A DNA stretch of 64,000 bases from Candidatus Sulfotelmatobacter sp. (GCA_036514015.1 DATBYA010000115.1:24113-88112), one strand, 5' to 3'; shown: positions 1 through 64,000, numbered from the stretch's first letter. Notes: generated from the sequence alone by a model not told the origin. Program-made: numbers and translations.

Positions 1-525
1 TTGCGGCTGCTTCAGTTTCTGTTCCAGTTCCGGCTGTCCCACCAGAACGATCTGCAGCAGCTTCTCGGTAAAGGTCTCCAGATTGGTCAGCATGCGAATC
101 TCTTCTAACACTTCGTCGCTGAGGCTTTGTGCTTCGTCGACGATGAGCACCGCTGTTTCTCCCGCGCGATAGCGATCAAGCAGCCAGTTGTATAGCCGCA
201 GCAATATCTGGCTCTTCAGTTTCGAATCGCTTGGGATGCCGAAATCCGCCATCATGTAATCTAGGAACTGCGGAACGTTCAGCCGCGAGTTGAAGATGAA
301 CGCCGTTGCCACCTGCTGCAGACGCAGCCACTCCAGCAGTTTGTTGATGAGCGTAGTCTTGCCCGTGCCGACTTCGCCGGTAAGCAGCACAAACCCTTTG
401 CGGCTCTGAATTCCATAGGTCAGGCAGGCCAGAGCTTCCTCCGTGTGTCGCGTCAGAAAAAGATAACGCGGGTCGGGATTGACATTGAACGGGTTCGCCC
501 GTAATCCGTAGAACTCTTTGTACAT
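1..525 (-). CDS. ExeA/GspA-like AAA ATPase of the XrtA/PEP-CTERM locus. Only the N-terminal 175 codons are present; the C-terminus lies left of the window.
   Basis: Absent from the ORF track because there is no stop inside the window. My own translation from ATG 525..523 gives MYKEFYGLRANPFNVNPDPRYLFLTRHTEEALACLTYGIQSRKGFVLLTGEVGTGKTTLINKL...AVLIVDEAQSLSDEVLEEIRMLTNLET..LLQIVLVGQPELEQKL. It has Walker A GEVGTGKT and Walker B LIVDEAQ. AGGAA lies 5 nt upstream. It is adjacent to the chain-length determinant. Confidence 0.75.
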   Translation of the reverse strand, partial: MYKEFYGLRANPFNVNPDPRYLFLTRHTEEALACLTYGIQSRKGFVLLTGEVGTGKTTLINKLLEWLRLQQVATAFIFNSRLNVPQFLDYMMADFGIPSDSKLKSQILLRLYNWLLDRYRAGETAVLIVDEAQSLSDEVLEEIRMLTNLETFTEKLLQIVLVGQPELEQKLKQPQ

Positions 526-549
526 AGTGGTTCCTAGAGCCTGCCTCGC

Positions 550-2115
550 TTAAACGCCAATCGTTTCTCTCTGTTCGTCCGGACTCTTGTGCCGATTCCG
601 AAACTTGAACCAGTGGTTCCCGTTTTCCGCGGCGACAGCGCCTACCCACGGAACCGCCGCCAGCAAGGGCAACTCCAGAACTGACTCGGCATCCGCCTCG
701 GTGCGAATGGATTGATCGCGCAATTCCAGCCACATCGCAAGTCCGATTCCGAGTCCCAGCCCAACCCCCAACCCGCCGCCGGCAAACATTAAACGATTGG
801 GAAAACTCGGCGAGTCCGGCACGTTTGCCGGGTTCAGGTTAATCATGCGCTCGCCTTCCGACTGGTTGGTCATATTGACGGTCAAATCGGCCTTGCTCTT
901 GTTGGCCAGCAGGTCTTGATAATTCTTCTGCGCGTTGTCGTAGTCGCGCGTCAGCCCCTTGTACTGTTCTTCGACCGCCGGACTCAGCGACACTCGCCCC
1001 TGGTACGTCGCAATTTCCTGCTGGTACCTTTTCTGGTCGCGCGTGGCCGCCGCGATTAGGTCCGAGTATTGGTGGACCTGCATGCGCAGTTGCCGGATCT
1101 CGGCCGGCTCCATCGCCGAAGCCTTATCGTTGCCGCCCTCGACGGCACCCGACGACGCTTTGTTAATCTCCGCCAGTTTCTTTTTCACTTCCGCAATATC
1201 GGCTTTCGTCTTGATCACATCGGGATGGTCGTCGGTGTAACGAGCCTGTAAACTCAGCAGTTCGGACTGCATATCGGACAACTGTTTTTCCAGTGTGTCG
1301 GGATTGGTTGAGGACTGCGACATCTTCCATGTGGCCAGCTGTTGCGCCAGCACCGATTCGGTGTATGCCTTGTCCTGCTGCGCCCGGTTCAAAGTCTGGG
1401 TATTCGCTTCCAGTTGCGAGTTCAGCCCCATCAGAATCTTCAGGTTGTCCTCTTCGTCTCCCGGAAGCTGTCCCACGTACTGCTTCTTGAAAGCCGCCAG
1501 TTTGGAATCCAGTTCATCCAGATTGCGCTTGGCGTCTTCGATTCCCTTGCTCAACACGTTCGTCGTCCCCGTCGCCCTGTCCTGCATGTAGGTAAGGTTT
1601 TTCTCCAGCAACAGCGAAGTCAAACCGCTGCAGATCTCCTGCGCCTCACGCGGGGTCGAGTCCGTATAGCTCAGCCTGAAAGCGGGCTCCTGCATCCCCT
1701 GGCTGGGCCTTCTTCTGCCCCCGCCCGTCGAGGCAATGTCAGTGGCCACTGCTTCTACGTTGAAAGTCTCGCCTGTGTTGATGCCATCAATCAGCCCATC
1801 GATGCTCTGTTCGCTCTTCGCCGGACCGTAGATCTTCTGCAACATAGGCTTTAAAGCGGCCTGGCTTGTCACCTGGGCGACCAGCGTGTTGATGCGCGCC
1901 GCCAGGTCCTCGGTGGCCACCGGCTGCACCATAGTGTCCGGCACCTTCTGCCCTTCCACCAGGATCGTCGACTGCGAAGTGTACTTCGGGGTGAAGGCAT
2001 AGGAGACCAGAAACCCTGCGAGCGGCGCCAGCAGCGCGGGAATCAGGATCACCTTCGCTCGTCGGCGCAACATCGCCAGATAATCGTCCATGTTTAATTC
2101 GCGATTCTGAATCAT
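550..2115 (-). CDS. Polysaccharide chain-length determinant (Wzz/GumC-type co-polymerase) without a kinase domain
   Basis: 521-aa ORF. N-terminal TM (VILIPALLAPLAGFLVSYAF), long coiled-coil periplasmic middle, C-terminal TM (GGGLGVGLGLGIGLAMWLEL). No Walker motifs of a BY-kinase. Confidence 0.8.
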   Translation of the reverse strand: MIQNRELNMDDYLAMLRRRAKVILIPALLAPLAGFLVSYAFTPKYTSQSTILVEGQKVPDTMVQPVATEDLAARINTLVAQVTSQAALKPMLQKIYGPAKSEQSIDGLIDGINTGETFNVEAVATDIASTGGGRRRPSQGMQEPAFRLSYTDSTPREAQEICSGLTSLLLEKNLTYMQDRATGTTNVLSKGIEDAKRNLDELDSKLAAFKKQYVGQLPGDEEDNLKILMGLNSQLEANTQTLNRAQQDKAYTESVLAQQLATWKMSQSSTNPDTLEKQLSDMQSELLSLQARYTDDHPDVIKTKADIAEVKKKLAEINKASSGAVEGGNDKASAMEPAEIRQLRMQVHQYSDLIAAATRDQKRYQQEIATYQGRVSLSPAVEEQYKGLTRDYDNAQKNYQDLLANKSKADLTVNMTNQSEGERMINLNPANVPDSPSFPNRLMFAGGGLGVGLGLGIGLAMWLELRDQSIRTEADAESVLELPLLAAVPWVGAVAAENGNHWFKFRNRHKSPDEQRETIGV

Positions 2116-2169
2116 GCTCGTATTCCTTCTGGCCGTGTCCCGTCCTTGCGGTTCAGCGCGGCCCTGAAA

Positions 2170-3714
2170 TCAGTCAATCCGGATCGGCCGGGGCGTCCAA
2201 TCCAATCCGAACGTTGCTACATTGCGATTCGAAATGCGGTTACAGGCACTGCCTGCATTACAGAATGATTGGCCAAACGACAGTTCGTTAAACTGGTAGC
2301 TCACGTAAGCGTGGAAGTCTCGCCCCAATGCTCGGTGCAATCCACCGCCGACGAAGGCGTAGTTGTAGGAGCTCGCGTCATTGGCCGGACAGGTCGTCTG
2401 GGAAGTTTGGGGGGCCCCGCACTGGATCAGTTGCTGCTCGGACAGCGGCTGCACCAGGCTGTTGGTCGAAAATCCGACGTCGACGAATGAACTCCACACC
2501 CGCGAAAGCGGACGCGACACGCTCAGGCTCACAATGTTGCTCTCCGCCCCCGCCAGCAGTCCCGACCCGCTGTTTTCGAAGCGCTGAAACTCCAGATCCA
2601 GCGACGCTTTCGGAAATCTGTAGCGCAGACGCCCCTGAGCCGCCACTCCCAGTTTTGTGTTCTTGATGGTCGTGGGAATCAACGTGCCTCCGAAAACCTG
2701 ACAATAGTAGGGCGCAACGATTGACTCGCTACATGTTGCACTTTGGGTGTCGATAAAGGTCAGTTGTGGCCCCACCCCGGCCAGCAAATCCATCCGTCCG
2801 GAAATCCGGTGGCCATACAATCCCTGGATAATGTGGCTATGAAATGCCGTTCCCAGAACCGAGAAATCGAATCCCTGATATTCATAAACCAGGGCCAGCT
2901 GCGTGTGCGAGGTTAAAGATCGGTTGTACCCCAGCTGAGCCGAAATCTGGGAACTCCCGATGAAGGACGTGCCCGTCACGTCAGTTCCGTAAAAATGCAT
3001 GAAAGCGTATCCAGCGGCTGCCGTGATCGCAGATCTCGGGGAAAGACTTTCGGAAACATCCACCAGGCTCAGGTTCAGAACGCGTGGCGCCAGTCCCAAG
3101 TTTCCCAGACTACTGCCTCCCCAGAAACCGCCAAAAGAGTTGGTTCCCAGCGACCCGACGTCCTGCGAACCCAACGAACCGTAGGATCCCCCAAAGTTTC
3201 CTTCCGGCAGATAGCTGAAGCTGTCACGCAGCGACAGTTGTCCCCGCTTCCAAGTAATCTTCTGATCGACACCCAGCTGTTGCAGCGACTGGAAGCCTTG
3301 TCCCGGCAGGTCGTAATAGCCAGCGCCACCAATGTAATCGAGGGCCAAGTCGAAATTGCTCCACAGCCGTTTCAGGGTCACGGTTCCCAGCCCCCGAGTT
3401 ACAGAGGAGACGCCGCTGCCCCCCGGAACACCGCCCGCGTTCGACTCCGCAGATTCACTGAACGTCGCTCCCAATTGCAGGTAACTCAGCGGCGCCGCGT
3501 TCGGCTCGAGCGAGGGCAGGTCCAACCCCGAGAGTGGCGGATTCTCGCTGATCGGAGTGGTCGAATTGTCCTGACCATATGCGGGTACAGGCGGCTGCTG
3601 GGCGCTCTGCGGAGCCTCCCCGGTTGACGGCGGCGTGGAACTGTCTTGAGCCCACGCTCCGCTCAGCGCCAGGGCCATCATGCCAAGAGTCCAGAGGGTC
3701 TGAAGTTTGCTCAT
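2170..3714 (-). CDS. Predicted outer-membrane beta-barrel protein of the EPS/PEP-CTERM locus
   Basis: Signal peptide MSKLQTLWTLGMMALALSGAWAQ, a Pro/Ser-rich linker, then alternating Gly/Tyr/Ser-rich amphipathic strands to the C-terminus. It lies between the Wza-like and Wzz-like genes. Family assignment rests on context only. Confidence 0.55.
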   Translation of the reverse strand: MSKLQTLWTLGMMALALSGAWAQDSSTPPSTGEAPQSAQQPPVPAYGQDNSTTPISENPPLSGLDLPSLEPNAAPLSYLQLGATFSESAESNAGGVPGGSGVSSVTRGLGTVTLKRLWSNFDLALDYIGGAGYYDLPGQGFQSLQQLGVDQKITWKRGQLSLRDSFSYLPEGNFGGSYGSLGSQDVGSLGTNSFGGFWGGSSLGNLGLAPRVLNLSLVDVSESLSPRSAITAAAGYAFMHFYGTDVTGTSFIGSSQISAQLGYNRSLTSHTQLALVYEYQGFDFSVLGTAFHSHIIQGLYGHRISGRMDLLAGVGPQLTFIDTQSATCSESIVAPYYCQVFGGTLIPTTIKNTKLGVAAQGRLRYRFPKASLDLEFQRFENSGSGLLAGAESNIVSLSVSRPLSRVWSSFVDVGFSTNSLVQPLSEQQLIQCGAPQTSQTTCPANDASSYNYAFVGGGLHRALGRDFHAYVSYQFNELSFGQSFCNAGSACNRISNRNVATFGLDWTPRPIRID

Positions 3715-3721
3715 GCGTTCC

Positions 3722-4345
3722 TTACGGGACCACCACTGTATCGCCAGGCTTCAGAATAATGTTCTGTTCGGGATGATTTCCCTTGATCACTTCCTTGTAG
3801 TTGAACGGTATTTTCTCCTGTTTGCCATTCTCAGTCCGCAGCAGGTAGATTCCCTTCAGATTGGCGAATTGGGTGAATCCCGCTTGCGAAAGCGCCTGTA
3901 GCATGGTCATGTGCGGCAGCAAGGACGTCGGGCCGCTGTGCAGAACTTCCCCCGAAACAAAAATGCGCTGGCTGTTCATCGCGGTCACCACCACCGTCAC
4001 TCGCGGGTCGGCAATGAATTTTTTCAGTTTCTCCGTGATCGAATCCTTCAGTTGCAGCGGAGTCAAGCCCGCGGCTGGAATGTCATTCAGCAGCGGCATC
4101 GAGATCTTGCCATCGGGACGCACCGGCAAAATTTCTGAAAGCTCCGCTTCTTTCCAGACCGAAATACGCAGCGTGTCGTCAGCTCCAATCACGTAATCGG
4201 ACGCCGCCGGCGGCTCCTGTGCCGTGGCTGCAGTCTTGTCGCTCTTCGCTTCCTCGCCCTTGGCCAGGTTACCGGTCTGCGCCAACATGGCCGGAGCCAG
4301 CAAACCCATCCCCATCAGCACGACGAACTGAATCGCTTTCTTCAT
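3722..4345 (-). CDS. Polysaccharide export protein (Wza-like; Poly_export plus SLBB)
   Basis: Signal peptide MKKAIQFVVLMGMGLLAPAMLAQ. YVIGADDTLRISVWKEAELS...VRPDGKISMPLLNDIPAAGLTPLQLKDSITEKL...VTVVVTAMNSQRIFVSGEV is typical of the Poly_export domain. Confidence 0.85.
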   Translation of the reverse strand: MKKAIQFVVLMGMGLLAPAMLAQTGNLAKGEEAKSDKTAATAQEPPAASDYVIGADDTLRISVWKEAELSEILPVRPDGKISMPLLNDIPAAGLTPLQLKDSITEKLKKFIADPRVTVVVTAMNSQRIFVSGEVLHSGPTSLLPHMTMLQALSQAGFTQFANLKGIYLLRTENGKQEKIPFNYKEVIKGNHPEQNIILKPGDTVVVP

Positions 4346-4360
4346 ACTCTCTCCGCGGAG

Positions 4361-5401
4361 TTACGAAGCTCCGTATCCTTCAAATCCAATTTGCTTCAAC
4401 TTGTAGAGCAATGCCTTGTAGCTGATCTGCAATTCTTCCGCGGCCCGCCGCCGGTTCCAGCGCGTGCGGGTCAGCGCTTTCAGGATCAGTTCCTTTTCCG
4501 CCTCGCGCGAGGCTGCCCGGGATGCCGCCTTCAGCGAAATTGCGGCGCCATTGCTGCCCGCCTCCGGTCTGCGCAACACCGCCCGCAGTCCTCCCAAGGC
4601 CACTTCCTCATCTCCCAGCGCTACCAGCACCCGCGCAGCATCTTCGAGTTCGCGCAAGTTTCCCGGCCAGGAATAATCCAGGAACAAACGCAGCGTCTGC
4701 GCGCTCAAGTCAGGAACCCGGCGGCGAAAATCGCGCGCGTACTTGCGCAGGAAGTAACCCATCAGGAAGGGAATGTCTTCTTTTCTCTGGCGCAGCGGAG
4801 GCAGGCGTAAACACACGCCGCTGATGCGATAGTAAAGATCCTCTCGCAACCGGCCCCGTTTGACTTCTACTTCCAGATCGCGAGCGCTGCCGCAAATGAG
4901 CCGGACACGTTCGCATCCAGCCGCGCTATACCCGGGAGATTGCGGTAGCGCCTCCAGCAGGCCAGCCTGACACTCCGCATTCAAGTCGGCCAATTCTTCC
5001 AGATAGATCGTGCCCGCAGCCGCTTCCTGTTCTCCGCGCTCGCACAAAATCTCGAGATCCTCGGGCTTCAGGCCTAAACACTGAAACCAGCGAAACGATT
5101 GCTCACTCCGTTGCGACATCTGGTGAATACGTTGCGCCGTGGCATGCTTGCCCGCCCCCGGCTCCGCTAGCACGAGAACCGGTAAGTCTCTCTGCGCCAG
5201 TTCCCGGATCATCGCCTCGACCGGACGCATGCTCGCGCTGACACCTTCCACAAACGCCAGTCCGGCCGGCGTATCGGACGCGCGTCCTCCGCCGCCTTTT
5301 TCACTTTTAGGCAATAACTTATCCACTTTTACCCTATTCCCCACAATCCCTGAGCCCAATCGACAGCTATCCCACGTCGCTAACAGCACGAGGACTGCCA
5401 A
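4361..5401 (-). CDS. Degenerate sigma-54-activator-like protein (AAA+ core plus Fis-type HTH). It lacks the GAFTGA loop and has no input domain.
   Basis: Walker-A-like LVLAEPGAGKH and Walker-B-like IYLEEL. Also REDLYYRISGVCLRLPPLRQRKEDIPFL, WPGNLRELED and the HTH WNRRRAAEELQISYKALLYKLKQIG. The ESELFG..GAFTGA segment present in the three other EBPs of this window is missing. The start codon is uncertain. Confidence 0.7.
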   Translation of the reverse strand: MAVLVLLATWDSCRLGSGIVGNRVKVDKLLPKSEKGGGGRASDTPAGLAFVEGVSASMRPVEAMIRELAQRDLPVLVLAEPGAGKHATAQRIHQMSQRSEQSFRWFQCLGLKPEDLEILCERGEQEAAAGTIYLEELADLNAECQAGLLEALPQSPGYSAAGCERVRLICGSARDLEVEVKRGRLREDLYYRISGVCLRLPPLRQRKEDIPFLMGYFLRKYARDFRRRVPDLSAQTLRLFLDYSWPGNLRELEDAARVLVALGDEEVALGGLRAVLRRPEAGSNGAAISLKAASRAASREAEKELILKALTRTRWNRRRAAEELQISYKALLYKLKQIGFEGYGAS

Positions 5402-5778
5402 TGTGCCCCGGACCCCATTCGAACCAGGGAATCCATTCTACTCCATATTTTCAATAACTTAGAACCAAGAACGACAACCCCATGGGGCCCGGTAGGCAAG
5501 GCAGGAAAGCTCGATCGACCGCCTGCCGAGGATTTGTGGGAAAACTCTTTCACACTTCTCCACACTTATGATTGGCCTTTTTTTGTCCCGGGTCGCGCTA
5601 TCGTCGAAAAGCCTTCCCAGCGTGGGAGGCGGGTTGCCATCGCCGACTGGCAGTTGTCTGTTTCGCCGGCCCCGCTGGGAAGTTCCTGCGTCAGCTGCTG
5701 GAGGATCGCGGAGGATCGGAGTGTGCATTGCACCGGCGCGCGGTTTCGCTTATTCTCGAAGTTCCCCCAACCTTTTCC

Positions 5779-6684
5779 GTGAGCTTGCAAACCGAGCCCT
5801 CGACCGGACCCTCGACCGTGCGCCCGCAGTCCACTATTCGGGGAGCGGTTCCGCTCTGGCAGCTGGGAATTCTGGCGGCCCTTTCTCTCTGGCTCTATTG
5901 GAATACTCTCGCCCACTTGGTAAGCCAGTGGTGGAGCGATCCGAATTTTTCTCATGGATTTTTTGTTCCGGTATTTTCCGCCTTCGTGATCTGGCAGGAG
6001 CGCGATCGCCTCGCCCGCAGCATCCCCCAACCCTCCTGGGCCGGCTTGGGGGTACTGCTGGCGGCTCTCGGGGTGCTCATCGTCGGCCGACTGGGGGCGG
6101 AGCTGTTCCTCGCCCGCTTTTCGCTGCTGCTGGTGCTGGCCGGAGTCGTGATTCTTTTTCTGGGATGGAAACTGTTTCGCGCAGTGCTGTTCCCCTGGGC
6201 CTTCCTGCTCCTCATGATCCCCATCCCCACCATCGTTTTCAACCAGATTACCTTCCCGTTGCAGTTGCTGGCCAGCAGGGTTGCGGCCACGGTGCTCCCG
6301 CTGTTCGGCGTTCCGATCTTGCGCGAAGGCAATGTCATCAATCTGCCGTCCATGGCTCTTGAAGTCGCCGAAGCTTGCAGCGGAATTCGCTCTCTGATGT
6401 CGCTGGTGACGCTGGCCATCATCTACGGCTATTTGATGGAAAAGCGGATCTGGGTCCGCTGGTTGCTCGCTCTGGCCTCGGTGCCCATTGCCGTCGCCGC
6501 CAACAGTATCCGCATCATCGGCACTGGATTACTCGTGCAGTACTGGGACGCCGAGAAGGCGGAAGGTTATTTCCACGCTTCCTGGGGATGGATCATCTTC
6601 GTGGTTTCGCTGCTCATGCTCTACGCTCTGCACGCATTGCTACGATTTTTGTTTCCCGAGAAGGGCGGTCCGCCGTCGTGCTAA
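5779..6684 (+). CDS. xrtA: Exosortase A (EpsH/XrtA)
   Basis: Carries WWSDPNFSHGFFVP, the catalytic-Cys motif EACSGIRSL, VAANSIRIIGTG, and multiple TM helices. The track ORF opens at TTG 5572, but its first ~70 codons are Arg/Pro-rich and non-membrane. In-frame GTG 5779 gives a typical ~300-aa exosortase; TTG 5785 and GTG 5818 are alternatives. The start is uncertain. Confidence 0.85.
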   Translation: MSLQTEPSTGPSTVRPQSTIRGAVPLWQLGILAALSLWLYWNTLAHLVSQWWSDPNFSHGFFVPVFSAFVIWQERDRLARSIPQPSWAGLGVLLAALGVLIVGRLGAELFLARFSLLLVLAGVVILFLGWKLFRAVLFPWAFLLLMIPIPTIVFNQITFPLQLLASRVAATVLPLFGVPILREGNVINLPSMALEVAEACSGIRSLMSLVTLAIIYGYLMEKRIWVRWLLALASVPIAVAANSIRIIGTGLLVQYWDAEKAEGYFHASWGWIIFVVSLLMLYALHALLRFLFPEKGGPPSC

Positions 6685-7334
6685 GAAACTCTACTCTGCG
6701 ATTCATCCTGGCCGCACTGTTGATCGCCGGCGCGGCTATTGTTCTGCAAGCCCGCGCTCGCGGCGAGATCTTTCCGCCTCGTCTTCCCCTGAAACAATTC
6801 CCCGAGCAATTAGAAGGCTGGGTCGGCTCCGACATTGCCATCGACAAGGACGTACTCGCTATCCTCGGGCCCGGGGACTTCCTTCTGCGCCTCTATCAGA
6901 ACCAGAACCAGCAGCAGACCCCTTACATCGACCTGTTCATCGCTTATTTCCCTAGCCAGCGAGCCGGCGACACCATCCACTCGCCGCAGCACTGCCTGCC
7001 CGGATCCGGCTGGTCTCCAGTCGAAAACCAACCCGTTACACTGACCATGCCGGGGCACGCACCCTTTCCCGCCAACCGCTATCTCATCGCAAAAGGGGAC
7101 GCCCGCCAACTCGTTCTTTACTGGTTCTGGGCGCACGATCGCGGCGTCGCCAGCGAGTACTGGGCCAAATTTTACTTGGTCACCGATGCCCTCAAGATGA
7201 ACCGCAGCGACGGCGCACTGGTGCGTATCACCACTCCGCTGTTGCCCGGCGAGACCCCCGATGCGGCGCAGCAGCGCATTCTCCCTTTCACAGACGACGT
7301 GATGCCATTGCTGGATCGCTACATCCCCCGCTAA
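6678..7334 (+). CDS. epsI: EpsI-family exosortase-associated protein
   Basis: GTG 6678 overlaps the xrtA stop (GTGCTAA). One N-terminal TM (LRFILAALLIAGAAIVL), then FIAYFPSQRAGDTIHSPQHCLPGSGW...LVLYWFW, characteristic of EpsI. The upstream part of track ORF 6375..7334 overlaps xrtA out of frame. Confidence 0.8.
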   Translation: MLRNSTLRFILAALLIAGAAIVLQARARGEIFPPRLPLKQFPEQLEGWVGSDIAIDKDVLAILGPGDFLLRLYQNQNQQQTPYIDLFIAYFPSQRAGDTIHSPQHCLPGSGWSPVENQPVTLTMPGHAPFPANRYLIAKGDARQLVLYWFWAHDRGVASEYWAKFYLVTDALKMNRSDGALVRITTPLLPGETPDAAQQRILPFTDDVMPLLDRYIPR

Positions 7335-7624
7335 CACTTTCAGGGCCCGGAACATCCATCCCAGGGACGCCCCATTTCAGTAGCGCGGGTCAAGTGAAAA
7401 CCTTTGAGAACCGTCGCTCAGAACAGCCACCCCCGCTCGGTCGAGCGCAGCTCGAACGCGCCTGCCGGTAGGCACTCGCGATGGACATGATGATATTTCT
7501 GCCGCCTTGGCCCAGGCACTTATGACTCCAGTAACTGTTTTCCGAGGTTACCCTGCAGTATCATGAGATGTTTGCGGATGAATTGTGTCGCATCGTCCCC
7601 GCGTCCGCAGTTGGAGAATCGAAT

Positions 7625-9943
7625 ATGAGTCGCTCTGTCTCCGTCCCTCTGCTGCTGGCTTGCTCTCTACTGACAGCCCTGTGCACGGGTTGCTCGCGGG
7701 ATCCCAACATACGCAAGCAAAAGTATCTGGATAGCGGCGAAAAATATGCCGCCGAGGGCAAGTACCGCGAGGCGGTGATTCAGTTTCGCAACGCCATTCT
7801 CATTGACTCTCGATTCGCCCATGCGCACTACGATCTCAGTCAAGCCTATCTCAAGCTGGGGGACAGCAACGACGCCTTCCAGGAATTGACCCGTAGCGTA
7901 GAACTCGCTCCCGATAATTATCGCGCTCACACCGATCTGGCAAACCTTCTGGACACAGTGAGGAATCCTGACGGCAGTCCGGTAGAAGATACGCTCAAGC
8001 AGGCCAAGACCCACCTCGATATTCTGCGGGAAAAGCAGCCAAACAACCCCGAAACCCACGAGGCCTGGGCCAACTATGATGCGGCGCAAAATAATGTCGC
8101 CGCTGCCATGCAAGAGATGCAGCAGGCGATTGCCGCCGATCCCAACCGCTCCGAGTCCTACCTGCTGCTCGCACTGTTTCAACTCCGGTCCAACCTGCCC
8201 GATTTGGCCGAGGCAAATTTCAAGAAGGCCAACGAAGTCGATCCCAAGGCAATGAGTGCTCAACTGGCCCTGGGTGGCTTTTATCAATCGCGCAACCGCT
8301 TGCCCGAAGCCGAACAGCAGTTCAAACATGCCATCGACACGGATCCGAAAAATCCAGCTCCCCGCGCCGCCTACGTTCGACTCCTGATGCAGCAAGGCAA
8401 GAAGGACGATGTCGAATCTTTTTTGCGTCAAACCAAGAAAGATTCTCCCGATAACCCGGAAAGCTATCGCATGCTCGGCGACTTCTATTTCGCCTACGGC
8501 CAGCTCGACAAAGCCACCATAGAGTACACTTCGCTCTACCACGATCACCCCAAAGATCTCCAGGTCAAGAAAAACTACATCCAGCTTCTGATTCTGAAAA
8601 ACCGTCTGGACGAAGCCACTCAACTGGACAACGAAATCCTCAAGGCTAACCCCAAAGACGTGGACGCTCTGGTCTATAAAGGCGAGGTTCAAATTCGCCG
8701 CAATGATGCCAGCGGCGCCATTGAGTCGCTGCAAAGCGCGCTCCGCACCGATGCCGAAAACGCGGTGGCTCACTACCAATTGGGAAACGCCTTCGCAGAA
8801 CAGCACAATGAAGGCCGGGCGGAGGCGGAGTGGCGCGAGGCGGTGCGCGTTCGTCCGAACCTGACCGACGCGCTGCGCTCCCTGGCCAACCTCGAATTGC
8901 ACCGGGGCGATGTCGCGGCCGTACTCGCGACCGCGCAGCAGATCATTACGGCGGAGCCCAATTCTCCAGACGGCTTCATTCTCAAAGCGATTGCGGAGCT
9001 TGCCCGCCAGAAATACAGTGATGCGCAGCAGGATGCGGAGCAGGCCGCCGAGCGGGCGCCGCAGAGTCCCGCTCCTCTGGTGCAGTTGGGCACCATTCAG
9101 CTAACCCAGAAGCACTTTGCCGATGCCGAAAAATTCTATCGGCAAGCCCTGGACAAAGACCCTTCTTCTAGCGAAGGCCTGAGCGGGCTGATGAACACCT
9201 ATTTCGCCGAGAAACAGCCGGACAAGGCAATTGCAGCGGCCAACGCTCAACTCGCCAAATCACCCAATAGCAGCAACTTCTATGATTTGTTGGGGACCGC
9301 GTTTTTCAATGGCAAGAAGGATCTGCCGGGCGCAGACGCCGCCCTGCGCAAGGCCATTCAACTCGACAAGAATAACGTCGATGCCTTGGAAAAGTTGGGC
9401 AAGGTGCAGGTCCAGGAGGGCTCCCAAGACCAGGCTCTGGCTCTTTACCAGCAGTCTATAAAGGACAATCCGCGAGAGGTTACGTTCTACATTCTTAGCG
9501 GCGAACTCTACGAAGCCAAGAAGAACTGGGAGCAGGCCAAATCCATGTATCAGCAGGCTCTCAACCTTTCGCCCGAGAATCCCCTTGCTTCCAATAATCT
9601 GGCATACGTGATTCTCCAACAAGGAGGAAACGTCGACGTCGCGATGGGTATGGCGCAAACCGCACGCCGTGGCATGCCCGACTCTCCCAATGCCGCCGAC
9701 ACCCTTGGCTGGGCCTATTATCAGAAGGGCATCTACCAGTCGGCCATCAGTCAGTTTCAAGAGGCACTGCGGCTCAGCGAAAAGCGCGGCGCACCCGATG
9801 ACGCAGACCTGCACTACCACCTCGGTCTCGCCTATCAGAAAACCAATCAGCTCGCGCTAGCCCGTCAACAGTTGGAAAAGGCCCTAAAGCTCAGCCCCGA
9901 CAACGCCGAGGCCCGCAAAGCGCTCTCAGATCTCCGCGGGTAG
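7625..9943 (+). CDS. prsT: PEP-CTERM-system TPR-repeat lipoprotein (PrsT-like)
   Basis: ATG 7625 is preceded by GGAGAA. Lipoprotein-type signal MSRSVSVPLLLACSLLTALCTGCS, followed by about 20 TPR units (AHYDLSQAYLKLGD..., AHYQLGNAFAEQHN..., LHYHLGLAYQKTNQ...). It lies directly downstream of xrtA-epsI. Confidence 0.75.
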   Translation: MSRSVSVPLLLACSLLTALCTGCSRDPNIRKQKYLDSGEKYAAEGKYREAVIQFRNAILIDSRFAHAHYDLSQAYLKLGDSNDAFQELTRSVELAPDNYRAHTDLANLLDTVRNPDGSPVEDTLKQAKTHLDILREKQPNNPETHEAWANYDAAQNNVAAAMQEMQQAIAADPNRSESYLLLALFQLRSNLPDLAEANFKKANEVDPKAMSAQLALGGFYQSRNRLPEAEQQFKHAIDTDPKNPAPRAAYVRLLMQQGKKDDVESFLRQTKKDSPDNPESYRMLGDFYFAYGQLDKATIEYTSLYHDHPKDLQVKKNYIQLLILKNRLDEATQLDNEILKANPKDVDALVYKGEVQIRRNDASGAIESLQSALRTDAENAVAHYQLGNAFAEQHNEGRAEAEWREAVRVRPNLTDALRSLANLELHRGDVAAVLATAQQIITAEPNSPDGFILKAIAELARQKYSDAQQDAEQAAERAPQSPAPLVQLGTIQLTQKHFADAEKFYRQALDKDPSSSEGLSGLMNTYFAEKQPDKAIAAANAQLAKSPNSSNFYDLLGTAFFNGKKDLPGADAALRKAIQLDKNNVDALEKLGKVQVQEGSQDQALALYQQSIKDNPREVTFYILSGELYEAKKNWEQAKSMYQQALNLSPENPLASNNLAYVILQQGGNVDVAMGMAQTARRGMPDSPNAADTLGWAYYQKGIYQSAISQFQEALRLSEKRGAPDDADLHYHLGLAYQKTNQLALARQQLEKALKLSPDNAEARKALSDLRG

Positions 9944-9987
9944 CGCCGCTTCGAGTTTCAGGAGAACACGGTTTGCGCACCCAATAA

Positions 9988-10018
9988 GAAACCCCGCCGG
10001 AAGCGGGGTTCTGTTCTT
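9988..10018. terminator. Bidirectional intrinsic terminator between convergent prsT and the PEP-CTERM gene
   Basis: Perfect 8-bp stem AACCCCGC (9990..9997) / GCGGGGTT (10003..10010) with a 5-nt loop. CTGTTCTTGT follows on the plus strand and TTCTTATT on the minus strand. Confidence 0.5.
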
Positions 10019-10036
10019 GTTAAGCGTAAAGCAGGC

Positions 10037-10642
10037 TTACGCCTTCAGCTTGCGACGCACCACTCCAGCCACGCCGATCAGCCCAGTCCCCAACAGACCC
10101 AACGAGCCTGGTTCCGGAACCACGATGGGTGTGTCACCGCTTGAAACTGTCGCGGCACCGTCGAATGCGCCCAATCCGACGTTGAGGGTGATGTCGAACG
10201 TATTACCAGTCGTCCAGGTTCCGGCACCGGTCCATCCGGCCACATTGCCAACTAGGAAATAGCTACTCGTGCCGTTAGCGCCGGTGGGAAGTGCCTCCCA
10301 CATCGTGGGACCCGAGAAAGTCCCCTTAAACAACACGGATCCGTTAGAGGCGGTAATGAGAATCGACCCGCCCGCCGCGAATGTGCCGCCGGTTTGCAAC
10401 GAACCCGTCAGTGCGCCGGTTGTGAACGTAACGCTGCCTAAATCGCCTGAGACCATCCCCCCAGGGAAATTGCGGATCTCAGACAACTCTGACCCGCTCA
10501 GGGTTAGTGTTGTTAGCCCGCCGACGGTGGAAGCCGTTAGCGTTCCCCCACTATTACTGTAATCTATGCTATTGATACTGCTAGCAAAAACAGCCCCTGG
10601 CAGGGCCAGTGCCAGTGCAGCCAGCAAAACGGTTTTCTTCAT
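10037..10642 (-). CDS. PEP-CTERM sorting-domain protein (exosortase substrate)
   Basis: Signal peptide MKKTVLLAALALALPGAVFASS, Gly/Thr/Ser-rich body, and C-terminus ...TPIVVPEPGSLGLLGTGLIGVAGVVRRKLKA (VPEP motif, TM helix, Arg/Lys cluster). AGGAGA RBS. Confidence 0.85.
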   Translation of the reverse strand: MKKTVLLAALALALPGAVFASSINSIDYSNSGGTLTASTVGGLTTLTLSGSELSEIRNFPGGMVSGDLGSVTFTTGALTGSLQTGGTFAAGGSILITASNGSVLFKGTFSGPTMWEALPTGANGTSSYFLVGNVAGWTGAGTWTTGNTFDITLNVGLGAFDGAATVSSGDTPIVVPEPGSLGLLGTGLIGVAGVVRRKLKA

Positions 10643-10745
10643 TTTACGTCTCCTAGGAGTTGTTGCGCCCGAGTCTTCATGACGAATGACGCGTGGCTTT
10701 CACCTTTGTCGAGCGAAGAGCGCAAGTAAGGTGCTCCCCCTCAAG

Positions 10746-10761
10746 TGCACCTATAGTACCA
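10746..10761 (-). promoter_or_regulatory. Candidate sigma-54 (-24/-12) promoter for the PEP-CTERM gene
   Basis: The minus strand reads TGGTAC-TATAG-GTGCA. GG-N10-GC spacing is correct, with two mismatches to TGGCAC-N5-TTGCA. It sits ~100 nt upstream of the ATG at 10642 and immediately downstream of an EBP gene. Not scored with a matrix. Confidence 0.3.
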
Positions 10762-10909
10762 AACTTCCGTCCTGCGTAAAGCGTGGTGATAGAAGTAGTT
10801 AACAGAGATTTGAAGGCTTTGCTGGGGGCGGAAAGTGAAAATGTCTGCGCAAGAACGCAAAATCCCGGGAGAACGCGCCGTCCATGGCGGCAACCTGCTA
10901 AAGACGGGG

Positions 10910-12019
10910 TTAATCGGCTGCGATCTCCTGCTTGGAGTTCGCTTCCCGCCGCTTGACGACTCGATTCGAGGGCAAGCCTGCGTCGCGAATCTTGTAAAGC
11001 AGTGCGCGGTAGCTAATGCTCAGAGCACGCGCCGCCTGCTTGCGGTTCCAGTGACAATTTTGCAGAACCTTCAGAATGACTTTCCGTTCTAACTCGCGGA
11101 CCGCCTGGCGGGTCAGCTTTTTGAGAGAAATCTGCCCGTCGACGGGAATTTCCGCGTTGAAGAAGTCGGTTTCCCGCGGCGTCAGATCGGCGGCAATCAC
11201 TTCTTCGTTGCCCAAAATCACATAGCGCTTGATCAGGTTTTCCAGTTCGCGGATGTTGCCCGGCCAGTGATACTTGCGCAAATCCGACATCATCTCGTCC
11301 GAAAGCGGCCGGGCCTTGCAATTGTACTTCCGGTTGTGATGCTCCAGGAAATACGCCACCAGGTCAGGAATATCGCCGGCCCGCTCGCGCAACGGCGACA
11401 GATGCAGATTCACCACGTTAATGCGGTAAAACAGATCGGAGCGAAACGTGCCGTTTTCAATCTCCTGTTCGAGTTTACGGTTGGTGGCGCACACCACGCG
11501 CACTTCCACTTTCTTGTCCGCCTGCGCGCCGATCCGGCAGAACTGCCCGTCCTGCAACAGTTGCAGCAACTTCGACTGCAGCGACATATCCAACTCGGAA
11601 ATCTCGTCGAGGAACAGAGTGCCGCGATGCGCCATCTCTACCCGGCCCGGCTTCATTCCATAGGCGCCGGTGAACGCACCCTTTTCATACCCGAAGAGCT
11701 CGCTTTCGAGCAACGTGCCCGGAATCGCCGGACAATTCACTTTCACCCAGGGCCCGCTGCGCCACGGCGAAGCCCCATGAATCATGCGCGCAATAATGTC
11801 TTTGCCGGTTCCGCTCTCTCCCTGGATGAGCACGGGAACGTTGGCACTGGCCAGCTTGGCCAGGCGCTCGCGGACCGATTGCATGGCCTCGGTGCGCCCG
11901 AAAACGATCGCATCGGGCGGCATCTCTCCCAGGGGCTGGACTAGCGAACTCAAACCGCTATTTGTCATGATTGGTTTACCGAACCGGGGAGAACCTTGCT
12001 CCAGCATCCGGAGAGCCAA
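10910..12019 (-). CDS. Sigma-54-dependent transcriptional activator with AAA+ core and HTH only (no receiver or sensor domain)
   Basis: Carries VLIQGESGTGKD, ESELFGYEKGAFTGAYGMKPGRVEMAHRGTLFLDEI, RSDLFYRINVVNLHLSPLRERAGDIPDL, WPGNIRELEN and the HTH WNRKQAARALSISYRALLYKIRDAGL. Only ~40 residues precede the AAA+ core. The track start is TTG 12019; ATG 12007 or 11968 are possible. Confidence 0.85.
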   Translation of the reverse strand: MALRMLEQGSPRFGKPIMTNSGLSSLVQPLGEMPPDAIVFGRTEAMQSVRERLAKLASANVPVLIQGESGTGKDIIARMIHGASPWRSGPWVKVNCPAIPGTLLESELFGYEKGAFTGAYGMKPGRVEMAHRGTLFLDEISELDMSLQSKLLQLLQDGQFCRIGAQADKKVEVRVVCATNRKLEQEIENGTFRSDLFYRINVVNLHLSPLRERAGDIPDLVAYFLEHHNRKYNCKARPLSDEMMSDLRKYHWPGNIRELENLIKRYVILGNEEVIAADLTPRETDFFNAEIPVDGQISLKKLTRQAVRELERKVILKVLQNCHWNRKQAARALSISYRALLYKIRDAGLPSNRVVKRREANSKQEIAAD

Positions 12020-12174
12020 AAGGTCTGTGAACCTCTTGCAGATACCTAAACCTAACCTATGTAGTTGAAGGTCATCAACTTACCAAAGAACCGAACCAGC
12101 AAACCCTGGTAATCCCGGTAATCGGGGGATCGACTCAACCCTAACACCCCCGACTGAGCTGTGCGCAAACATTT

Positions 12175-12552
12175 TCACACTACGGAAGCGACTTTCCGCC
12201 GTCGGTGAGAGAAGTGGTTCGAAAGTAAAAGCGGACGAGCGAACTTCAGACCGAGCAGGTAGTAGCCCTCGGCGGGGGTGGTGCGCAGAGCGCGGGCACG
12301 CAGAGCGTGCGACGCCTTGGGCAACATGGCTAACGCCGCCACCGGGGCGCTGGGAATCTCGAGCCGGATCTGCGCAATTGCGGGCAAAACACGACGAATC
12401 GCAACCAGCATCCCGCCGGCGCTGACATTCAAGGCAGTGGCAAATTCCAGGAATTCTTTTCCCTTCCGGTCACGGCTGCGAACAAAAACGGGGATCGCTA
12501 GCGGCAGCCTGGCCCACTTTCGCCGTTCGGTTCCCACTCTGACTCCATTCAT
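12175..12552 (-). CDS. Single-domain PilZ (c-di-GMP-binding) protein
   Basis: 125 aa. RRKWAR (RRxxxR), then 25 residues later NVSAGG ([DN]xSxxG). Confidence 0.7.
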   Translation of the reverse strand: MNGVRVGTERRKWARLPLAIPVFVRSRDRKGKEFLEFATALNVSAGGMLVAIRRVLPAIAQIRLEIPSAPVAALAMLPKASHALRARALRTTPAEGYYLLGLKFARPLLLSNHFSHRRRKVASVV

Positions 12553-12803
12553 GCAGTGCGCTCCATGGGCCTTTACTCTGCGTCAGAAGCACCTAAGGGG
12601 CCAAAGATCAGGCAAACAGAGCCATAAACCAGGACAGAATCCTAACCCTCCGGCCAATCCGACCGCAAAACCCAGGGACGAACCGACTATCAGCGGTGTT
12701 TTGTTCGCCTTTGATTCGCTCCAGTGAAACCCCTTAATCTTCGCCTGAGGCACCCAAAAGTGCAAGCTTTTGCTACACTTGGGTAATTCCATTGCATTTT
12801 TCG

Positions 12804-12832
12804 TTGACAACAAATTGGGCCTGACATACGAT
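12804..12832 (+). promoter_or_regulatory. Candidate sigma-70-type promoter for the kinase/regulator operon
   Basis: TTGACA (12804..12809), 17-nt spacer, TACGAT (12827..12832), ~75 nt upstream of ATG 12907. Confidence 0.3.
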
Positions 12833-12906
12833 TTTATTCATCCGCGTTTGTGCGCAACGTCGGGTGCGGTTCCCTCTCCCCGTGTTGAGTCCTGTGGCTT
12901 TTCCTC

Positions 12907-13830
12907 ATGACCTCTGTCCCCAAAAACATCTGTGTTTCTGACGCGGGAAGAACCTCGGAACTTATACCCGCCGCCGCTGTCCGTCCGGACGGCGATCTGC
13001 CCAGTCCGGAAAACTTGCTCCAGGAATATAAGGAACTGCGAGAGCGTTTCCAGCGCACCACGAACGCCCTCGCTTCCGCCGCCCACGATCTGAAGACACC
13101 GCTGTCGATTCTGATCGGCTACGTCGAGGTGCTGCACTGCGAGAAGTTGGGATCGCTTAACGACCGCCAGCGCGAAGTCTTGCACGATATGCAGGCCAGC
13201 GGAAAGCGCCTGCAACAGTTCATTCAGGATTTCCTGACGTACAGCGCCCTCGAAACCGGAGGGCTGCGCATGCAGTTCGAGCGCGGCAATATCAACCACT
13301 GTCTGTCGGAAGTCTCCCACCTGTGGTCCAATCGCTTTCAGGAAAAGGGGCTGGCGCTTTATTTTCTGGCCAATGATAAACTGCCGATTTTTTCCTTCGA
13401 TACACCGAAACTGGAGCGCGTAATCTCGAACCTGCTGGAGAATTCCTTCAAGTTCACCTCCTCCGGCGGAACGGTGTGGCTGCACGCCGAGCCACATATG
13501 TGGGAACGGCGGGCGGCGGCTCAGCCTTCGATGGCCGAACGGCGCCGGCAAAATGTAAGTCAGCCCAACTCCGTCAAAGTCAGCGTCTCCGATACCGGTC
13601 CCGGAATTCCCGCCGAGTTTCACCAGGAAGTGTTTGACGATTTCTTCCGCCTTCCCGGAACCGAAACTCAGGACGGCATGGGATTGGGTCTGGCCATCGC
13701 GCGCCGCCTGGTGCAAGGCATGGGGGGCAAGATCTGGGTCGAGAGTGAAGCCGGCGCGGGCTGCAAATTTTCCTTCCTGATCCCTTATAAACCGGCTGTG
13801 GGGGCTGCCAGCAAGGGGAGAAACCGATGA
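12907..13830 (+). CDS. Short soluble histidine kinase (HisKA plus HATPase_c, no TM or sensor domain)
   Basis: H-box SAAHDLKTPLSIL, N-box ISNLLENSFKFT, G-boxes VSDTGPGIP and GMGLGLAIARRLV. Only ~55 residues precede the H-box. Confidence 0.85.
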   Translation: MTSVPKNICVSDAGRTSELIPAAAVRPDGDLPSPENLLQEYKELRERFQRTTNALASAAHDLKTPLSILIGYVEVLHCEKLGSLNDRQREVLHDMQASGKRLQQFIQDFLTYSALETGGLRMQFERGNINHCLSEVSHLWSNRFQEKGLALYFLANDKLPIFSFDTPKLERVISNLLENSFKFTSSGGTVWLHAEPHMWERRAAAQPSMAERRRQNVSQPNSVKVSVSDTGPGIPAEFHQEVFDDFFRLPGTETQDGMGLGLAIARRLVQGMGGKIWVESEAGAGCKFSFLIPYKPAVGAASKGRNR

Positions 13831-15233
13831 AACAAACCGCCAAGATCCTGCTGGTGGACGATGAACCCGGCATGCTTCGCTATATCAAAACACTGCTCGA
13901 AGTGGACGACTACACAGTCGAAACCGCGACCACCGGCGAGGAAGCGCTGGTCCTGGTGGAAAAAGGCTTGAAACCGGACCTTGTATTGCTCGACGTGCTC
14001 ATGCCAGGCATCGATGGCCTGCAAACTCTCGAGCAGCTGCGGCAGCTCCAACCCGGCGTAAAAGTGGTCATGTTGTCCTGCGTCAATGATACCCGCAAAG
14101 TGGTCCATGCCATGAAACTGGGCGCCCAGGACTATCTCACCAAGCCTTTTCAGAAAGCAGAACTGGACGCGGTCATCGATCTCAGCCTCGGTCAGGGGAA
14201 ACAGGCTTACAGCGGCGAAGTGGAAGAGCTCTCCGACGATGTCTTCTTCATTGCAGCGAGTCCCGCCATGCGCAAGATTCGCTCCCAGGCCGCGCTGGTG
14301 GCAAATGTAGATATTCCCGTGCTGCTGCTGGGCGAAAGCGGCACCGGCAAGGAAGTGCTGGGGCGACTCATCCACAAGCTTTCCAAGCGCGCTCATCGGA
14401 CATTTCTCAAGGTCAACTGCGCCGCGGTTCCCGCCGACCTGCTCGAGAGCGAGCTTTTCGGCTACGAACAGGGCGCTTTCACCGGCGCCAACCACACGAA
14501 ACCGGGCAAATTCGAACTGTGCAACCGGGGAACGATTCTGCTCGACGAAATTGGCGAGATGCCGCCCCTGTTGCAGGCGAAACTCCTGCATGTATTGCAG
14601 GATCAGACATTCTCTCGCCTGGGCAGCCGTACCGTGATCAAGGTTGACGTGCGGATTCTGGCGGCAACCAACATTAACATTCCGGAGGCGCTCGCCAGCA
14701 AACGCCTGCGCGAAGATCTTTACTACCGGCTGAACGCCTTCACCATGCAGATTCCGCCGCTGCGCGAGCGCAAGGAAGAGATTCCCATCCTGCTAAAACA
14801 CTCCATGTCGCGCATGGCGGAGCGTTATGCGCGGCCCCCGCTCCCGCTTTCTCCAGCCTTGCTGCAAGCCTGCCAGAATCACTCCTGGCCCGGGAATCTC
14901 CGCGAGTTGAATAATTTTCTCAAACGCTATTTGATTCTCGGGGATGAGAAGCTGGCGGTCGCCGAATTATTGCCCAGAAACGATGGCACCGGAGGCGTAC
15001 CTGGCGATGCCTCGGGCCGGGGAGCAGAATCGGGCGGACTAAAGTCTCTGGCGCGCACCGCCAAAGATGAAGCCGAAGCCCAGGCTATTACTCAGGCTCT
15101 GGAGCAGACCAACTGGAACCGCAAGCAGGCAGCCGGGATTCTTCAGATCAGCTACAAAGCTCTGCTCTATAAAATCCGGCAGTATGGCATTGCCGAGGCG
15201 AAGGGACACCACAAGCTGTCGGCGGGAGCGTAA
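13827..15233 (+). CDS. NtrC-family response regulator / sigma-54 activator (REC, AAA+, HTH; PrsR-like by context)
   Basis: The ATGA start overlaps the kinase stop. REC: ILLVDDEPGML...LVLLDVLMPGIDG...LTKPF. AAA+: LLLGESGTGKE, GYEQGAFTGAN, ILLDEIGEM. HTH: WNRKQAAGILQISYKALLYKIRQYG. Confidence 0.9.
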   Translation: MKQTAKILLVDDEPGMLRYIKTLLEVDDYTVETATTGEEALVLVEKGLKPDLVLLDVLMPGIDGLQTLEQLRQLQPGVKVVMLSCVNDTRKVVHAMKLGAQDYLTKPFQKAELDAVIDLSLGQGKQAYSGEVEELSDDVFFIAASPAMRKIRSQAALVANVDIPVLLLGESGTGKEVLGRLIHKLSKRAHRTFLKVNCAAVPADLLESELFGYEQGAFTGANHTKPGKFELCNRGTILLDEIGEMPPLLQAKLLHVLQDQTFSRLGSRTVIKVDVRILAATNINIPEALASKRLREDLYYRLNAFTMQIPPLRERKEEIPILLKHSMSRMAERYARPPLPLSPALLQACQNHSWPGNLRELNNFLKRYLILGDEKLAVAELLPRNDGTGGVPGDASGRGAESGGLKSLARTAKDEAEAQAITQALEQTNWNRKQAAGILQISYKALLYKIRQYGIAEAKGHHKLSAGA

Positions 15234-15361
15234 GCTCTTCCGATGCAGGCTGCGCGGTTGACACTTTTTCTCAAACGGTTGGCCCACAACACAATGCTGG
15301 GGGGCCTTCCTCTTTCGATCGTCTCGCAAAGCCAACCTAAGAGCAAGATGGCCGCCGAAGG

Positions 15362-18300
15362 TTACGGAACGGAAAGCGTGATGGTCTGGCTCTTAGTATC
15401 GCTGCCGGACGTCGCTGTAACCGTGATTGTGGAGTTGCCGGGGGGCGTTCCGCTTACCGGCGCTTGCGTGGTTTGGCCGCTGCACGCCGGCAACAGCAGG
15501 AGCAGCGCGAACATAACGCACAGGGATAGTATTCCGGCGATTCGTCTTCGGCGCCCGTTCCCTCCGATCCCTACAAACAGCAGGCTCAATCCCGGAACCA
15601 TCAACCAGATCGCATAGAAACGGCGAGTCAGCAAACTCGAGACCGGCGTAGTCACGGGTCGGGCGGTGGTGGTTATGTTTAGCGTGGAGGAGCCGGGGCC
15701 TTGCAGCGAAACCGGGTTGGTCGTGAAGGTGCACGCAGACGCCGATGGCAAGCCGGTACACGCCAGCGAAATGTTGGTTCCGTACACGGGATGTGGAGTG
15801 AGCTGTATTTGGTAGGTGGCCGTGTCCCCTGCAACTGGCACGCTTCCGTTGGTGGGGGTGACGGTGAGGCTGAAGTCGGACATCTGCGCCGGCACCGAGG
15901 TTTGTGCCAGGACAATGTTGCCCGCCCCGGTCACTTGCACGGAACCCCCGTTGAAAGAGCCCGCAGTCCCACTGCTGTTCGGGGTGGGCGATACCACGAT
16001 GGTGATCGTGGCCGTCGAACCGGACTGCAGCGAGGGCAAGCTGCAGCTCACAATTGCGTTAGTCGACCCTCCGCCGCAGGTTCCGGCACTGGTGCTGGCC
16101 GATACAAAGGTCAGCGGCACCCCAGTGATCAAGGGACTCAGATTGTCCAAAAGCGTGATGTTGTTGGCCAAGTCAGGACCGTTATTGGTCACCGTGTAGG
16201 TGAACGTAGCCTGGTTCCCTGCACTGATGTAAAGCTGGTTGGTGCCTAGCGTCAGGGTTCCGCTGAGCGATAAGCTCACGGCGGTTCCCAGTTGGGTCAC
16301 AAAGGCGTCGTAACCGCCGCCGTTCGTTGGCTGCAATGGCTTCGAGACCTGCAGATCCACCGAGTTGGTGTCGCCTGCGAAGTAGGCGTTTTGGTTCACA
16401 TCCAGCGTGATGCCAGTACCTTCGTCCGTCCCGCTTCCGCCGAAGTAATTGGCCCACGAACCGGCTGTCGTCTGTCCGACCACGGTAGCCGTGTTCAGCC
16501 GTGCGACGAACGCATCCTGCGGCCCATTCAGAGCGCTCTGAATGGAATTGGGGCTCGGGAGGACGGGGAAATCCGGGGACTGAGTCCAGCCCGTCACTAA
16601 AGCGCCGCTGCCATTATCCACCGTGATCGCCAGTCCGGCTTCGTTGTCGCTTCCCCCGAGGTAGGAGAAATAGTTGAGCGTCACGTCGACCGGAATCGTG
16701 GTTGTGGTCGTAGACGTTGGATTTGACAGGCGCGCTACAAACGCGTCACTCGGAGCCCCAGCGGTCGCTGTGCAAACCAGCGTACTAGGATTGACGAGGT
16801 TGTCCAGACAGCGTTGCAGCGGGGCAGAGGTAACCGCAGTCGTTGCGCTCGTCCCAATGTCGATCGAATTTGTGGTTCCCACGAGATAAACGTTAGCCGC
16901 TCCGGAATCGAGGCCGATACCCATTCCCGAATCCGTTCCACTCCCACCCACATAAGTCGACCAGATCAGTTGCTCTCCCTGATTTGCGTTGGGATTCAGC
17001 TTCGCCACAAAGGCATCTGAGGCTGTCGTACTCGTAGTCGTCGCGCACGAAGGAGGATTGACGATGGTGGTCGGGGGCGCCGTATCCAGACAAGGCTGGT
17101 AAGGATTCAGGATGGGGAAGTCGGAGTTGCTGCATCCCGAGCATCCGGTATAGATAAAGTTGGTGGTGCCAGTGAAATACATGTTGCCGTTGGTATCGAC
17201 TGCAATACCGCCGCCCACAGCAATCGGCGCTGGGGTGTCGAAGGTTGCTCCGCCAAAATACGTTGAATAGGCGATGCTGCTGGCTCCCTGTGCGGCCGTA
17301 TTGACTTTGGTTACAAAGAACTGAATGGGTCCGCGCGGCGTGACTTGATATGGCAGTTTCTGAGGAAGCGTGGTCGCCGGGAATTGATCGGTGGTGCTAG
17401 CCGCATCCGTGGACGTGGTCGTCCCCGTCACGTACATGTAACCGGAGGCATCGATGGTCACGCCGCTGGCGATGTCGGTGCCGTTTCCGGAAAGGTAGGA
17501 CGAATACTGCAGGGTGGTGGCGTCGTACTTCAACTCGGTCACGAATGCGTGCGACGTGCCGGTGCTCCCCGGTTCCGGAGCAGTCTGATAGGCAGTGAGC
17601 GGAGTGATGGGAAAGTTGCTCGAGGACGTTGTCCCCGCCACGAAAGCATCGCCCTGCCCGTCTACGTTGATTCCAACCGGGCTGTCGGTGCCATTGCCAC
17701 CGAGATAAGTCACGTAATCCAGCGCTGCCACAATGGAACCTAGCGGCGGCGTAATCTTGGCAATGTAAACGTTCTGCGCGCCCGCCAGCGCCGTCTGTTT
17801 GACCCCGGTAGCCGCCGGAAGGTTGGGCGAGGTCGTCGAACCCGTCAGGTAAATGTTGAAGCTTCCGTCGATCGCAATGAAGGTCGAATGCTCGTCTCCG
17901 CTGCCCCCAAAATAAGTCGAGAAGGTCAGGATCGGGTCAATCACCAGTTCGCGTGAATGGTCATACGATCCAATCGCAAATCCGGCGCGGTTCGCCCCGC
18001 GCAGAACGAAGCTGCCTTCCACGGATTGCCGCTTCCCACCCGTCTCCTGATACACTCGCGGCGCCCCAAGCCGCACGCTGCCGTCCTCGCCGTGGATAAC
18101 CAGAGCCCCATCTTTCAGTTCCAGTTTTTTCGCACCCTTGAATTCCAGCTCGGCTTGCCTCGGATCTGACCCGGGCGCGACCTGGAAGTCATATTCCAGC
18201 CGTCCCTGATTGCCGTAGAAGAGCAGGTTGATTCCGGGGTAAACATTTTCATAGCGCACCCGCGCGAACTGCGGCACACTATGCCGCCACTTCGTGGGAT

Positions 18301-18904
18301 CATTCCCCAGGAAATAGTTACTCGTGCCGGGCAAACGTTCGGCGCCGGTTACATGGACGTTCGGATTCGCCCCCGCCAGCTTCATCTCCAGTGTCTCGAC
18401 GCGGGTCAGAGATGCCTGCGGCTTCGCCCCGTGCTGTCGGGACCGTTCCCGCTTCGATGGTTCCCGAGAAACCAAGCTCAGAAGCGCCCCGTCGGAACCC
18501 AAAAACAGGCTGTATCCCGAACCGTGAGTCACGAACTTGGCACGCCGATCGGCGGGATCGAGATTGGCTTGTCCCTGGTTTGGTTCGAAGATCAGGGGCA
18601 ACCCGGCGAAAAGCGAACGCGCTCGGGACTCGGCTCCGCCGCTTAGTTCGTCCGGCAACCCCTGTGCCCTCGTCAAAAAACCGGGCATAGTCGCCTGCCC
18701 TTGGATCGCTGAATCCTCGATCGCGGAACTCGGCGATGCTGGCTCCTCGGTCGCTCGAAGTTGGGCCGCCAGGTTCGCGGCGGTTTGACGCGATTGGGCA
18801 TTCCACCCGAGAACCGCGCATCCCGCCCCCAGCAGCACCAGCCCAGCGGCCAGAACACGAATTCGTCCCACGGATGAACCCAACCAACGGCGATCTACGT
18901 TCAC
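15362..18904 (-). CDS. Giant cell-surface protein with SBBP-type beta-propeller repeats, Ig-like domains and a C-terminal double-TM segment
   Basis: Repeated units end in DAFVAKL / DAFVARL / DAFVTQLG / HAFVTEL, with Y.TYLGG.G.D cores. N-terminal signal anchor RIRVLAAGLVLLGAGCAVLG. GTG 18904 is preceded by GGAGGA and is preferred over the track TTG 18922. Confidence 0.7.
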   Translation of the reverse strand: MNVDRRWLGSSVGRIRVLAAGLVLLGAGCAVLGWNAQSRQTAANLAAQLRATEEPASPSSAIEDSAIQGQATMPGFLTRAQGLPDELSGGAESRARSLFAGLPLIFEPNQGQANLDPADRRAKFVTHGSGYSLFLGSDGALLSLVSREPSKRERSRQHGAKPQASLTRVETLEMKLAGANPNVHVTGAERLPGTSNYFLGNDPTKWRHSVPQFARVRYENVYPGINLLFYGNQGRLEYDFQVAPGSDPRQAELEFKGAKKLELKDGALVIHGEDGSVRLGAPRVYQETGGKRQSVEGSFVLRGANRAGFAIGSYDHSRELVIDPILTFSTYFGGSGDEHSTFIAIDGSFNIYLTGSTTSPNLPAATGVKQTALAGAQNVYIAKITPPLGSIVAALDYVTYLGGNGTDSPVGINVDGQGDAFVAGTTSSSNFPITPLTAYQTAPEPGSTGTSHAFVTELKYDATTLQYSSYLSGNGTDIASGVTIDASGYMYVTGTTTSTDAASTTDQFPATTLPQKLPYQVTPRGPIQFFVTKVNTAAQGASSIAYSTYFGGATFDTPAPIAVGGGIAVDTNGNMYFTGTTNFIYTGCSGCSNSDFPILNPYQPCLDTAPPTTIVNPPSCATTTSTTASDAFVAKLNPNANQGEQLIWSTYVGGSGTDSGMGIGLDSGAANVYLVGTTNSIDIGTSATTAVTSAPLQRCLDNLVNPSTLVCTATAGAPSDAFVARLSNPTSTTTTTIPVDVTLNYFSYLGGSDNEAGLAITVDNGSGALVTGWTQSPDFPVLPSPNSIQSALNGPQDAFVARLNTATVVGQTTAGSWANYFGGSGTDEGTGITLDVNQNAYFAGDTNSVDLQVSKPLQPTNGGGYDAFVTQLGTAVSLSLSGTLTLGTNQLYISAGNQATFTYTVTNNGPDLANNITLLDNLSPLITGVPLTFVSASTSAGTCGGGSTNAIVSCSLPSLQSGSTATITIVVSPTPNSSGTAGSFNGGSVQVTGAGNIVLAQTSVPAQMSDFSLTVTPTNGSVPVAGDTATYQIQLTPHPVYGTNISLACTGLPSASACTFTTNPVSLQGPGSSTLNITTTARPVTTPVSSLLTRRFYAIWLMVPGLSLLFVGIGGNGRRRRIAGILSLCVMFALLLLLPACSGQTTQAPVSGTPPGNSTITVTATSGSDTKSQTITLSVP

Positions 18905-19818
18905 TCGTTCCTCCCGATGCAATTGAAAAGCCGGTTTTCTCCGGTCGTTTTCTTTTCGTCTCTTTAGTAATCGTGAATAATCGTGTTCGCTGGTCTTTTT
19001 CTCTCAGATCGTTCTTCCCTCAGAGGGGCGGAGAGATCCGAGGCGGCGCACAACTCACGCCGAGCCTCGCGTCGGCATGCTTCCATGGGCGAACCTGACC
19101 GCGGCTTGCTTGTCCCTAGTAACTGGCGGAAAAAATCAAATAACTACTTAAACATCCGACGGATAGACAAGTCAAGCGGCCCCCCGGCCGGTTCCGCGGT
19201 GCCGGTTCACTTCGACAGCCCAGGCTGCTTCGGAGCCATCCTGACTGCAGCCATTCTTCAGGCGGAGGGAAGGATCTTGCGTGCAGCTGGGCAGCCCTCT
19301 CTGCCTCGGCTCCAGGATTCGTCAGATGCGGTCAAGTATGACGAAAGATGCCGCGCCCGGGCACAAAAGTGACGGAGAGAAATTGCCAGCCTCTCTCGAC
19401 CGTAGGCCGAACTGGAACGCGCTCCTCTTTTTGCTTTTTGCTTTTTGCGTTGCTTTTTGCGCCATCCGCTAGCATCGTTCCCAACCGTCGGCATGGAATG
19501 GCGGAGCAAGCCACGGTTCAGGCAGAACCCCTACCCTCCGCCGCGCCACGATGGCAGCAGGATTGCTCGCAACCCCGTAAGGCCTGCGCATCGTTGCGTC
19601 TTCCCCATGGCCCGCGACGGGTTTTGTTCCGATTTCCGAACAGATTATCGAATCCGTTTCAAAATGGCATTTTGCTGTTGCATACTGTGGATGTTTCTAT
19701 ACATTGAGGGCTACGAGGACCGCATCCAGTCAAAACTCAGGCCTTGAATTCCGTGCCACTGCCGTCTGCTGGGCTGGCTTTTTTTCGAGCAACGCGCTCC
19801 TTGCCGGAGCGCACGAAC

Positions 19819-20193
19819 ATGCAACCGAACTCACAGGAACGGCGAACGATGCGGCGCTTTGATATGCGGCTCCCCGCCATCGTCCACGTCGAAAATAGCG
19901 GCGAAGTCCAGACCGAAACCCAGAACGTCAGCGCCCGCGGTGTGTTTTTTTACCTGGACCGCACCGTCGAAGCGGGCACCAGGATCGAAGTCACTCTCAC
20001 CTTTCCGCCGCACATCACGCTCACCGACGCCGTCCGCGTACGTTTCACCGCGCGTGTCCTTCGCGTCGAACAGCCTCTCCCCTCGTCGCGTATCGGCATT
20101 GCAGCTCTCATCGAAGACTACCAATTCCTTCGCTCCAACGGCAGCCCCGACTTGCTCTCCGCCCTGCAGAGAGAATGGAAAGCCACAAACTGA
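19819..20193 (+). CDS. Single-domain PilZ (c-di-GMP-binding) protein, second copy
   Basis: ATG 19819 gives MQPNSQERRTMRRFDMRLPAIVHV...QNVSARGVFFYL. Motifs are RRTMRR (RRxxxR) and NVSARG ([DN]xSxxG). The track ORF starts 75 nt earlier at TTG. Confidence 0.65.
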   Translation: MQPNSQERRTMRRFDMRLPAIVHVENSGEVQTETQNVSARGVFFYLDRTVEAGTRIEVTLTFPPHITLTDAVRVRFTARVLRVEQPLPSSRIGIAALIEDYQFLRSNGSPDLLSALQREWKATN

Positions 20194-20274
20194 AGTGCGG
20201 CAACTGAGTCACACGCTTGTGCGCCGCGGTGGCTGCCGATTTGCCTTTGTTCTTGCCGGGAAGGGACAGGGAAA

Positions 20275-20312
20275 ACGAAAACATAAAACAGCGGCGGACA
20301 GCACGGTCCGCC
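20275..20312 (-). terminator. Intrinsic terminator after ccmD
   Basis: 7-bp stem GGCGGAC (20293..20299) / GTCCGCC (20306..20312) with a 6-nt loop. On the minus strand it is followed by UGUUUUAUGUUUUCGUUU. Confidence 0.45.
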
Positions 20313-20343
20313 CCACATTAAGTCAAGGTCTACTTCCCTTTTT

Positions 20344-20472
20344 TCATTTCTTCTTCACTTCCTTCAACTGCTGGCGCAAGCGGCCGAATCTTCGCACCAG
20401 GCTGCCCAGATAGACGCCATGAATCAGCCAGGTGGCAATGTAGGCGGCGACTAGAAACTTAACGGCGTTCAT
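20344..20472 (-). CDS. ccmD: CcmD-like small membrane protein (42 aa)
   Basis: MNAVKFLVAAYIATWLIHGVYLGSLVRRFGRLRQQLKEVKKK has one TM plus a basic tail. Its ATG overlaps the ccmC stop (ATGA at 20472..20469). The longer 94-aa track ORF overlaps ccmC. Confidence 0.55.
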   Translation of the reverse strand: MNAVKFLVAAYIATWLIHGVYLGSLVRRFGRLRQQLKEVKKK

Positions 20473-21377
20473 CGCGAGCTCCGACCGAGCGGAAGGCTGG
20501 CCTTGGCCGCCACTCCCGCGCCCACCAACGATTCCATCGCGTGCGCTTCTTCGATCTCGCGGTGCAACAGTTCTAGCCGGAAGCGCGACCAACACACCAG
20601 AAACGCAAAACAAAGAAACGCCATCCAACTGATCAGCAACACATGCAGCATGCGCGGATCCATCGACCCGCCGCCGCCGATCACCGGCTGCGGATGCTGG
20701 GTGCGGAAAAACCAGATCGAGAAATAAACCAGGGGGACATCCAACGCCCCGAAAACTGCCAGCGCGGCCGCCAGCATCTGGGTCTGCGAGCTATGGGAAA
20801 AACGGCGCAACACGAGATAGCTCACGTAAATCAGCCACAAGACCAGCGTCGAAGTCAGCCGTATATCGCCCGGAGCCCACCAGATCCCCCACACCGGCCG
20901 CGCCCAGATCGGCCCTGTCACCAGCACGATGGTGCAAAAAACCACCCCTACCTCGGCAGAAGTCACCCCGAGCACGTCGAGAAGCTGACCCGGGAAAAGC
21001 CGCCCCACAAGAAAGTAGAACGCGGGAATGCAAAGCACGGTCGTTGCCAGGGCGCTGGGCCGCATTCCCGCGGACACTAATTGCTGCTGCACTTGCGGCA
21101 AGAAAGTCACCAACACCCCGAGCCCACCCACCCCAATCACAATCCATTTCGCGGCCCGTTTAGTCGACTCTTTTCGGTTGGCCAGGTATTGAATCGAGGC
21201 GATGAAATTAATGAAGAACAGCAGGAACGCGGTCCACGCCGAAGGCACATGATAATAAATAATCCTGTACACATCTCCCTGCTGCGCGTCCGTAGGCGCA
21301 ACCGCCAACGCCTGATACGTGGCATAGGCCAGCAGACCCGCCGTAAGGATCGACAAGATAGGGAACAGGGGTTTCAT
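20469..21377 (-). CDS. ccmC: Heme exporter/lyase subunit CcmC
   Basis: ATG 21377 overlaps the ccmB stop (ATGA). MKPLFPILSILTAGLL..., YYHVPSAW (His ligand region), Trp-rich motif WGIWWAPGDIRLTSTLVLWLIY, second His in FRTQHPQP. The 553-aa track ORF is an out-of-frame run-on across ccmB. Confidence 0.85.
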   Translation of the reverse strand: MKPLFPILSILTAGLLAYATYQALAVAPTDAQQGDVYRIIYYHVPSAWTAFLLFFINFIASIQYLANRKESTKRAAKWIVIGVGGLGVLVTFLPQVQQQLVSAGMRPSALATTVLCIPAFYFLVGRLFPGQLLDVLGVTSAEVGVVFCTIVLVTGPIWARPVWGIWWAPGDIRLTSTLVLWLIYVSYLVLRRFSHSSQTQMLAAALAVFGALDVPLVYFSIWFFRTQHPQPVIGGGGSMDPRMLHVLLISWMAFLCFAFLVCWSRFRLELLHREIEEAHAMESLVGAGVAAKASLPLGRSSR

Positions 21378-22051
21378 TCCGCGTGCAAAATCATTCCGAA
21401 CAAAGCCAGACAAGCTGTAGTAAACACCACATCGTAAGTGAGAAGCAATACGATGTAGAAGTGCGCGGAGTTCTCGCCGGTCAGAATCGATGTCGTCCCC
21501 GCAACCATGCCCAGCACGGCCGGAATGGAAATCGGAAACAGCAGCAGCGGCAGCATAATCTCGCGGCTCCGCGTGCGCAGCGACATCGCGGCAAAGAATG
21601 TCCCATTCACCACCAACGCCCAGGTCCCCAAGAGCGCGATGGGGATCAACTGCCAGGCGGGACCCAGCACTCTCAGATTGTAAAAAATCACAAACAACGG
21701 CGTCATCAGCGCTTCCAGCACGCTCACCAAAAGGAAATTCCCCAACACCTTGGCAAGAAACAACGCATTCGCCGGAGCCGGAGAAACCCGATATGCATCG
21801 AGGACCTGATTGTGCAACTCGCGCGCCCAGGTCTGATTGAGCGCCACCACGGCGGCAAACAAAAACGCCACCCAAACCAGGCCACCCACAATGTGCCGCG
21901 ACTCCTCCGCCAGTGGGTCGAAGGAAAAAACGAAGATCACCACCACCAGCAAGGAAAAAAACAACATGGAATTGAGCGCATCCTTCGAGCGCCATTCCAG
22001 CCGGATGTCCTTGACCAGCGTCGCCAGAGTCACCGCCCAGAGCGCATTCAT
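21374..22051 (-). CDS. ccmB: Heme exporter permease CcmB
   Basis: ATG 22051 overlaps the ccmA stop (ATGA). MNALWAVTLATLVKDIRLEWRSKDALNSMLFFSLLVVVIF... gives a six-TM profile typical of CcmB. Confidence 0.85.
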   Translation of the reverse strand: MNALWAVTLATLVKDIRLEWRSKDALNSMLFFSLLVVVIFVFSFDPLAEESRHIVGGLVWVAFLFAAVVALNQTWARELHNQVLDAYRVSPAPANALFLAKVLGNFLLVSVLEALMTPLFVIFYNLRVLGPAWQLIPIALLGTWALVVNGTFFAAMSLRTRSREIMLPLLLFPISIPAVLGMVAGTTSILTGENSAHFYIVLLLTYDVVFTTACLALFGMILHAE

Positions 22052-22734
22052 GACACGCCCTCCCCCGGACCGGCAGCGCGTCGTAAGCTGGCCGTGCGGT
22101 CCACAATCTGCCCCGCCCGCATCCACACAAACTCGTCGGCTACCCCTTCGAGCAGCATGGCCTGGTGGGTGATCACGAACACGGTTTTGCCCGCATCGCG
22201 CATGCCTTTGAGCAACGTGACCATCCCTCCCGCCGAATGAGCGTCGACGTTCGAGAACGGCTCGTCCAGCAATAGCACCCGGGGGTCGTGCAGAATGGCC
22301 CGCGCCAAAGACATGCGCTGCCGCATTCCTTGCGAATACTGCCCGACCGCGCGCGTCAGCTCGGGATCGAGTCCTACGGCGCGAATCACTTCTTCCGAGC
22401 GGCCATCGCCCGCGATGCCGTAGAGCCGCGCGCAGTAGCGCAGGTTCTCCATCCCGCTCATCTCGTCATAGAGTAGCGACGGATGAGCCATGTATCCAAT
22501 CTCGCGGCAGGCTTCCCGCGGACTCTTTCCCAGCATCGAAATTTCCCCGCGCGTGGGTTCGGCCAGCCCGGCCAGAGCCCGCAACAACGTGGTCTTCCCG
22601 GCTCCGTTCTCGCCGAGAATCGCGTGGAAGCGGCCGCCATCAAACTCCGCCGTCACCCCGCGCAGCGCGGCAAAGCGTCCAAACTGCTTGATGACATTGT
22701 GGACGGTAATGATAGGAATGGCAGGATTGGTCAC
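22048..22734 (-). CDS. ccmA: Heme exporter ATP-binding protein CcmA
   Basis: Walker A GENGAGKTTLLRAL, signature YSQGMRQRMSLARA, Walker B LLLDEPFSNVD. First of the ABC trio upstream of ccmB and ccmC. Confidence 0.85.
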   Translation of the reverse strand: MTNPAIPIITVHNVIKQFGRFAALRGVTAEFDGGRFHAILGENGAGKTTLLRALAGLAEPTRGEISMLGKSPREACREIGYMAHPSLLYDEMSGMENLRYCARLYGIAGDGRSEEVIRAVGLDPELTRAVGQYSQGMRQRMSLARAILHDPRVLLLDEPFSNVDAHSAGGMVTLLKGMRDAGKTVFVITHQAMLLEGVADEFVWMRAGQIVDRTASLRRAAGPGEGVS

Positions 22735-22906
22735 AGGCTTCCAGCGACGAAGATTTCACTCCGCCACGAGTCTACCGGAGGCTAACAATCCATGCCGGGC
22801 GCCGATCGCGGGCGGCATGAGTGGGCACGATTTTGCTTCGCCAAAGCGACAAAACTTTGCCGCTCACTGAGACTTGAGATAAAGACAGGATCACGACGAT
22901 CGGGTG

Positions 22907-23392
22907 TCAGTTCGAAACGCCGCCGGGGCCCGCAGGTTGCACCTGCGTCATACTTTTGGCCGGTTCGGCCGACGGCGTAGCAGCTGGCGCGCCCTGCTGC
23001 GGAGCGTACTTCGACGCGCACTTGGCCTGCAATTGCCGGGCATGAAACACGCCATCGCGATCGAGTCGCCCGTCCGCCAACGCCTGAGAATCGTCTTTGA
23101 AGGTGTCGGGGGGCGCTTCGGTACCGGTATAGTCCACGTGGAGAGCCTGATCCTGTTCCATCAGCACAAACTGTACGTGCGTCCCCGTGCGCTTGATCGA
23201 ACCCGGCTGAACGTTCCCCGCAACCCGCAACCGCTTCGAGTAAGCGCCCTCGCCCATCTGGTGCAACTCTTTGATGGTGACGTAGTAACTCTTGCTGTCC
23301 TCGACGCCGGTGTAGGCCAGGTAGCCGAGCAGCAGCAGAATCACCGCCGTCGCTCCCCCGAATTTGAGATAGACCTTGGCTTGGCTCGACAT
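22907..23392 (-). CDS. ccmE: Heme chaperone CcmE, CxxxY variant
   Basis: N-terminal anchor GGATAVILLLLGYLAY, OB-fold region RLRVAGNVQPGSIKRTGTHVQFVLME...DGRLDRDGVFHARQLQAKCASKYAP. Cys replaces the heme-binding His of the canonical LAKHDENY motif. Confidence 0.85.
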   Translation of the reverse strand: MSSQAKVYLKFGGATAVILLLLGYLAYTGVEDSKSYYVTIKELHQMGEGAYSKRLRVAGNVQPGSIKRTGTHVQFVLMEQDQALHVDYTGTEAPPDTFKDDSQALADGRLDRDGVFHARQLQAKCASKYAPQQGAPAATPSAEPAKSMTQVQPAGPGGVSN

Positions 23393-23615
23393 ACTACGTC
23401 CTGGTGGAGACCTCTCGAATAAGACTACGCGTCGCCGACGCCAGAATCAAGATTGAGGCAGCCATCGATCATGGATCACCCCACACCTCTCGGGAAAAAA
23501 CGTCGCGGGTCCGGGCGCTCTGCGCGGTCGCATCTGAGGCTGCTAACCGGTGAGCGTCAAACCAAACTCTGTCCGCCTCCGCTAGAATGGAACGAATTCG
23601 AAAATTAGTTCCCCT

Positions 23616-24167
23616 ATGATCCATCCTTGGCATGATGTAACTCCCGGCGACAAACTTCCTCATGAGTTCGACTGCGTCATCGAGATCCCTTTTGGCTCCA
23701 GCGTGAAATACGAACTGGATAAGTCGAGCGGCCTGATCCGCCTTGACCGCATCCTCTATTCGGCCGTCTACTATCCCGCAAACTACGGTTTCATCCCGCA
23801 GACGCTCGCCGAAGACGACGACCCGCTCGATGTGCTGGTTCTCTGCCAGGAGACCGTCGTTCCCCTCACCATCATCCACGCCCGCACCATCGGCCTGATG
23901 ACCATGATCGACGCAGGCAAGCAGGATCACAAAATCATTGCCGTGGCGACGGAGGATCCCGAGTTCAATTCCTACCGCGAAGCATCGGAAATGCCGCCCC
24001 ACCGTCTGCTGATGCTGCGCCGGTTTTTTCAGGATTACAAGCAGCTCGAAGGCAAGGCGGTTGAGGTCGATGAGATACGCCCACCGTCGGAGGCCTATCC
24101 CATCATCCTTGACGCCCTGCGCCGGTACAGCGAACAGCGCCGCAAAGGCTTTAAGAGCGCCAAGTAA
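23616..24167 (+). CDS. ppa: Inorganic pyrophosphatase (family I)
   Basis: [11 protein letters not shown]...[54 protein letters not shown]... is a near-canonical PPase motif set. Confidence 0.9.
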
Positions 24168-24226
24168 GCTAGTTCCAAACCTCTGCGCCGCTCACCGCAT
24201 CCTAAGCTCCCGGAGCGTAGCGATAG

Positions 24227-25534
24227 GTGTCCAACTCGGATCTGACGTCGATTCTTTTCGTGCTCTTGCTTCTGGTCGGGCTGGCACAGTTGCTGGGCTA
24301 TCTTTTTGTAAAACTGCGACAGCCCAGGGTTGTCGGCGAAATCCTGGCTGGGATTGTGCTCGGCCCGGCCATCCTCGGCCGGTTCGGGTTCGCCACCACT
24401 CTCGTGGAAGCCACCAAGCATCAGCAAAGCATTTTGAACTTTGTGTACTGGCTCGGCCTGCTGTTGCTGATGTTTCTGTCCGGAGCGGAAACGCGACACC
24501 TGTTCAGCCGCGAAGAGCGCCGCGAAGTGGGTTGGCTGGTCATCGTGGGAACCGGCATCCCTTTTGTCCTTGGATTGACGCTGGGGCCGTGGCTGATTCG
24601 CCCCTCGCTGGCCGGTCCTAACGGCAACCGTATCTCGCTCATCATCATTCTGGCGGTGGGCGTCGCGGTGACTTCGGTTCCGGTGGTCTCGAAGATTTTC
24701 GCCGACCTGCAGATCCTTCACACTCGCTTCGCTCGCCTCATTCTCGGCGTAGCTGTGCTGGAAGACATCGTACTCTGGCTTGCTCTGGCATTGGCGACCG
24801 CGATGGCTGGAAAAACCGTGCTCAACCCGCGGCAAATGTCGTATCACCTGATCACCACGGTCGGGTTCTTTGGACTGGGGCTGACCATCGTCCCCCGAAT
24901 CGTAAAGCGAATTAACAAGTCACGATTCAACGTTTTCGCAAAACACTCGCCGTTAGCCTACGCCCTCGCGGTCCTGCTGGGATACTGCGTGGTGGCAGGA
25001 GCGCTCGACGTCAGCCTGGTATTTGCCGCCTTTCTCGCGGGGTTCGCCGTGGTTCATAAGAAGCGCAAGCTGTTTACGGAATCGCTGGACGCCATCGGGA
25101 AGGTGTCGTTCGCATTCTTTATTCCTGTCTACTTCGCCTTAGTGGGATTGAAGCTCGATCTTGTCCGCGGCTTTTCGTTGTGGATGGTGGCGGCGTTCCT
25201 GGTCGGGAGCTGCGCGGTCAAGATTGTTTCCGTGTCCCTGGCGGGGCGATTGGCCGGGTTCCGCGGGTTGGATTTGCTCAATCTTGCCATTACGACGAAC
25301 GCACGTGGCGGACCGGGCATCGTGCTGGCGAGCGTGGCATTCGATGCTGGCATCATCAGCGCGGAGTTCTACACGACACTCGTTCTCGCTGCCATCCTGA
25401 CCTCGCAGGCCGCGGGCGTATGGCTCGATTCCGTGCTGCGCAAAGGTTGGCCGCTGCTGACCCCGGTTGCTGGCGGCGCGGCGGCCGTCGTCTCCTCGAA
25501 GCAAACTGATCCGCTGCCGGATATTGTGCTTTAG
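24227..25534 (+). CDS. Cation:proton antiporter (CPA family, Na_H_Exchanger domain)
   Basis: 435 aa with ~12 TM. LGYLFVKLRQPRVVGEILAGIVLGPAILG is typical of the family N-terminus. Confidence 0.8.
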   Translation: MSNSDLTSILFVLLLLVGLAQLLGYLFVKLRQPRVVGEILAGIVLGPAILGRFGFATTLVEATKHQQSILNFVYWLGLLLLMFLSGAETRHLFSREERREVGWLVIVGTGIPFVLGLTLGPWLIRPSLAGPNGNRISLIIILAVGVAVTSVPVVSKIFADLQILHTRFARLILGVAVLEDIVLWLALALATAMAGKTVLNPRQMSYHLITTVGFFGLGLTIVPRIVKRINKSRFNVFAKHSPLAYALAVLLGYCVVAGALDVSLVFAAFLAGFAVVHKKRKLFTESLDAIGKVSFAFFIPVYFALVGLKLDLVRGFSLWMVAAFLVGSCAVKIVSVSLAGRLAGFRGLDLLNLAITTNARGGPGIVLASVAFDAGIISAEFYTTLVLAAILTSQAAGVWLDSVLRKGWPLLTPVAGGAAAVVSSKQTDPLPDIVL

Positions 25535-25671
25535 CGCACAGGAGCAGCTGACCTCGCGCGCTGGCTCTGCTCTTGTCCTCCGTCAAGCGTGGATCGAATC
25601 GGCCGGGGTTTCGCAGTACTTCAGGGCCCGCGCTAAAGCTAGAAAAAAACCGCAAAAATATCTCTTGACTT

Positions 25672-25695
25672 AGTGTACTAGTTCTGTAGTACACT
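25672..25695. promoter_or_regulatory. Perfect 9-bp inverted repeat; candidate GntR/YtrA-type operator overlapping the gntR promoter
   Basis: AGTGTACTA (25672..25680), N6, TAGTACACT (25687..25695). TTGACT lies at 25665..25670 immediately upstream. The gntR ATG is at 25703. Confidence 0.4.
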
Positions 25696-25702
25696 GATAC
25701 GC

Positions 25703-26125
25703 ATGGGAAGGAATGGCAACCCGCTCCGGTTCGCGATCGACCTCCACAGCGGCATGCCCGTCTACCGCCAGCTGATCGACCAGGTGCGCAGCGGGATCGC
25801 TTCGGGCTCGCTGCTCGCGGGAGATCAGCTGCCCACGGTGCGCCAGCTCGCCGTCGATCTTGCCATCAATCCCAACACCGTGATGCGGGCGTATCGCGAA
25901 TTGGAACTTGGCGGCCTGCTGGAAACGCATCAGGGCACGGGGACGTTCATTACGAAAAAGAAGCTGGAGAAGAATTCCGCGGAGCGCGAACGCCAACTCG
26001 GCCAGATGGCCGGAGAATTCGCGGCCCGCGCCGGCGCCGCCGGATTCACTCTCGAAGATCTGATCGATCGTCTGCGCGACTTGCTGCCTGGTCCTGCACC
26101 GGCCCGCCCCACACAAAGGAGATAG
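25703..26125 (+). CDS. GntR-family transcriptional regulator (short YtrA-like type)
   Basis: PVYRQLIDQVRSGIASGSLLAGDQLPTVRQLAVDLAINPNTVMRAYRELELGGLLETHQGTGTFI is a winged-HTH of the GntR family. The C-terminal part is short. Confidence 0.85.
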   Translation: MGRNGNPLRFAIDLHSGMPVYRQLIDQVRSGIASGSLLAGDQLPTVRQLAVDLAINPNTVMRAYRELELGGLLETHQGTGTFITKKKLEKNSAERERQLGQMAGEFAARAGAAGFTLEDLIDRLRDLLPGPAPARPTQRR

Positions 26126-26130
26126 ACGTC

Positions 26131-27000
26131 ATGGCGAAAATTCGAATGAACGAAGTCAGTGGTATCGCCCTCTTGCTGTTCGTCATTAGCATCGTGATTG
26201 GTCTCGCGGTTTCTCAGGCGGTTCACCATCCCGCGCCGGCCGTTTTCGGAGCGCTGGTGGGCGTTTACTTTTTGTTTGCCATCAAGGTGGTGCGCCAGTG
26301 GGAAAAAGTCGCCGTCCTGCGGGTGGGCCGGTACGTCGGCCTGCGCGGCCCCGGCTTGTGCCACATTGTTCCCATCATTGAAACCCTCAGCCCTTACGTA
26401 GACCAGCGCGTGCGCGTCGCCAGCGTCTCTGCCGAATCCACGCTTACGCGCGACACCGTTCCGGTGAACGTCGACGCCATCGTCTTCTGGATGGTATGGA
26501 ACGCCGAGAAGTCCATTCTCGAAGTCGAGAACTTCATCGAAGCCATCACCCTGAGCGCGCAAACGGCGCTGCGCGAATCCATTGGCCGCCACGAGCTGGC
26601 ACAGATGATTACCGAGCGCGAAACCCTGGGCCGAGAATTGCAGCGCATTCTCGACGAAAAGACGAATCCCTGGGGCATCACCGTGCAATCGGTCGAAATT
26701 CGTGACGTGAAAATCCCTCAAGGTTTAGAAGATGCCATGTCGCGCCAGGCGCAGGCCGAGCGCGAGCGGCAGGCTCGAATCATTCTGGGGCAGGCAGAAA
26801 AGGAAATCGCCGATAGCTTCGTGCAGGCCGCAGCCTCTTACGATAAAAACCCCGTGGCCTTGCATCTGCGCGCCATGAACATGCTTTACGAAGCCATCAA
26901 GGAAAAGGGTTCGATGGTGATCGTGCCTTCGTCGGCAGTCGAGACGATGGGCCTCGGCGGAACCCTCGCAACCGCGTCACTCGGCGGAGCAAAACCCTAA
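26131..27000 (+). CDS. SPFH/band-7 (stomatin-like) membrane protein
   Basis: N-terminal TM, then VRQWEKVAVLRVGRYVGLRGPGLCHIVPIIE...DTVPVNVDAIVFWMV...ALRESIGRHELAQMI...WGITVQSVEIRDVKIP. Confidence 0.85.
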   Translation: MAKIRMNEVSGIALLLFVISIVIGLAVSQAVHHPAPAVFGALVGVYFLFAIKVVRQWEKVAVLRVGRYVGLRGPGLCHIVPIIETLSPYVDQRVRVASVSAESTLTRDTVPVNVDAIVFWMVWNAEKSILEVENFIEAITLSAQTALRESIGRHELAQMITERETLGRELQRILDEKTNPWGITVQSVEIRDVKIPQGLEDAMSRQAQAERERQARIILGQAEKEIADSFVQAAASYDKNPVALHLRAMNMLYEAIKEKGSMVIVPSSAVETMGLGGTLATASLGGAKP

Positions 27001-27036
27001 CAATTCAAACTGAATAGGTCGAAAGGAGCACCACGT

Positions 27037-27729
27037 ATGAATCGCATACTCGAAGTGTGTCTAGTCGCATTAGCGTTCGCAACAAACCTCACGCCTGTCT
27101 CGCATGCACAATCTCCGGCACTGCAAAGAGGCATCAGCGTCCAGATGCCTCAAACCAGTAACGCAGTGCCCGTGCCTGAAGCAGACGATGGGGACGCGTG
27201 GATTGTCACGGTGTCAGCCGACGGCAGCATGTACTTCGGAACCGATCCAGTCACGGCCCCGAGTTTGGCAGACGAGATGAAGAAGCGTCCCCGCAATCGC
27301 GAGCAAAAGCTCTACGTAAAAGCCGACGCTCGTAGTGCATTTGCTCCTGTGGAAAGCGTTCTTGAAGCAGGCCGGTCGGTCTTCTTTAACACAGCTGTGC
27401 TGCTGACATCCCAAGCCGAATCGGCGGCCCCGGGGACTATCGTCTCACCGAGAGGCCTGGAAGTAATGGTTGGCCGGGCGTTGCCCGCAGGCACAGTAAC
27501 AACCGTTGTGCAACTGCGCCACTCCGGACAGCAACGGCCGGCGCTGACGATCAACGGTGATGAGATTTCCTGGTCTGCTCTGGAAAGTACACTGAGACGG
27601 CACTTCCAGAACGGCGATGAGAAAGCGGTTCTTCTGAAAGCGGACGCGCGATTACCATTTGCGGATGTCGTGCAGGCGGTGGATGCATGCCGTGCAAGCG
27701 GAGCCACAGTCGTTCTGGGCAACCAGTAA
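27037..27729 (+). CDS. Secreted protein with two ExbD/TolR-like periplasmic-domain repeats
   Basis: Cleavable signal MNRILEVCLVALAFATNLTPVSHAQ. There are two units of the pattern ...dG.i...g..vs...L...l......vylKADarvpya.vv.v.da.r..G...v.L (KLYVKADARSAFAPVESVLEAGR...; AVLLKADARLPFADVVQAVDACRASGATVVL). Assignment is by eye only. Confidence 0.5.
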   Translation: MNRILEVCLVALAFATNLTPVSHAQSPALQRGISVQMPQTSNAVPVPEADDGDAWIVTVSADGSMYFGTDPVTAPSLADEMKKRPRNREQKLYVKADARSAFAPVESVLEAGRSVFFNTAVLLTSQAESAAPGTIVSPRGLEVMVGRALPAGTVTTVVQLRHSGQQRPALTINGDEISWSALESTLRRHFQNGDEKAVLLKADARLPFADVVQAVDACRASGATVVLGNQ

Positions 27730-27770
27730 ATGCAATTTGTAGCAATCAGACTTCAAGCGAGGAGGACCTT

Positions 27771-28313
27771 ATGAAGCCACAGTCGATGCGCGCTCCAACG
27801 GCCGATCACTTCCATCGCGGGCTGGCGGCTGTTGTCTCGCTGGCAGTAGGTGGGGCCTTCCTCGCTTTGTGGTTCTGGTTGTTGCCGGGATGGCTGGGTT
27901 TCACTGTGGAGATGGCGGGCGCCGCGCGCTGGCGATGGCTGGCCGCAATTCCGTCGGCGCTGGGATTTGCGGTCGCCTCACGCTGCATCTGGGACTTCGG
28001 TTGGGCGGGACGTGGTACGCCTGCCCCCGTCGTTCCGCCGAAAAAATTGGTGGTGGTCGGGTTCTATCGACACGTACGTAATCCCATGTACGTGGGCTTT
28101 GCGGCAGGATGGGTCGGCCTGTGGGTCATCTTCGGGCATCCCAATCCACGAGTGATTGCAGCCGTCGCAGCGGTTGCTGTCGCGGTGCGTCTGTTCGTCG
28201 TGTTTTATGAAGAGCCGACATTGCGCAAGAAATTCGGACCGGAGTACGAGCAGTATCTCGGAAACGTAAGCCGCTGGTGGCCGCGTCTATGGGGCTGGGA
28301 TCCTCCCCAGTGA
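27771..28313 (+). CDS. Membrane methyltransferase of the ICMT/PEMT-like family
   Basis: ATG 27771 is preceded by GAGGAGG. Four TM helices, and LVVVGFYRHVRNPMYVGFAAGWVGLW matches the G.Y...R[HN]P.Y motif of isoprenylcysteine carboxyl / phospholipid methyltransferase-like proteins. Confidence 0.7.
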   Translation: MKPQSMRAPTADHFHRGLAAVVSLAVGGAFLALWFWLLPGWLGFTVEMAGAARWRWLAAIPSALGFAVASRCIWDFGWAGRGTPAPVVPPKKLVVVGFYRHVRNPMYVGFAAGWVGLWVIFGHPNPRVIAAVAAVAVAVRLFVVFYEEPTLRKKFGPEYEQYLGNVSRWWPRLWGWDPPQ

Positions 28314-28361
28314 GCAACGCACCTCTAGGGCGATTTCGCTGCTGACGAATTTCCGGGAGGT

Positions 28362-29393
28362 ATGAAGCACATGAATCGCTTACTCGCAGTGGGTTTCCTG
28401 ACTTTGACTTTAGCTGTGAGCGTCGGGCGCGGACAAGAACGTACACCAGCGTCTGTGCCCTGGCACGATCCATCGAAACACATCGTGCAGTTCGTGAAGG
28501 TGGAAGACGGCGTTCAACTGGAGGTTCTGGATTGGGGCGGAACAGGACGCCCGATTGTGCTGCTGGCAGGGCTCGGATTCACGGCGCATGTCTTCGACGG
28601 CTTCGCCGAGAAGTTAACTGATTCGTATCACGTGTACGGTATCACGCGTCGGGGATACGGAGCCTCCAGCCTGCCTAAATCGGGGTATGGGGAGCAGCGC
28701 CGAGCTGAGGACGACCTGCGAGTTTTCGATGCTCTCAAGTTGGTTGCACCGGTTGTGGTCGGCCATTCCGTCGCGGGAGATGAATTGTCTCAATTGGGTA
28801 TATTTCACCCCGAGCGGATCGGCGCCCTCGTCTATCTCGATGCCCTCAACGACGGCACCGACGACTACACCGAATATGATGCGCTCTGCAATAAATTGCC
28901 GGAACCTATGGGGAAGCCGCCGACCCCTTCACCCTCTGGCCTGGAATCATTCTCAGGGTACCGCGACTGGCGCGGGCGGACTGAGGGAATTCGAATTCCG
29001 GAAGCCGAGTTTCGAAATAATTTTGCGGAAAATCCTGATGGAAGTGTGGGCAGCCGTAAAGCCCCGTCATACGTTCCTGAGGGCATCATGGGAGGGGATC
29101 GCAAGCACGATTATTCCCGGATTCGCGTGCCGGTACTGGCATTTGTGGGATATCCAGCACCGCCCCAGGATCAGATACGCGAGAATCATGTGATGGACGC
29201 AGGAGAACGTACCGTCGTTGAGGCGGTCTTCGGCACTTACGTGGCCATGGCCAGAATTCGGATAGAACGGATCAACCGCGCCGCACGCGGTGCTCGCGTG
29301 GTTGAGTTATGGGGCGCAAACCACTTTGTTTTCCTCTCGAACGCGGCGGACGTGCTCCGCGAGACCCGAGCTTTTATAGCAGGTTTGAAGTAA
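28362..29393 (+). CDS. Secreted alpha/beta-fold hydrolase
   Basis: Signal peptide MKHMNRLLAVGFLTLTLAVSVGRG, GTGRPIVLLAGLGFTAHVFD, nucleophile elbow VVVGHSVAGDE. Confidence 0.75.
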   Translation: MKHMNRLLAVGFLTLTLAVSVGRGQERTPASVPWHDPSKHIVQFVKVEDGVQLEVLDWGGTGRPIVLLAGLGFTAHVFDGFAEKLTDSYHVYGITRRGYGASSLPKSGYGEQRRAEDDLRVFDALKLVAPVVVGHSVAGDELSQLGIFHPERIGALVYLDALNDGTDDYTEYDALCNKLPEPMGKPPTPSPSGLESFSGYRDWRGRTEGIRIPEAEFRNNFAENPDGSVGSRKAPSYVPEGIMGGDRKHDYSRIRVPVLAFVGYPAPPQDQIRENHVMDAGERTVVEAVFGTYVAMARIRIERINRAARGARVVELWGANHFVFLSNAADVLRETRAFIAGLK

Positions 29394-29462
29394 CAGACGA
29401 CCGCTCGCAGAGAGGGAACAAGAGCTGGGACACCAGGCCCGCCCCTTCTATCGCGCCCTTAC

Positions 29463-33899
<4,437 letters not shown>

Positions 33900-34053
33900 C
33901 CGTACTTATGTAGGGACAGCCGCCTCGGCTATTCTATCGAGCAAAGCCTTAACCTAAGCTCGCCGAATCCATTCGCGTTCGTATGGCACGATGGCGACGC
34001 TTGCAAAAGTACGCGGCGCTCAATCCCCCAAAACTCCTACCGCATCAAGGCCA

Positions 34054-35337
34054 CTAGTTGACAAGATAATCCCTCACCTTTAGCAGAGCGACCATGGCCT
34101 GGCCGAGCCGCTCCGGGATCCAGTGGGCAAGGTATCCATCCGGAAATGTCCATTCGTCAGGGTGCTCTATGACGTCTCCTAACACATTCTTAGCAATGTA
34201 GTGGGTCGACGTATACCACAAGAGAAATATCTGCGCCTGAAAGCTCTCGTTCTCCTGCATGGACGTCGCTCGCTTCAGAGCGAGTTGATAAAAGAAGCTG
34301 TCAAGATCATCCTTTGGAGGGATTTCAATTGCTACCCGGGTCAGCCCTTGAATGAACCCCGAAATATACCAAGAGTAGGCCCGGCCTCGAATCGTGGTTA
34401 CAAGACCAGCGTAATTGGCACTCGCGAAATCAAAAAACATGCCGGCAAACCCTTTTACGAAGCGGCCCGCGACGGGGATATTGGCCGCTACGTCGATCGC
34501 CTTTTCCGCCAACACATCGCCTCCGCTCTTATCGAATACGCGGCGCTGGCTTTCTTTTAGAATGTCTTTCTTTCCTTCCTTTTCTTCTTTGGCTTCCTCT
34601 TCGGCTTGCTTCATCTTTTCAGCTAATTCTTTCCCTTCATCAGCCTTGTCTTGAAACTCCCTGGCTTTCTCATAGACTTTGAGGAGCTTTTCGGCTCGCT
34701 CCTCCATCTTGCCTAGTCCTCCGATCGAACTGTCGATTAAGGAGAGAGCCATGTCTTTTGGACCGTAGGGATTGTCCGGAATCGAAGCGGCCTTTTTGGC
34801 GTAGGCGTAGGCCACGTTGATCTCATTCTGGATGATCGCTGCGCCGGCTTGGATGTCAGCTCTCCACGTTTCCTGATGAAGTTCGACCTTAAAGGCTTGG
34901 GCTTTGGGGTGAAGGCTGTTTTCCGCCTTTGCCGCATCCTCCGCCCGTTTTCTAAACTCTCGCTTGTCATCCTCCTGTATGTTCTCCTCGGCTTTCTCCT
35001 GCATCGCACTGAGGACAGGAGTAAACCTGACGGCGGCCACGTACCAGTTTCCGTCCGCCATCCCGCTAAAGGAGAATGTCGCTTTAACGGTTTGCAGATT
35101 GCCGCGCCGGTCGGCTAGTCCCGGGGGCGCTTCCATAATTGCGTCCTTGCCTTGGGCGCTTCCCACCAGCCACTTGGCAGAAGCCCGAAGAATATTCGGG
35201 TGCCGGGTGTGATTCACCACATCCGCCATCCAGGGAAGAAGGGTGTGCTCCAACAGGGCTTTGGTTCGCGGTACGACGATTTGACGGACCTCTAAAGCGG
35301 AAAGATTGGGTTTCGGGTGGCTGGCGGGTTTTACCAT
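34054..35337 (-). CDS. Hypothetical protein (orphan; central Lys/Glu-rich coiled coil)
   Basis: Uninterrupted 427-aa ORF in a region of visibly lower GC (~50%). No signal peptide and no motif I recognise. The central stretch is KMEERAEKLLKVYEKAREFQDKADEGKELAEKMKQAEEEAKEEKEGKK. Confidence 0.55.
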   Translation of the reverse strand: MVKPASHPKPNLSALEVRQIVVPRTKALLEHTLLPWMADVVNHTRHPNILRASAKWLVGSAQGKDAIMEAPPGLADRRGNLQTVKATFSFSGMADGNWYVAAVRFTPVLSAMQEKAEENIQEDDKREFRKRAEDAAKAENSLHPKAQAFKVELHQETWRADIQAGAAIIQNEINVAYAYAKKAASIPDNPYGPKDMALSLIDSSIGGLGKMEERAEKLLKVYEKAREFQDKADEGKELAEKMKQAEEEAKEEKEGKKDILKESQRRVFDKSGGDVLAEKAIDVAANIPVAGRFVKGFAGMFFDFASANYAGLVTTIRGRAYSWYISGFIQGLTRVAIEIPPKDDLDSFFYQLALKRATSMQENESFQAQIFLLWYTSTHYIAKNVLGDVIEHPDEWTFPDGYLAHWIPERLGQAMVALLKVRDYLVN

Positions 35338-35750
35338 AACGAATCTTCCTTTTGTCTGTTGCCATTGATTTTGCGGACTTCAGCAAGCCGGACTTGACGG
35401 GCGTCGGGGCGACAGGGCAGACGCCCCGCTGCTTATCCCTCGACCACGTGCATCCCCGTGGAGGTCAGCCGAAAGCTTCCGAATCATCGAGTCGGCGACA
35501 CGGACGCGAGGGCTCCCCCCAGAGCCCACAGAGTCCGCCTTTGGTAGTCTTTGGTCACCGGCCGAACAAACATCCCGTGACCTAGCTCCCCCAAATGTTG
35601 TCGCGATGGTGACCCACACACCGATCTTTCGACAATAGCCGGAACCTTAAAAAGGCATTAATTCTTCATGAACGCCGTAACTGCGAGGAAAAACCCTCCC
35701 CGGATGGGCCTGGAGTACAATGGCGGGCACCCTCCCCAGGGTGGAGTGGT

Positions 35751-37673
35751 ATGCCTCTGGATCCGCTAATTCTTGAAGATAATCTTGAACTGGATCGGCG
35801 CGCCTATGAACTGCGGCGCTCCGGAAATCCCGTAAAGCTGTCACGCATTCCTATGGAATTGCTGCTCTTGCTGGTAGAGCGGCGCGGCGAATTAGTCACC
35901 CGGGATGAGATCGGCGAACGCATCTGGGGAAAAGGCGTCTTCGTCGATCGAGACAACAACATTAACGCGGCCATCCGCAAACTGCGTCAGGTGCTTCACG
36001 ACGATCCCGATCACCCTAAGTTCGTGCAAACGGTGACCGGCAGGGGATATCGGTTCATTGCGCCGGCGATGGACCCTGCCGATTTGACCTCAGTGTCCGT
36101 GGAATCCGATCCGCTGGCTGCACCCTTGGACTTCTCCCTCAGGGGAACTCTACCGCATCGGACCCCGCCCATCCATCTTCGAAGATTGTGGCTGATTCTT
36201 CCCGCAGTCGCCACCATCCTGATCGTCGCCGCCGGCGTTTATTTTCAGTGGTTTCGCTCCCGCGCCCATCCCCAAACCGCCGCCGGGCGGCTCATGCTTG
36301 CGGTTCTTCCCTTCCAGAACCTCACCGGCGATGCTAGCCAGGACTACTTCAGCGACGGCCTCACGGAAGAGATGATCGCCCAACTCGGCAACCTGGATCC
36401 GCAACATCTGGGAGTGATCGCACGGACATCGGTCATGCACTACAAAGGGACCTCGCAGAAACTGGATCAGATTGGCAGTGAACTCGGAGTCCAGTATGTC
36501 CTGGAAGGAAGCGTGCGGAGGAGTTCCGACAAAGTCCGGATCACGGCCCAACTCATTCAGGTCAAAGATCAGAGTCACATTTGGGCACGGCAGTACGATC
36601 GCGAACTCAGCAACCTGCTGGTTCTTCAAGCAGAGATTGCGCAGCAAATTGCCCAAGAAATTCAGCTCGGCCTGGCCTATTCCCGGGCCACGATCTCGGC
36701 TCATTCTCCGCCTCTCGGCCCTCAGGAATACGAGGCTTACGATCTTTATCTCAAAGGCCGCTATTTCTGGAACAAAAGAACGGCACGGGGCCTGGAGCAG
36801 GCGATCGAGTCTTTTCAGCAAGCCATCGCCAAGGATGCAAACTATGCCCGCGCTTATGCCGGCTTGGCCGATTCTTATGCGCTGCTGAGCGGGTATACTT
36901 TGATTCCCCAATCCGAGTCGATGCCGAAAGCGCGCGCAGCCGCGCTGAAGGCACTGGAACTCGACGACAGCCTCGCCGAAGCTCACACCTCACTGGCTTT
37001 AATCAGGGAGAATTACGACTGGGACTGGAAGACGGCAGAGAAGGAATATCTCCGCGCCATAGAGCTAAATCCCAACTACGCTACGGCCCATCACTGGTAT
37101 GCCGAATTCCTTTCCTGGCAGGGCCGCTTTGACGAAGCCTTCGCCGAGAGTGAGCGGGCACGCCAACTCGATCCCCTTTCATTGATTATCGCCTCCGACA
37201 ATGCTGCGATCCTGTATTACTCGCGTCAATATGACCGCGCGATTGCGCAGTGTCGCACGGTCCTCGAGATGGAGCCAGGTTTTCCCCGCGCCCGCTTGAT
37301 CGTAGCGGCCTACGTTGAAAAACGAGAGTTCGCCGAGGCGCTCGCCGACATCGAAAAATGGGATGACGCCGGACCGTGGACCTGGGCGTGGCGCGCTCAT
37401 GTCTATGGCCGCGCAGGTCATTCCGTTCAGGCCCGGCGGGCCTTAGAACAACTGCTTAAACTTCATCGCCGGCAACCGATCGGTCCTGACCCAGTTCTCT
37501 GGGCCTACATAGGCTTGGGCGACAAGGACAAAGCATTCCTCTGGTTCGAGAAGGCCTACGCCGAACATTCCAACGCGCTCATCAGCCTTCGAGTGAACCC
37601 CGCCTACGACTCCCTCCGCGTCGATCCCCGTTTCCAGTCCCTGATGCGCCGCGTGGGCTTAAGCTCCCATTGA
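35751..37673 (+). CDS. Membrane-anchored winged-helix (CadC/ToxR-like) transcriptional regulator with TPR domain
   Basis: OmpR/PhoB-type DNA-binding domain (LSRIPMELLLLLVERRGELVTRDEIGERIW...VTGRGYRFIAP). TM helix LWLILPAVATILIVAAGVYF. Then LAVLPFQNLTGDASQDYFSDGLTEEMI and C-terminal TPR repeats. Confidence 0.8.
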   Translation: MPLDPLILEDNLELDRRAYELRRSGNPVKLSRIPMELLLLLVERRGELVTRDEIGERIWGKGVFVDRDNNINAAIRKLRQVLHDDPDHPKFVQTVTGRGYRFIAPAMDPADLTSVSVESDPLAAPLDFSLRGTLPHRTPPIHLRRLWLILPAVATILIVAAGVYFQWFRSRAHPQTAAGRLMLAVLPFQNLTGDASQDYFSDGLTEEMIAQLGNLDPQHLGVIARTSVMHYKGTSQKLDQIGSELGVQYVLEGSVRRSSDKVRITAQLIQVKDQSHIWARQYDRELSNLLVLQAEIAQQIAQEIQLGLAYSRATISAHSPPLGPQEYEAYDLYLKGRYFWNKRTARGLEQAIESFQQAIAKDANYARAYAGLADSYALLSGYTLIPQSESMPKARAAALKALELDDSLAEAHTSLALIRENYDWDWKTAEKEYLRAIELNPNYATAHHWYAEFLSWQGRFDEAFAESERARQLDPLSLIIASDNAAILYYSRQYDRAIAQCRTVLEMEPGFPRARLIVAAYVEKREFAEALADIEKWDDAGPWTWAWRAHVYGRAGHSVQARRALEQLLKLHRRQPIGPDPVLWAYIGLGDKDKAFLWFEKAYAEHSNALISLRVNPAYDSLRVDPRFQSLMRRVGLSSH

Positions 37674-37705
37674 CATTTCCCTGATCGGCTGTCGGGGAGC
37701 GACCA

Positions 37706-38623
37706 CTAGACGGTCTTGTTCGCCTGACGCAGTTTCCATACGATCTGCCGCACCATGCCGAGCAGGAGCTTGGCATCGTAGGCTTCGAGGTGGAAGCGCA
37801 AGATCAGGCGGCGGGCTTTTTTCTCGAACATGGCTTCCGTTCCCGGCTTCACGTAGCCGCTGATCCGCAGCGCCTCCAGCAAGCCTTCGGTGATTTGCTC
37901 GGCCGCGCCCGCGGTCGCCGGCATCCGATCCTCCGTGGCTTGCGGGGACGGCGCGGTCCTCTCCAGTTCCGTCCTCCCCAGCTCCGTCTTCCCCAGCGTG
38001 GTCCGCGCCAGTTCGTAAAGACACACAGCGACCGCCTGCCCCAAATTCATGGAGATGTTTTGCTGCGCCGTGGGGATATTCAGCAGCCAGTGACAATGGC
38101 TGAAGTCGCGGTTGGTGAGCCCGATTTTCTCCGAGCCGAACAAGAGCGCAACCCGTTCCGTCTGCAGTCGCAAGCGAATCGTTGTACCGGCACCTTCGTC
38201 AAGCCGCTCCACCGGCTGCTGCAAAACCCGATTGCGCACCGCGGTAGTCCCCACCACGAGTGCACAGTCAGCAACCGCCTCGGCAACGGTCTTATATTCG
38301 TCTGCCTGATCGAGCAAGTCAGAGGCGCCGACCGCGGAGCGCGCCTCGCGAAACCCGGGCGCGTATGGATTCACCAGGCGCAGCCGGCGAGTCCCGAAAT
38401 TGCTCATGGCACGAGCCGCAGCCCCGATATTCAGAGGATTACGCGGGCGCACGAGCACGACCACGAGACCACCGAGTTCCGATTGGACAGGCAAGAGATC
38501 GATTTTACGACAGGTTGAGTCGCAGAATTGTTTCGGAGGAAGCAGCAGCCCATAGCGCTCCGAATCCCAATGGGCAGCACTCGATTTGTGCAAGTCGGCT
38601 TCCGCAGTGTCTTTTAACACCAA
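37706..38623 (-). CDS. SpoU/TrmH-class RNA 2'-O-methyltransferase (TrmJ-like)
   Basis: VVVLVRPRNPLNIGAAARAMSNFG, VALLFGSEKIGLTN, LLNIPTAQQNISMNLGQAVAVCLYEL. The track start is TTG with a ~50-aa N-terminal extension, so the true start is uncertain. Confidence 0.75.
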   Translation of the reverse strand: MVLKDTAEADLHKSSAAHWDSERYGLLLPPKQFCDSTCRKIDLLPVQSELGGLVVVLVRPRNPLNIGAAARAMSNFGTRRLRLVNPYAPGFREARSAVGASDLLDQADEYKTVAEAVADCALVVGTTAVRNRVLQQPVERLDEGAGTTIRLRLQTERVALLFGSEKIGLTNRDFSHCHWLLNIPTAQQNISMNLGQAVAVCLYELARTTLGKTELGRTELERTAPSPQATEDRMPATAGAAEQITEGLLEALRISGYVKPGTEAMFEKKARRLILRFHLEAYDAKLLLGMVRQIVWKLRQANKTV

Positions 38624-38683
38624 GTTGTAATTGTAAAAAAAATGTCAAAAGCGGCCATGGTAGGCCTACTTTGTCGTCAAACC

Positions 38684-38709
38684 GTTGTAAGCTTCAGTTG
38701 TAAGCTTCA
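38684..38709 (+). repeat. Perfect tandem 13-bp direct repeat upstream of the OmpR-family regulator gene
   Basis: GTTGTAAGCTTCA occurs twice (38684..38696 and 38697..38709). Related GTTGTAA / TTGTAAA half-sites lie at 38624..38637. Confidence 0.5.
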
Positions 38710-38778
38710 AAGGTCGATCCAGTTCCGGTGATCTCGTTTGCGACCGGAAAGCTCCCTGGCACACAGGACAAATTATTT

Positions 38779-39522
38779 ATGGGGAACCTCGCCACACCGC
38801 TTAGCAACGCGAGAGCGGTAGATCCGCCCACCGCGCCAAAACCTGTCGGCCGCATCCTCGTCGTGGAAGACGACCCAGCGGTTCAGAAAGCCCTTCGTCG
38901 GCTGTTCGAGACTGAGGGCTATGCTGTGGAAACTCAGGCCGATGGCAAATCTGCGCTGGACAGCTTCCAATCTTCAGCGCCCGCGGCAATTGTCCTCGAC
39001 CTGCGCTTGCCGAAGGTTTCCGGCCGCGACGTGTGCAAAGAGATCAAGGCGCTGGCTCCGACGCTACCGATCGTCGTGCTGAGCGCGGCCAGCGATGTCG
39101 CCGACAAAGTCTTGCTGCTCGAGTTGGGCGCCGATGATTATGTGACCAAACCGTTCAGTCCTCGGGAACTGCTGGCACGCGTCCGTGCCGCACTCCGCCA
39201 CACCGCGCGCACGCCTGATGTGCAACTCGTCAGCTTTGACGGCATCTCCGCCGACTTCAAGAAAATGGAGGTCAAGCGCGACGGCGCCGTCGTAGTTTTG
39301 ACCGCCCAGGAATTCAAGACGTTCCAGTTTCTGGTGCAGAATGCCGATCGAGTGATCAGCCGCGACGAACTGCTCAACGAAGTTTGGGGATATCAGAACT
39401 ATCCTTCCACCCGCACCGTGGATAATCACATCCTCAAACTCCGCCAGAAGTTGGAGAAAGACCCGTCGAGCCCGGTACATTTCCGCACCGTACATGGCAT
39501 GGGATATAAGTTCGTTCGCTGA
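38779..39522 (+). CDS. OmpR-family response regulator
   Basis: REC: RILVVEDDPAVQKAL...IVLDLRLPKVSG...YVTKPF. Winged helix: LTAQEFKTFQFLVQNADRVISRDELLNEVWG...VDNHILKLRQKLE...TVHGMGYKF. ATG 38779 is preferred over the track GTG 38728. Confidence 0.9.
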   Translation: MGNLATPLSNARAVDPPTAPKPVGRILVVEDDPAVQKALRRLFETEGYAVETQADGKSALDSFQSSAPAAIVLDLRLPKVSGRDVCKEIKALAPTLPIVVLSAASDVADKVLLLELGADDYVTKPFSPRELLARVRAALRHTARTPDVQLVSFDGISADFKKMEVKRDGAVVVLTAQEFKTFQFLVQNADRVISRDELLNEVWGYQNYPSTRTVDNHILKLRQKLEKDPSSPVHFRTVHGMGYKFVR

Positions 39523-39527
39523 TTCTC

Positions 39528-41417
39528 GTGAACCCGTCTCCCGAGCCCGCGCCGCATTCTCTGACTGAGTCTGGCGGCAGACGTCTTCTGCGCCTGCGTC
39601 TGCGCACCCGTTTTCTGCTCTCCATGTTGCTGATCACGGCCAGCCTCACCACCACCAGCCTGCTCCTGGTGCAGCGCAGCATTCGCAGCAATGTCCGTCA
39701 GAGCATTGCGGTCAATCTGCGGAATTCCGTGGCCGCCTTCCAGGATTTCCGGCATGAACGCGAAACCATGCTGACCAGCGACGTGGCTCTGCTGGCGGAC
39801 CTTCCCATCACCCGCGCTATCATGACCAGTCCGTCCCCGGCCACGATCCAGGATGCGTCGGAACATATCTGGCAGATCGCGGCCAGCGATCTTTTCCTGC
39901 TGGTCGACCACCGTGGTCGAGTCGTCGCGCTGAATACGAAATCTTCCGGCCTCACCCCCGAGGCCGCCGAGAAATATTTCCGGCAAAGTCTCGATGACGA
40001 CCGCGGAGAGTCCAGCCACTGGTGGCTGGGAGATCATCACCTCTATCAGACCTTCGTGGAACCCATCTATCGCGGCACTCGAACCGACGGAACTTTGCTG
40101 GGCTTCCTCGTAATTGGGTACGAGATTAACCATCGTCTGGCTCAGGAAGTCAGCAAGGTAGCCGGTAGTGAAGTGGCGTTTTCCTGCGGAAACGAAATCG
40201 TCGCCACCACCTTACCGCCCGCACAGCTAAAAGGCGGCAGCATTCAGGATCTGATCGCCGGCTCGGCCCATGACGATCCCCGCGAGATCGAGATCGGCAG
40301 CGAACGCTTCCTGGCCACTTCCTTGGTGTTATCGGGTTCTCAACCCACGCCGGTCCGCTTGAGCGTGTTGGGCTCCTACGATCAGGCTACGAAGTTCGTC
40401 AATCAGCTGAATCGTTATCTCCTTCTGCTGGGCCTGGCTGCCATCCTAGTGGGCAGTGGGTTAGTGTTCCTTATCTCGCACACCTTCACCCGGCCGCTGG
40501 GCAGCCTGGTGGCCGGCGTACGCGCCCTGGAAGGCGGAGACTTCCATCATCCCCTCGATCCCCGCGGCGGAGACGAAGTCGCCGAACTAACCCGCGCTTT
40601 CGAGCGCATGCGCACCAGCCTGCTAAAAAGCCAGCGCGACCTGCTGGAGTCTGAGCAACTTGCCACCATCGGACGCATGGCCAGCTCAATTTCTCACGAT
40701 CTGCGCCACTCCCTTGCCGCCATCGTGGCCAATTCCGAATTCCTTTGCGACAGCCACCTCACTCCCGCGCAACGCGAGGAGCTTTATCAGGAAGTTCGCT
40801 CCGGCGTGAATCTGATGACCGACCTCATCGATTCCCTGCTCGAATTCGCCCGCACCCGCGAATCGCTCAACCCCGCATACGCGAATGTCGCAGAAACCAT
40901 TCACCGCTCGGTTCAGGCAGTCCGCCTGCACCCGCGGCATCACGTCCGGTCCATCAACGTGGTGTGCGGCGCGCAGGTTTCCGGATGGTTTGACCAACGC
41001 AAGCTGGAACGTGCTCTATATAACCTGCTCTTGAATGCTTGCGAAGCCGCTCCTGCGGTCGGAGGCGAGGTTGCGGTCACGGCCTTTGAAACCGCCGGTT
41101 TCATCACGATTTCGGTCGCCGACAACGGCCCCGGGATCGCCGAATCGATCCGCGACCGGCTGTTCCATCCCTTCGTCAGCTATGGCAAAGAGAATGGAAC
41201 TGGATTGGGGCTGGCGGCCGTGCAGAAGATCGTGCAAGATCATGGCGGTGAAATCATCATGGAACGTACACTGCAAAACACAACGGTCTTCCGGATCGTG
41301 CTGCCGGGGCATCAAGACGCCTACGGCGGCGCCCGTCAGCCCACCGCCGATGAGCCTTCTCTTGTCCCCGCACGCCGGGATGATGCCCAGAATTCGATCA
41401 CGCATCCGGGTTCGTAG
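39528..41417 (+). CDS. Sensor histidine kinase (periplasmic sensor, HAMP, HisKA, HATPase_c)
   Basis: Two TM helices flank a ~260-aa extracytoplasmic domain. HAMP: TRPLGSLVAGVRALEGGDF...VAELTRAFERM. H-box SSISHDLRHSL. N and G boxes LYNLLLNACEA, DNGPGI, GTGLGLA. Confidence 0.9.
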   Translation: MNPSPEPAPHSLTESGGRRLLRLRLRTRFLLSMLLITASLTTTSLLLVQRSIRSNVRQSIAVNLRNSVAAFQDFRHERETMLTSDVALLADLPITRAIMTSPSPATIQDASEHIWQIAASDLFLLVDHRGRVVALNTKSSGLTPEAAEKYFRQSLDDDRGESSHWWLGDHHLYQTFVEPIYRGTRTDGTLLGFLVIGYEINHRLAQEVSKVAGSEVAFSCGNEIVATTLPPAQLKGGSIQDLIAGSAHDDPREIEIGSERFLATSLVLSGSQPTPVRLSVLGSYDQATKFVNQLNRYLLLLGLAAILVGSGLVFLISHTFTRPLGSLVAGVRALEGGDFHHPLDPRGGDEVAELTRAFERMRTSLLKSQRDLLESEQLATIGRMASSISHDLRHSLAAIVANSEFLCDSHLTPAQREELYQEVRSGVNLMTDLIDSLLEFARTRESLNPAYANVAETIHRSVQAVRLHPRHHVRSINVVCGAQVSGWFDQRKLERALYNLLLNACEAAPAVGGEVAVTAFETAGFITISVADNGPGIAESIRDRLFHPFVSYGKENGTGLGLAAVQKIVQDHGGEIIMERTLQNTTVFRIVLPGHQDAYGGARQPTADEPSLVPARRDDAQNSITHPGS

Positions 41418-41481
41418 GCAGAGTCCGTCTCTTCGCCAAGTACCGACCTGGAAAGCGTGGAGGAAAGCGTAGGAGGACGGT

Positions 41482-43092
41482 GTGAAAAGTCTGAGGACTT
41501 CTGCGGTTCGCGGGGCCGCGCTGGCGGTTGCCGCTTTCGTTTTGCTGAACACCATCGGTGTTGCCCAGGATCAGCCTGCCACTGCCGCCACGTCGCCGGG
41601 GGAGAGCGCAAGCGCGGTGCGTGACCTCGCAGATCAGGTCCGTCAACTTCGAAGTCTGGTGGACGAGATGCGCGCCGAGAATGCCGAATCCCGCGCTGAG
41701 ATGCACCGGTTGCGTCAGGATCTGGAAGCTACGCGCGCGCTGCTGGAAGGGCCTGCAATGGCCCCGAGCGGCGAGCCCGGGGCAGCGGAGGCCCAATCCG
41801 CTTCCCTGGAAAACCGACCCCCTGCCGCATCGAGCGCATCCACTTCCCAAAGTTCAACCCCACTCGCGGAGCGGATTCAGAAGCTGGAAGAATCCACTTC
41901 GCTTATCGGATCGAAGATCGATGAGCAATATCAAACCAAAGTTGAAACCGCTTCCAAATATCGAGCCCGGCTGCACGGCATCGTCCTGATGAACGCCTTC
42001 CGTAATGTTGGCGGCTCCGACAATCTGGACTTCCCCAGCTATTCCGAGCCGGTTCCGGCGGGCACGCCTCTGGCCTCTGTCGGTGCGACCCTGCGCCAGT
42101 CCGAAATCGGCGTCGAAATCTTCGGACCCAACGTGGCCGGGGCGCACACATCCGCCGACGTTCAGCTCGACTTCGCCGGAGGATTCCCCGCAACCGGCAA
42201 CGGCGTTGACTTCGGAATCGTGCGCCTGCAGACTGCCAATTTGCGATTCGATTGGGAACACACTTCGGTGGTCGCTGGCCAGGATTCCTTGTTCATCTCG
42301 CCTCTCTCGCCGACTTCCTTCGCATCGCTGGCCACACCGGCTTTTGCTTTTGCGGGAAACCTCTGGGGTTGGACGCCGCAACTTCGAGTCGAGCACCGCT
42401 TCTCGGTCTCCGACCAGCAGACTGTAATCGTCCAGGCGGGAATTCTCGACAATCTCGACTGGGAATTTCCCTCCAATTCGTTTTACCGTTCGGCGCAAGC
42501 GGGCGAACTGTCGGGACAGCCCGCTTATGCCTTGCGCACGGCATGGTCGCGTCCGCTGCGGGAGCACCCGCTCAGCTTCGGCGTCGCCGGCTACTATGGC
42601 CGTCAGAACTGGACTTGGGATCGTTTCGTCGACGCGTGGGCCGGGATGGCAGATTGGCAGATTCCCATTGTTTCGCGCTTGAATCTCTCGGGTGAGTTTT
42701 ATCGCGGGCGCGGCATTGGCGGACTGGGCGGCGCCATTGGGACATCCATACTGTACGGCGGCAGCCCAAAGCTGCCTTTCACTCCGATCCGGGGTCTCGA
42801 CACCGCCGGAGGATGGACCCAATTGAAATTCCAGATGACTCCGAAGATCGAGTTCAATGGCGTAATCGCGGAAGACGACGCGTTTGCCGGCGATGTGCGC
42901 GGCTTCGCCGTCGATCAGAACAATTTTGGACCAATTCTAGGGCGGAATCGCGGCGCCCTCGGCAACATCGTTTTTCGTCCACGCTCCGACCTCGTATTTT
43001 CCGCGGAACTCAGACGGCTGCGCACTTTTCCCGTCTACAGCAGCAGCAGCATAACCAACCAACTCAATCTATCTTTGGGGATTTTATTTTGA
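41482..43092 (+). CDS. Outer-membrane porin-like protein with N-terminal coiled coil
   Basis: GTG 41482 follows AGGAGGA. Signal peptide ...AAFVLLNTIGVAQ, coiled coil VRDLADQVRQLRSLVDEMRAENAESRAEMHRLRQDLE, beta-strand-rich remainder ending ...NLSLGILF (C-terminal Phe). Confidence 0.6.
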   Translation: MKSLRTSAVRGAALAVAAFVLLNTIGVAQDQPATAATSPGESASAVRDLADQVRQLRSLVDEMRAENAESRAEMHRLRQDLEATRALLEGPAMAPSGEPGAAEAQSASLENRPPAASSASTSQSSTPLAERIQKLEESTSLIGSKIDEQYQTKVETASKYRARLHGIVLMNAFRNVGGSDNLDFPSYSEPVPAGTPLASVGATLRQSEIGVEIFGPNVAGAHTSADVQLDFAGGFPATGNGVDFGIVRLQTANLRFDWEHTSVVAGQDSLFISPLSPTSFASLATPAFAFAGNLWGWTPQLRVEHRFSVSDQQTVIVQAGILDNLDWEFPSNSFYRSAQAGELSGQPAYALRTAWSRPLREHPLSFGVAGYYGRQNWTWDRFVDAWAGMADWQIPIVSRLNLSGEFYRGRGIGGLGGAIGTSILYGGSPKLPFTPIRGLDTAGGWTQLKFQMTPKIEFNGVIAEDDAFAGDVRGFAVDQNNFGPILGRNRGALGNIVFRPRSDLVFSAELRRLRTFPVYSSSSITNQLNLSLGILF

Positions 43093-43826
43093 AAACTTGC
43101 TCCCGCCTCCGCAGATCGTTGTCCGGCCGATGGCCGCTTATCGTCGTGATGGCGGCAGCCGTCGGCGCGCCCGCTCAGCAGGCGGCGCTTAAAGCTCGGG
43201 TGGAGCTGACCAGGAACGGTCATTCCCTGAGCAATGCTGCGAAAGCAGTCCTGTGGTTAACGCCGGTGGGAACCGCCGTCGAGCCACCTCGACAAAAACC
43301 GTCGGAGATCCCGCAACTGGTACAGAAGAACAAAAGCTTTCAGCCTTCGCTTCTGGTGATTCCAGTCGGCGGCAAGGTGGAGTTTCCCAACCGCGATCCG
43401 TTCTTCCACAACGTGTTTTCCCTGTTCGAGGGCAAACGTTTCGATCTTGGGCTTTATGAGAGCGGAAGCACGCGCTTCGTGCAGTTCGACAAACCTGGCA
43501 TCTCTTTCATCTTTTGCAACATTCATGCTGAAATGAGTGCCGTAGTCATCGCCTTGGCGACGCCCTACTACGCCATTTCCGATTCCAGGGGGGAGCTCAG
43601 CATTCCCGACGTTCCGCCGGGCCGCTACCAACTGCAGGTCTTTCACTCTTCGGTGGCTCCGGACGCGCTTCGTGCCATGAACCGCGAGATCACGGTCGCT
43701 CCGGGCGCCACATCGCTGGGAACTTTCACGCTGGCGGAGACGGACCTCACGCTCGCACATAAAAACAAATATGGCCGCGATTATGACCGTCCCGAACCAG
43801 ATAGCCCGGCTTACGCACGACCCTGA
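43089..43826 (+). CDS. Secreted cupredoxin-like protein (amicyanin-type ligand spacing) plus carboxypeptidase-regulatory-like domain
   Basis: TTG 43089 overlaps the preceding stop (TTGA). Signal ...PLIVVMAAAVGAPAQQ. GGKVEFPNRDPFFHNVFS ... FIFCNIHAEM supplies His...Cys-x2-His-x2-Met. The C-terminal GELSIPDVPPGRYQLQVFH is CarboxypepD_reg-like. Confidence 0.5.
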   Translation: MKTCSRLRRSLSGRWPLIVVMAAAVGAPAQQAALKARVELTRNGHSLSNAAKAVLWLTPVGTAVEPPRQKPSEIPQLVQKNKSFQPSLLVIPVGGKVEFPNRDPFFHNVFSLFEGKRFDLGLYESGSTRFVQFDKPGISFIFCNIHAEMSAVVIALATPYYAISDSRGELSIPDVPPGRYQLQVFHSSVAPDALRAMNREITVAPGATSLGTFTLAETDLTLAHKNKYGRDYDRPEPDSPAYARP

Positions 43827-43930
43827 CAGCCCACACTACGAACGGCCGCCTCGACTGTCCTCGATCGGCAACGCCTCAACGCTCGAGAACATACAATGCA
43901 GAAAGCCTAAAACGCTTTCCCAGAACAGAG

Positions 43931-43954
43931 AGGGCGTGCCGATTAGCACGCCCT
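43931..43954. terminator. Hairpin between convergent genes (likely bidirectional terminator)
   Basis: Perfect 9-bp stem AGGGCGTGC (43931..43939) / GCACGCCCT (43946..43954) with a 6-nt loop. The flanks are pyrimidine/T-rich on both strands. Confidence 0.45.
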
Positions 43955-44042
43955 TCCCGCCTCTGTTTCTTCACTTCATTTACAACAACTTTACTTGCGT
44001 TAAGTTGCTGCTTCCCTCAGAGACATGCCGTCTCCAAGCTTT

Positions 44043-46535
44043 TTAGCGATGACCGCCGCCATGTCCTCCGCCACCGGAATGGCCGCCCCCGCCACCCGAG
44101 TGCCCGCCGCCGCTGGAATGTCCTCCAGAGGAGTGGCCGCTGGGCGCTGAATAGTGTCCGCCGCCGCTCGGGGCGCGGCCACCGCTGTACCCAGGTGCGC
44201 CACGGGACCCACCGTAGCTGGGAACTCCGCGAGACCCGCCATAGCTCGGAGCGCCGCGATATCCGCCGTACCCAGGGGCTGCTCCGCGTGAATAGCCGCC
44301 GTATCCGCCAGCAGGCGACCGCGCAATCGGCTGTCGCATATCCAACTGTGGACGGGAGGATGCTCCGCGTCCGTAGCCGCCCGCGCCCGAATACGAACTG
44401 TTGCCCCGCGCTCCCATCGAACTCGAACTCGGCGCGGTCCGATTCCAGTAACTGCCACTGCTGCTGCGGGCCGTTGATGCGTTTGATCCGCTGTTGGCTC
44501 CTCCGGCTCGCGAGGCTTGGCTGCTAGAAGAAGACGGGGGCGGCGTGAAGGCCCGGTATCCGCCGCCGTTGCCAGCGGGAGACTGACTGGTGCCGCGCTG
44601 CGATTCCATATTTCCCGAACCCACGCTCCGCGAACCCATACTGGAAGAGCCCGCGCTTGTACGTTCCGCTGCTGCAGCGCTCGACGAATGAGCGCTGTTG
44701 CTGGGTGGGCTGAACGAACGATTGCCGGCGCTTCGACTCGCGGAATTATTCTCCCGTTCGCCCGCGGTCCCCGCACTTGGCTTCTGCATGGTTCCCGACG
44801 TGGCTCCCGCCGCAGTCGCGCCCCGGAACCCGCTGGATTCTCCAGCGCCAGAGCGCCCACCAGCGGGGATTGCTCCCACGTGGTTCTGTGCCATGGACTG
44901 CCGCAGATTTGCGGTCTGTTGCTGGAACGACGCCGGCCGGGATACGTTGTTGTGCGCCGATCCAAAGAAATGCTGCGAACCACTGTTGCGCATCGTGGAT
45001 GGCGCTGCCGCCCGTCCGCTGGCCGACAAACTGGCGCGAGAAGGAACCACTGGCAGATTGCCCGCCATCATGCGCGCTCCGCCCAACTGAGCGCGGCTGG
45101 CCCCTACGGCCGTCACCCGGCCGGCGCCGAAGTGACCCGCATTCACGGTCGAGAGCCCCCGGCCCACTTCAGCGTTGTGCAGGTTCGCGATATTCGAGAA
45201 TCGCATGCCACCATGCAGCGGCGCGAAACCACCGAAGCGGTTGAAACCCCCGCGGAAACCGACCACGCCGAATCGGCCACCGTATCCACCCCACCACGGA
45301 TGGAACCAGTCGCCAGGCCCAATCGGCAGCCAGCCAAATCCGCCCCACCCGCCAAAACCAAATCCGAAGCCAAAACCGGCGCCCCAGCCGAAGAACGAAA
45401 CGTAGGCAGGCGACCAGAAGGGACGGTAGAATCCGGCGCCATAGATCGGTCCAGGCCACCATGCCCAGGCTCCCCCGTAGGGGAACCAGCGACCGTAGTG
45501 ATACGGCGCCCATCCCCAGGGCTCGTAGCCAACCCAAGTCCAGCCATAATAGGGCTCATAAGTCCAGTTGCCGTCGCGATACGGAACCCATCCCTGGGGT
45601 TCGTTGGGAACCCACACATCTCCGTAATCGGGAACGTTTTGCCAGCGGCCGTAAGCGTCCAGATCCTGCGACCCGGTGTAGTAGCGATTGGTGTGACGCC
45701 AGGAGTTCGCGTTGCGGATCAAGTGATCGCGGTCGCTATTCCAGCGATCCCAATCGTCGCGGTCCGGAGCCGGGGAAATCTTGTACTGAGCCGACTCGGA
45801 GTCACCGCGGATTGTGGCCATGTCTCCGGCGTTGACTTCGGTGCTACCTTGCGGCGTGGCAATCTGCGCTTCGCCTTGGCGCACAATCACGACGGTGTCT
45901 CCATCGGGCCGCACTTCCACGCGAAACACACCATCGTGATGAGCGGGATGGATGGACACGTTCGGGGTATCGATCTCGGGTTCGGCCTCACTGTCCTTGG
46001 ACACGCTGAAGGTGGCCATGCCCTCGGCCAACTGAATTTGAATATTTCTTTTTGTGAGGTTCGCAAGGTTGGCCTTGGAGTTCGGGCCGAGGCGAAGAAT
46101 GTTGGCAAAGTCGAGTTGCAGTTCCGTGCGCGAGTTGTCGCCCGTGGAAACCTTGTCGCCGGTCATGGCCGGTTGATTCAACGTAGCCGCAGACCAGTCG
46201 CCGGAATCACCCCGCTGCGTGGATACGTCGCCGTGAATCAGGCTGATCCGCGCCACGCCCTGGTCCGTCTGCGCTGGAGCTTCGCCCGACGGTCCGCCGG
46301 GCTGCGCTTCGGTGGGCTGAGCGTCGCCGGGTTGTGCTTCGCTGGGTTGACCGTTGCCCGGTTGGGTATAGCCAGGTTGCGCACCCGGGGGTGCCTGGCC
46401 CATCTCCATCGGCGCACTGGGCTGATCCGAGGGCGCGGGACCTTCGTCGGTGGTTTGCGCCAGGGCGCTCATCGACAACGCGCTCGACAGCGCTAATGTC
46501 AAAACCGCCAAATTTGTCGTCCATGCGTTTTTCAT
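44043..46535 (-). CDS. Secreted FecR-like protein with a Trp/Tyr-rich module and a long low-complexity Gly/Ser/Arg/Tyr/His tail
   Basis: Signal MKNAWTTNLAVLTLALSSALSMSALAQ. FecR-type region VARISLIHGDVSTQRGDSGDWSAATLNQPAMTGDKVSTGDNSRTELQL. W-rich block YGRWQNVPDYGDVWVPNEPQGWVPYRDGNWTYEPYYGWTWVGYEPWGWAPYHYGRWF. Tail ...SYGGSRGVPSYGGSRGAPGYSGG...GHSGGGGGHSGGGGHGGGHR. Confidence 0.7.
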   Translation of the reverse strand: MKNAWTTNLAVLTLALSSALSMSALAQTTDEGPAPSDQPSAPMEMGQAPPGAQPGYTQPGNGQPSEAQPGDAQPTEAQPGGPSGEAPAQTDQGVARISLIHGDVSTQRGDSGDWSAATLNQPAMTGDKVSTGDNSRTELQLDFANILRLGPNSKANLANLTKRNIQIQLAEGMATFSVSKDSEAEPEIDTPNVSIHPAHHDGVFRVEVRPDGDTVVIVRQGEAQIATPQGSTEVNAGDMATIRGDSESAQYKISPAPDRDDWDRWNSDRDHLIRNANSWRHTNRYYTGSQDLDAYGRWQNVPDYGDVWVPNEPQGWVPYRDGNWTYEPYYGWTWVGYEPWGWAPYHYGRWFPYGGAWAWWPGPIYGAGFYRPFWSPAYVSFFGWGAGFGFGFGFGGWGGFGWLPIGPGDWFHPWWGGYGGRFGVVGFRGGFNRFGGFAPLHGGMRFSNIANLHNAEVGRGLSTVNAGHFGAGRVTAVGASRAQLGGARMMAGNLPVVPSRASLSASGRAAAPSTMRNSGSQHFFGSAHNNVSRPASFQQQTANLRQSMAQNHVGAIPAGGRSGAGESSGFRGATAAGATSGTMQKPSAGTAGERENNSASRSAGNRSFSPPSNSAHSSSAAAAERTSAGSSSMGSRSVGSGNMESQRGTSQSPAGNGGGYRAFTPPPSSSSSQASRAGGANSGSNASTARSSSGSYWNRTAPSSSSMGARGNSSYSGAGGYGRGASSRPQLDMRQPIARSPAGGYGGYSRGAAPGYGGYRGAPSYGGSRGVPSYGGSRGAPGYSGGRAPSGGGHYSAPSGHSSGGHSSGGGHSGGGGGHSGGGGHGGGHR

Positions 46536-46761
46536 AATCCACCCTTACAACGTTGCTTCTCAGCCCGAAGCTATCGCCCGGTAACGGAGAGGCAACTGCC
46601 ATGCCAAACAGGGTGGGATGCGCTTCTTACAACTCGTTTGTTTTCAGTGAATCAGGAAGTGCGTTCAGCCGGAGTCACGACAGAATATCGTTCCTTTGGC
46701 CGACCTCAGCCAAGGGTGGTGGTTTTCGGCCACTTCTAACTCAAGACCCAGGCGCGCCGAA

Positions 46762-47574
46762 TCATGCCTTCTGCACCTCATCGCTGACCACTTGAAAGTT
46801 AATCAAGCGTGCTTTTCCAAAGGACGTGGTAATCGCACAGTCGATTGCATCGCGGCCAGTAGCCATTACCACGCGTCCAATTCGCCGCACGTTGTGTCTG
46901 GCGTCAAACGTCCACCAGCGATTTCCCAAGTACACTTCAAACCAGGCGCTGAAGTCCATGGGACTCGGGGCCACGATCACGCCGATGTCGCCCAAATATC
47001 CCGTCGCATAACGAGCGGGAATGTTCAGGGCACGACAGAAAGTGATCGCCAGATGCTGAAAGTCCCGGCAGACCCCCACTCGCTCGGTATACACCCCCAG
47101 AGCTGTGCGGATGGGATTCGCAAACTCGTATCCAAAACTGACTTTCTGATGCACCCAATCGCACACTGCTTGGACTCGGTTCCATCCTTTTGGAGCATTC
47201 CAAAACAGTTCCGCCGCCGTGTTCGACAAAAGATCGACTTCACAATACCGGCTGCTCATCAGGTAGGGCAGAATATTCAGCGGCAGCCGACCGACTGGAA
47301 CCTCGGGCGCATCCAAATCAATAACGTCGGGTTGTCCGGAGTCCTCAATGAGCGTCGAATTCTGGAATCGAATCTTGCCGGGCGGAGCCACCAGGCGGCA
47401 GCCATGATTGCCAAAACTATCTTCGTAGTTCTCCACGTTCACAAGTGGGTCGGTGTGCAGTTCATCTGGCTCTCGTAAGTCTTTCCTCCGCGACGGGTGT
47501 ACGTTGAGCAAAGTCACGATGGGCACTTCGCCGACCGTCTCGAATTGGATGTCATAGCCCAGTCGAATTAGCAT
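46762..47574 (-). CDS. Transglutaminase-like cysteine-protease-fold protein
   Basis: MLIRLGYDIQFE...; core ERVGVCRDFQHLAITFCRALNIPARYATGYL ... FSAWFEVYLGNRWWTFDARHN supplies Cys, His and Asp. Confidence 0.85.
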   Translation of the reverse strand: MLIRLGYDIQFETVGEVPIVTLLNVHPSRRKDLREPDELHTDPLVNVENYEDSFGNHGCRLVAPPGKIRFQNSTLIEDSGQPDVIDLDAPEVPVGRLPLNILPYLMSSRYCEVDLLSNTAAELFWNAPKGWNRVQAVCDWVHQKVSFGYEFANPIRTALGVYTERVGVCRDFQHLAITFCRALNIPARYATGYLGDIGVIVAPSPMDFSAWFEVYLGNRWWTFDARHNVRRIGRVVMATGRDAIDCAITTSFGKARLINFQVVSDEVQKA

Positions 47575-47737
47575 GTACAGGGGTTCCTCTGGCGAGTGGT
47601 CTGCTTGCGCGGGGATGAGATGCAGAAACTAACACGTTCAACTGGTTGATCTTGCATCTTTTTTCTTGCTGGTCTGGATCACAAATTCGGCGCCAGCAAC
47701 CAGTGTATGATGCGGTAGCTTCACATCCGAGGGCAAA

Positions 47738-48517
47738 GTGACTTATTGTTTGGGAATTGCGACGCAGGAAGGTCTGGTATTGGCCTCGGATTCGAGGACC
47801 AATGCGGGTTTTGATCAGGTCAACGTCTGCCGCAAGATGTATCGCTTCGTTCAGCCTGGGGAGAGAGTATTTGTCATTTTGACCAGCGGCAGCCTCTCGA
47901 TCAGCCAATCGGTGATCACTTTGCTGGGCGACGATTTTGATTCCGGACGAGGGCTTGCCCAGGCCAATTCGCTGTATGACGCCGCTCGCATTGTAGGAGA
48001 CTGCGTGCGCCGGATCTCCGACATTGACCGCGCTTCGCTGGAGCGGGATTCCTTCAGCTTCAACGTTCACTTGCTGCTGGGGGGACAGGTTCGGGGGCAA
48101 GAGCCCAACCTCTATCTGATCTATCCCCAGGGAAATCCTCTGGCGGCCACGGAAGATTCCCTTTATTTGCAACTGGGTGAGTGCAAATACGGCCGGCCGA
48201 TTCTTGACCGCGGCATTCAATCCACCACCTCCCTCGAGGTCGCGGCGAAATACGCTCTGCTCTCCCTCGATGCAACCATGCGCTCGAACGTGACCGTAGG
48301 CCCGCCCTTCGATCTGTTGTTGTACAAGAAAGACAGCCTGCAAATTACTCGATACCGCCGAGTTTCCGCCGGCGACAAAGACTTAAACTTAATTCACTCA
48401 AGCTGGGAGCAATCCCTGCGGCGGGCGGTGGAACAGTTGCCCGACATCGAATTCGACTCTTCCGGCAGCGAAAACCCGGCGCCAGGCATCCGAGAAGTCG
48501 CGCAGTCCAGGAGATAG
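47738..48517 (+). CDS. Anbu (ancestral beta-subunit) proteasome-like peptidase
   Basis: GTG 47738 follows GAGGG. MTYCLGIATQEGLVLASDSRTNAG...VCRKMY places Thr directly after Met, with Asp17- and Lys33-equivalent residues. The Ntn-hydrolase beta-subunit pattern and the gene neighbourhood are typical of Anbu. Confidence 0.8.
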   Translation: MTYCLGIATQEGLVLASDSRTNAGFDQVNVCRKMYRFVQPGERVFVILTSGSLSISQSVITLLGDDFDSGRGLAQANSLYDAARIVGDCVRRISDIDRASLERDSFSFNVHLLLGGQVRGQEPNLYLIYPQGNPLAATEDSLYLQLGECKYGRPILDRGIQSTTSLEVAAKYALLSLDATMRSNVTVGPPFDLLLYKKDSLQITRYRRVSAGDKDLNLIHSSWEQSLRRAVEQLPDIEFDSSGSENPAPGIREVAQSRR

Positions 48518-48620
48518 TCAATTAGACCGCTCCCAGCAGTTTCTTCAATGACGCGAATCGGTTTTCCCGATCCTCAATTCGCTGTCGATACGCTATTCTG
48601 GCGAGGCATACGGCGTCAGC

Positions 48621-50093
48621 ATGATCACAGAAACGGACATGTCCGATCGTAGCGGTGCGAACGCCCTCCACCGCTACGAATTCAATGGCGCTTACGACGA
48701 GATGTTCAGCAGCGTGGACCATCCCCGAAAACAATATCGTCCACTGCACAACTTGCTTCTGAACCTGGGCCCGGACGAGTTGTTGCGCAGCAAACACGAG
48801 GCTGACCAATCCTTTTTCAACCAGGGCATCACTTTCACGGTTTATGGAAATGATAAAGGGACGGAGCGAATTTTTCCTCACGACCTGCTGCCCAGGATCA
48901 TCACGGCGGCGGAATGGGAAAAAATTGAGCGCGGACTGACGCAACGGATCACGGCGCTGAATCTTTTTCTCAAAGATATCTACCATGAGGGCAAGATCAT
49001 TGAAGACGGCGTCGTGCCCGGAAGCATTGTCTACACCTGCAAGCATTACCGCCGCGAAATGCGCGGCGTCAAAGTTCCCCGAGACGTGTACATCACAGTG
49101 GTTGGCACGGACTTGATCCGGAACCCGGAGGGAAACTTCGTGGTCCTCGAGGACAATCTGCGCGTCCCCAGCGGAGTCTCTTACATGCTCACCAGCCGCA
49201 GGGTAATGAAACAGATATTCCCCGGACTGTTTCAAAAATGCCGAGTGCGGCCCATTGAGCAGTACAGCCAGGTACTTTTGTCGACCCTGCGGTCTTTAGC
49301 CCCGGAAGGCCGCTCCGAACCGACCGTGGTCTTGCTGACGCCGGGCTCTTACAACTCCGCTTACTTCGAACATACCTATCTGGCTCGGCAGATGGGGATT
49401 GAATTGGTCGAGGGACAAGACTTGGTGGTCCACGACAATATCGTTTACATGCGAACCACCTTCGGTCTGCAGCGCGTGGATGTGATCTATCGTCGAATCG
49501 ACGACGACTATCTCGATCCGCTGGTTTTCGAAAATGGCTCCAGCCTGGGCGCCGCGGGTCTTTTTAATGCCTATCGCGCCGGAAACGTAGCCTTCGCCAA
49601 TGCGCTGGGCACCGGCGTCGCCGATGACAAGGCGATTTACGCCTTTGTGCCCAAAATCATTCGTTACTATCTCGATCAGGATCCGATCCTGGACGGCGTC
49701 GAAACTTTATTGATGTCCGATCCCGGGCAGCGCGAACAGGTCTGCCAGAGGTTGGAGGAGTACGTGGTGAAAGCAGTGGGCGAGTCCGGCGGATATGGAA
49801 TGCTGATCGGCCCGCATAGTTCGGAGCAAGAGCGCTCCGAATTTCGCCAAAAGATTTATGCTCAGCCGAGAAACTACATCGCACAACCTACGATCAATCT
49901 CTCGACTGCGCCGTGTCTTGTCGACGGGCTTATCGAGCCCCGTCACGTCGATCTCCGTCCTTATATTCTCTACGGCGACAAGATCACCATCGTCCCCGGC
50001 GGCCTCACCCGGGTAGCCTTGCGCAAGGGCTCGCTGGTCGTGAATTCGTCGCAAGGCGGAGGTTCGAAAGATACATGGGTCTTGCAGAATTGA
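48621..50093 (+). CDS. Circularly permuted type-2 ATP-grasp protein
   Basis: 490 aa. ...[11 protein letters not shown]...[12 protein letters not shown]...LFLKDIY...[31 protein letters not shown]...[27 protein letters not shown]...[15 protein letters not shown]... matches the CP_ATPgrasp family as I recall it. Confidence 0.85.
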
Positions 50094-50122
50094 GATTTGG
50101 AAGAGTTGGGTGAAAAACGCTC

Positions 50123-51055
50123 ATGCTTTCCCGCGTTGCCGACAGTCTGTACTGGATGAGCCGCTATTTCGAGCGGGCGGACAATGCTTCGCGTGTGCTC
50201 AAGGCCACCTACGGTCTGATTTTGAATCCGGCAAAGTTTTCCACCGAAGAGCGGTGGTTTCGCGCCGTCTCCTCGCTGGCCCCCGGTACGGCTTCCAAGA
50301 GCGTCGACCCACAGCGGGCTCTGTTCTCTTTAGTAGCGGACCCGGAAGGAACTTTTTCGATTGTCAAATGTATCAGTGGAGCTCGCGAAAATGCTCGACA
50401 AGTCCGCGAGGAAATCAGCTCGGAGATGTGGGAACACCTGAACCGCCTTTTCCACGACGTAACCGGTTTTGAATTGCAACCCGACGACGATGTCGGCGCC
50501 ATGCGAGTGGTGAGCCTGATTCGCGAAGGCTCGTACCGGTTCAATGGAATTTCCGCCGCGACGATGAATCACGACGAGGCCTGGCATTTTATCCAGTTAG
50601 GCAAATATATCGAGAGAGCGTGCAATCTCTGCGTCATGCTGGACGCTTATTTTGTCGTCGGCAAGCACGCCGACGATCTGGATTGGGTCGGCCTGCTGAG
50701 CAGTTGTGCTGCCTTTGAAGCTTACTGCAAGGCGTGCACCGCGGAACTGAAACCGGAGCGAATCGCGAATTTTCTGCTGCTCAAGCCCGAGTTCCCTTAT
50801 TCGGTCCGCTATTCGGTGGACCGAATGCACCAGGCCTTGACCGCGATCAGTAATCTTTCCTTGAGCCGGCGGAGCGAGAGTGTCGAAAGATTGATCGGCC
50901 GTTTGCGATCGATGGTCACCTATGTACAGATCGGCGAAATCATCGCCGGATTGCACAAATATCTTGCGGCAATTATCGAGCAATGCCGCGAACTGCATGC
51001 GGCCGTGCACGAGCTCTATATCGAATATCCGATTGAAGTTGCTTTTCAAAACTGA
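50123..51055 (+). CDS. Alpha-E domain protein
   Basis: MLSRVADSLYWMSRYFERADNASRVL... and ...WHFIQLGKYIERACNLCVMLD are hallmark alpha-E (DUF403) N-terminal and central motifs. Confidence 0.85.
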   Translation: MLSRVADSLYWMSRYFERADNASRVLKATYGLILNPAKFSTEERWFRAVSSLAPGTASKSVDPQRALFSLVADPEGTFSIVKCISGARENARQVREEISSEMWEHLNRLFHDVTGFELQPDDDVGAMRVVSLIREGSYRFNGISAATMNHDEAWHFIQLGKYIERACNLCVMLDAYFVVGKHADDLDWVGLLSSCAAFEAYCKACTAELKPERIANFLLLKPEFPYSVRYSVDRMHQALTAISNLSLSRRSESVERLIGRLRSMVTYVQIGEIIAGLHKYLAAIIEQCRELHAAVHELYIEYPIEVAFQN

Positions 51056-52018
51056 ATGTTCTACGCCATTCGCCATTTCACGCGCTACCGCTACAGTCGC
51101 TCCGTCTGGCAGAGCATGATGGAGGTTCGCATGCACCCCCGCAGCGAGGGCCACCAGCGCTGCTTTGTCTTTCAGCTGTCGGTAAATCCGCGCGCCCGGA
51201 TTTTTGGCTATACCGATTCCTACGGCAATCTAGTGCACCACTTCGACCTGCCTTCCCGTCATGGCCAGCTGACCATCATTTCCGACGCTCTGGTAAATAT
51301 CGACGTCCAGCCATCGATTCCCGAAATCATGGAATACCAACGGTGGCAGGAACTGGAAGATCTAATCGAAAAAAAAGATTATTGGGACATGCTGATGCCG
51401 AGCCATTTCGCACGCTCGTCACCGGAACTGGAACAGTTAGCCGGGGAAATCGGAGCGAGCGAGCGAAAGGGTCGTAGTCCCCTGGCCTTCCTGCAAGATA
51501 TTGCTTCCGGGGTGCATCGCAGCTTCAGCTATGTAAAGAAGAGCACGGCGGTAAATTCACCGATAGAGGATGCGCTTCGCTCCAGGCAGGGCGTGTGTCA
51601 GGATTTTGCCCACATCATGATCGCGCTGGTCAGGAATGCCAGGATTCCCTGTCGCTATGTCAGCGGATACCTTTACCAAGGTGGCGAAAATGCGCATCCT
51701 TCCGCTGACGGAGCCACCCATGCATGGGTGGAAGCTCTGCTGCCCAGGATTGGCTGGATCGGATTCGATCCCACTACGAATCTCCCCGCTGGGGAGAAGC
51801 ACATTCGCACCGCGATCGGCCGCGATTATGCCGACGTTCCCCCCACCATGGGCATGATGAAGGGAAAAGCGGACACCGAACTCCAGGTGCGAGTTCGAGT
51901 GACTCCGTCGCAAGCGGTGCTTCCTCCCGACGAGGAATTCGCGGCCGACGAAGAATGGTCCCAATTCTTGGACGAGACCGAGCAATCTCACTCGGCCGAA
52001 ACGCAGCAACAGCAGTAG
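51056..52018 (+). CDS. Transglutaminase family protein (Bact_transglu_N plus transglutaminase core)
   Basis: The start abuts the alpha-E stop (TGAATG). MFYAIRHFTRYRYSRSV...; core RQGVCQDFAHIMIALVRNARIPCRYVSGYLY ... ATHAWVEALLPRIGWIGFDPTN. Confidence 0.9.
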   Translation: MFYAIRHFTRYRYSRSVWQSMMEVRMHPRSEGHQRCFVFQLSVNPRARIFGYTDSYGNLVHHFDLPSRHGQLTIISDALVNIDVQPSIPEIMEYQRWQELEDLIEKKDYWDMLMPSHFARSSPELEQLAGEIGASERKGRSPLAFLQDIASGVHRSFSYVKKSTAVNSPIEDALRSRQGVCQDFAHIMIALVRNARIPCRYVSGYLYQGGENAHPSADGATHAWVEALLPRIGWIGFDPTTNLPAGEKHIRTAIGRDYADVPPTMGMMKGKADTELQVRVRVTPSQAVLPPDEEFAADEEWSQFLDETEQSHSAETQQQQ

Positions 52019-52028
52019 GGGCCGAGAG

Positions 52029-52289
52029 ATGGATCGCCGCTGGGGGTTCGCGAAAGATTCCACCGTCGCCTTGCCGGTCGAAGGCAAAGAACACGTGCTA
52101 CGTCTGCTTCAGGAAATTCCACTCGGAGAGGCGGAACAAGCTGCGGTCGAGGATGGCGTTGCGGCCTATGAAAAGCGGTTGCTTAAACTGGCGGATGTTG
52201 CAACGCCAGCGGGTCCGACTCGGCGAAAGATCGGTCCCGGACGGGTGCAAATCACACGTTGTCAGACCAGTGTTCGAGATCGCGGCTAG
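52029..52289 (+). CDS. Possible small hypothetical protein (86 aa) trailing the Anbu cluster
   Basis: The ORF starts 11 nt after the transglutaminase stop. Its helical-looking middle is VEGKEHVLRLLQEIPLGEAEQAAVEDGVAAYEKRLLKL. There is no clear RBS and no recognisable family, so it may be non-coding. Confidence 0.25.
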   Translation: MDRRWGFAKDSTVALPVEGKEHVLRLLQEIPLGEAEQAAVEDGVAAYEKRLLKLADVATPAGPTRRKIGPGRVQITRCQTSVRDRG

Positions 52290-52414
52290 AACGAGGTAAA
52301 GGCCCCAGCAACCACTTCCACCTGGGGGTCTACCGCCCAAAACATCCTTACCGATCTCGTCAACAGTTGCCTCTGTGAATGCGGACGGTGGCAGAGTAGC
52401 CTCTTTTTCGCTGT

Positions 52415-55078
52415 TCAATCCGTGCGAAGCGCCTGCATGGGATCGCTGGATGCGGCGCGCCGGGCGGGGATGAAGGCAGCGATCAGGCCCGTGATCGCCG
52501 CAATGACGGAAACCAGCGCCAATATGGCGGGATTACGCGAACCGGTTCCATACAGCATGCTTTTGAGCGCCGAGGTCGCGAGCAAGGATGCCAGGACTCC
52601 GACAGTTACTCCGATGGCAAGAAGTGCACTGGCCTCGCGCAAAACTTCGTTCAGTACATGGCTGCGTTGTGCTCCGAGCGCCATGCGAATGCCAATCTCC
52701 CGCTTCCGTCGTGAAATGGAGTACGTCATGACACCGTAAAGCCCGACAACGGTGAGCGAGATAGCCAGTGCAGCAAAGACGCCGAGCAATACCATTGCGA
52801 ACCTAGGCTGCGAAAGTTCGCTGAACATCAGCTCCTGCATCGTGCGGACGTTGGTGACCGGAATGTCCTTATCCATGGATGCAACCAGTTGCCGCGCAGT
52901 CGGCTCCATGCTACGCGGGTTTACCGAGGTGCGCATCACGGTATGCAGGCAGCACCAATGGCTTAGCTGCGTTGACGGCAGATACATCTCCGGGCGCATC
53001 TCGCGCTGCGTCGCGGAGAGCCGCACGCTTCCCACCACGCCCACAATCTCACGCCACGGGGGGCCCTCTCCCGGCCCATCGTCTGCACCTGGCCTGATCC
53101 TCTTCCCCACGACATTCTCTCCGGGGAAGAACTTTTGCCCGAATGCCTGGTCGACGATCATCACCTGTTGTGATTCCATGTTGTCCCGGTCAGAGAAATC
53201 TCGCCCCTTCAATACCGGAATCTGCATGGTCCTGAAGTAGTCCTGCGTGATCACCGTCACATTGGCGCCAGCGCGCTGTTCCTCGGGGACGGGATGTTCC
53301 GGATCCTCAAAAGTGATGTCGGCGCCATCGTCTGTCATCGGCATGATCGCCACACCGGCTGCCGATTGCACCCCCGGCAGCGCGCGGACCTTTTCGAAAT
53401 ACTGTCCATAGAATTCCGGGCGTATATCCTTGTACCGCCAGTCGGGCGTTTCAAAGAAATACGTCAACAAATGGTCGGGATTAAACCCTTCGTCGGTGTG
53501 CCGTAGATGCATGAAGCTGGTAATGAGCAATCCAGCAGAGGCGGCAAGTACCAAGCCGAGTGCGACCTGTCCAACGATCAGGGTGGAGCGCAGCCAGTCG
53601 CGGCTGGAGATCTCCGTGCGCCCTCCTTCTTTAAGCGACGACACCAACTCGGTCTTCGATGCGGTGATCGCCGGCACGATCCCGAATATCAGTCCGGCCA
53701 CAGATGAGATAGCGATGACAAATGCCAGAACGCGCAGGTCCACTCCGGCATCCGCGGCGCGCGGGATGGTGTCGCCGACAAGTGACAACATAACTGGCGT
53801 GCAGGCGAAGGCCAGGCAGCACCCGGCAAACCCACCTGCGGTGCTCAACACAAAGCTCTCCACCAGCAATTGACGGATGATCCGGCCGCGGCCCGCTCCC
53901 AACGCCGTGCGCATAGCGATCTCGCGTTGCCGCTCGCGCATTCGCGCCAGCAACAGGTTCGCAACGTTGCCACATGCAATCAGCAGCACCAGCGCCACGG
54001 CACCCAACACAATCATCAGGGCTGTTTGCGTGTCGCCGACCAGCGCAGTGAGTTCCGTTCGCGCTTTGGCTGAATCGTTATGGGTGTTTGTGGCTGGATA
54101 TTGTTTGGCAAGAATGGCGGCAATCGTGCTGAGATCCCGGTTGGCCTGGGCGACCGTTACACCCGTCTTGAGTCGGCCTATCGCATTCAGAAAGTGCATA
54201 CCGCGCTTGGTTGTTGAGGGATCGGTCGAGTCTTCGTCTACCGCCAGCGTGGTCCACATGCCGTTCTGCGGTGAAGTCATCGGGAAACGGAAAGAAGCAG
54301 GCATGACGCCGATGATAGTGAACAGCTGGTCACTCAGGGACACGGTCCGCCCAACAATGGCGGTGTCTCCGGCAAACTGCGTCATCCACAGCGCATGGCT
54401 GATCAACGCCACTCGCGTTCCCGGCTTCTCCTCCTCCGGCGAAAATCCGCGCCCGATTTCGGGCCGAGCCCCCAGCGTCGGCAGCAAGTCCCATGAGACG
54501 ATCTGTGCATCCACATGAACCGGCCTGCTCACTCCTGTCATCGTGTAGGACGTATCGTGGTACGAGACCAGATGCGTAAGGGTGTGATTGCCCGATCGCA
54601 TGTCAAAAAAATCAGGATAGGACAAGTTGCGGCTGTAGTCCTGAGGGAATCTGCTGTTCATCGGAACCACATCGATCAACTGTTCCGGGTGGTCGTATGG
54701 CAGCGGCCGAAGCATCACCGCGTCAACCACGCTGAAGGTCGCGGTATTGGCGCCGATTCCCAACGCCAGTGTTACGATGGCGGTGATCGTGAAACTTGGG
54801 GATTTGAGCAGTTGCCGGCAGGCCAGACGGATATCCCGCCAGATGTTCTCAATCACTAGGGCGGCATCCTCACCGACGACTCGCTCCTCGATTGCAGTTC
54901 GGTTACCGAATCGGAGTAACGCATCGCGCCGCGCTTCCTCCGGTGACATACCGTTGGCAATGTTGTCCTCGATTCGCATTTCAACGTGCGACCCGAGCTC
55001 GGCATCAATCTCACGCGCTACCTTCGATGGGGAGAAAAGATTCGCGACTCGTCGAAATGTCGACACGAATACCCTCAC
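52415..55078 (-). CDS. Duplicated MacB/FtsX-type ABC permease (acidobacterial 'ADOP' type)
   Basis: Two MacB_PCD plus FtsX modules (8 TM). The N-terminus ...FRRVANLFSPSKVAREIDAELGSHVEMRIEDNIANGMSPEEARRDALLRFGN is typical of the family. GTG 55078 overlaps the padR stop (GTGA). The track ORF extends a further 49 codons over padR. Confidence 0.85.
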   Translation of the reverse strand: MRVFVSTFRRVANLFSPSKVAREIDAELGSHVEMRIEDNIANGMSPEEARRDALLRFGNRTAIEERVVGEDAALVIENIWRDIRLACRQLLKSPSFTITAIVTLALGIGANTATFSVVDAVMLRPLPYDHPEQLIDVVPMNSRFPQDYSRNLSYPDFFDMRSGNHTLTHLVSYHDTSYTMTGVSRPVHVDAQIVSWDLLPTLGARPEIGRGFSPEEEKPGTRVALISHALWMTQFAGDTAIVGRTVSLSDQLFTIIGVMPASFRFPMTSPQNGMWTTLAVDEDSTDPSTTKRGMHFLNAIGRLKTGVTVAQANRDLSTIAAILAKQYPATNTHNDSAKARTELTALVGDTQTALMIVLGAVALVLLIACGNVANLLLARMRERQREIAMRTALGAGRGRIIRQLLVESFVLSTAGGFAGCCLAFACTPVMLSLVGDTIPRAADAGVDLRVLAFVIAISSVAGLIFGIVPAITASKTELVSSLKEGGRTEISSRDWLRSTLIVGQVALGLVLAASAGLLITSFMHLRHTDEGFNPDHLLTYFFETPDWRYKDIRPEFYGQYFEKVRALPGVQSAAGVAIMPMTDDGADITFEDPEHPVPEEQRAGANVTVITQDYFRTMQIPVLKGRDFSDRDNMESQQVMIVDQAFGQKFFPGENVVGKRIRPGADDGPGEGPPWREIVGVVGSVRLSATQREMRPEMYLPSTQLSHWCCLHTVMRTSVNPRSMEPTARQLVASMDKDIPVTNVRTMQELMFSELSQPRFAMVLLGVFAALAISLTVVGLYGVMTYSISRRKREIGIRMALGAQRSHVLNEVLREASALLAIGVTVGVLASLLATSALKSMLYGTGSRNPAILALVSVIAAITGLIAAFIPARRAASSDPMQALRTD

Positions 55079-55413
55079 GCGAAGCGGAGTACGGCGCGTA
55101 CGCCTTTTACCAGATGCTCGAAGCTCTTTTCTGCGCGCTCCAACTGTTTCCGTCCGGCGGCTGTCAGCCTGTAATACTTCGCTTTTCGATTCGTCTCTGT
55201 CAGAGCCCATTCCGAACTGATCCACCCATCCTGCTCCATGCGGTGGAGGGCTGGGTACAGGGAACCTTCCTCAACGCTTAGGAGTGCATCAGAAACACGC
55301 TGGATGTGCAGGACAATTCCATAGCCGTGCAAAGAGCCCGTCTGTGCAAGGGTCTTTAGAACGAGCAGATCTAGCGCTCCCTGTAAATCATTCTTGGCCA
55401 TGATTGATCTCAC
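55075..55413 (-). CDS. PadR-family transcriptional regulator
   Basis: ALDLLVLKTLAQTGSLHGYGIVLHIQRVSDALLSVEEGSLYPALHRMEQDGWISSEW is a canonical PadR winged helix. Confidence 0.9.
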   Translation of the reverse strand: MRSIMAKNDLQGALDLLVLKTLAQTGSLHGYGIVLHIQRVSDALLSVEEGSLYPALHRMEQDGWISSEWALTETNRKAKYYRLTAAGRKQLERAEKSFEHLVKGVRAVLRFA

Positions 55414-55749
55414 CTAGCTGTCTTGGTATTAGACGATGCTATCCATAGATGCTTAGGGGTGTCAAGACGAGTCTTCCCGAGTGGTTTTGTGACGCTTCTT
55501 AGGTGCGAATCACGGCCCGAAAACCATGGAACTTATGCCGGTCACCGTAACCATAAACCAGGTTTTCCTCAAAAGAGCCAAAAGGCTCAGTCGAGTCCGG
55601 ATGGCCTTGGTTTCACTCGCGGAGTGTGTGTCGGTGAAGGGGCCAGCGGAAAATACTTGCCAATTGCCATGATTTCGCATAATGCACGTCGCCGGATTGT
55701 TTCCGGGGCAAGATTGACGCTTGCCTGAAAAAGACTCTGGAAACCAAGC

Positions 55750-55985
55750 CGCAGCGAATCCAGATTTCGGCGGCATGGACTTCCCGCGATGGCGCTCCCT
55801 TGGAACGGAATCAGTATGTGGAGGTGGAGATCAAGAAACGAAGGCCAATGGCGCAGGCAACAAGGTGTCGGCCTGCCAGAAGCCGTGCGAGAAGATGACT
55901 GAGGCCATCGTCATGGACGGCGGCAGGCGCGGACAGGGCGTCAAGGTTTGTGCCGATCCAGCTTGCCGCATCCTCCATCCCATAC
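55750..55985 (+). pseudogene. Possible frameshifted relic of the C-terminal part of a ParB-like (mobile-element type) protein
   Basis: One frame reads ...RIQISAAWTSRDGAPLERNQYVEVEIKKRRP. The next frame reads ...KVSACQKPCEKMTEAIVMDGGRRGQGVKVCADPACRILHP. From memory this resembles the ...YG..KEGS.VLPRN.YVEI...C....TEAI..EG...G...KVC..P.CPVHHP tail of ICE/plasmid ParB-like proteins. No intact ORF, and not searched. Confidence 0.3.
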
Positions 55986-55991
55986 GATGGA

Positions 55992-56939
55992 TTATTTCTG
56001 GGCGGCCGCGCGGGCAAGTTCGCGCCATGTGACCAGCTTGATGTTCTGTTGCGCCAGAACCTGGCGGAACTGGTCGCTCGTGAAAAAATCGAAGTCGCGC
56101 TGCCGCCAGGCCGCACCCCAGGTGGGACGTTCGCGGGTTGCGGCACGCAGTTCTTCGTCGTCGTAACCGGGATGGATGACAAACTCCGTGACGCCGGGTT
56201 TCAGATTCCTGAGCGCGGTCAGATAAAAGTCCGCCCACTTTTCCGGCGGGACTTCCGGTTCAATCGTGACCGTGTGATCCAACACAATATCTCCTGGACC
56301 GAGACGGGCCGACAGGTAGGGATAGGCAGCAAACCAATCTCGGGTAACGAACACTGGCAACTTGTAGTCATGGGCCACGCGTAGCATCACCTCGAACAGA
56401 TCCTTACCGCTCATGATCAGCCGATACTGATGCGAATCGAGATGCGTGGGACGAACTCCCATCGCCAGCGCGCGCTCGATCTGGGCGCGCAGTTCGATCT
56501 CGACTTCCTTGGCATCGATTTTCTTTGCCCCGATGTGCTCGTTCTGCTCCCAATCGTGATGAAAGTAGCCGTTTTCATCTACCAAGCTCGGCACTTTGTC
56601 CGCCGGCGCGGCCGGACCCCAGCGGTAGTAGACTCGCTCGGCCGTCAGGGTGAGGTGCAGCCCCAGGTCGGCGTCGGGATGAGACTTGGCGTAGTCGGCC
56701 ATCTCCGGGAACCATGGACAAGGCACCATCAGACTAGCGGAGTTGATCGTGCCGCCGGTGAGAGCCTTCATAGCGGCGGCATTGACGGCGTGCGTTTCGC
56801 CCAGATCGTCGGCGTGGACAATAATGAGCTTGGTGCCGGGAGGGTAGCCCAGGCGGTCCGCCAAAGTTTGCGCAAAAGCCTCGAGTGTGAAGAGAAGAAG
56901 GCCGACCAGCAATAGGAGGAAGAAAGGGCGAGAAATCAT
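55992..56939 (-). CDS. YdjC/ChbG-family carbohydrate deacetylase with signal peptide
   Basis: Signal MISRPFFLLLLVGLLLFTLEAFAQ, then KLIIVHADDLGETHAVNAA...GTINSASLMVPCPW...DLGLHLTLTAE...THLDSHQY. Confidence 0.8.
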   Translation of the reverse strand: MISRPFFLLLLVGLLLFTLEAFAQTLADRLGYPPGTKLIIVHADDLGETHAVNAAAMKALTGGTINSASLMVPCPWFPEMADYAKSHPDADLGLHLTLTAERVYYRWGPAAPADKVPSLVDENGYFHHDWEQNEHIGAKKIDAKEVEIELRAQIERALAMGVRPTHLDSHQYRLIMSGKDLFEVMLRVAHDYKLPVFVTRDWFAAYPYLSARLGPGDIVLDHTVTIEPEVPPEKWADFYLTALRNLKPGVTEFVIHPGYDDEELRAATRERPTWGAAWRQRDFDFFTSDQFRQVLAQQNIKLVTWRELARAAAQK

Positions 56940-57032
56940 AGGCGATTAGTAAATCACATCGGACTCACCTACGGCTCGGAGTTTGGTGGTAGACGCTCAC
57001 GCCTGAGCGCATTCCCGAAATCGATCCTCAGG

Positions 57033-58403
57033 TCAAGTTTCTTTGTCCGCCTCGTCGGTGATTCCGATCTTTGACAGGCGGTAACGCAACGCATTGCGCG
57101 AGAGTCCCAGCAGTCGAGCGGCCTGACTCTTGTTGCCATTGGCGCGACGCAGGGCTTCCTGCACCATCTCGTCTTCCCACTGCTCCAGGGTCATGCCGTC
57201 GGGAAGAAATCCGCCGGCGTCATTCCCGGCTTTTGCCGGGCGCACATCCAGGTGGATGTCGGATGGGCCGAGCACGCTGCCTTTGGCCAGCGCGCAGGCC
57301 CGCTCGACAATGTTCTGCAGCTCGCGAACATTTCCCGGCCAGTGATAGCTCACGAGAATTTTCATCGCCTCAGGAGTAATGCCTTCGACGGGCTTGCCGG
57401 ATTCTCCGGTGAAACCGGAGACGAACAGGTTCACCAGATCGGGAATATCCTCCTTCCGTTCGCGCAACGGCGCAATGTCGATGGGGACGACATTCAGACG
57501 ATAGTAGAGATCTTCGCGAAAGGTGCCTTGCTCGAGCGCCTGGCGCAGATCCTTGTTGGTGGCGGCAATGAGGCGCACGTCGACCTTCACGGTACGCGTT
57601 CCGCCCAGGCGTTCGAACTCGCGCTCCTGCAGTACACGCAATAATTTGACTTGCGTTACCGGCGGCACGTCGCCGATCTCGTCGAGGAAGAGCGTTCCTT
57701 TATCCGCAAGTTCGAACTTGCCGGGCTTACTGGCAACGGCCCCGGTGAAGGCTCCTTTTTCAAAGCCGAACAATTCGCTTTCCAGAAGATTTTCAGGAAT
57801 GGCAGTGCTGTTGATCTTCAGGAAGGGGCCTGAAGCACGACGCGATTTTTCGTGAATGGCGCGCGCGATCAAGTCTTTGCCCACACCGCTTTCGCCGCCC
57901 AGAAGCACGGTGGAATTGGTCGGGGCGACCCGCTCCACGGTGGCCAGCACTTCCTGCATTTTCGGGCTGCGGGCAACGATGTTGGGATGCGAAAAGCGCT
58001 TGCCCAGGGCCTCGCGCAGCGAGCGGTTCTCTTCCCGCAGATCGCGTACATCGAGTTCTTTGTGGATGACCATCCGCATCTCGGTCAGCGAAAACGGTTT
58101 CAAAACGTAGTCGCTGGCCCCGGCCTTCATGGCCTCGACGGCGGTTTCGACACTGCCGAAAGCAGTCATCACAACGACCGGCAGAATTGCGTTCTGACGC
58201 TTAATGGTCTGCAGAAATTCCAGACCGTTCATGCCGGGAAGCTTCAGGTCGGTCAAGATGAGATCGATGGGATGTTCGCGCAGCAGTTTGAGGCCGCTTT
58301 CGGCATCTCCGGCAGAAACCGTGGCGAATCCGTCGTCGCCAAGATTTAGCTCGAGCAAGCGGCGCATCTTGGCCTCATCCTCGACGATCAGAATGGTCGG
58401 CAT
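57033..58403 (-). CDS. NtrC-family response regulator / sigma-54 activator
   Basis: REC: ILIVEDEAKMRRLL...LILTDLKLPGMNG...VLKPF. AAA+: VLLGGESGVGKD, GFEKGAFTGAVASKPGKFELADKGTLFLDEIG. HTH: GNKSQAARLLGLSRNALRYRLSKIG. Confidence 0.9.
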   Translation of the reverse strand: MPTILIVEDEAKMRRLLELNLGDDGFATVSAGDAESGLKLLREHPIDLILTDLKLPGMNGLEFLQTIKRQNAILPVVVMTAFGSVETAVEAMKAGASDYVLKPFSLTEMRMVIHKELDVRDLREENRSLREALGKRFSHPNIVARSPKMQEVLATVERVAPTNSTVLLGGESGVGKDLIARAIHEKSRRASGPFLKINSTAIPENLLESELFGFEKGAFTGAVASKPGKFELADKGTLFLDEIGDVPPVTQVKLLRVLQEREFERLGGTRTVKVDVRLIAATNKDLRQALEQGTFREDLYYRLNVVPIDIAPLRERKEDIPDLVNLFVSGFTGESGKPVEGITPEAMKILVSYHWPGNVRELQNIVERACALAKGSVLGPSDIHLDVRPAKAGNDAGGFLPDGMTLEQWEDEMVQEALRRANGNKSQAARLLGLSRNALRYRLSKIGITDEADKET

Positions 58404-58440
58404 AGATCGGTCTTCCTCGCTTCACGGAATCTTCCGGGGC

Positions 58441-59802
58441 TCATGAGATCACCAGATGAGCCGTTTCTCCGACGGCGGTCTGCGCACTGGCGGCGGGGAA
58501 AAAAATCACGAACCGCGCGCCCTGACTTGGTTCACGCTTCCCTGGCTCACTCGAGCCTGTGGCGACTTCGCCGGCGGAATCTTCCGGAGCTTCGATGCGA
58601 ATCGTACCCTGATGTCCATCAATAATTTTCGAGACGATGGACAGTCCCAGGCCGACGCCGCTTTTCTTGGTGGTCACGAAGGGATTAAAGATTTGTTCCC
58701 GCAACTGCACAGGAATCCCAGGCCCGGTGTCTGCAATGCGCACTTCGACCCCGTCGAGCCTGCCGCCGTTACGGCTCTCCGCACTCGATTTGCGGACATC
58801 GACGAAAAGCTTGCCTCCGCCGGAACCCATGGCATCGTAGCCATTCTGCACAATATTAACGAATGCCTGCTCGCACAGGCTCTCATCCAGCGGCACCAGT
58901 GGCAGATCAGGCTCATACTTTTTCTCCACCCGAACCTCTCCTCCCTTCCAAAACTGCGCCACATCATTCAAGGCACGATCGAGAACCGTGGTGATGTCTT
59001 GCGCCGTCAGATCCGCGTGCAGCGGACGGGCGAAATCCAGGAAGCGCGTGACCAGGGCGCCCAGCCGGTTGGTTTCCGTCGAAATATATCCCGCCAGTTC
59101 GGTGGCCAGCGGATTGGAGTCTCCCAGCTTCTGGGTCAGCATTTCCGCCGAGCCTTTGATGACTCCCAGGGGATTGCGGATCTCGTGGGCCAGTCCGGCG
59201 GAAAGCTGACCGAGGGCGGCCAATCGTTCGGAGCGCCGCGCCTCGGCCTGCGCCTGCTCCAGGCGGCGGTTGGTCTCGGCCAGAGTCGCGGCGAGTTCCT
59301 GATAGCGCCGGGTCTGGCGCCGGCTCTCGATGACAAAACGGTTGACCACCATGGCCGCGAGGAAAAAAAAGACGATGCGGATCGCCAGCCGTCCGTAATC
59401 CTCGGAGGAAATGTCGTACTCCTGCAACGCGGGATAGAGATAGGAACAGTAGGCGGCCGAGGCCAGCGAGGTCCACAGCAAGGTGGCCCAGGGGCCGAAA
59501 AATTCCGCCGCCGTGACCGCAGGCAAGTAGTAAATGGGATAGTAATAACTGTTGATCGGGATTTCTCCCGTGTGATCCACCAGGAGCGTGGCCAGGGCGA
59601 TCTTTAACAGGACCAGATAAATCGGGGCGCGGCGAGGCACGCGGGCAATCAACCAACCCTCGCTCAATTGCAGTACGCCGAAGGCAAGCAAGATGAATTG
59701 CTTGTGGATCTCCTTGACTGGCGGCAGGACAGCGAGTAAGGCTAGCAACACCAGCCACAGGACATCCATCCAGTTAATGGTGGGACGCTTGGCTTCGATC
59801 AT
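58441..59802 (-). CDS. Membrane sensor histidine kinase (5-6 TM N-terminal domain, HisKA, HATPase_c)
   Basis: The hydrophobic N-terminal 160 aa are followed by a coiled coil, H-box LSAGLAHEIRNPLGVI, N-box FVNIVQNGYDAM, and G-boxes DTGPGIP and GVGLGLSIV. Confidence 0.9.
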   Translation of the reverse strand: MIEAKRPTINWMDVLWLVLLALLAVLPPVKEIHKQFILLAFGVLQLSEGWLIARVPRRAPIYLVLLKIALATLLVDHTGEIPINSYYYPIYYLPAVTAAEFFGPWATLLWTSLASAAYCSYLYPALQEYDISSEDYGRLAIRIVFFFLAAMVVNRFVIESRRQTRRYQELAATLAETNRRLEQAQAEARRSERLAALGQLSAGLAHEIRNPLGVIKGSAEMLTQKLGDSNPLATELAGYISTETNRLGALVTRFLDFARPLHADLTAQDITTVLDRALNDVAQFWKGGEVRVEKKYEPDLPLVPLDESLCEQAFVNIVQNGYDAMGSGGGKLFVDVRKSSAESRNGGRLDGVEVRIADTGPGIPVQLREQIFNPFVTTKKSGVGLGLSIVSKIIDGHQGTIRIEAPEDSAGEVATGSSEPGKREPSQGARFVIFFPAASAQTAVGETAHLVIS

Positions 59803-59838
59803 TTTTCTTCTGTCATTTTGCTTCCGTCATTTTGCTTC
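59799..59838 (-). repeat. Three tandem copies of a 14-nt unit that includes the kinase start codon
   Basis: The minus strand reads GAAGCAAAATGACg GAAGCAAAATGACa GAAGAAAAATGATc GAAGCC... Each unit carries an ATG. The first two open 5-codon mini-ORFs (MTEAK*, MTEEK*), and each TGA overlaps the next ATG. Confidence 0.6.
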
Positions 59839-60001
59839 GACGACCCGGCTTCGCACGGGAACACCGCGCACGAAAACCGATTCGCTTAAAAGACTACGCC
59901 GGGAGCGGTTGCGATTCTCCCGGCGTCTGCCCTTGATTGGTTGTCTGGTCCGCGAAACCCATCGCATGCGAACCTATCACATCGCAAGCAGCCCCTGGAC
60001 G

Positions 60002-62002
60002 TCAACGGCCTTTCTTGGACGGGCTCTGTGATTTCGGTTCCGATGCCCGCGGCGCGGGCGGGGCCGGCCTTGACGGCGGCGGAGCAGCAGGACGCTGTTG
60101 ATGCCATTGATTGAATTTTTGCTCCTGCTGCTGCTCCTGTTGCGGGCTGCGCTGCTCGACCGGCGGAGCGGGCCGAACCAGCGGATGCATCCCTTCTGAA
60201 GACGGCCGATTGGCAGGCTGCGCATTGGCACTGTCGGGCCGCTGCACGTTCTCCGGCTCCGGAGTTCCCTGCTGCTCGTAAGTCCGCGGTTGCGTCTGCG
60301 GGAGTTGTCTTACCTGATTATTCCCACTGCTGGGTTGAGTGAACGGCCGGAAGCCATCTATGGTTGGCGTTGTCGCCGGCGTCAGCCGTCCGCCTGTACT
60401 TGTCTGAGCGGGCGGCGCGGCCCCCACAGGACGAACCAAGGCCTGCTGATTCAAATGTCCACCTGCCTGCGCCTGCCGCTGTTCGATGGAGCGCGAAGGC
60501 GCGGGAGGCGTCCTCACCGCCACTACCTGACGGCTCATCACCGCTGCCGGGGGCCTGACGGATGCGGGCCGTCCGGCGCCCGTCACGCTAGCGCGGATTG
60601 GTTCGGCTGTCACAACCCGAGTGACGGGCGCCGCGGCCAATTCCCTGGAATCAACTCTCATCAGGTTCTGTGCCACCGGGCGCGCATTCACAAACGCGTC
60701 GTGCGATACCACAGTGACGCCGTTCGCGACGTGCTGATTCACATATGAGATGTGGTTGACGGTGGTGCCTCGGTTCACGAACTCCGTGTTGTAAACGTTC
60801 GTGATCTTGGTGACGGTCACCGATGTATTGGTGAGGTTCACATTATTCACGTAGGCGCGGCTCACGCGATATGCGGGAAGATAAACTTCTCCCGGAGCAA
60901 GCGGGAACCATCCCACGCCAAGGCCCGCGGAGAAGCGGAAACCGGGTCCGCCGCCCACGAATGCGACCAGGGCTGGAGCCCAGATCGGCCGCACTACCAC
61001 CGGCCCGGGCACCCAGAACCAACCATTGTTGACAAAGGCCCAGCGCCCGTAGTGGAAGGGGGCGAATCCCCAGGGCTCGTCTTCGACCCAGGTCCAGCCC
61101 CAGCGGCCAACATAAATCCAATGACCAAAACGATAGGGAGCCCATCCCAGGACAACGGCCCGAGGGCGCCAGCAGGGACCGTAACCAGCCACGTAGCTCC
61201 AGTCGCCGTATTCGTCCAGATCCTCATACCCGGTCATTTCCCGGGAAACATAATTCGCCGAGTCGGCGCGGTCTTCGCTGTCGTCGCGTTCGAACGCCCA
61301 TGTATCCAAATCGTCGCGGTCGGGAAGTTGCGCGACCTGGTAGTCGAGGTGATCGCCGCCAGTGAACGTTGCGGATTGATTTGCCACCACCGTATAGGTA
61401 TCTCCGCCGCCCGTTACCCGGCCCCGGCCGTGCCAGACAGTGGTGATCGACTGACTTCCATCCTCGCTCACGTCGACCCGATATTCGCCGGGTTGCAACA
61501 GGCTGAAAGCGATGTTCGGCGTATCGATCTCGTAGTTGTCATCGTCATCGACGTGACGCACTCGCAGAATGAGCGAACCCTGTGCCAGGCGAATCTGCGT
61601 GGTGTGGTCGTCGAGCTCGAGGAAAGTGATTCCGGTCTTCGCTCCCAGGCGGATTGCCGCCGAACCGGCATGTACTTCGGCGCGGGAATCTTCGTCGGCC
61701 CAAAGGTCATCGCCGGTAACCATGGGCCGGTTGGGCACCCCGGAGACCCAGTCGTCTTCGCCAGCCGGACGAAATGAGATCGAGCCTTCAGAGAAGCTCA
61801 GACGCGCTACGCGGCCGGGCAGATCCTGGGATTGGTCCTGATCCGGACTTTGGTCGGGACTCTGGTTGGGGGTCTGACTAGGATCTGGATTCGGACTCTG
61901 ACCTTGGCCATCGTCCTGCGCTCTGGCGGTAAGCGAAACCTGCAGGATAAGTGCAAAGCTGGCCAGCAATAAAACCCAAGTCCACCACTTGCGCGTCTTC
62001 AT
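60002..62002 (-). CDS. Secreted FecR-like protein with Trp/Tyr-rich module and Pro/Gln-rich tail (paralog of 44043..46535)
   Basis: ATG 62002 with signal MKTRKWWTWVLLLASFALILQVSLTARAQ. VARLSFSEGSISFRPAGEDDWVSGVPNRPMVTGDDLWADEDSRAEV. W-rich block YGDWSYVAGYGPCWRPRAVVLGWAPYRFGHWIYVGRWGWTWVEDEPWGFAPFHYGRWAF. Confidence 0.7.
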   Translation of the reverse strand: MKTRKWWTWVLLLASFALILQVSLTARAQDDGQGQSPNPDPSQTPNQSPDQSPDQDQSQDLPGRVARLSFSEGSISFRPAGEDDWVSGVPNRPMVTGDDLWADEDSRAEVHAGSAAIRLGAKTGITFLELDDHTTQIRLAQGSLILRVRHVDDDDNYEIDTPNIAFSLLQPGEYRVDVSEDGSQSITTVWHGRGRVTGGGDTYTVVANQSATFTGGDHLDYQVAQLPDRDDLDTWAFERDDSEDRADSANYVSREMTGYEDLDEYGDWSYVAGYGPCWRPRAVVLGWAPYRFGHWIYVGRWGWTWVEDEPWGFAPFHYGRWAFVNNGWFWVPGPVVVRPIWAPALVAFVGGGPGFRFSAGLGVGWFPLAPGEVYLPAYRVSRAYVNNVNLTNTSVTVTKITNVYNTEFVNRGTTVNHISYVNQHVANGVTVVSHDAFVNARPVAQNLMRVDSRELAAAPVTRVVTAEPIRASVTGAGRPASVRPPAAVMSRQVVAVRTPPAPSRSIEQRQAQAGGHLNQQALVRPVGAAPPAQTSTGGRLTPATTPTIDGFRPFTQPSSGNNQVRQLPQTQPRTYEQQGTPEPENVQRPDSANAQPANRPSSEGMHPLVRPAPPVEQRSPQQEQQQEQKFNQWHQQRPAAPPPSRPAPPAPRASEPKSQSPSKKGR

Positions 62003-62230
62003 AGGTTCGCCCCGAAGGTGTTCGCTCCGACAGAATCGAAGTCCGTATCTCGTTGATCTTACCGACATCCCTGTAAACACAATAGAATCGGTTAAGTTTC
62101 CCTGGGTACGGAAGTGCTTGCCTGTGGCAGACTTGCTGTAGAAACCTTGCTTCGAATCTCTCTCTCGCCACGGTTCGAAAGTGCCGTTGGCAGAGACATA
62201 GCAAGCTACGTCTCTGCGACGGCTCCGCGG

Positions 62231-62788
62231 TTAGTTTTTCAGTTTAGGACGCTGGCAGGCATCCACGATCTTTGTAGGATCAATGGCGTCTTTGTCCACC
62301 TGCTCTTCCTTGATCTTTCCATCTTTGCCGATCAGGAAGTTTACCCGCCGGGCTGCGTGATATTCGTCTTTGTAGATGCCGTACTCGTGGGTTACTTTTC
62401 CGCCCCAATCGCTGAGAAGGGGGAAGGTTACACCAATTTGGTCGGCGAAGGCTTTGTTGGCGAAGGGACTATCCATGCTCACACCCAGGACCTGGGTGTC
62501 GGCTGCTTCCAGCGTTTTCAGGTTTTGCTGGAAGTTTTTCATTTGCTGGGTTCAACCACCGGTAAAGGCAAAGACGTAGAACGCCAGCACAACATTTTTC
62601 TTGTCGCGATAGTCGCTCAACTTCATCTCTTTCAGCTTACCTTCATCGAAGTATTTCAGCGTGAAGTCCGGCGCCACGTCGCCCACCTTGGGCATGCTCG
62701 AATCGTCTTTGGTTTGTGCGATCGCTGGCGCTGCCATCATCGCTAACAGCAGACTTGCCCACAGAAGTGCTAGCCTCGTTCTATGCAT
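62231..62788 (-). CDS. Secreted BCP/AhpC-TSA-type peroxiredoxin with in-frame TGA at the peroxidatic-Cys codon (candidate selenoprotein; otherwise a nonsense pseudogene)
   Basis: Track ORFs 62552..62932 and 62231..62542 share one frame and are split only by TGA 62554..62552. Joined they read ...[13 protein letters not shown][U]TQQMKNF...LGVSMDSPF...FPLLSDW. ATG 62788 follows GGAGGG, and the signal is [25 protein letters not shown]. Confidence 0.6.
62506..62534 (-). other. Candidate bacterial SECIS-like hairpin 17 nt downstream of the UGA
   Basis: mRNA CUUCCAGC-AAAACCUGAAAAC-GCUGGAAG forms a perfect 8-bp stem with a 13-nt loop. It has not been evaluated with a SECIS model. Confidence 0.35.
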
Positions 62789-62964
62789 TCTTGAACCCTC
62801 CAACGGTAGTAATTGCCCGGCATACCCCGCCGTGGCTGTATGGTACACCGGGAAGTACCTAACAATGTCATGGGACACATTGCCCAAGACCCCGGCAAAA
62901 CAGTACAGTTCTGTTCGGAGCCGATTGCCCACATTTAAGCAAGGACTCCGCCCCGATTGACGCG

Positions 62965-64000
62965 ATGAGCATTGCCACTCTGAACGACATTTTCTTCGCC
63001 GCGGTCGAACGCAACCTCGATCGCATGATGCTGTATCGCGAGGCCGGAAAGTGGTTGCCGGTGAGCTCTCGCGAATTTGGCCAGAGCGTCGCCAGAACCT
63101 CGCGTGCGCTGCATGCCTGGGGAATTCGAGCGGGGGATCGCGTTGCCATCCTCAGCGAAAATCGGCCCGAGTGGCCCATCGCCGACATGGCCAGCTTGTT
63201 ACTCGGCGCAGTCACAGTCCCGCTCTATACCACGCTCACCGCAGAACAGACTGCATTCGCCCTGAATGACTCAGGCTGCCGGGCCATTTTTCTGTCGTCC
63301 GCTCAGCAACTGCACAAGATCTTGTCGGTCCTTCCGCAGACCCTGATTAAGACAATTGCGGTCATGGACCCCTTGAACTTCCATGGGGATCTCGCTCCGT
63401 TCGCGGGCACCTGCGTAGCCATGAATCAAATAACGGCGCAAGGGCCGCAGGACCTGGACTCCGAGATCGAAAGCCGGGCGCGCCGGGTTGTCCCCGATGA
63501 TCTGGCCACCATCGTCTATACCTCGGGCACGACCGGCACTTCCAAAGGGGCGATGCTGACCCACGGCAACATCGCGTCCAACATTGACTATTCGCTGCGC
63601 GAGTTCGACATGCGCCCCGGCTTGACCAGCATTTCGTTTTTACCGCTCTGCCACATCACGGCGCGTCACGTGGACTTCGCCATGCTGTATCACGGAGTGA
63701 CGCTGGCCTATTGCCCCTTTCTAGATCAACTGCCGGCGAGCTTGTTGGAGGTGAAGCCTTCCCTCTTTGTTGCTGTGCCCCGCGTCTACGAAAAAATCTA
63801 TGCAGCGGCGGAGCAGAAAGCCAAGGGCCTGCCGAAACGCGTCATTTTCGATTGGGCTCTGTCGGTGGGCCAACACAATAAACCTGAAGTTCTTGCGGGA
63901 AAAACTCCCACCTCGCGCAGTTGGAAGCTGGCCAATAAGCTTGTCTTTTCAAAAATTCGGCAAGGCATGGGAGGGAAGGTGGAGACTTTCATCTCCGGCG
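62965..64000 (+). CDS. Long-chain acyl-CoA synthetase (AMP-dependent synthetase/ligase). Only the N-terminal part is present; it continues beyond the window.
   Basis: Absent from the ORF track because there is no stop before the window end. ATG 62965 gives [38 protein letters not shown]...[18 protein letters not shown]...[11 protein letters not shown]. The AMP-binding motif [21 protein letters not shown] starts at 63511. Confidence 0.85.

Follow-up and report, generated by a model that had tools for sequence, protein, structure and literature searches.

A very probable selenocysteine-encoding peroxiredoxin gene of Candidatus Sulfotelmatobacter with two conserved hairpins downstream of its in-frame UGA

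The 64,000-nucleotide stretch of Candidatus Sulfotelmatobacter sp. DNA analyzed here (GCA_036514015.1, DATBYA010000115.1:24113-88112), called the window in this report, very probably carries one functional gene (62788..62231, minus strand) for an exported AhpE-like peroxiredoxin that uses selenocysteine (Sec, or U) as its peroxidatic residue, encoded by the UGA at 62554..62552. The gene is intact, its UGA occupies the column shared by Cys and Sec, TGA is the only stop codon used there, and both halves of the gene are under purifying selection. Its interest derives mainly from the abundance of its clade in soil, from its systematic misannotation, and from a conserved but non-canonical pair of hairpins that follows the UGA.

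The complete gene (62231..62788, minus strand) comprises 185 codons and a TAA. It codes for a predicted signal peptide and then an AhpE-like peroxiredoxin domain, and contains a single in-frame TGA. Between the ATG at 62788 and the TAA at 62231, the TGA at 62554..62552 is the sole interruption. The original prediction, which was made from the sequence, held that two minus-strand ORFs (62552..62932 and 62231..62542) share one frame and are separated only by this TGA and three sense codons. This is borne out (the sense codons are T, Q and Q), and the read-through product has the anticipated length of 185 amino acids. The start codon (62788..62786) is located 7 nucleotides downstream of a GGAGGG sequence (62796..62801, minus strand) that might serve as a Shine-Dalgarno sequence. 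A signal peptide had also been anticipated, and the first 24 residues (62717..62788, minus strand) indeed have a basic n-region, a hydrophobic core and an A-x-A motif, from which we predict a Sec-type signal peptide (named here for the translocon) with cleavage before Q. An equivalent N-terminal hydrophobic segment is present in all homologues, where it ends in SFAQ, ASAQ, LAQ or a similar sequence. The full-length protein would be exported via the Sec translocon and its signal peptide removed.

The assignment of the protein to the peroxiredoxins is strong. Pfam AhpC-TSA (PF00578) matches over positions 1-123 of its 124-position profile, with an E value of 3.8e-35 and a score of 121 bits where the cut-off is 26. 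The closest solved structures are 2ywn_A, a chain deposited as 'Peroxiredoxin-like protein', and Mycobacterium tuberculosis AhpE (Rv2238c), with E values of about 1e-20 to 1e-22, and the AhpE structures 1xvw, 4x1u, 5c04 and 4x0x match at 8e-21 to 2e-20. In the structure-sequence alignment, the TGA (62552..62554, minus strand), which is the proposed Sec codon for residue 79, falls in the column of the peroxidatic Cys, where AFTGG-U aligns with AFTGI-C of AhpE and AFTQV-C of 2ywn_A. The original prediction had placed the stop at the peroxidatic Cys column of BCP/AhpC-TSA proteins, and this placement holds for the solved structures as well as for Cys-containing homologues, which carry TGC or TGT exactly at the TGA column.

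Other active-site residues are likewise in place. Thr76 (62561..62563, minus strand), the Thr of the T-x-x-U motif (FAFTGGU), aligns with the Thr of AhpE AFTGIC and is T or S in every relative. Arg148 (62345..62347, minus strand) aligns with the Arg of AhpE ANRGTF and corresponds to the conserved peroxiredoxin active-site Arg. Both Arg148 and the active-site Thr-x-x-Cys(Sec) are invariant in an alignment of 12 sequences (A1). The same is true of Cys178 (62255..62257, minus strand), the lone Cys near the C-terminus to which the original prediction had drawn attention; it lies in the motif AIDPxxxxxxC, a second Cys is found clade-wide, and the residue is a candidate resolving cysteine. The Pro of the universal PxxxTxxC motif is replaced by V72 in the window protein (YVFAFTGGU). 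This position is Val or Ile in most of the clade and Pro in Bryobacterales-type members (FFPAAFTGGU). By analogy with the family, Thr76 and Arg148 would position U79, whose selenolate would reduce peroxides and in doing so become a selenenic acid. Cys178 would probably form a selenenylsulfide with U79, which a periplasmic thiol reductant might then reduce.

A protein search yielded 4710 relatives. The top matches are mostly 103-residue C-terminal fragments that start at one common Met, which indicates that the same split occurs wherever the gene was called. Matches that appear to be full length carry either Trp or a genuine Cys at the U column, and we read the Trp-bearing proteins as products of short contigs translated with genetic code 4. 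DNA sequences were taken for 80 species-level genome representatives, nearly all from Acidobacteriota. In the 75 genome loci that were located by motif, 77 sites carry TGA in this column and three carry TGC. Neither TAA nor TAG occurs, and TGA persists down to approximately 40% protein identity. A metagenome scan seeded with Cys forms gave TGA at 79 of 79 loci, again with no TAA or TAG. TGA sites in relatives total 156, and those among genome loci number 78 when the window is included. TGC or TGT is found at the column in P0006, P0008, P0014, P0105, L078, L079, L080 and L085-L089. The recurrence of this split, always with TGA, is far beyond chance.

In the mRNA, representatives from the branch that includes the window (Terriglobales, here called type A) carry two hairpins downstream of the UGA, and those from a distant branch (type B) carry one. 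Hairpin 1 (62506..62534, minus strand) has an 8-bp stem that starts 17 nucleotides 3' of the UGA and is formed by CUUCCAGC (62534..62527) and GCUGGAAG (62513..62506). The enclosed 13-nucleotide loop (62526..62514) starts 25 nucleotides after the UGA and in the window begins with AA, leaving no G in its first two positions. Hairpin 2 (62481..62499, minus strand) is formed by ACACCCAG (62499..62492) and CUGGGUGU (62488..62481), and can be drawn either with 8 bp and a GUC loop (62491..62489), which begins 60 nucleotides past the UGA, or with 7 bp and a GGUCC loop. Both hairpins had been noted in the original prediction, the first as an 8-bp stem 17 nucleotides 3' of the UGA and the second in its 7-bp form, and both are present where it placed them. 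However, its view that hairpin 2 is probably too far from the UGA fits poorly with the comparative data, because this hairpin is conserved more strictly than hairpin 1 and has a canonical G-U apex.

Several lines of evidence support these structures. The 91-nucleotide stretch that spans them folds into exactly hairpins 1 and 2 (-32.9 kcal/mol, z = -3.35), and none of 200 dinucleotide shuffles is as stable as the native sequence. RNAalifold independently recovers both hairpins. Among 41 species, 94% of the cells in the comparison are paired for hairpin 1 and 99.7% for hairpin 2, and the latter has three pairs that have changed on both sides. All eight pairs of hairpin 2 are also retained in 79 of 79 metagenome copies. 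Its compensatory exchanges include CAG/CUG with CAA/UUG and A-U with G-C, while its loop is always G-U-N. In orthologues, both the TGA and the downstream stem-loops are conserved.

Codon usage provides further evidence. The arm codons of hairpin 1 are frozen synonymously (TTC 34/35, CAG 40/40, CTG 37/38 and GAA 37/37), whereas its loop codons vary normally, with 86 distinct loops in 120 sites. Per-codon synonymous diversity is 0.4-0.7 along the gene versus 0.00-0.14 in the stem codons. The low-diversity codons are those for F+7, Q+8, L+14, E+15, T+19, Q+20, L+22 and G+23, again with normal values for the loop codons. Specifically, Glu+15 is GAA in 37 of 37 sequences, although GAA and GAG are about equally common elsewhere in the gene, and Gly+23 is GGT in 40 of 40 compared with about 27% GGT among the other Gly codons. 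Synonymous reshuffling evaluated by minimum free energy (MFE) gave a mean z of -1.63 versus +0.37 in a control region; this measure is moderately sensitive on single sequences (p ~0.05 for the window), and the synonymous diversity profile is more informative. Both hairpins are under selection.

The type A hairpins depart from the published bacterial SECIS (bSECIS) model (bSECISearch), which calls for a stem of 4-16 bp, an apical loop of 3-9 nucleotides with G in its first two positions, a distance of 16-37 nucleotides between the UGA and the loop, and an MFE of no more than -7.5. In the window, the loop of hairpin 1 has 13 nucleotides (limit 9) and no G among the first two. The apex of hairpin 2 is canonical, but its loop is 60 nucleotides from the UGA (limit 37). 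Searches of Rfam identified no SECIS family, either in the whole window at gathering thresholds or in 62400..62620 at E values up to 10, where matches were at chance level only.

The type B hairpin, in contrast, satisfies all bSECIS criteria. Type B members come from Pyrinomonadaceae, Blastocatellia, Bryobacterales and other groups, and their single hairpin (for example, GGCGUAUCA-GGC-UGAU(A)UCGCC) has a 9-bp stem and a 3-nucleotide loop, G[G/U]C, that begins 23 nucleotides past the UGA. Five of the nine pairs have changed on both sides (AUC/GAU, ACC/GGU and UCC/GGA), and the resulting covariation score was reached by none of 500 shuffles. Type B genes also encode the TQVLG peptide but do so without hairpin 2, which indicates that the RNA structure is not dictated by the protein sequence.

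Cys forms of the gene serve as controls, albeit few, since there are seven Cys-form sites in eight loci (L087 is the same as L088) and the metagenome scan seeded with Cys forms returned TGA forms only. The hairpins are absent from Cys copies that lie beside Sec copies on the same contig, as in L078 and in domain 1 of the fused L089, and they are absent as well from the Cys forms L079, L080 and L087. However, the Cys form L085, whose contig has a k-mer coverage below 1, retains both hairpins, and L086 retains them in part. Thus, the hairpins are not strictly tied to TGA everywhere.

Recoding would require that SelB with Sec-tRNA(Sec) is recruited at the UGA by mRNA structure located just downstream. 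In type A, this recruiting structure would consist of two hairpins, the first at a canonical distance but with a large and variable loop, and the second with a canonical G-U apex. One way to reconcile these features is a compound SECIS in Terriglobales, wherein hairpin 1 would act as a sequence-independent spacer and SelB would bind hairpin 2. We put this arrangement forward tentatively, as plausible but somewhat unlikely. If hairpin 1 is closed, 29 nucleotides are folded away, and the distance separating the UGA from the hairpin 2 loop would shrink to 17 + 6 + 8 = 31 nucleotides, within the range of 16-37. If correct, the compound element would represent a class of bacterial SECIS outside current models. 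In BSepDB, 12.6% of selenoprotein entries lack a canonical SECIS, and compound elements could explain part of these.

Hairpin 1 might instead function alone as a non-canonical SECIS, with hairpin 2 serving in ribosome pausing, mRNA stability or a similar process. We consider this quite possible, although still short of an even chance. Hairpin 1 starts 17 nucleotides past the UGA, which is the position where SECIS elements of the E. coli type act, and the F/Y-Q codons of its 5' arm are identical to those of the canonical type B hairpin. Moreover, two representatives (L036 and L057_10126) carry a proximal hairpin with a G-U-C loop in addition to hairpin 2, demonstrating that hairpin 2 can coexist with a canonical proximal element; these RNAs could be evolutionary intermediates or could be a sign that hairpin 2 has another role. 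However, SelB recognition normally requires defined apical nucleotides, which sits uneasily with hairpin 1 acting alone, as do the stricter conservation of hairpin 2 and its invariably G-U-N loop. This reading competes with the two-hairpin arrangement and not with the assignment of the gene as a selenoprotein gene.

Whichever way the two hairpins contribute, Sec insertion would depend on machinery encoded elsewhere in the genome. ARAGORN reported no tRNA in the 64-kb window, and tblastn identified no selA, selB or selD in the window or in loci L001-L089 when probed with approximate E. coli SelA, SelB and SelD sequences and with published Solibacter SelA and SelB. Only one tRNA-SeC was reported by ARAGORN among loci L001-L080. 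It carries the anticodon tca and is located in L071, from a Terriglobia metagenome-assembled genome (MAG), at a distance of 3.3 kb from the TGA-peroxiredoxin gene. No Sec machinery gene was identified in 88 of the 89 loci examined (L001-L089). SelA homologues are widespread in Bryobacteraceae and Acidobacteriia MAGs, but the best 120 homologues of Solibacter SelA were all Bryobacterales-like, and none matched in length the contigs of the MAGs that bear the peroxiredoxin. Together with the tRNA of L071 and the abundance of SelA, published Sec users in the phylum give indirect support to Sec usage. Solibacter usitatus has SelA, SelB and a Sec-containing FdhA (Zhang et al. 2006 supplement), and Occallatibacter riparius, which is filed under Acidobacteriota, is a Sec user with three selenoproteins (PMC12013277); FdhA, AhpD-like and deiodinase-like selenoproteins occur in Occallatibacter. 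A search for a second selenoprotein gene, covering same-frame ORF pairs joined by TGA in the window and, in all loci, in-frame TGA codons with a hairpin of the G-[GU] loop type downstream, gave no credible candidate.

The lack of Sec machinery in the window and the non-canonical nature of the type A hairpins could be taken to mean that the UGA is recoded to Cys, Ser or another residue by a suppressor-type tRNA, such as a SelC*-like tRNA-Cys that a SelB-like factor delivers, or an allo-tRNA. Acidobacteria have 8/4 and 9/3 tRNAs that are possible nonsense suppressors, and UGA may also be read by a tRNA-Cys from deltaproteobacteria that resembles tRNA-Sec (Mukai et al., PMC5389517). We nevertheless judge this explanation very improbable. 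A tRNA-SeC (tca) adjoins the gene in L071, the type B branch carries a canonical bSECIS, and the codon coincides with a redox-active Cys in a family for which Sec members have been both proven and predicted. Furthermore, TGC would give Cys without any such apparatus, and yet TGA has been retained in more than 150 lineages. On these grounds, we infer that residue 79 is Sec rather than another amino acid.

Explanations in which the UGA is simply a stop fare far worse. Automatic callers do give two fragments, and the label 'redoxin domain-containing protein' is attached at NCBI to a 103-residue piece, as might be expected of a Cys-peroxiredoxin that suffered a nonsense mutation and left two ORFs as decaying remnants. 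However, such a pseudogene is extremely improbable, since 156 independent relatives have TGA at this column, none has a different stop there, and the RNA structure after the codon is maintained. The 40 codons that precede the TGA are free of stops at all 78 sites (77 in relatives plus the window), the frames downstream extend for 105-115 codons, and no frameshifts or additional stops, which would have pointed to decay, were seen in relatives. Selection acts on both sides of the codon. Among 40 species from the branch of the window, pN/pS is 0.17 before the TGA and 0.25 after it, with synonymous sites near saturation (pS 0.69 before and 0.56 after). A recently spread single clone is excluded because pS is approximately 0.6. 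The claim in the original prediction that the codon represents a Cys/Sec signature rather than random decay is therefore well supported by the exclusive use of TGA among stops and by purifying selection on both halves, a pattern that could not result from pseudogene decay, an error in sequencing or a gene that is truly split.

A split gene, wherein translation stops at the UGA and restarts at the ATG at 62542 to yield an exported peptide (78 residues) and a cytoplasmic fragment (103 residues) that would assemble or function independently, has in its favor that this ATG lies four codons past the TGA and is where callers begin the second ORF, but we give it almost no credence because the restart Met is Leu in the distant type B branch (TKEL...), so that the restart codon is not conserved, because the fold would be cut at its active site, losing the catalytic residue and leaving the pieces in different compartments, and because it accounts neither for the hairpins nor for TGA being the only stop used.

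Selenoproteins of this kind have precedents. T-x-x-U Sec-peroxiredoxins have reportedly been known since the work of Sohling et al. in 2001 on PrxU of Eubacterium acidaminophilum. Today, T-x-x-U peroxiredoxins are recognized as a family of bacterial selenoproteins, of which PrxU is biochemically proven (review table, PMC13188914). We are highly confident that the gene in the window is real and, as judged from its sequence, that it encodes Sec and belongs within this known family.

The most similar described selenoproteins are Sec-Prx_2 and Prx_3 of Anaeromyxobacter dehalogenans (Zhang et al. 2006, Genome Biol 7:R94, supplementary sequences). The window protein shares 38% identity over 143 amino acids with Prx_2 (E 2e-30) and 48% identity over 110 amino acids with Prx_3 (E 2e-28). 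All three have the AhpC-TSA fold with U at the peroxidatic position in AF(T/S)xxU T, and Prx_2 also has the C-terminal AIDPxxxxxxC motif (AIDPAGAITSC). Thus, the protein family, and even the subfamily, is already known. Unlike these proteins, which come from another phylum, the window protein carries the motif FTGGU in place of FTPGU or FTPVU and has Val for the Pro of PxxxTxxU, and its mRNA forms a two-hairpin arrangement downstream of the UGA. It also has the predicted signal peptide, a feature for which the 2006 Anaeromyxobacter entries, being N-terminally truncated, are not comparable. In the literature searched, the acidobacterial clade, its signal peptide, the Val or Ile in place of Pro and the two-hairpin RNA are undescribed, although databases of the BSepDB type may list the genes, and no paper in that literature mentions 'Sulfotelmatobacter' and 'selenocysteine' together.

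PrxU (NCBIfam NF040737) is the best-scoring NCBIfam model and likewise has Sec at the peroxidatic site. However, the window protein scores 87.8 bits against a curated equivalog cut-off of 270, indicating that it is not a PrxU orthologue. PrxU is of a longer AhpC/Prx1-like type (233 model positions) with the motif FTFVU, and is a cytoplasmic protein of a strict anaerobe. AhpE (Rv2238c; PDB 1xvw, 1xxu, 4x0x) shares the AFTG-x-C context and the conserved Arg, but it is a cytoplasmic 1-Cys protein that has Cys at the active site and lacks a resolving Cys, whereas the window protein has a predicted signal peptide and an invariant C-terminal Cys. Several relatives are labeled 'mycoredoxin-dependent peroxiredoxin' by JGI. 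At the RNA level, consensus bSECIS elements such as that of E. coli fdhF are also stem-loops that lie within the coding sequence immediately after the UGA, but in the lineage of the window the canonical features are divided between two hairpins. The conserved pair offers a clean natural system in which to test how much divergence from the canonical model a bacterial SECIS tolerates.

Existing annotations obscure the gene. The original prediction expected automatic callers to report fragments or a pseudogene, and the 103-residue C-terminal fragment from the window is indeed NCBI entry HEY4765147.1, 'redoxin domain-containing protein'. Public databases contain thousands of near-identical 103-residue 'peroxiredoxin' fragments, and at NCBI and JGI the gene product is either called a truncated protein or has the TGA translated as Trp. 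Recognition of the gene as encoding one selenoprotein would correct a systematic annotation error.

Acidobacteria of soil and peat very commonly carry the gene, and 82 blocks of a contig collection index the exact 103-residue fragment from the window. Moreover, the Sec form greatly outnumbers the Cys form in the clade, as is evident from the 79 of 79 metagenome loci recovered even with Cys-form queries, which suggests a reliance on selenium among the dominant bacteria of soil for extracytoplasmic peroxide defence.

The Gly codon immediately preceding the TGA (62555..62557 in the window) is GGT in 36 of 40 species of type A, the Terriglobales branch to which the window gene belongs. Among these species, synonymous diversity at this codon is 0.18, compared with 0.4-0.7 elsewhere. 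This bias is a hint that the 5' context is under constraint for recoding.

Several peroxiredoxin genes from relatives are duplicated or fused. At locus L089 (104..877 and onward; proteins P0014 and P0022), a Cys domain and a Sec domain lie in tandem within a single reading frame, and both hairpins that characterize the region 3' of the UGA in type A are located in the Sec domain, with neither present in the Cys domain. The second peroxiredoxin domain, which is fused after the Cys domain, ends at GG-TGA. Tandem paralogues spaced by about 600 nucleotides are found at five other loci. At L078, a Cys copy (9607) is followed by a Sec copy (10207), and TGA is present in both copies at L046 (9469/10126), L057 (9498/10126), L058 (8155/8726) and L065 (5550/6173). 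In each of these last four loci, one of the two TGA copies carries the motif AFYI[KR]A[FS]T[PG]G-U, a motif similar to that of Anaeromyxobacter Sec-Prx_2, a T-x-x-U peroxiredoxin from a 2006 survey.

Some representatives vary at or near the active site. Loci L167 and L168 (site 1722) have the active-site context AFYVWAFSSD-U instead of FAFTGG-U, and both hairpins are intact. Locus L085 (481; protein P0008) is a Cys form (TGC), with both type A hairpins retained, on a contig whose k-mer coverage is below 1. The TGC is either the outcome of a very recent conversion from Sec to Cys or the result of a miscalled third base in the codon. Trp occupies the TGA column in seven JGI gene calls labeled 'full-length' (P0001, P0002, P0003, P0005, P0007, P0032 and P0107), which we read as short contigs translated with a code that assigns TGA to Trp. 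Such translation is another way in which a selenoprotein gets hidden.

In the window, a hairpin of 12-13 base pairs (GCAGAGACGUAGC/GCUAUGUCUCUGC; 62190..62217, minus strand) begins 14 nucleotides past the TAA. It lacks a U-tract and was not called by the terminator scan, and it might serve as a transcript-end or stabilizing structure. The downstream gene order is shared by the window (55992..62080, minus strand) and loci L081-L084. It begins with a DUF6600 protein whose long tail is rich in Pro and Gln, followed by a HisKA sensor kinase, a sigma-54-dependent response regulator and YdjC. On the upstream side of the peroxiredoxin gene is a divergent gene of the AMP-binding (acyl-CoA synthetase-like) type. 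No obvious redox partner is evident within this conserved neighborhood.

At eight loci (L013, L014, L016, L017, L022, L023, L027 and L035), a tRNA-Met gene (anticodon cat) is located immediately 3' of the peroxiredoxin gene, about 50-320 nucleotides past its stop codon; in the window, the DUF6600 gene occupies this place. Locus L071 carries a tRNA-SeC gene (13726..13820) 3.3 kb downstream of its TGA-peroxiredoxin. Adjoining this tRNA gene are two ORFs (14143..14697 and 14749..16299, both minus strand), one thioredoxin-like (SCPVCQ) and the other, as judged by eye, resembling a pyridine-nucleotide disulfide oxidoreductase. Together with the tRNA-SeC gene, these ORFs may constitute a small redox/selenium neighborhood.
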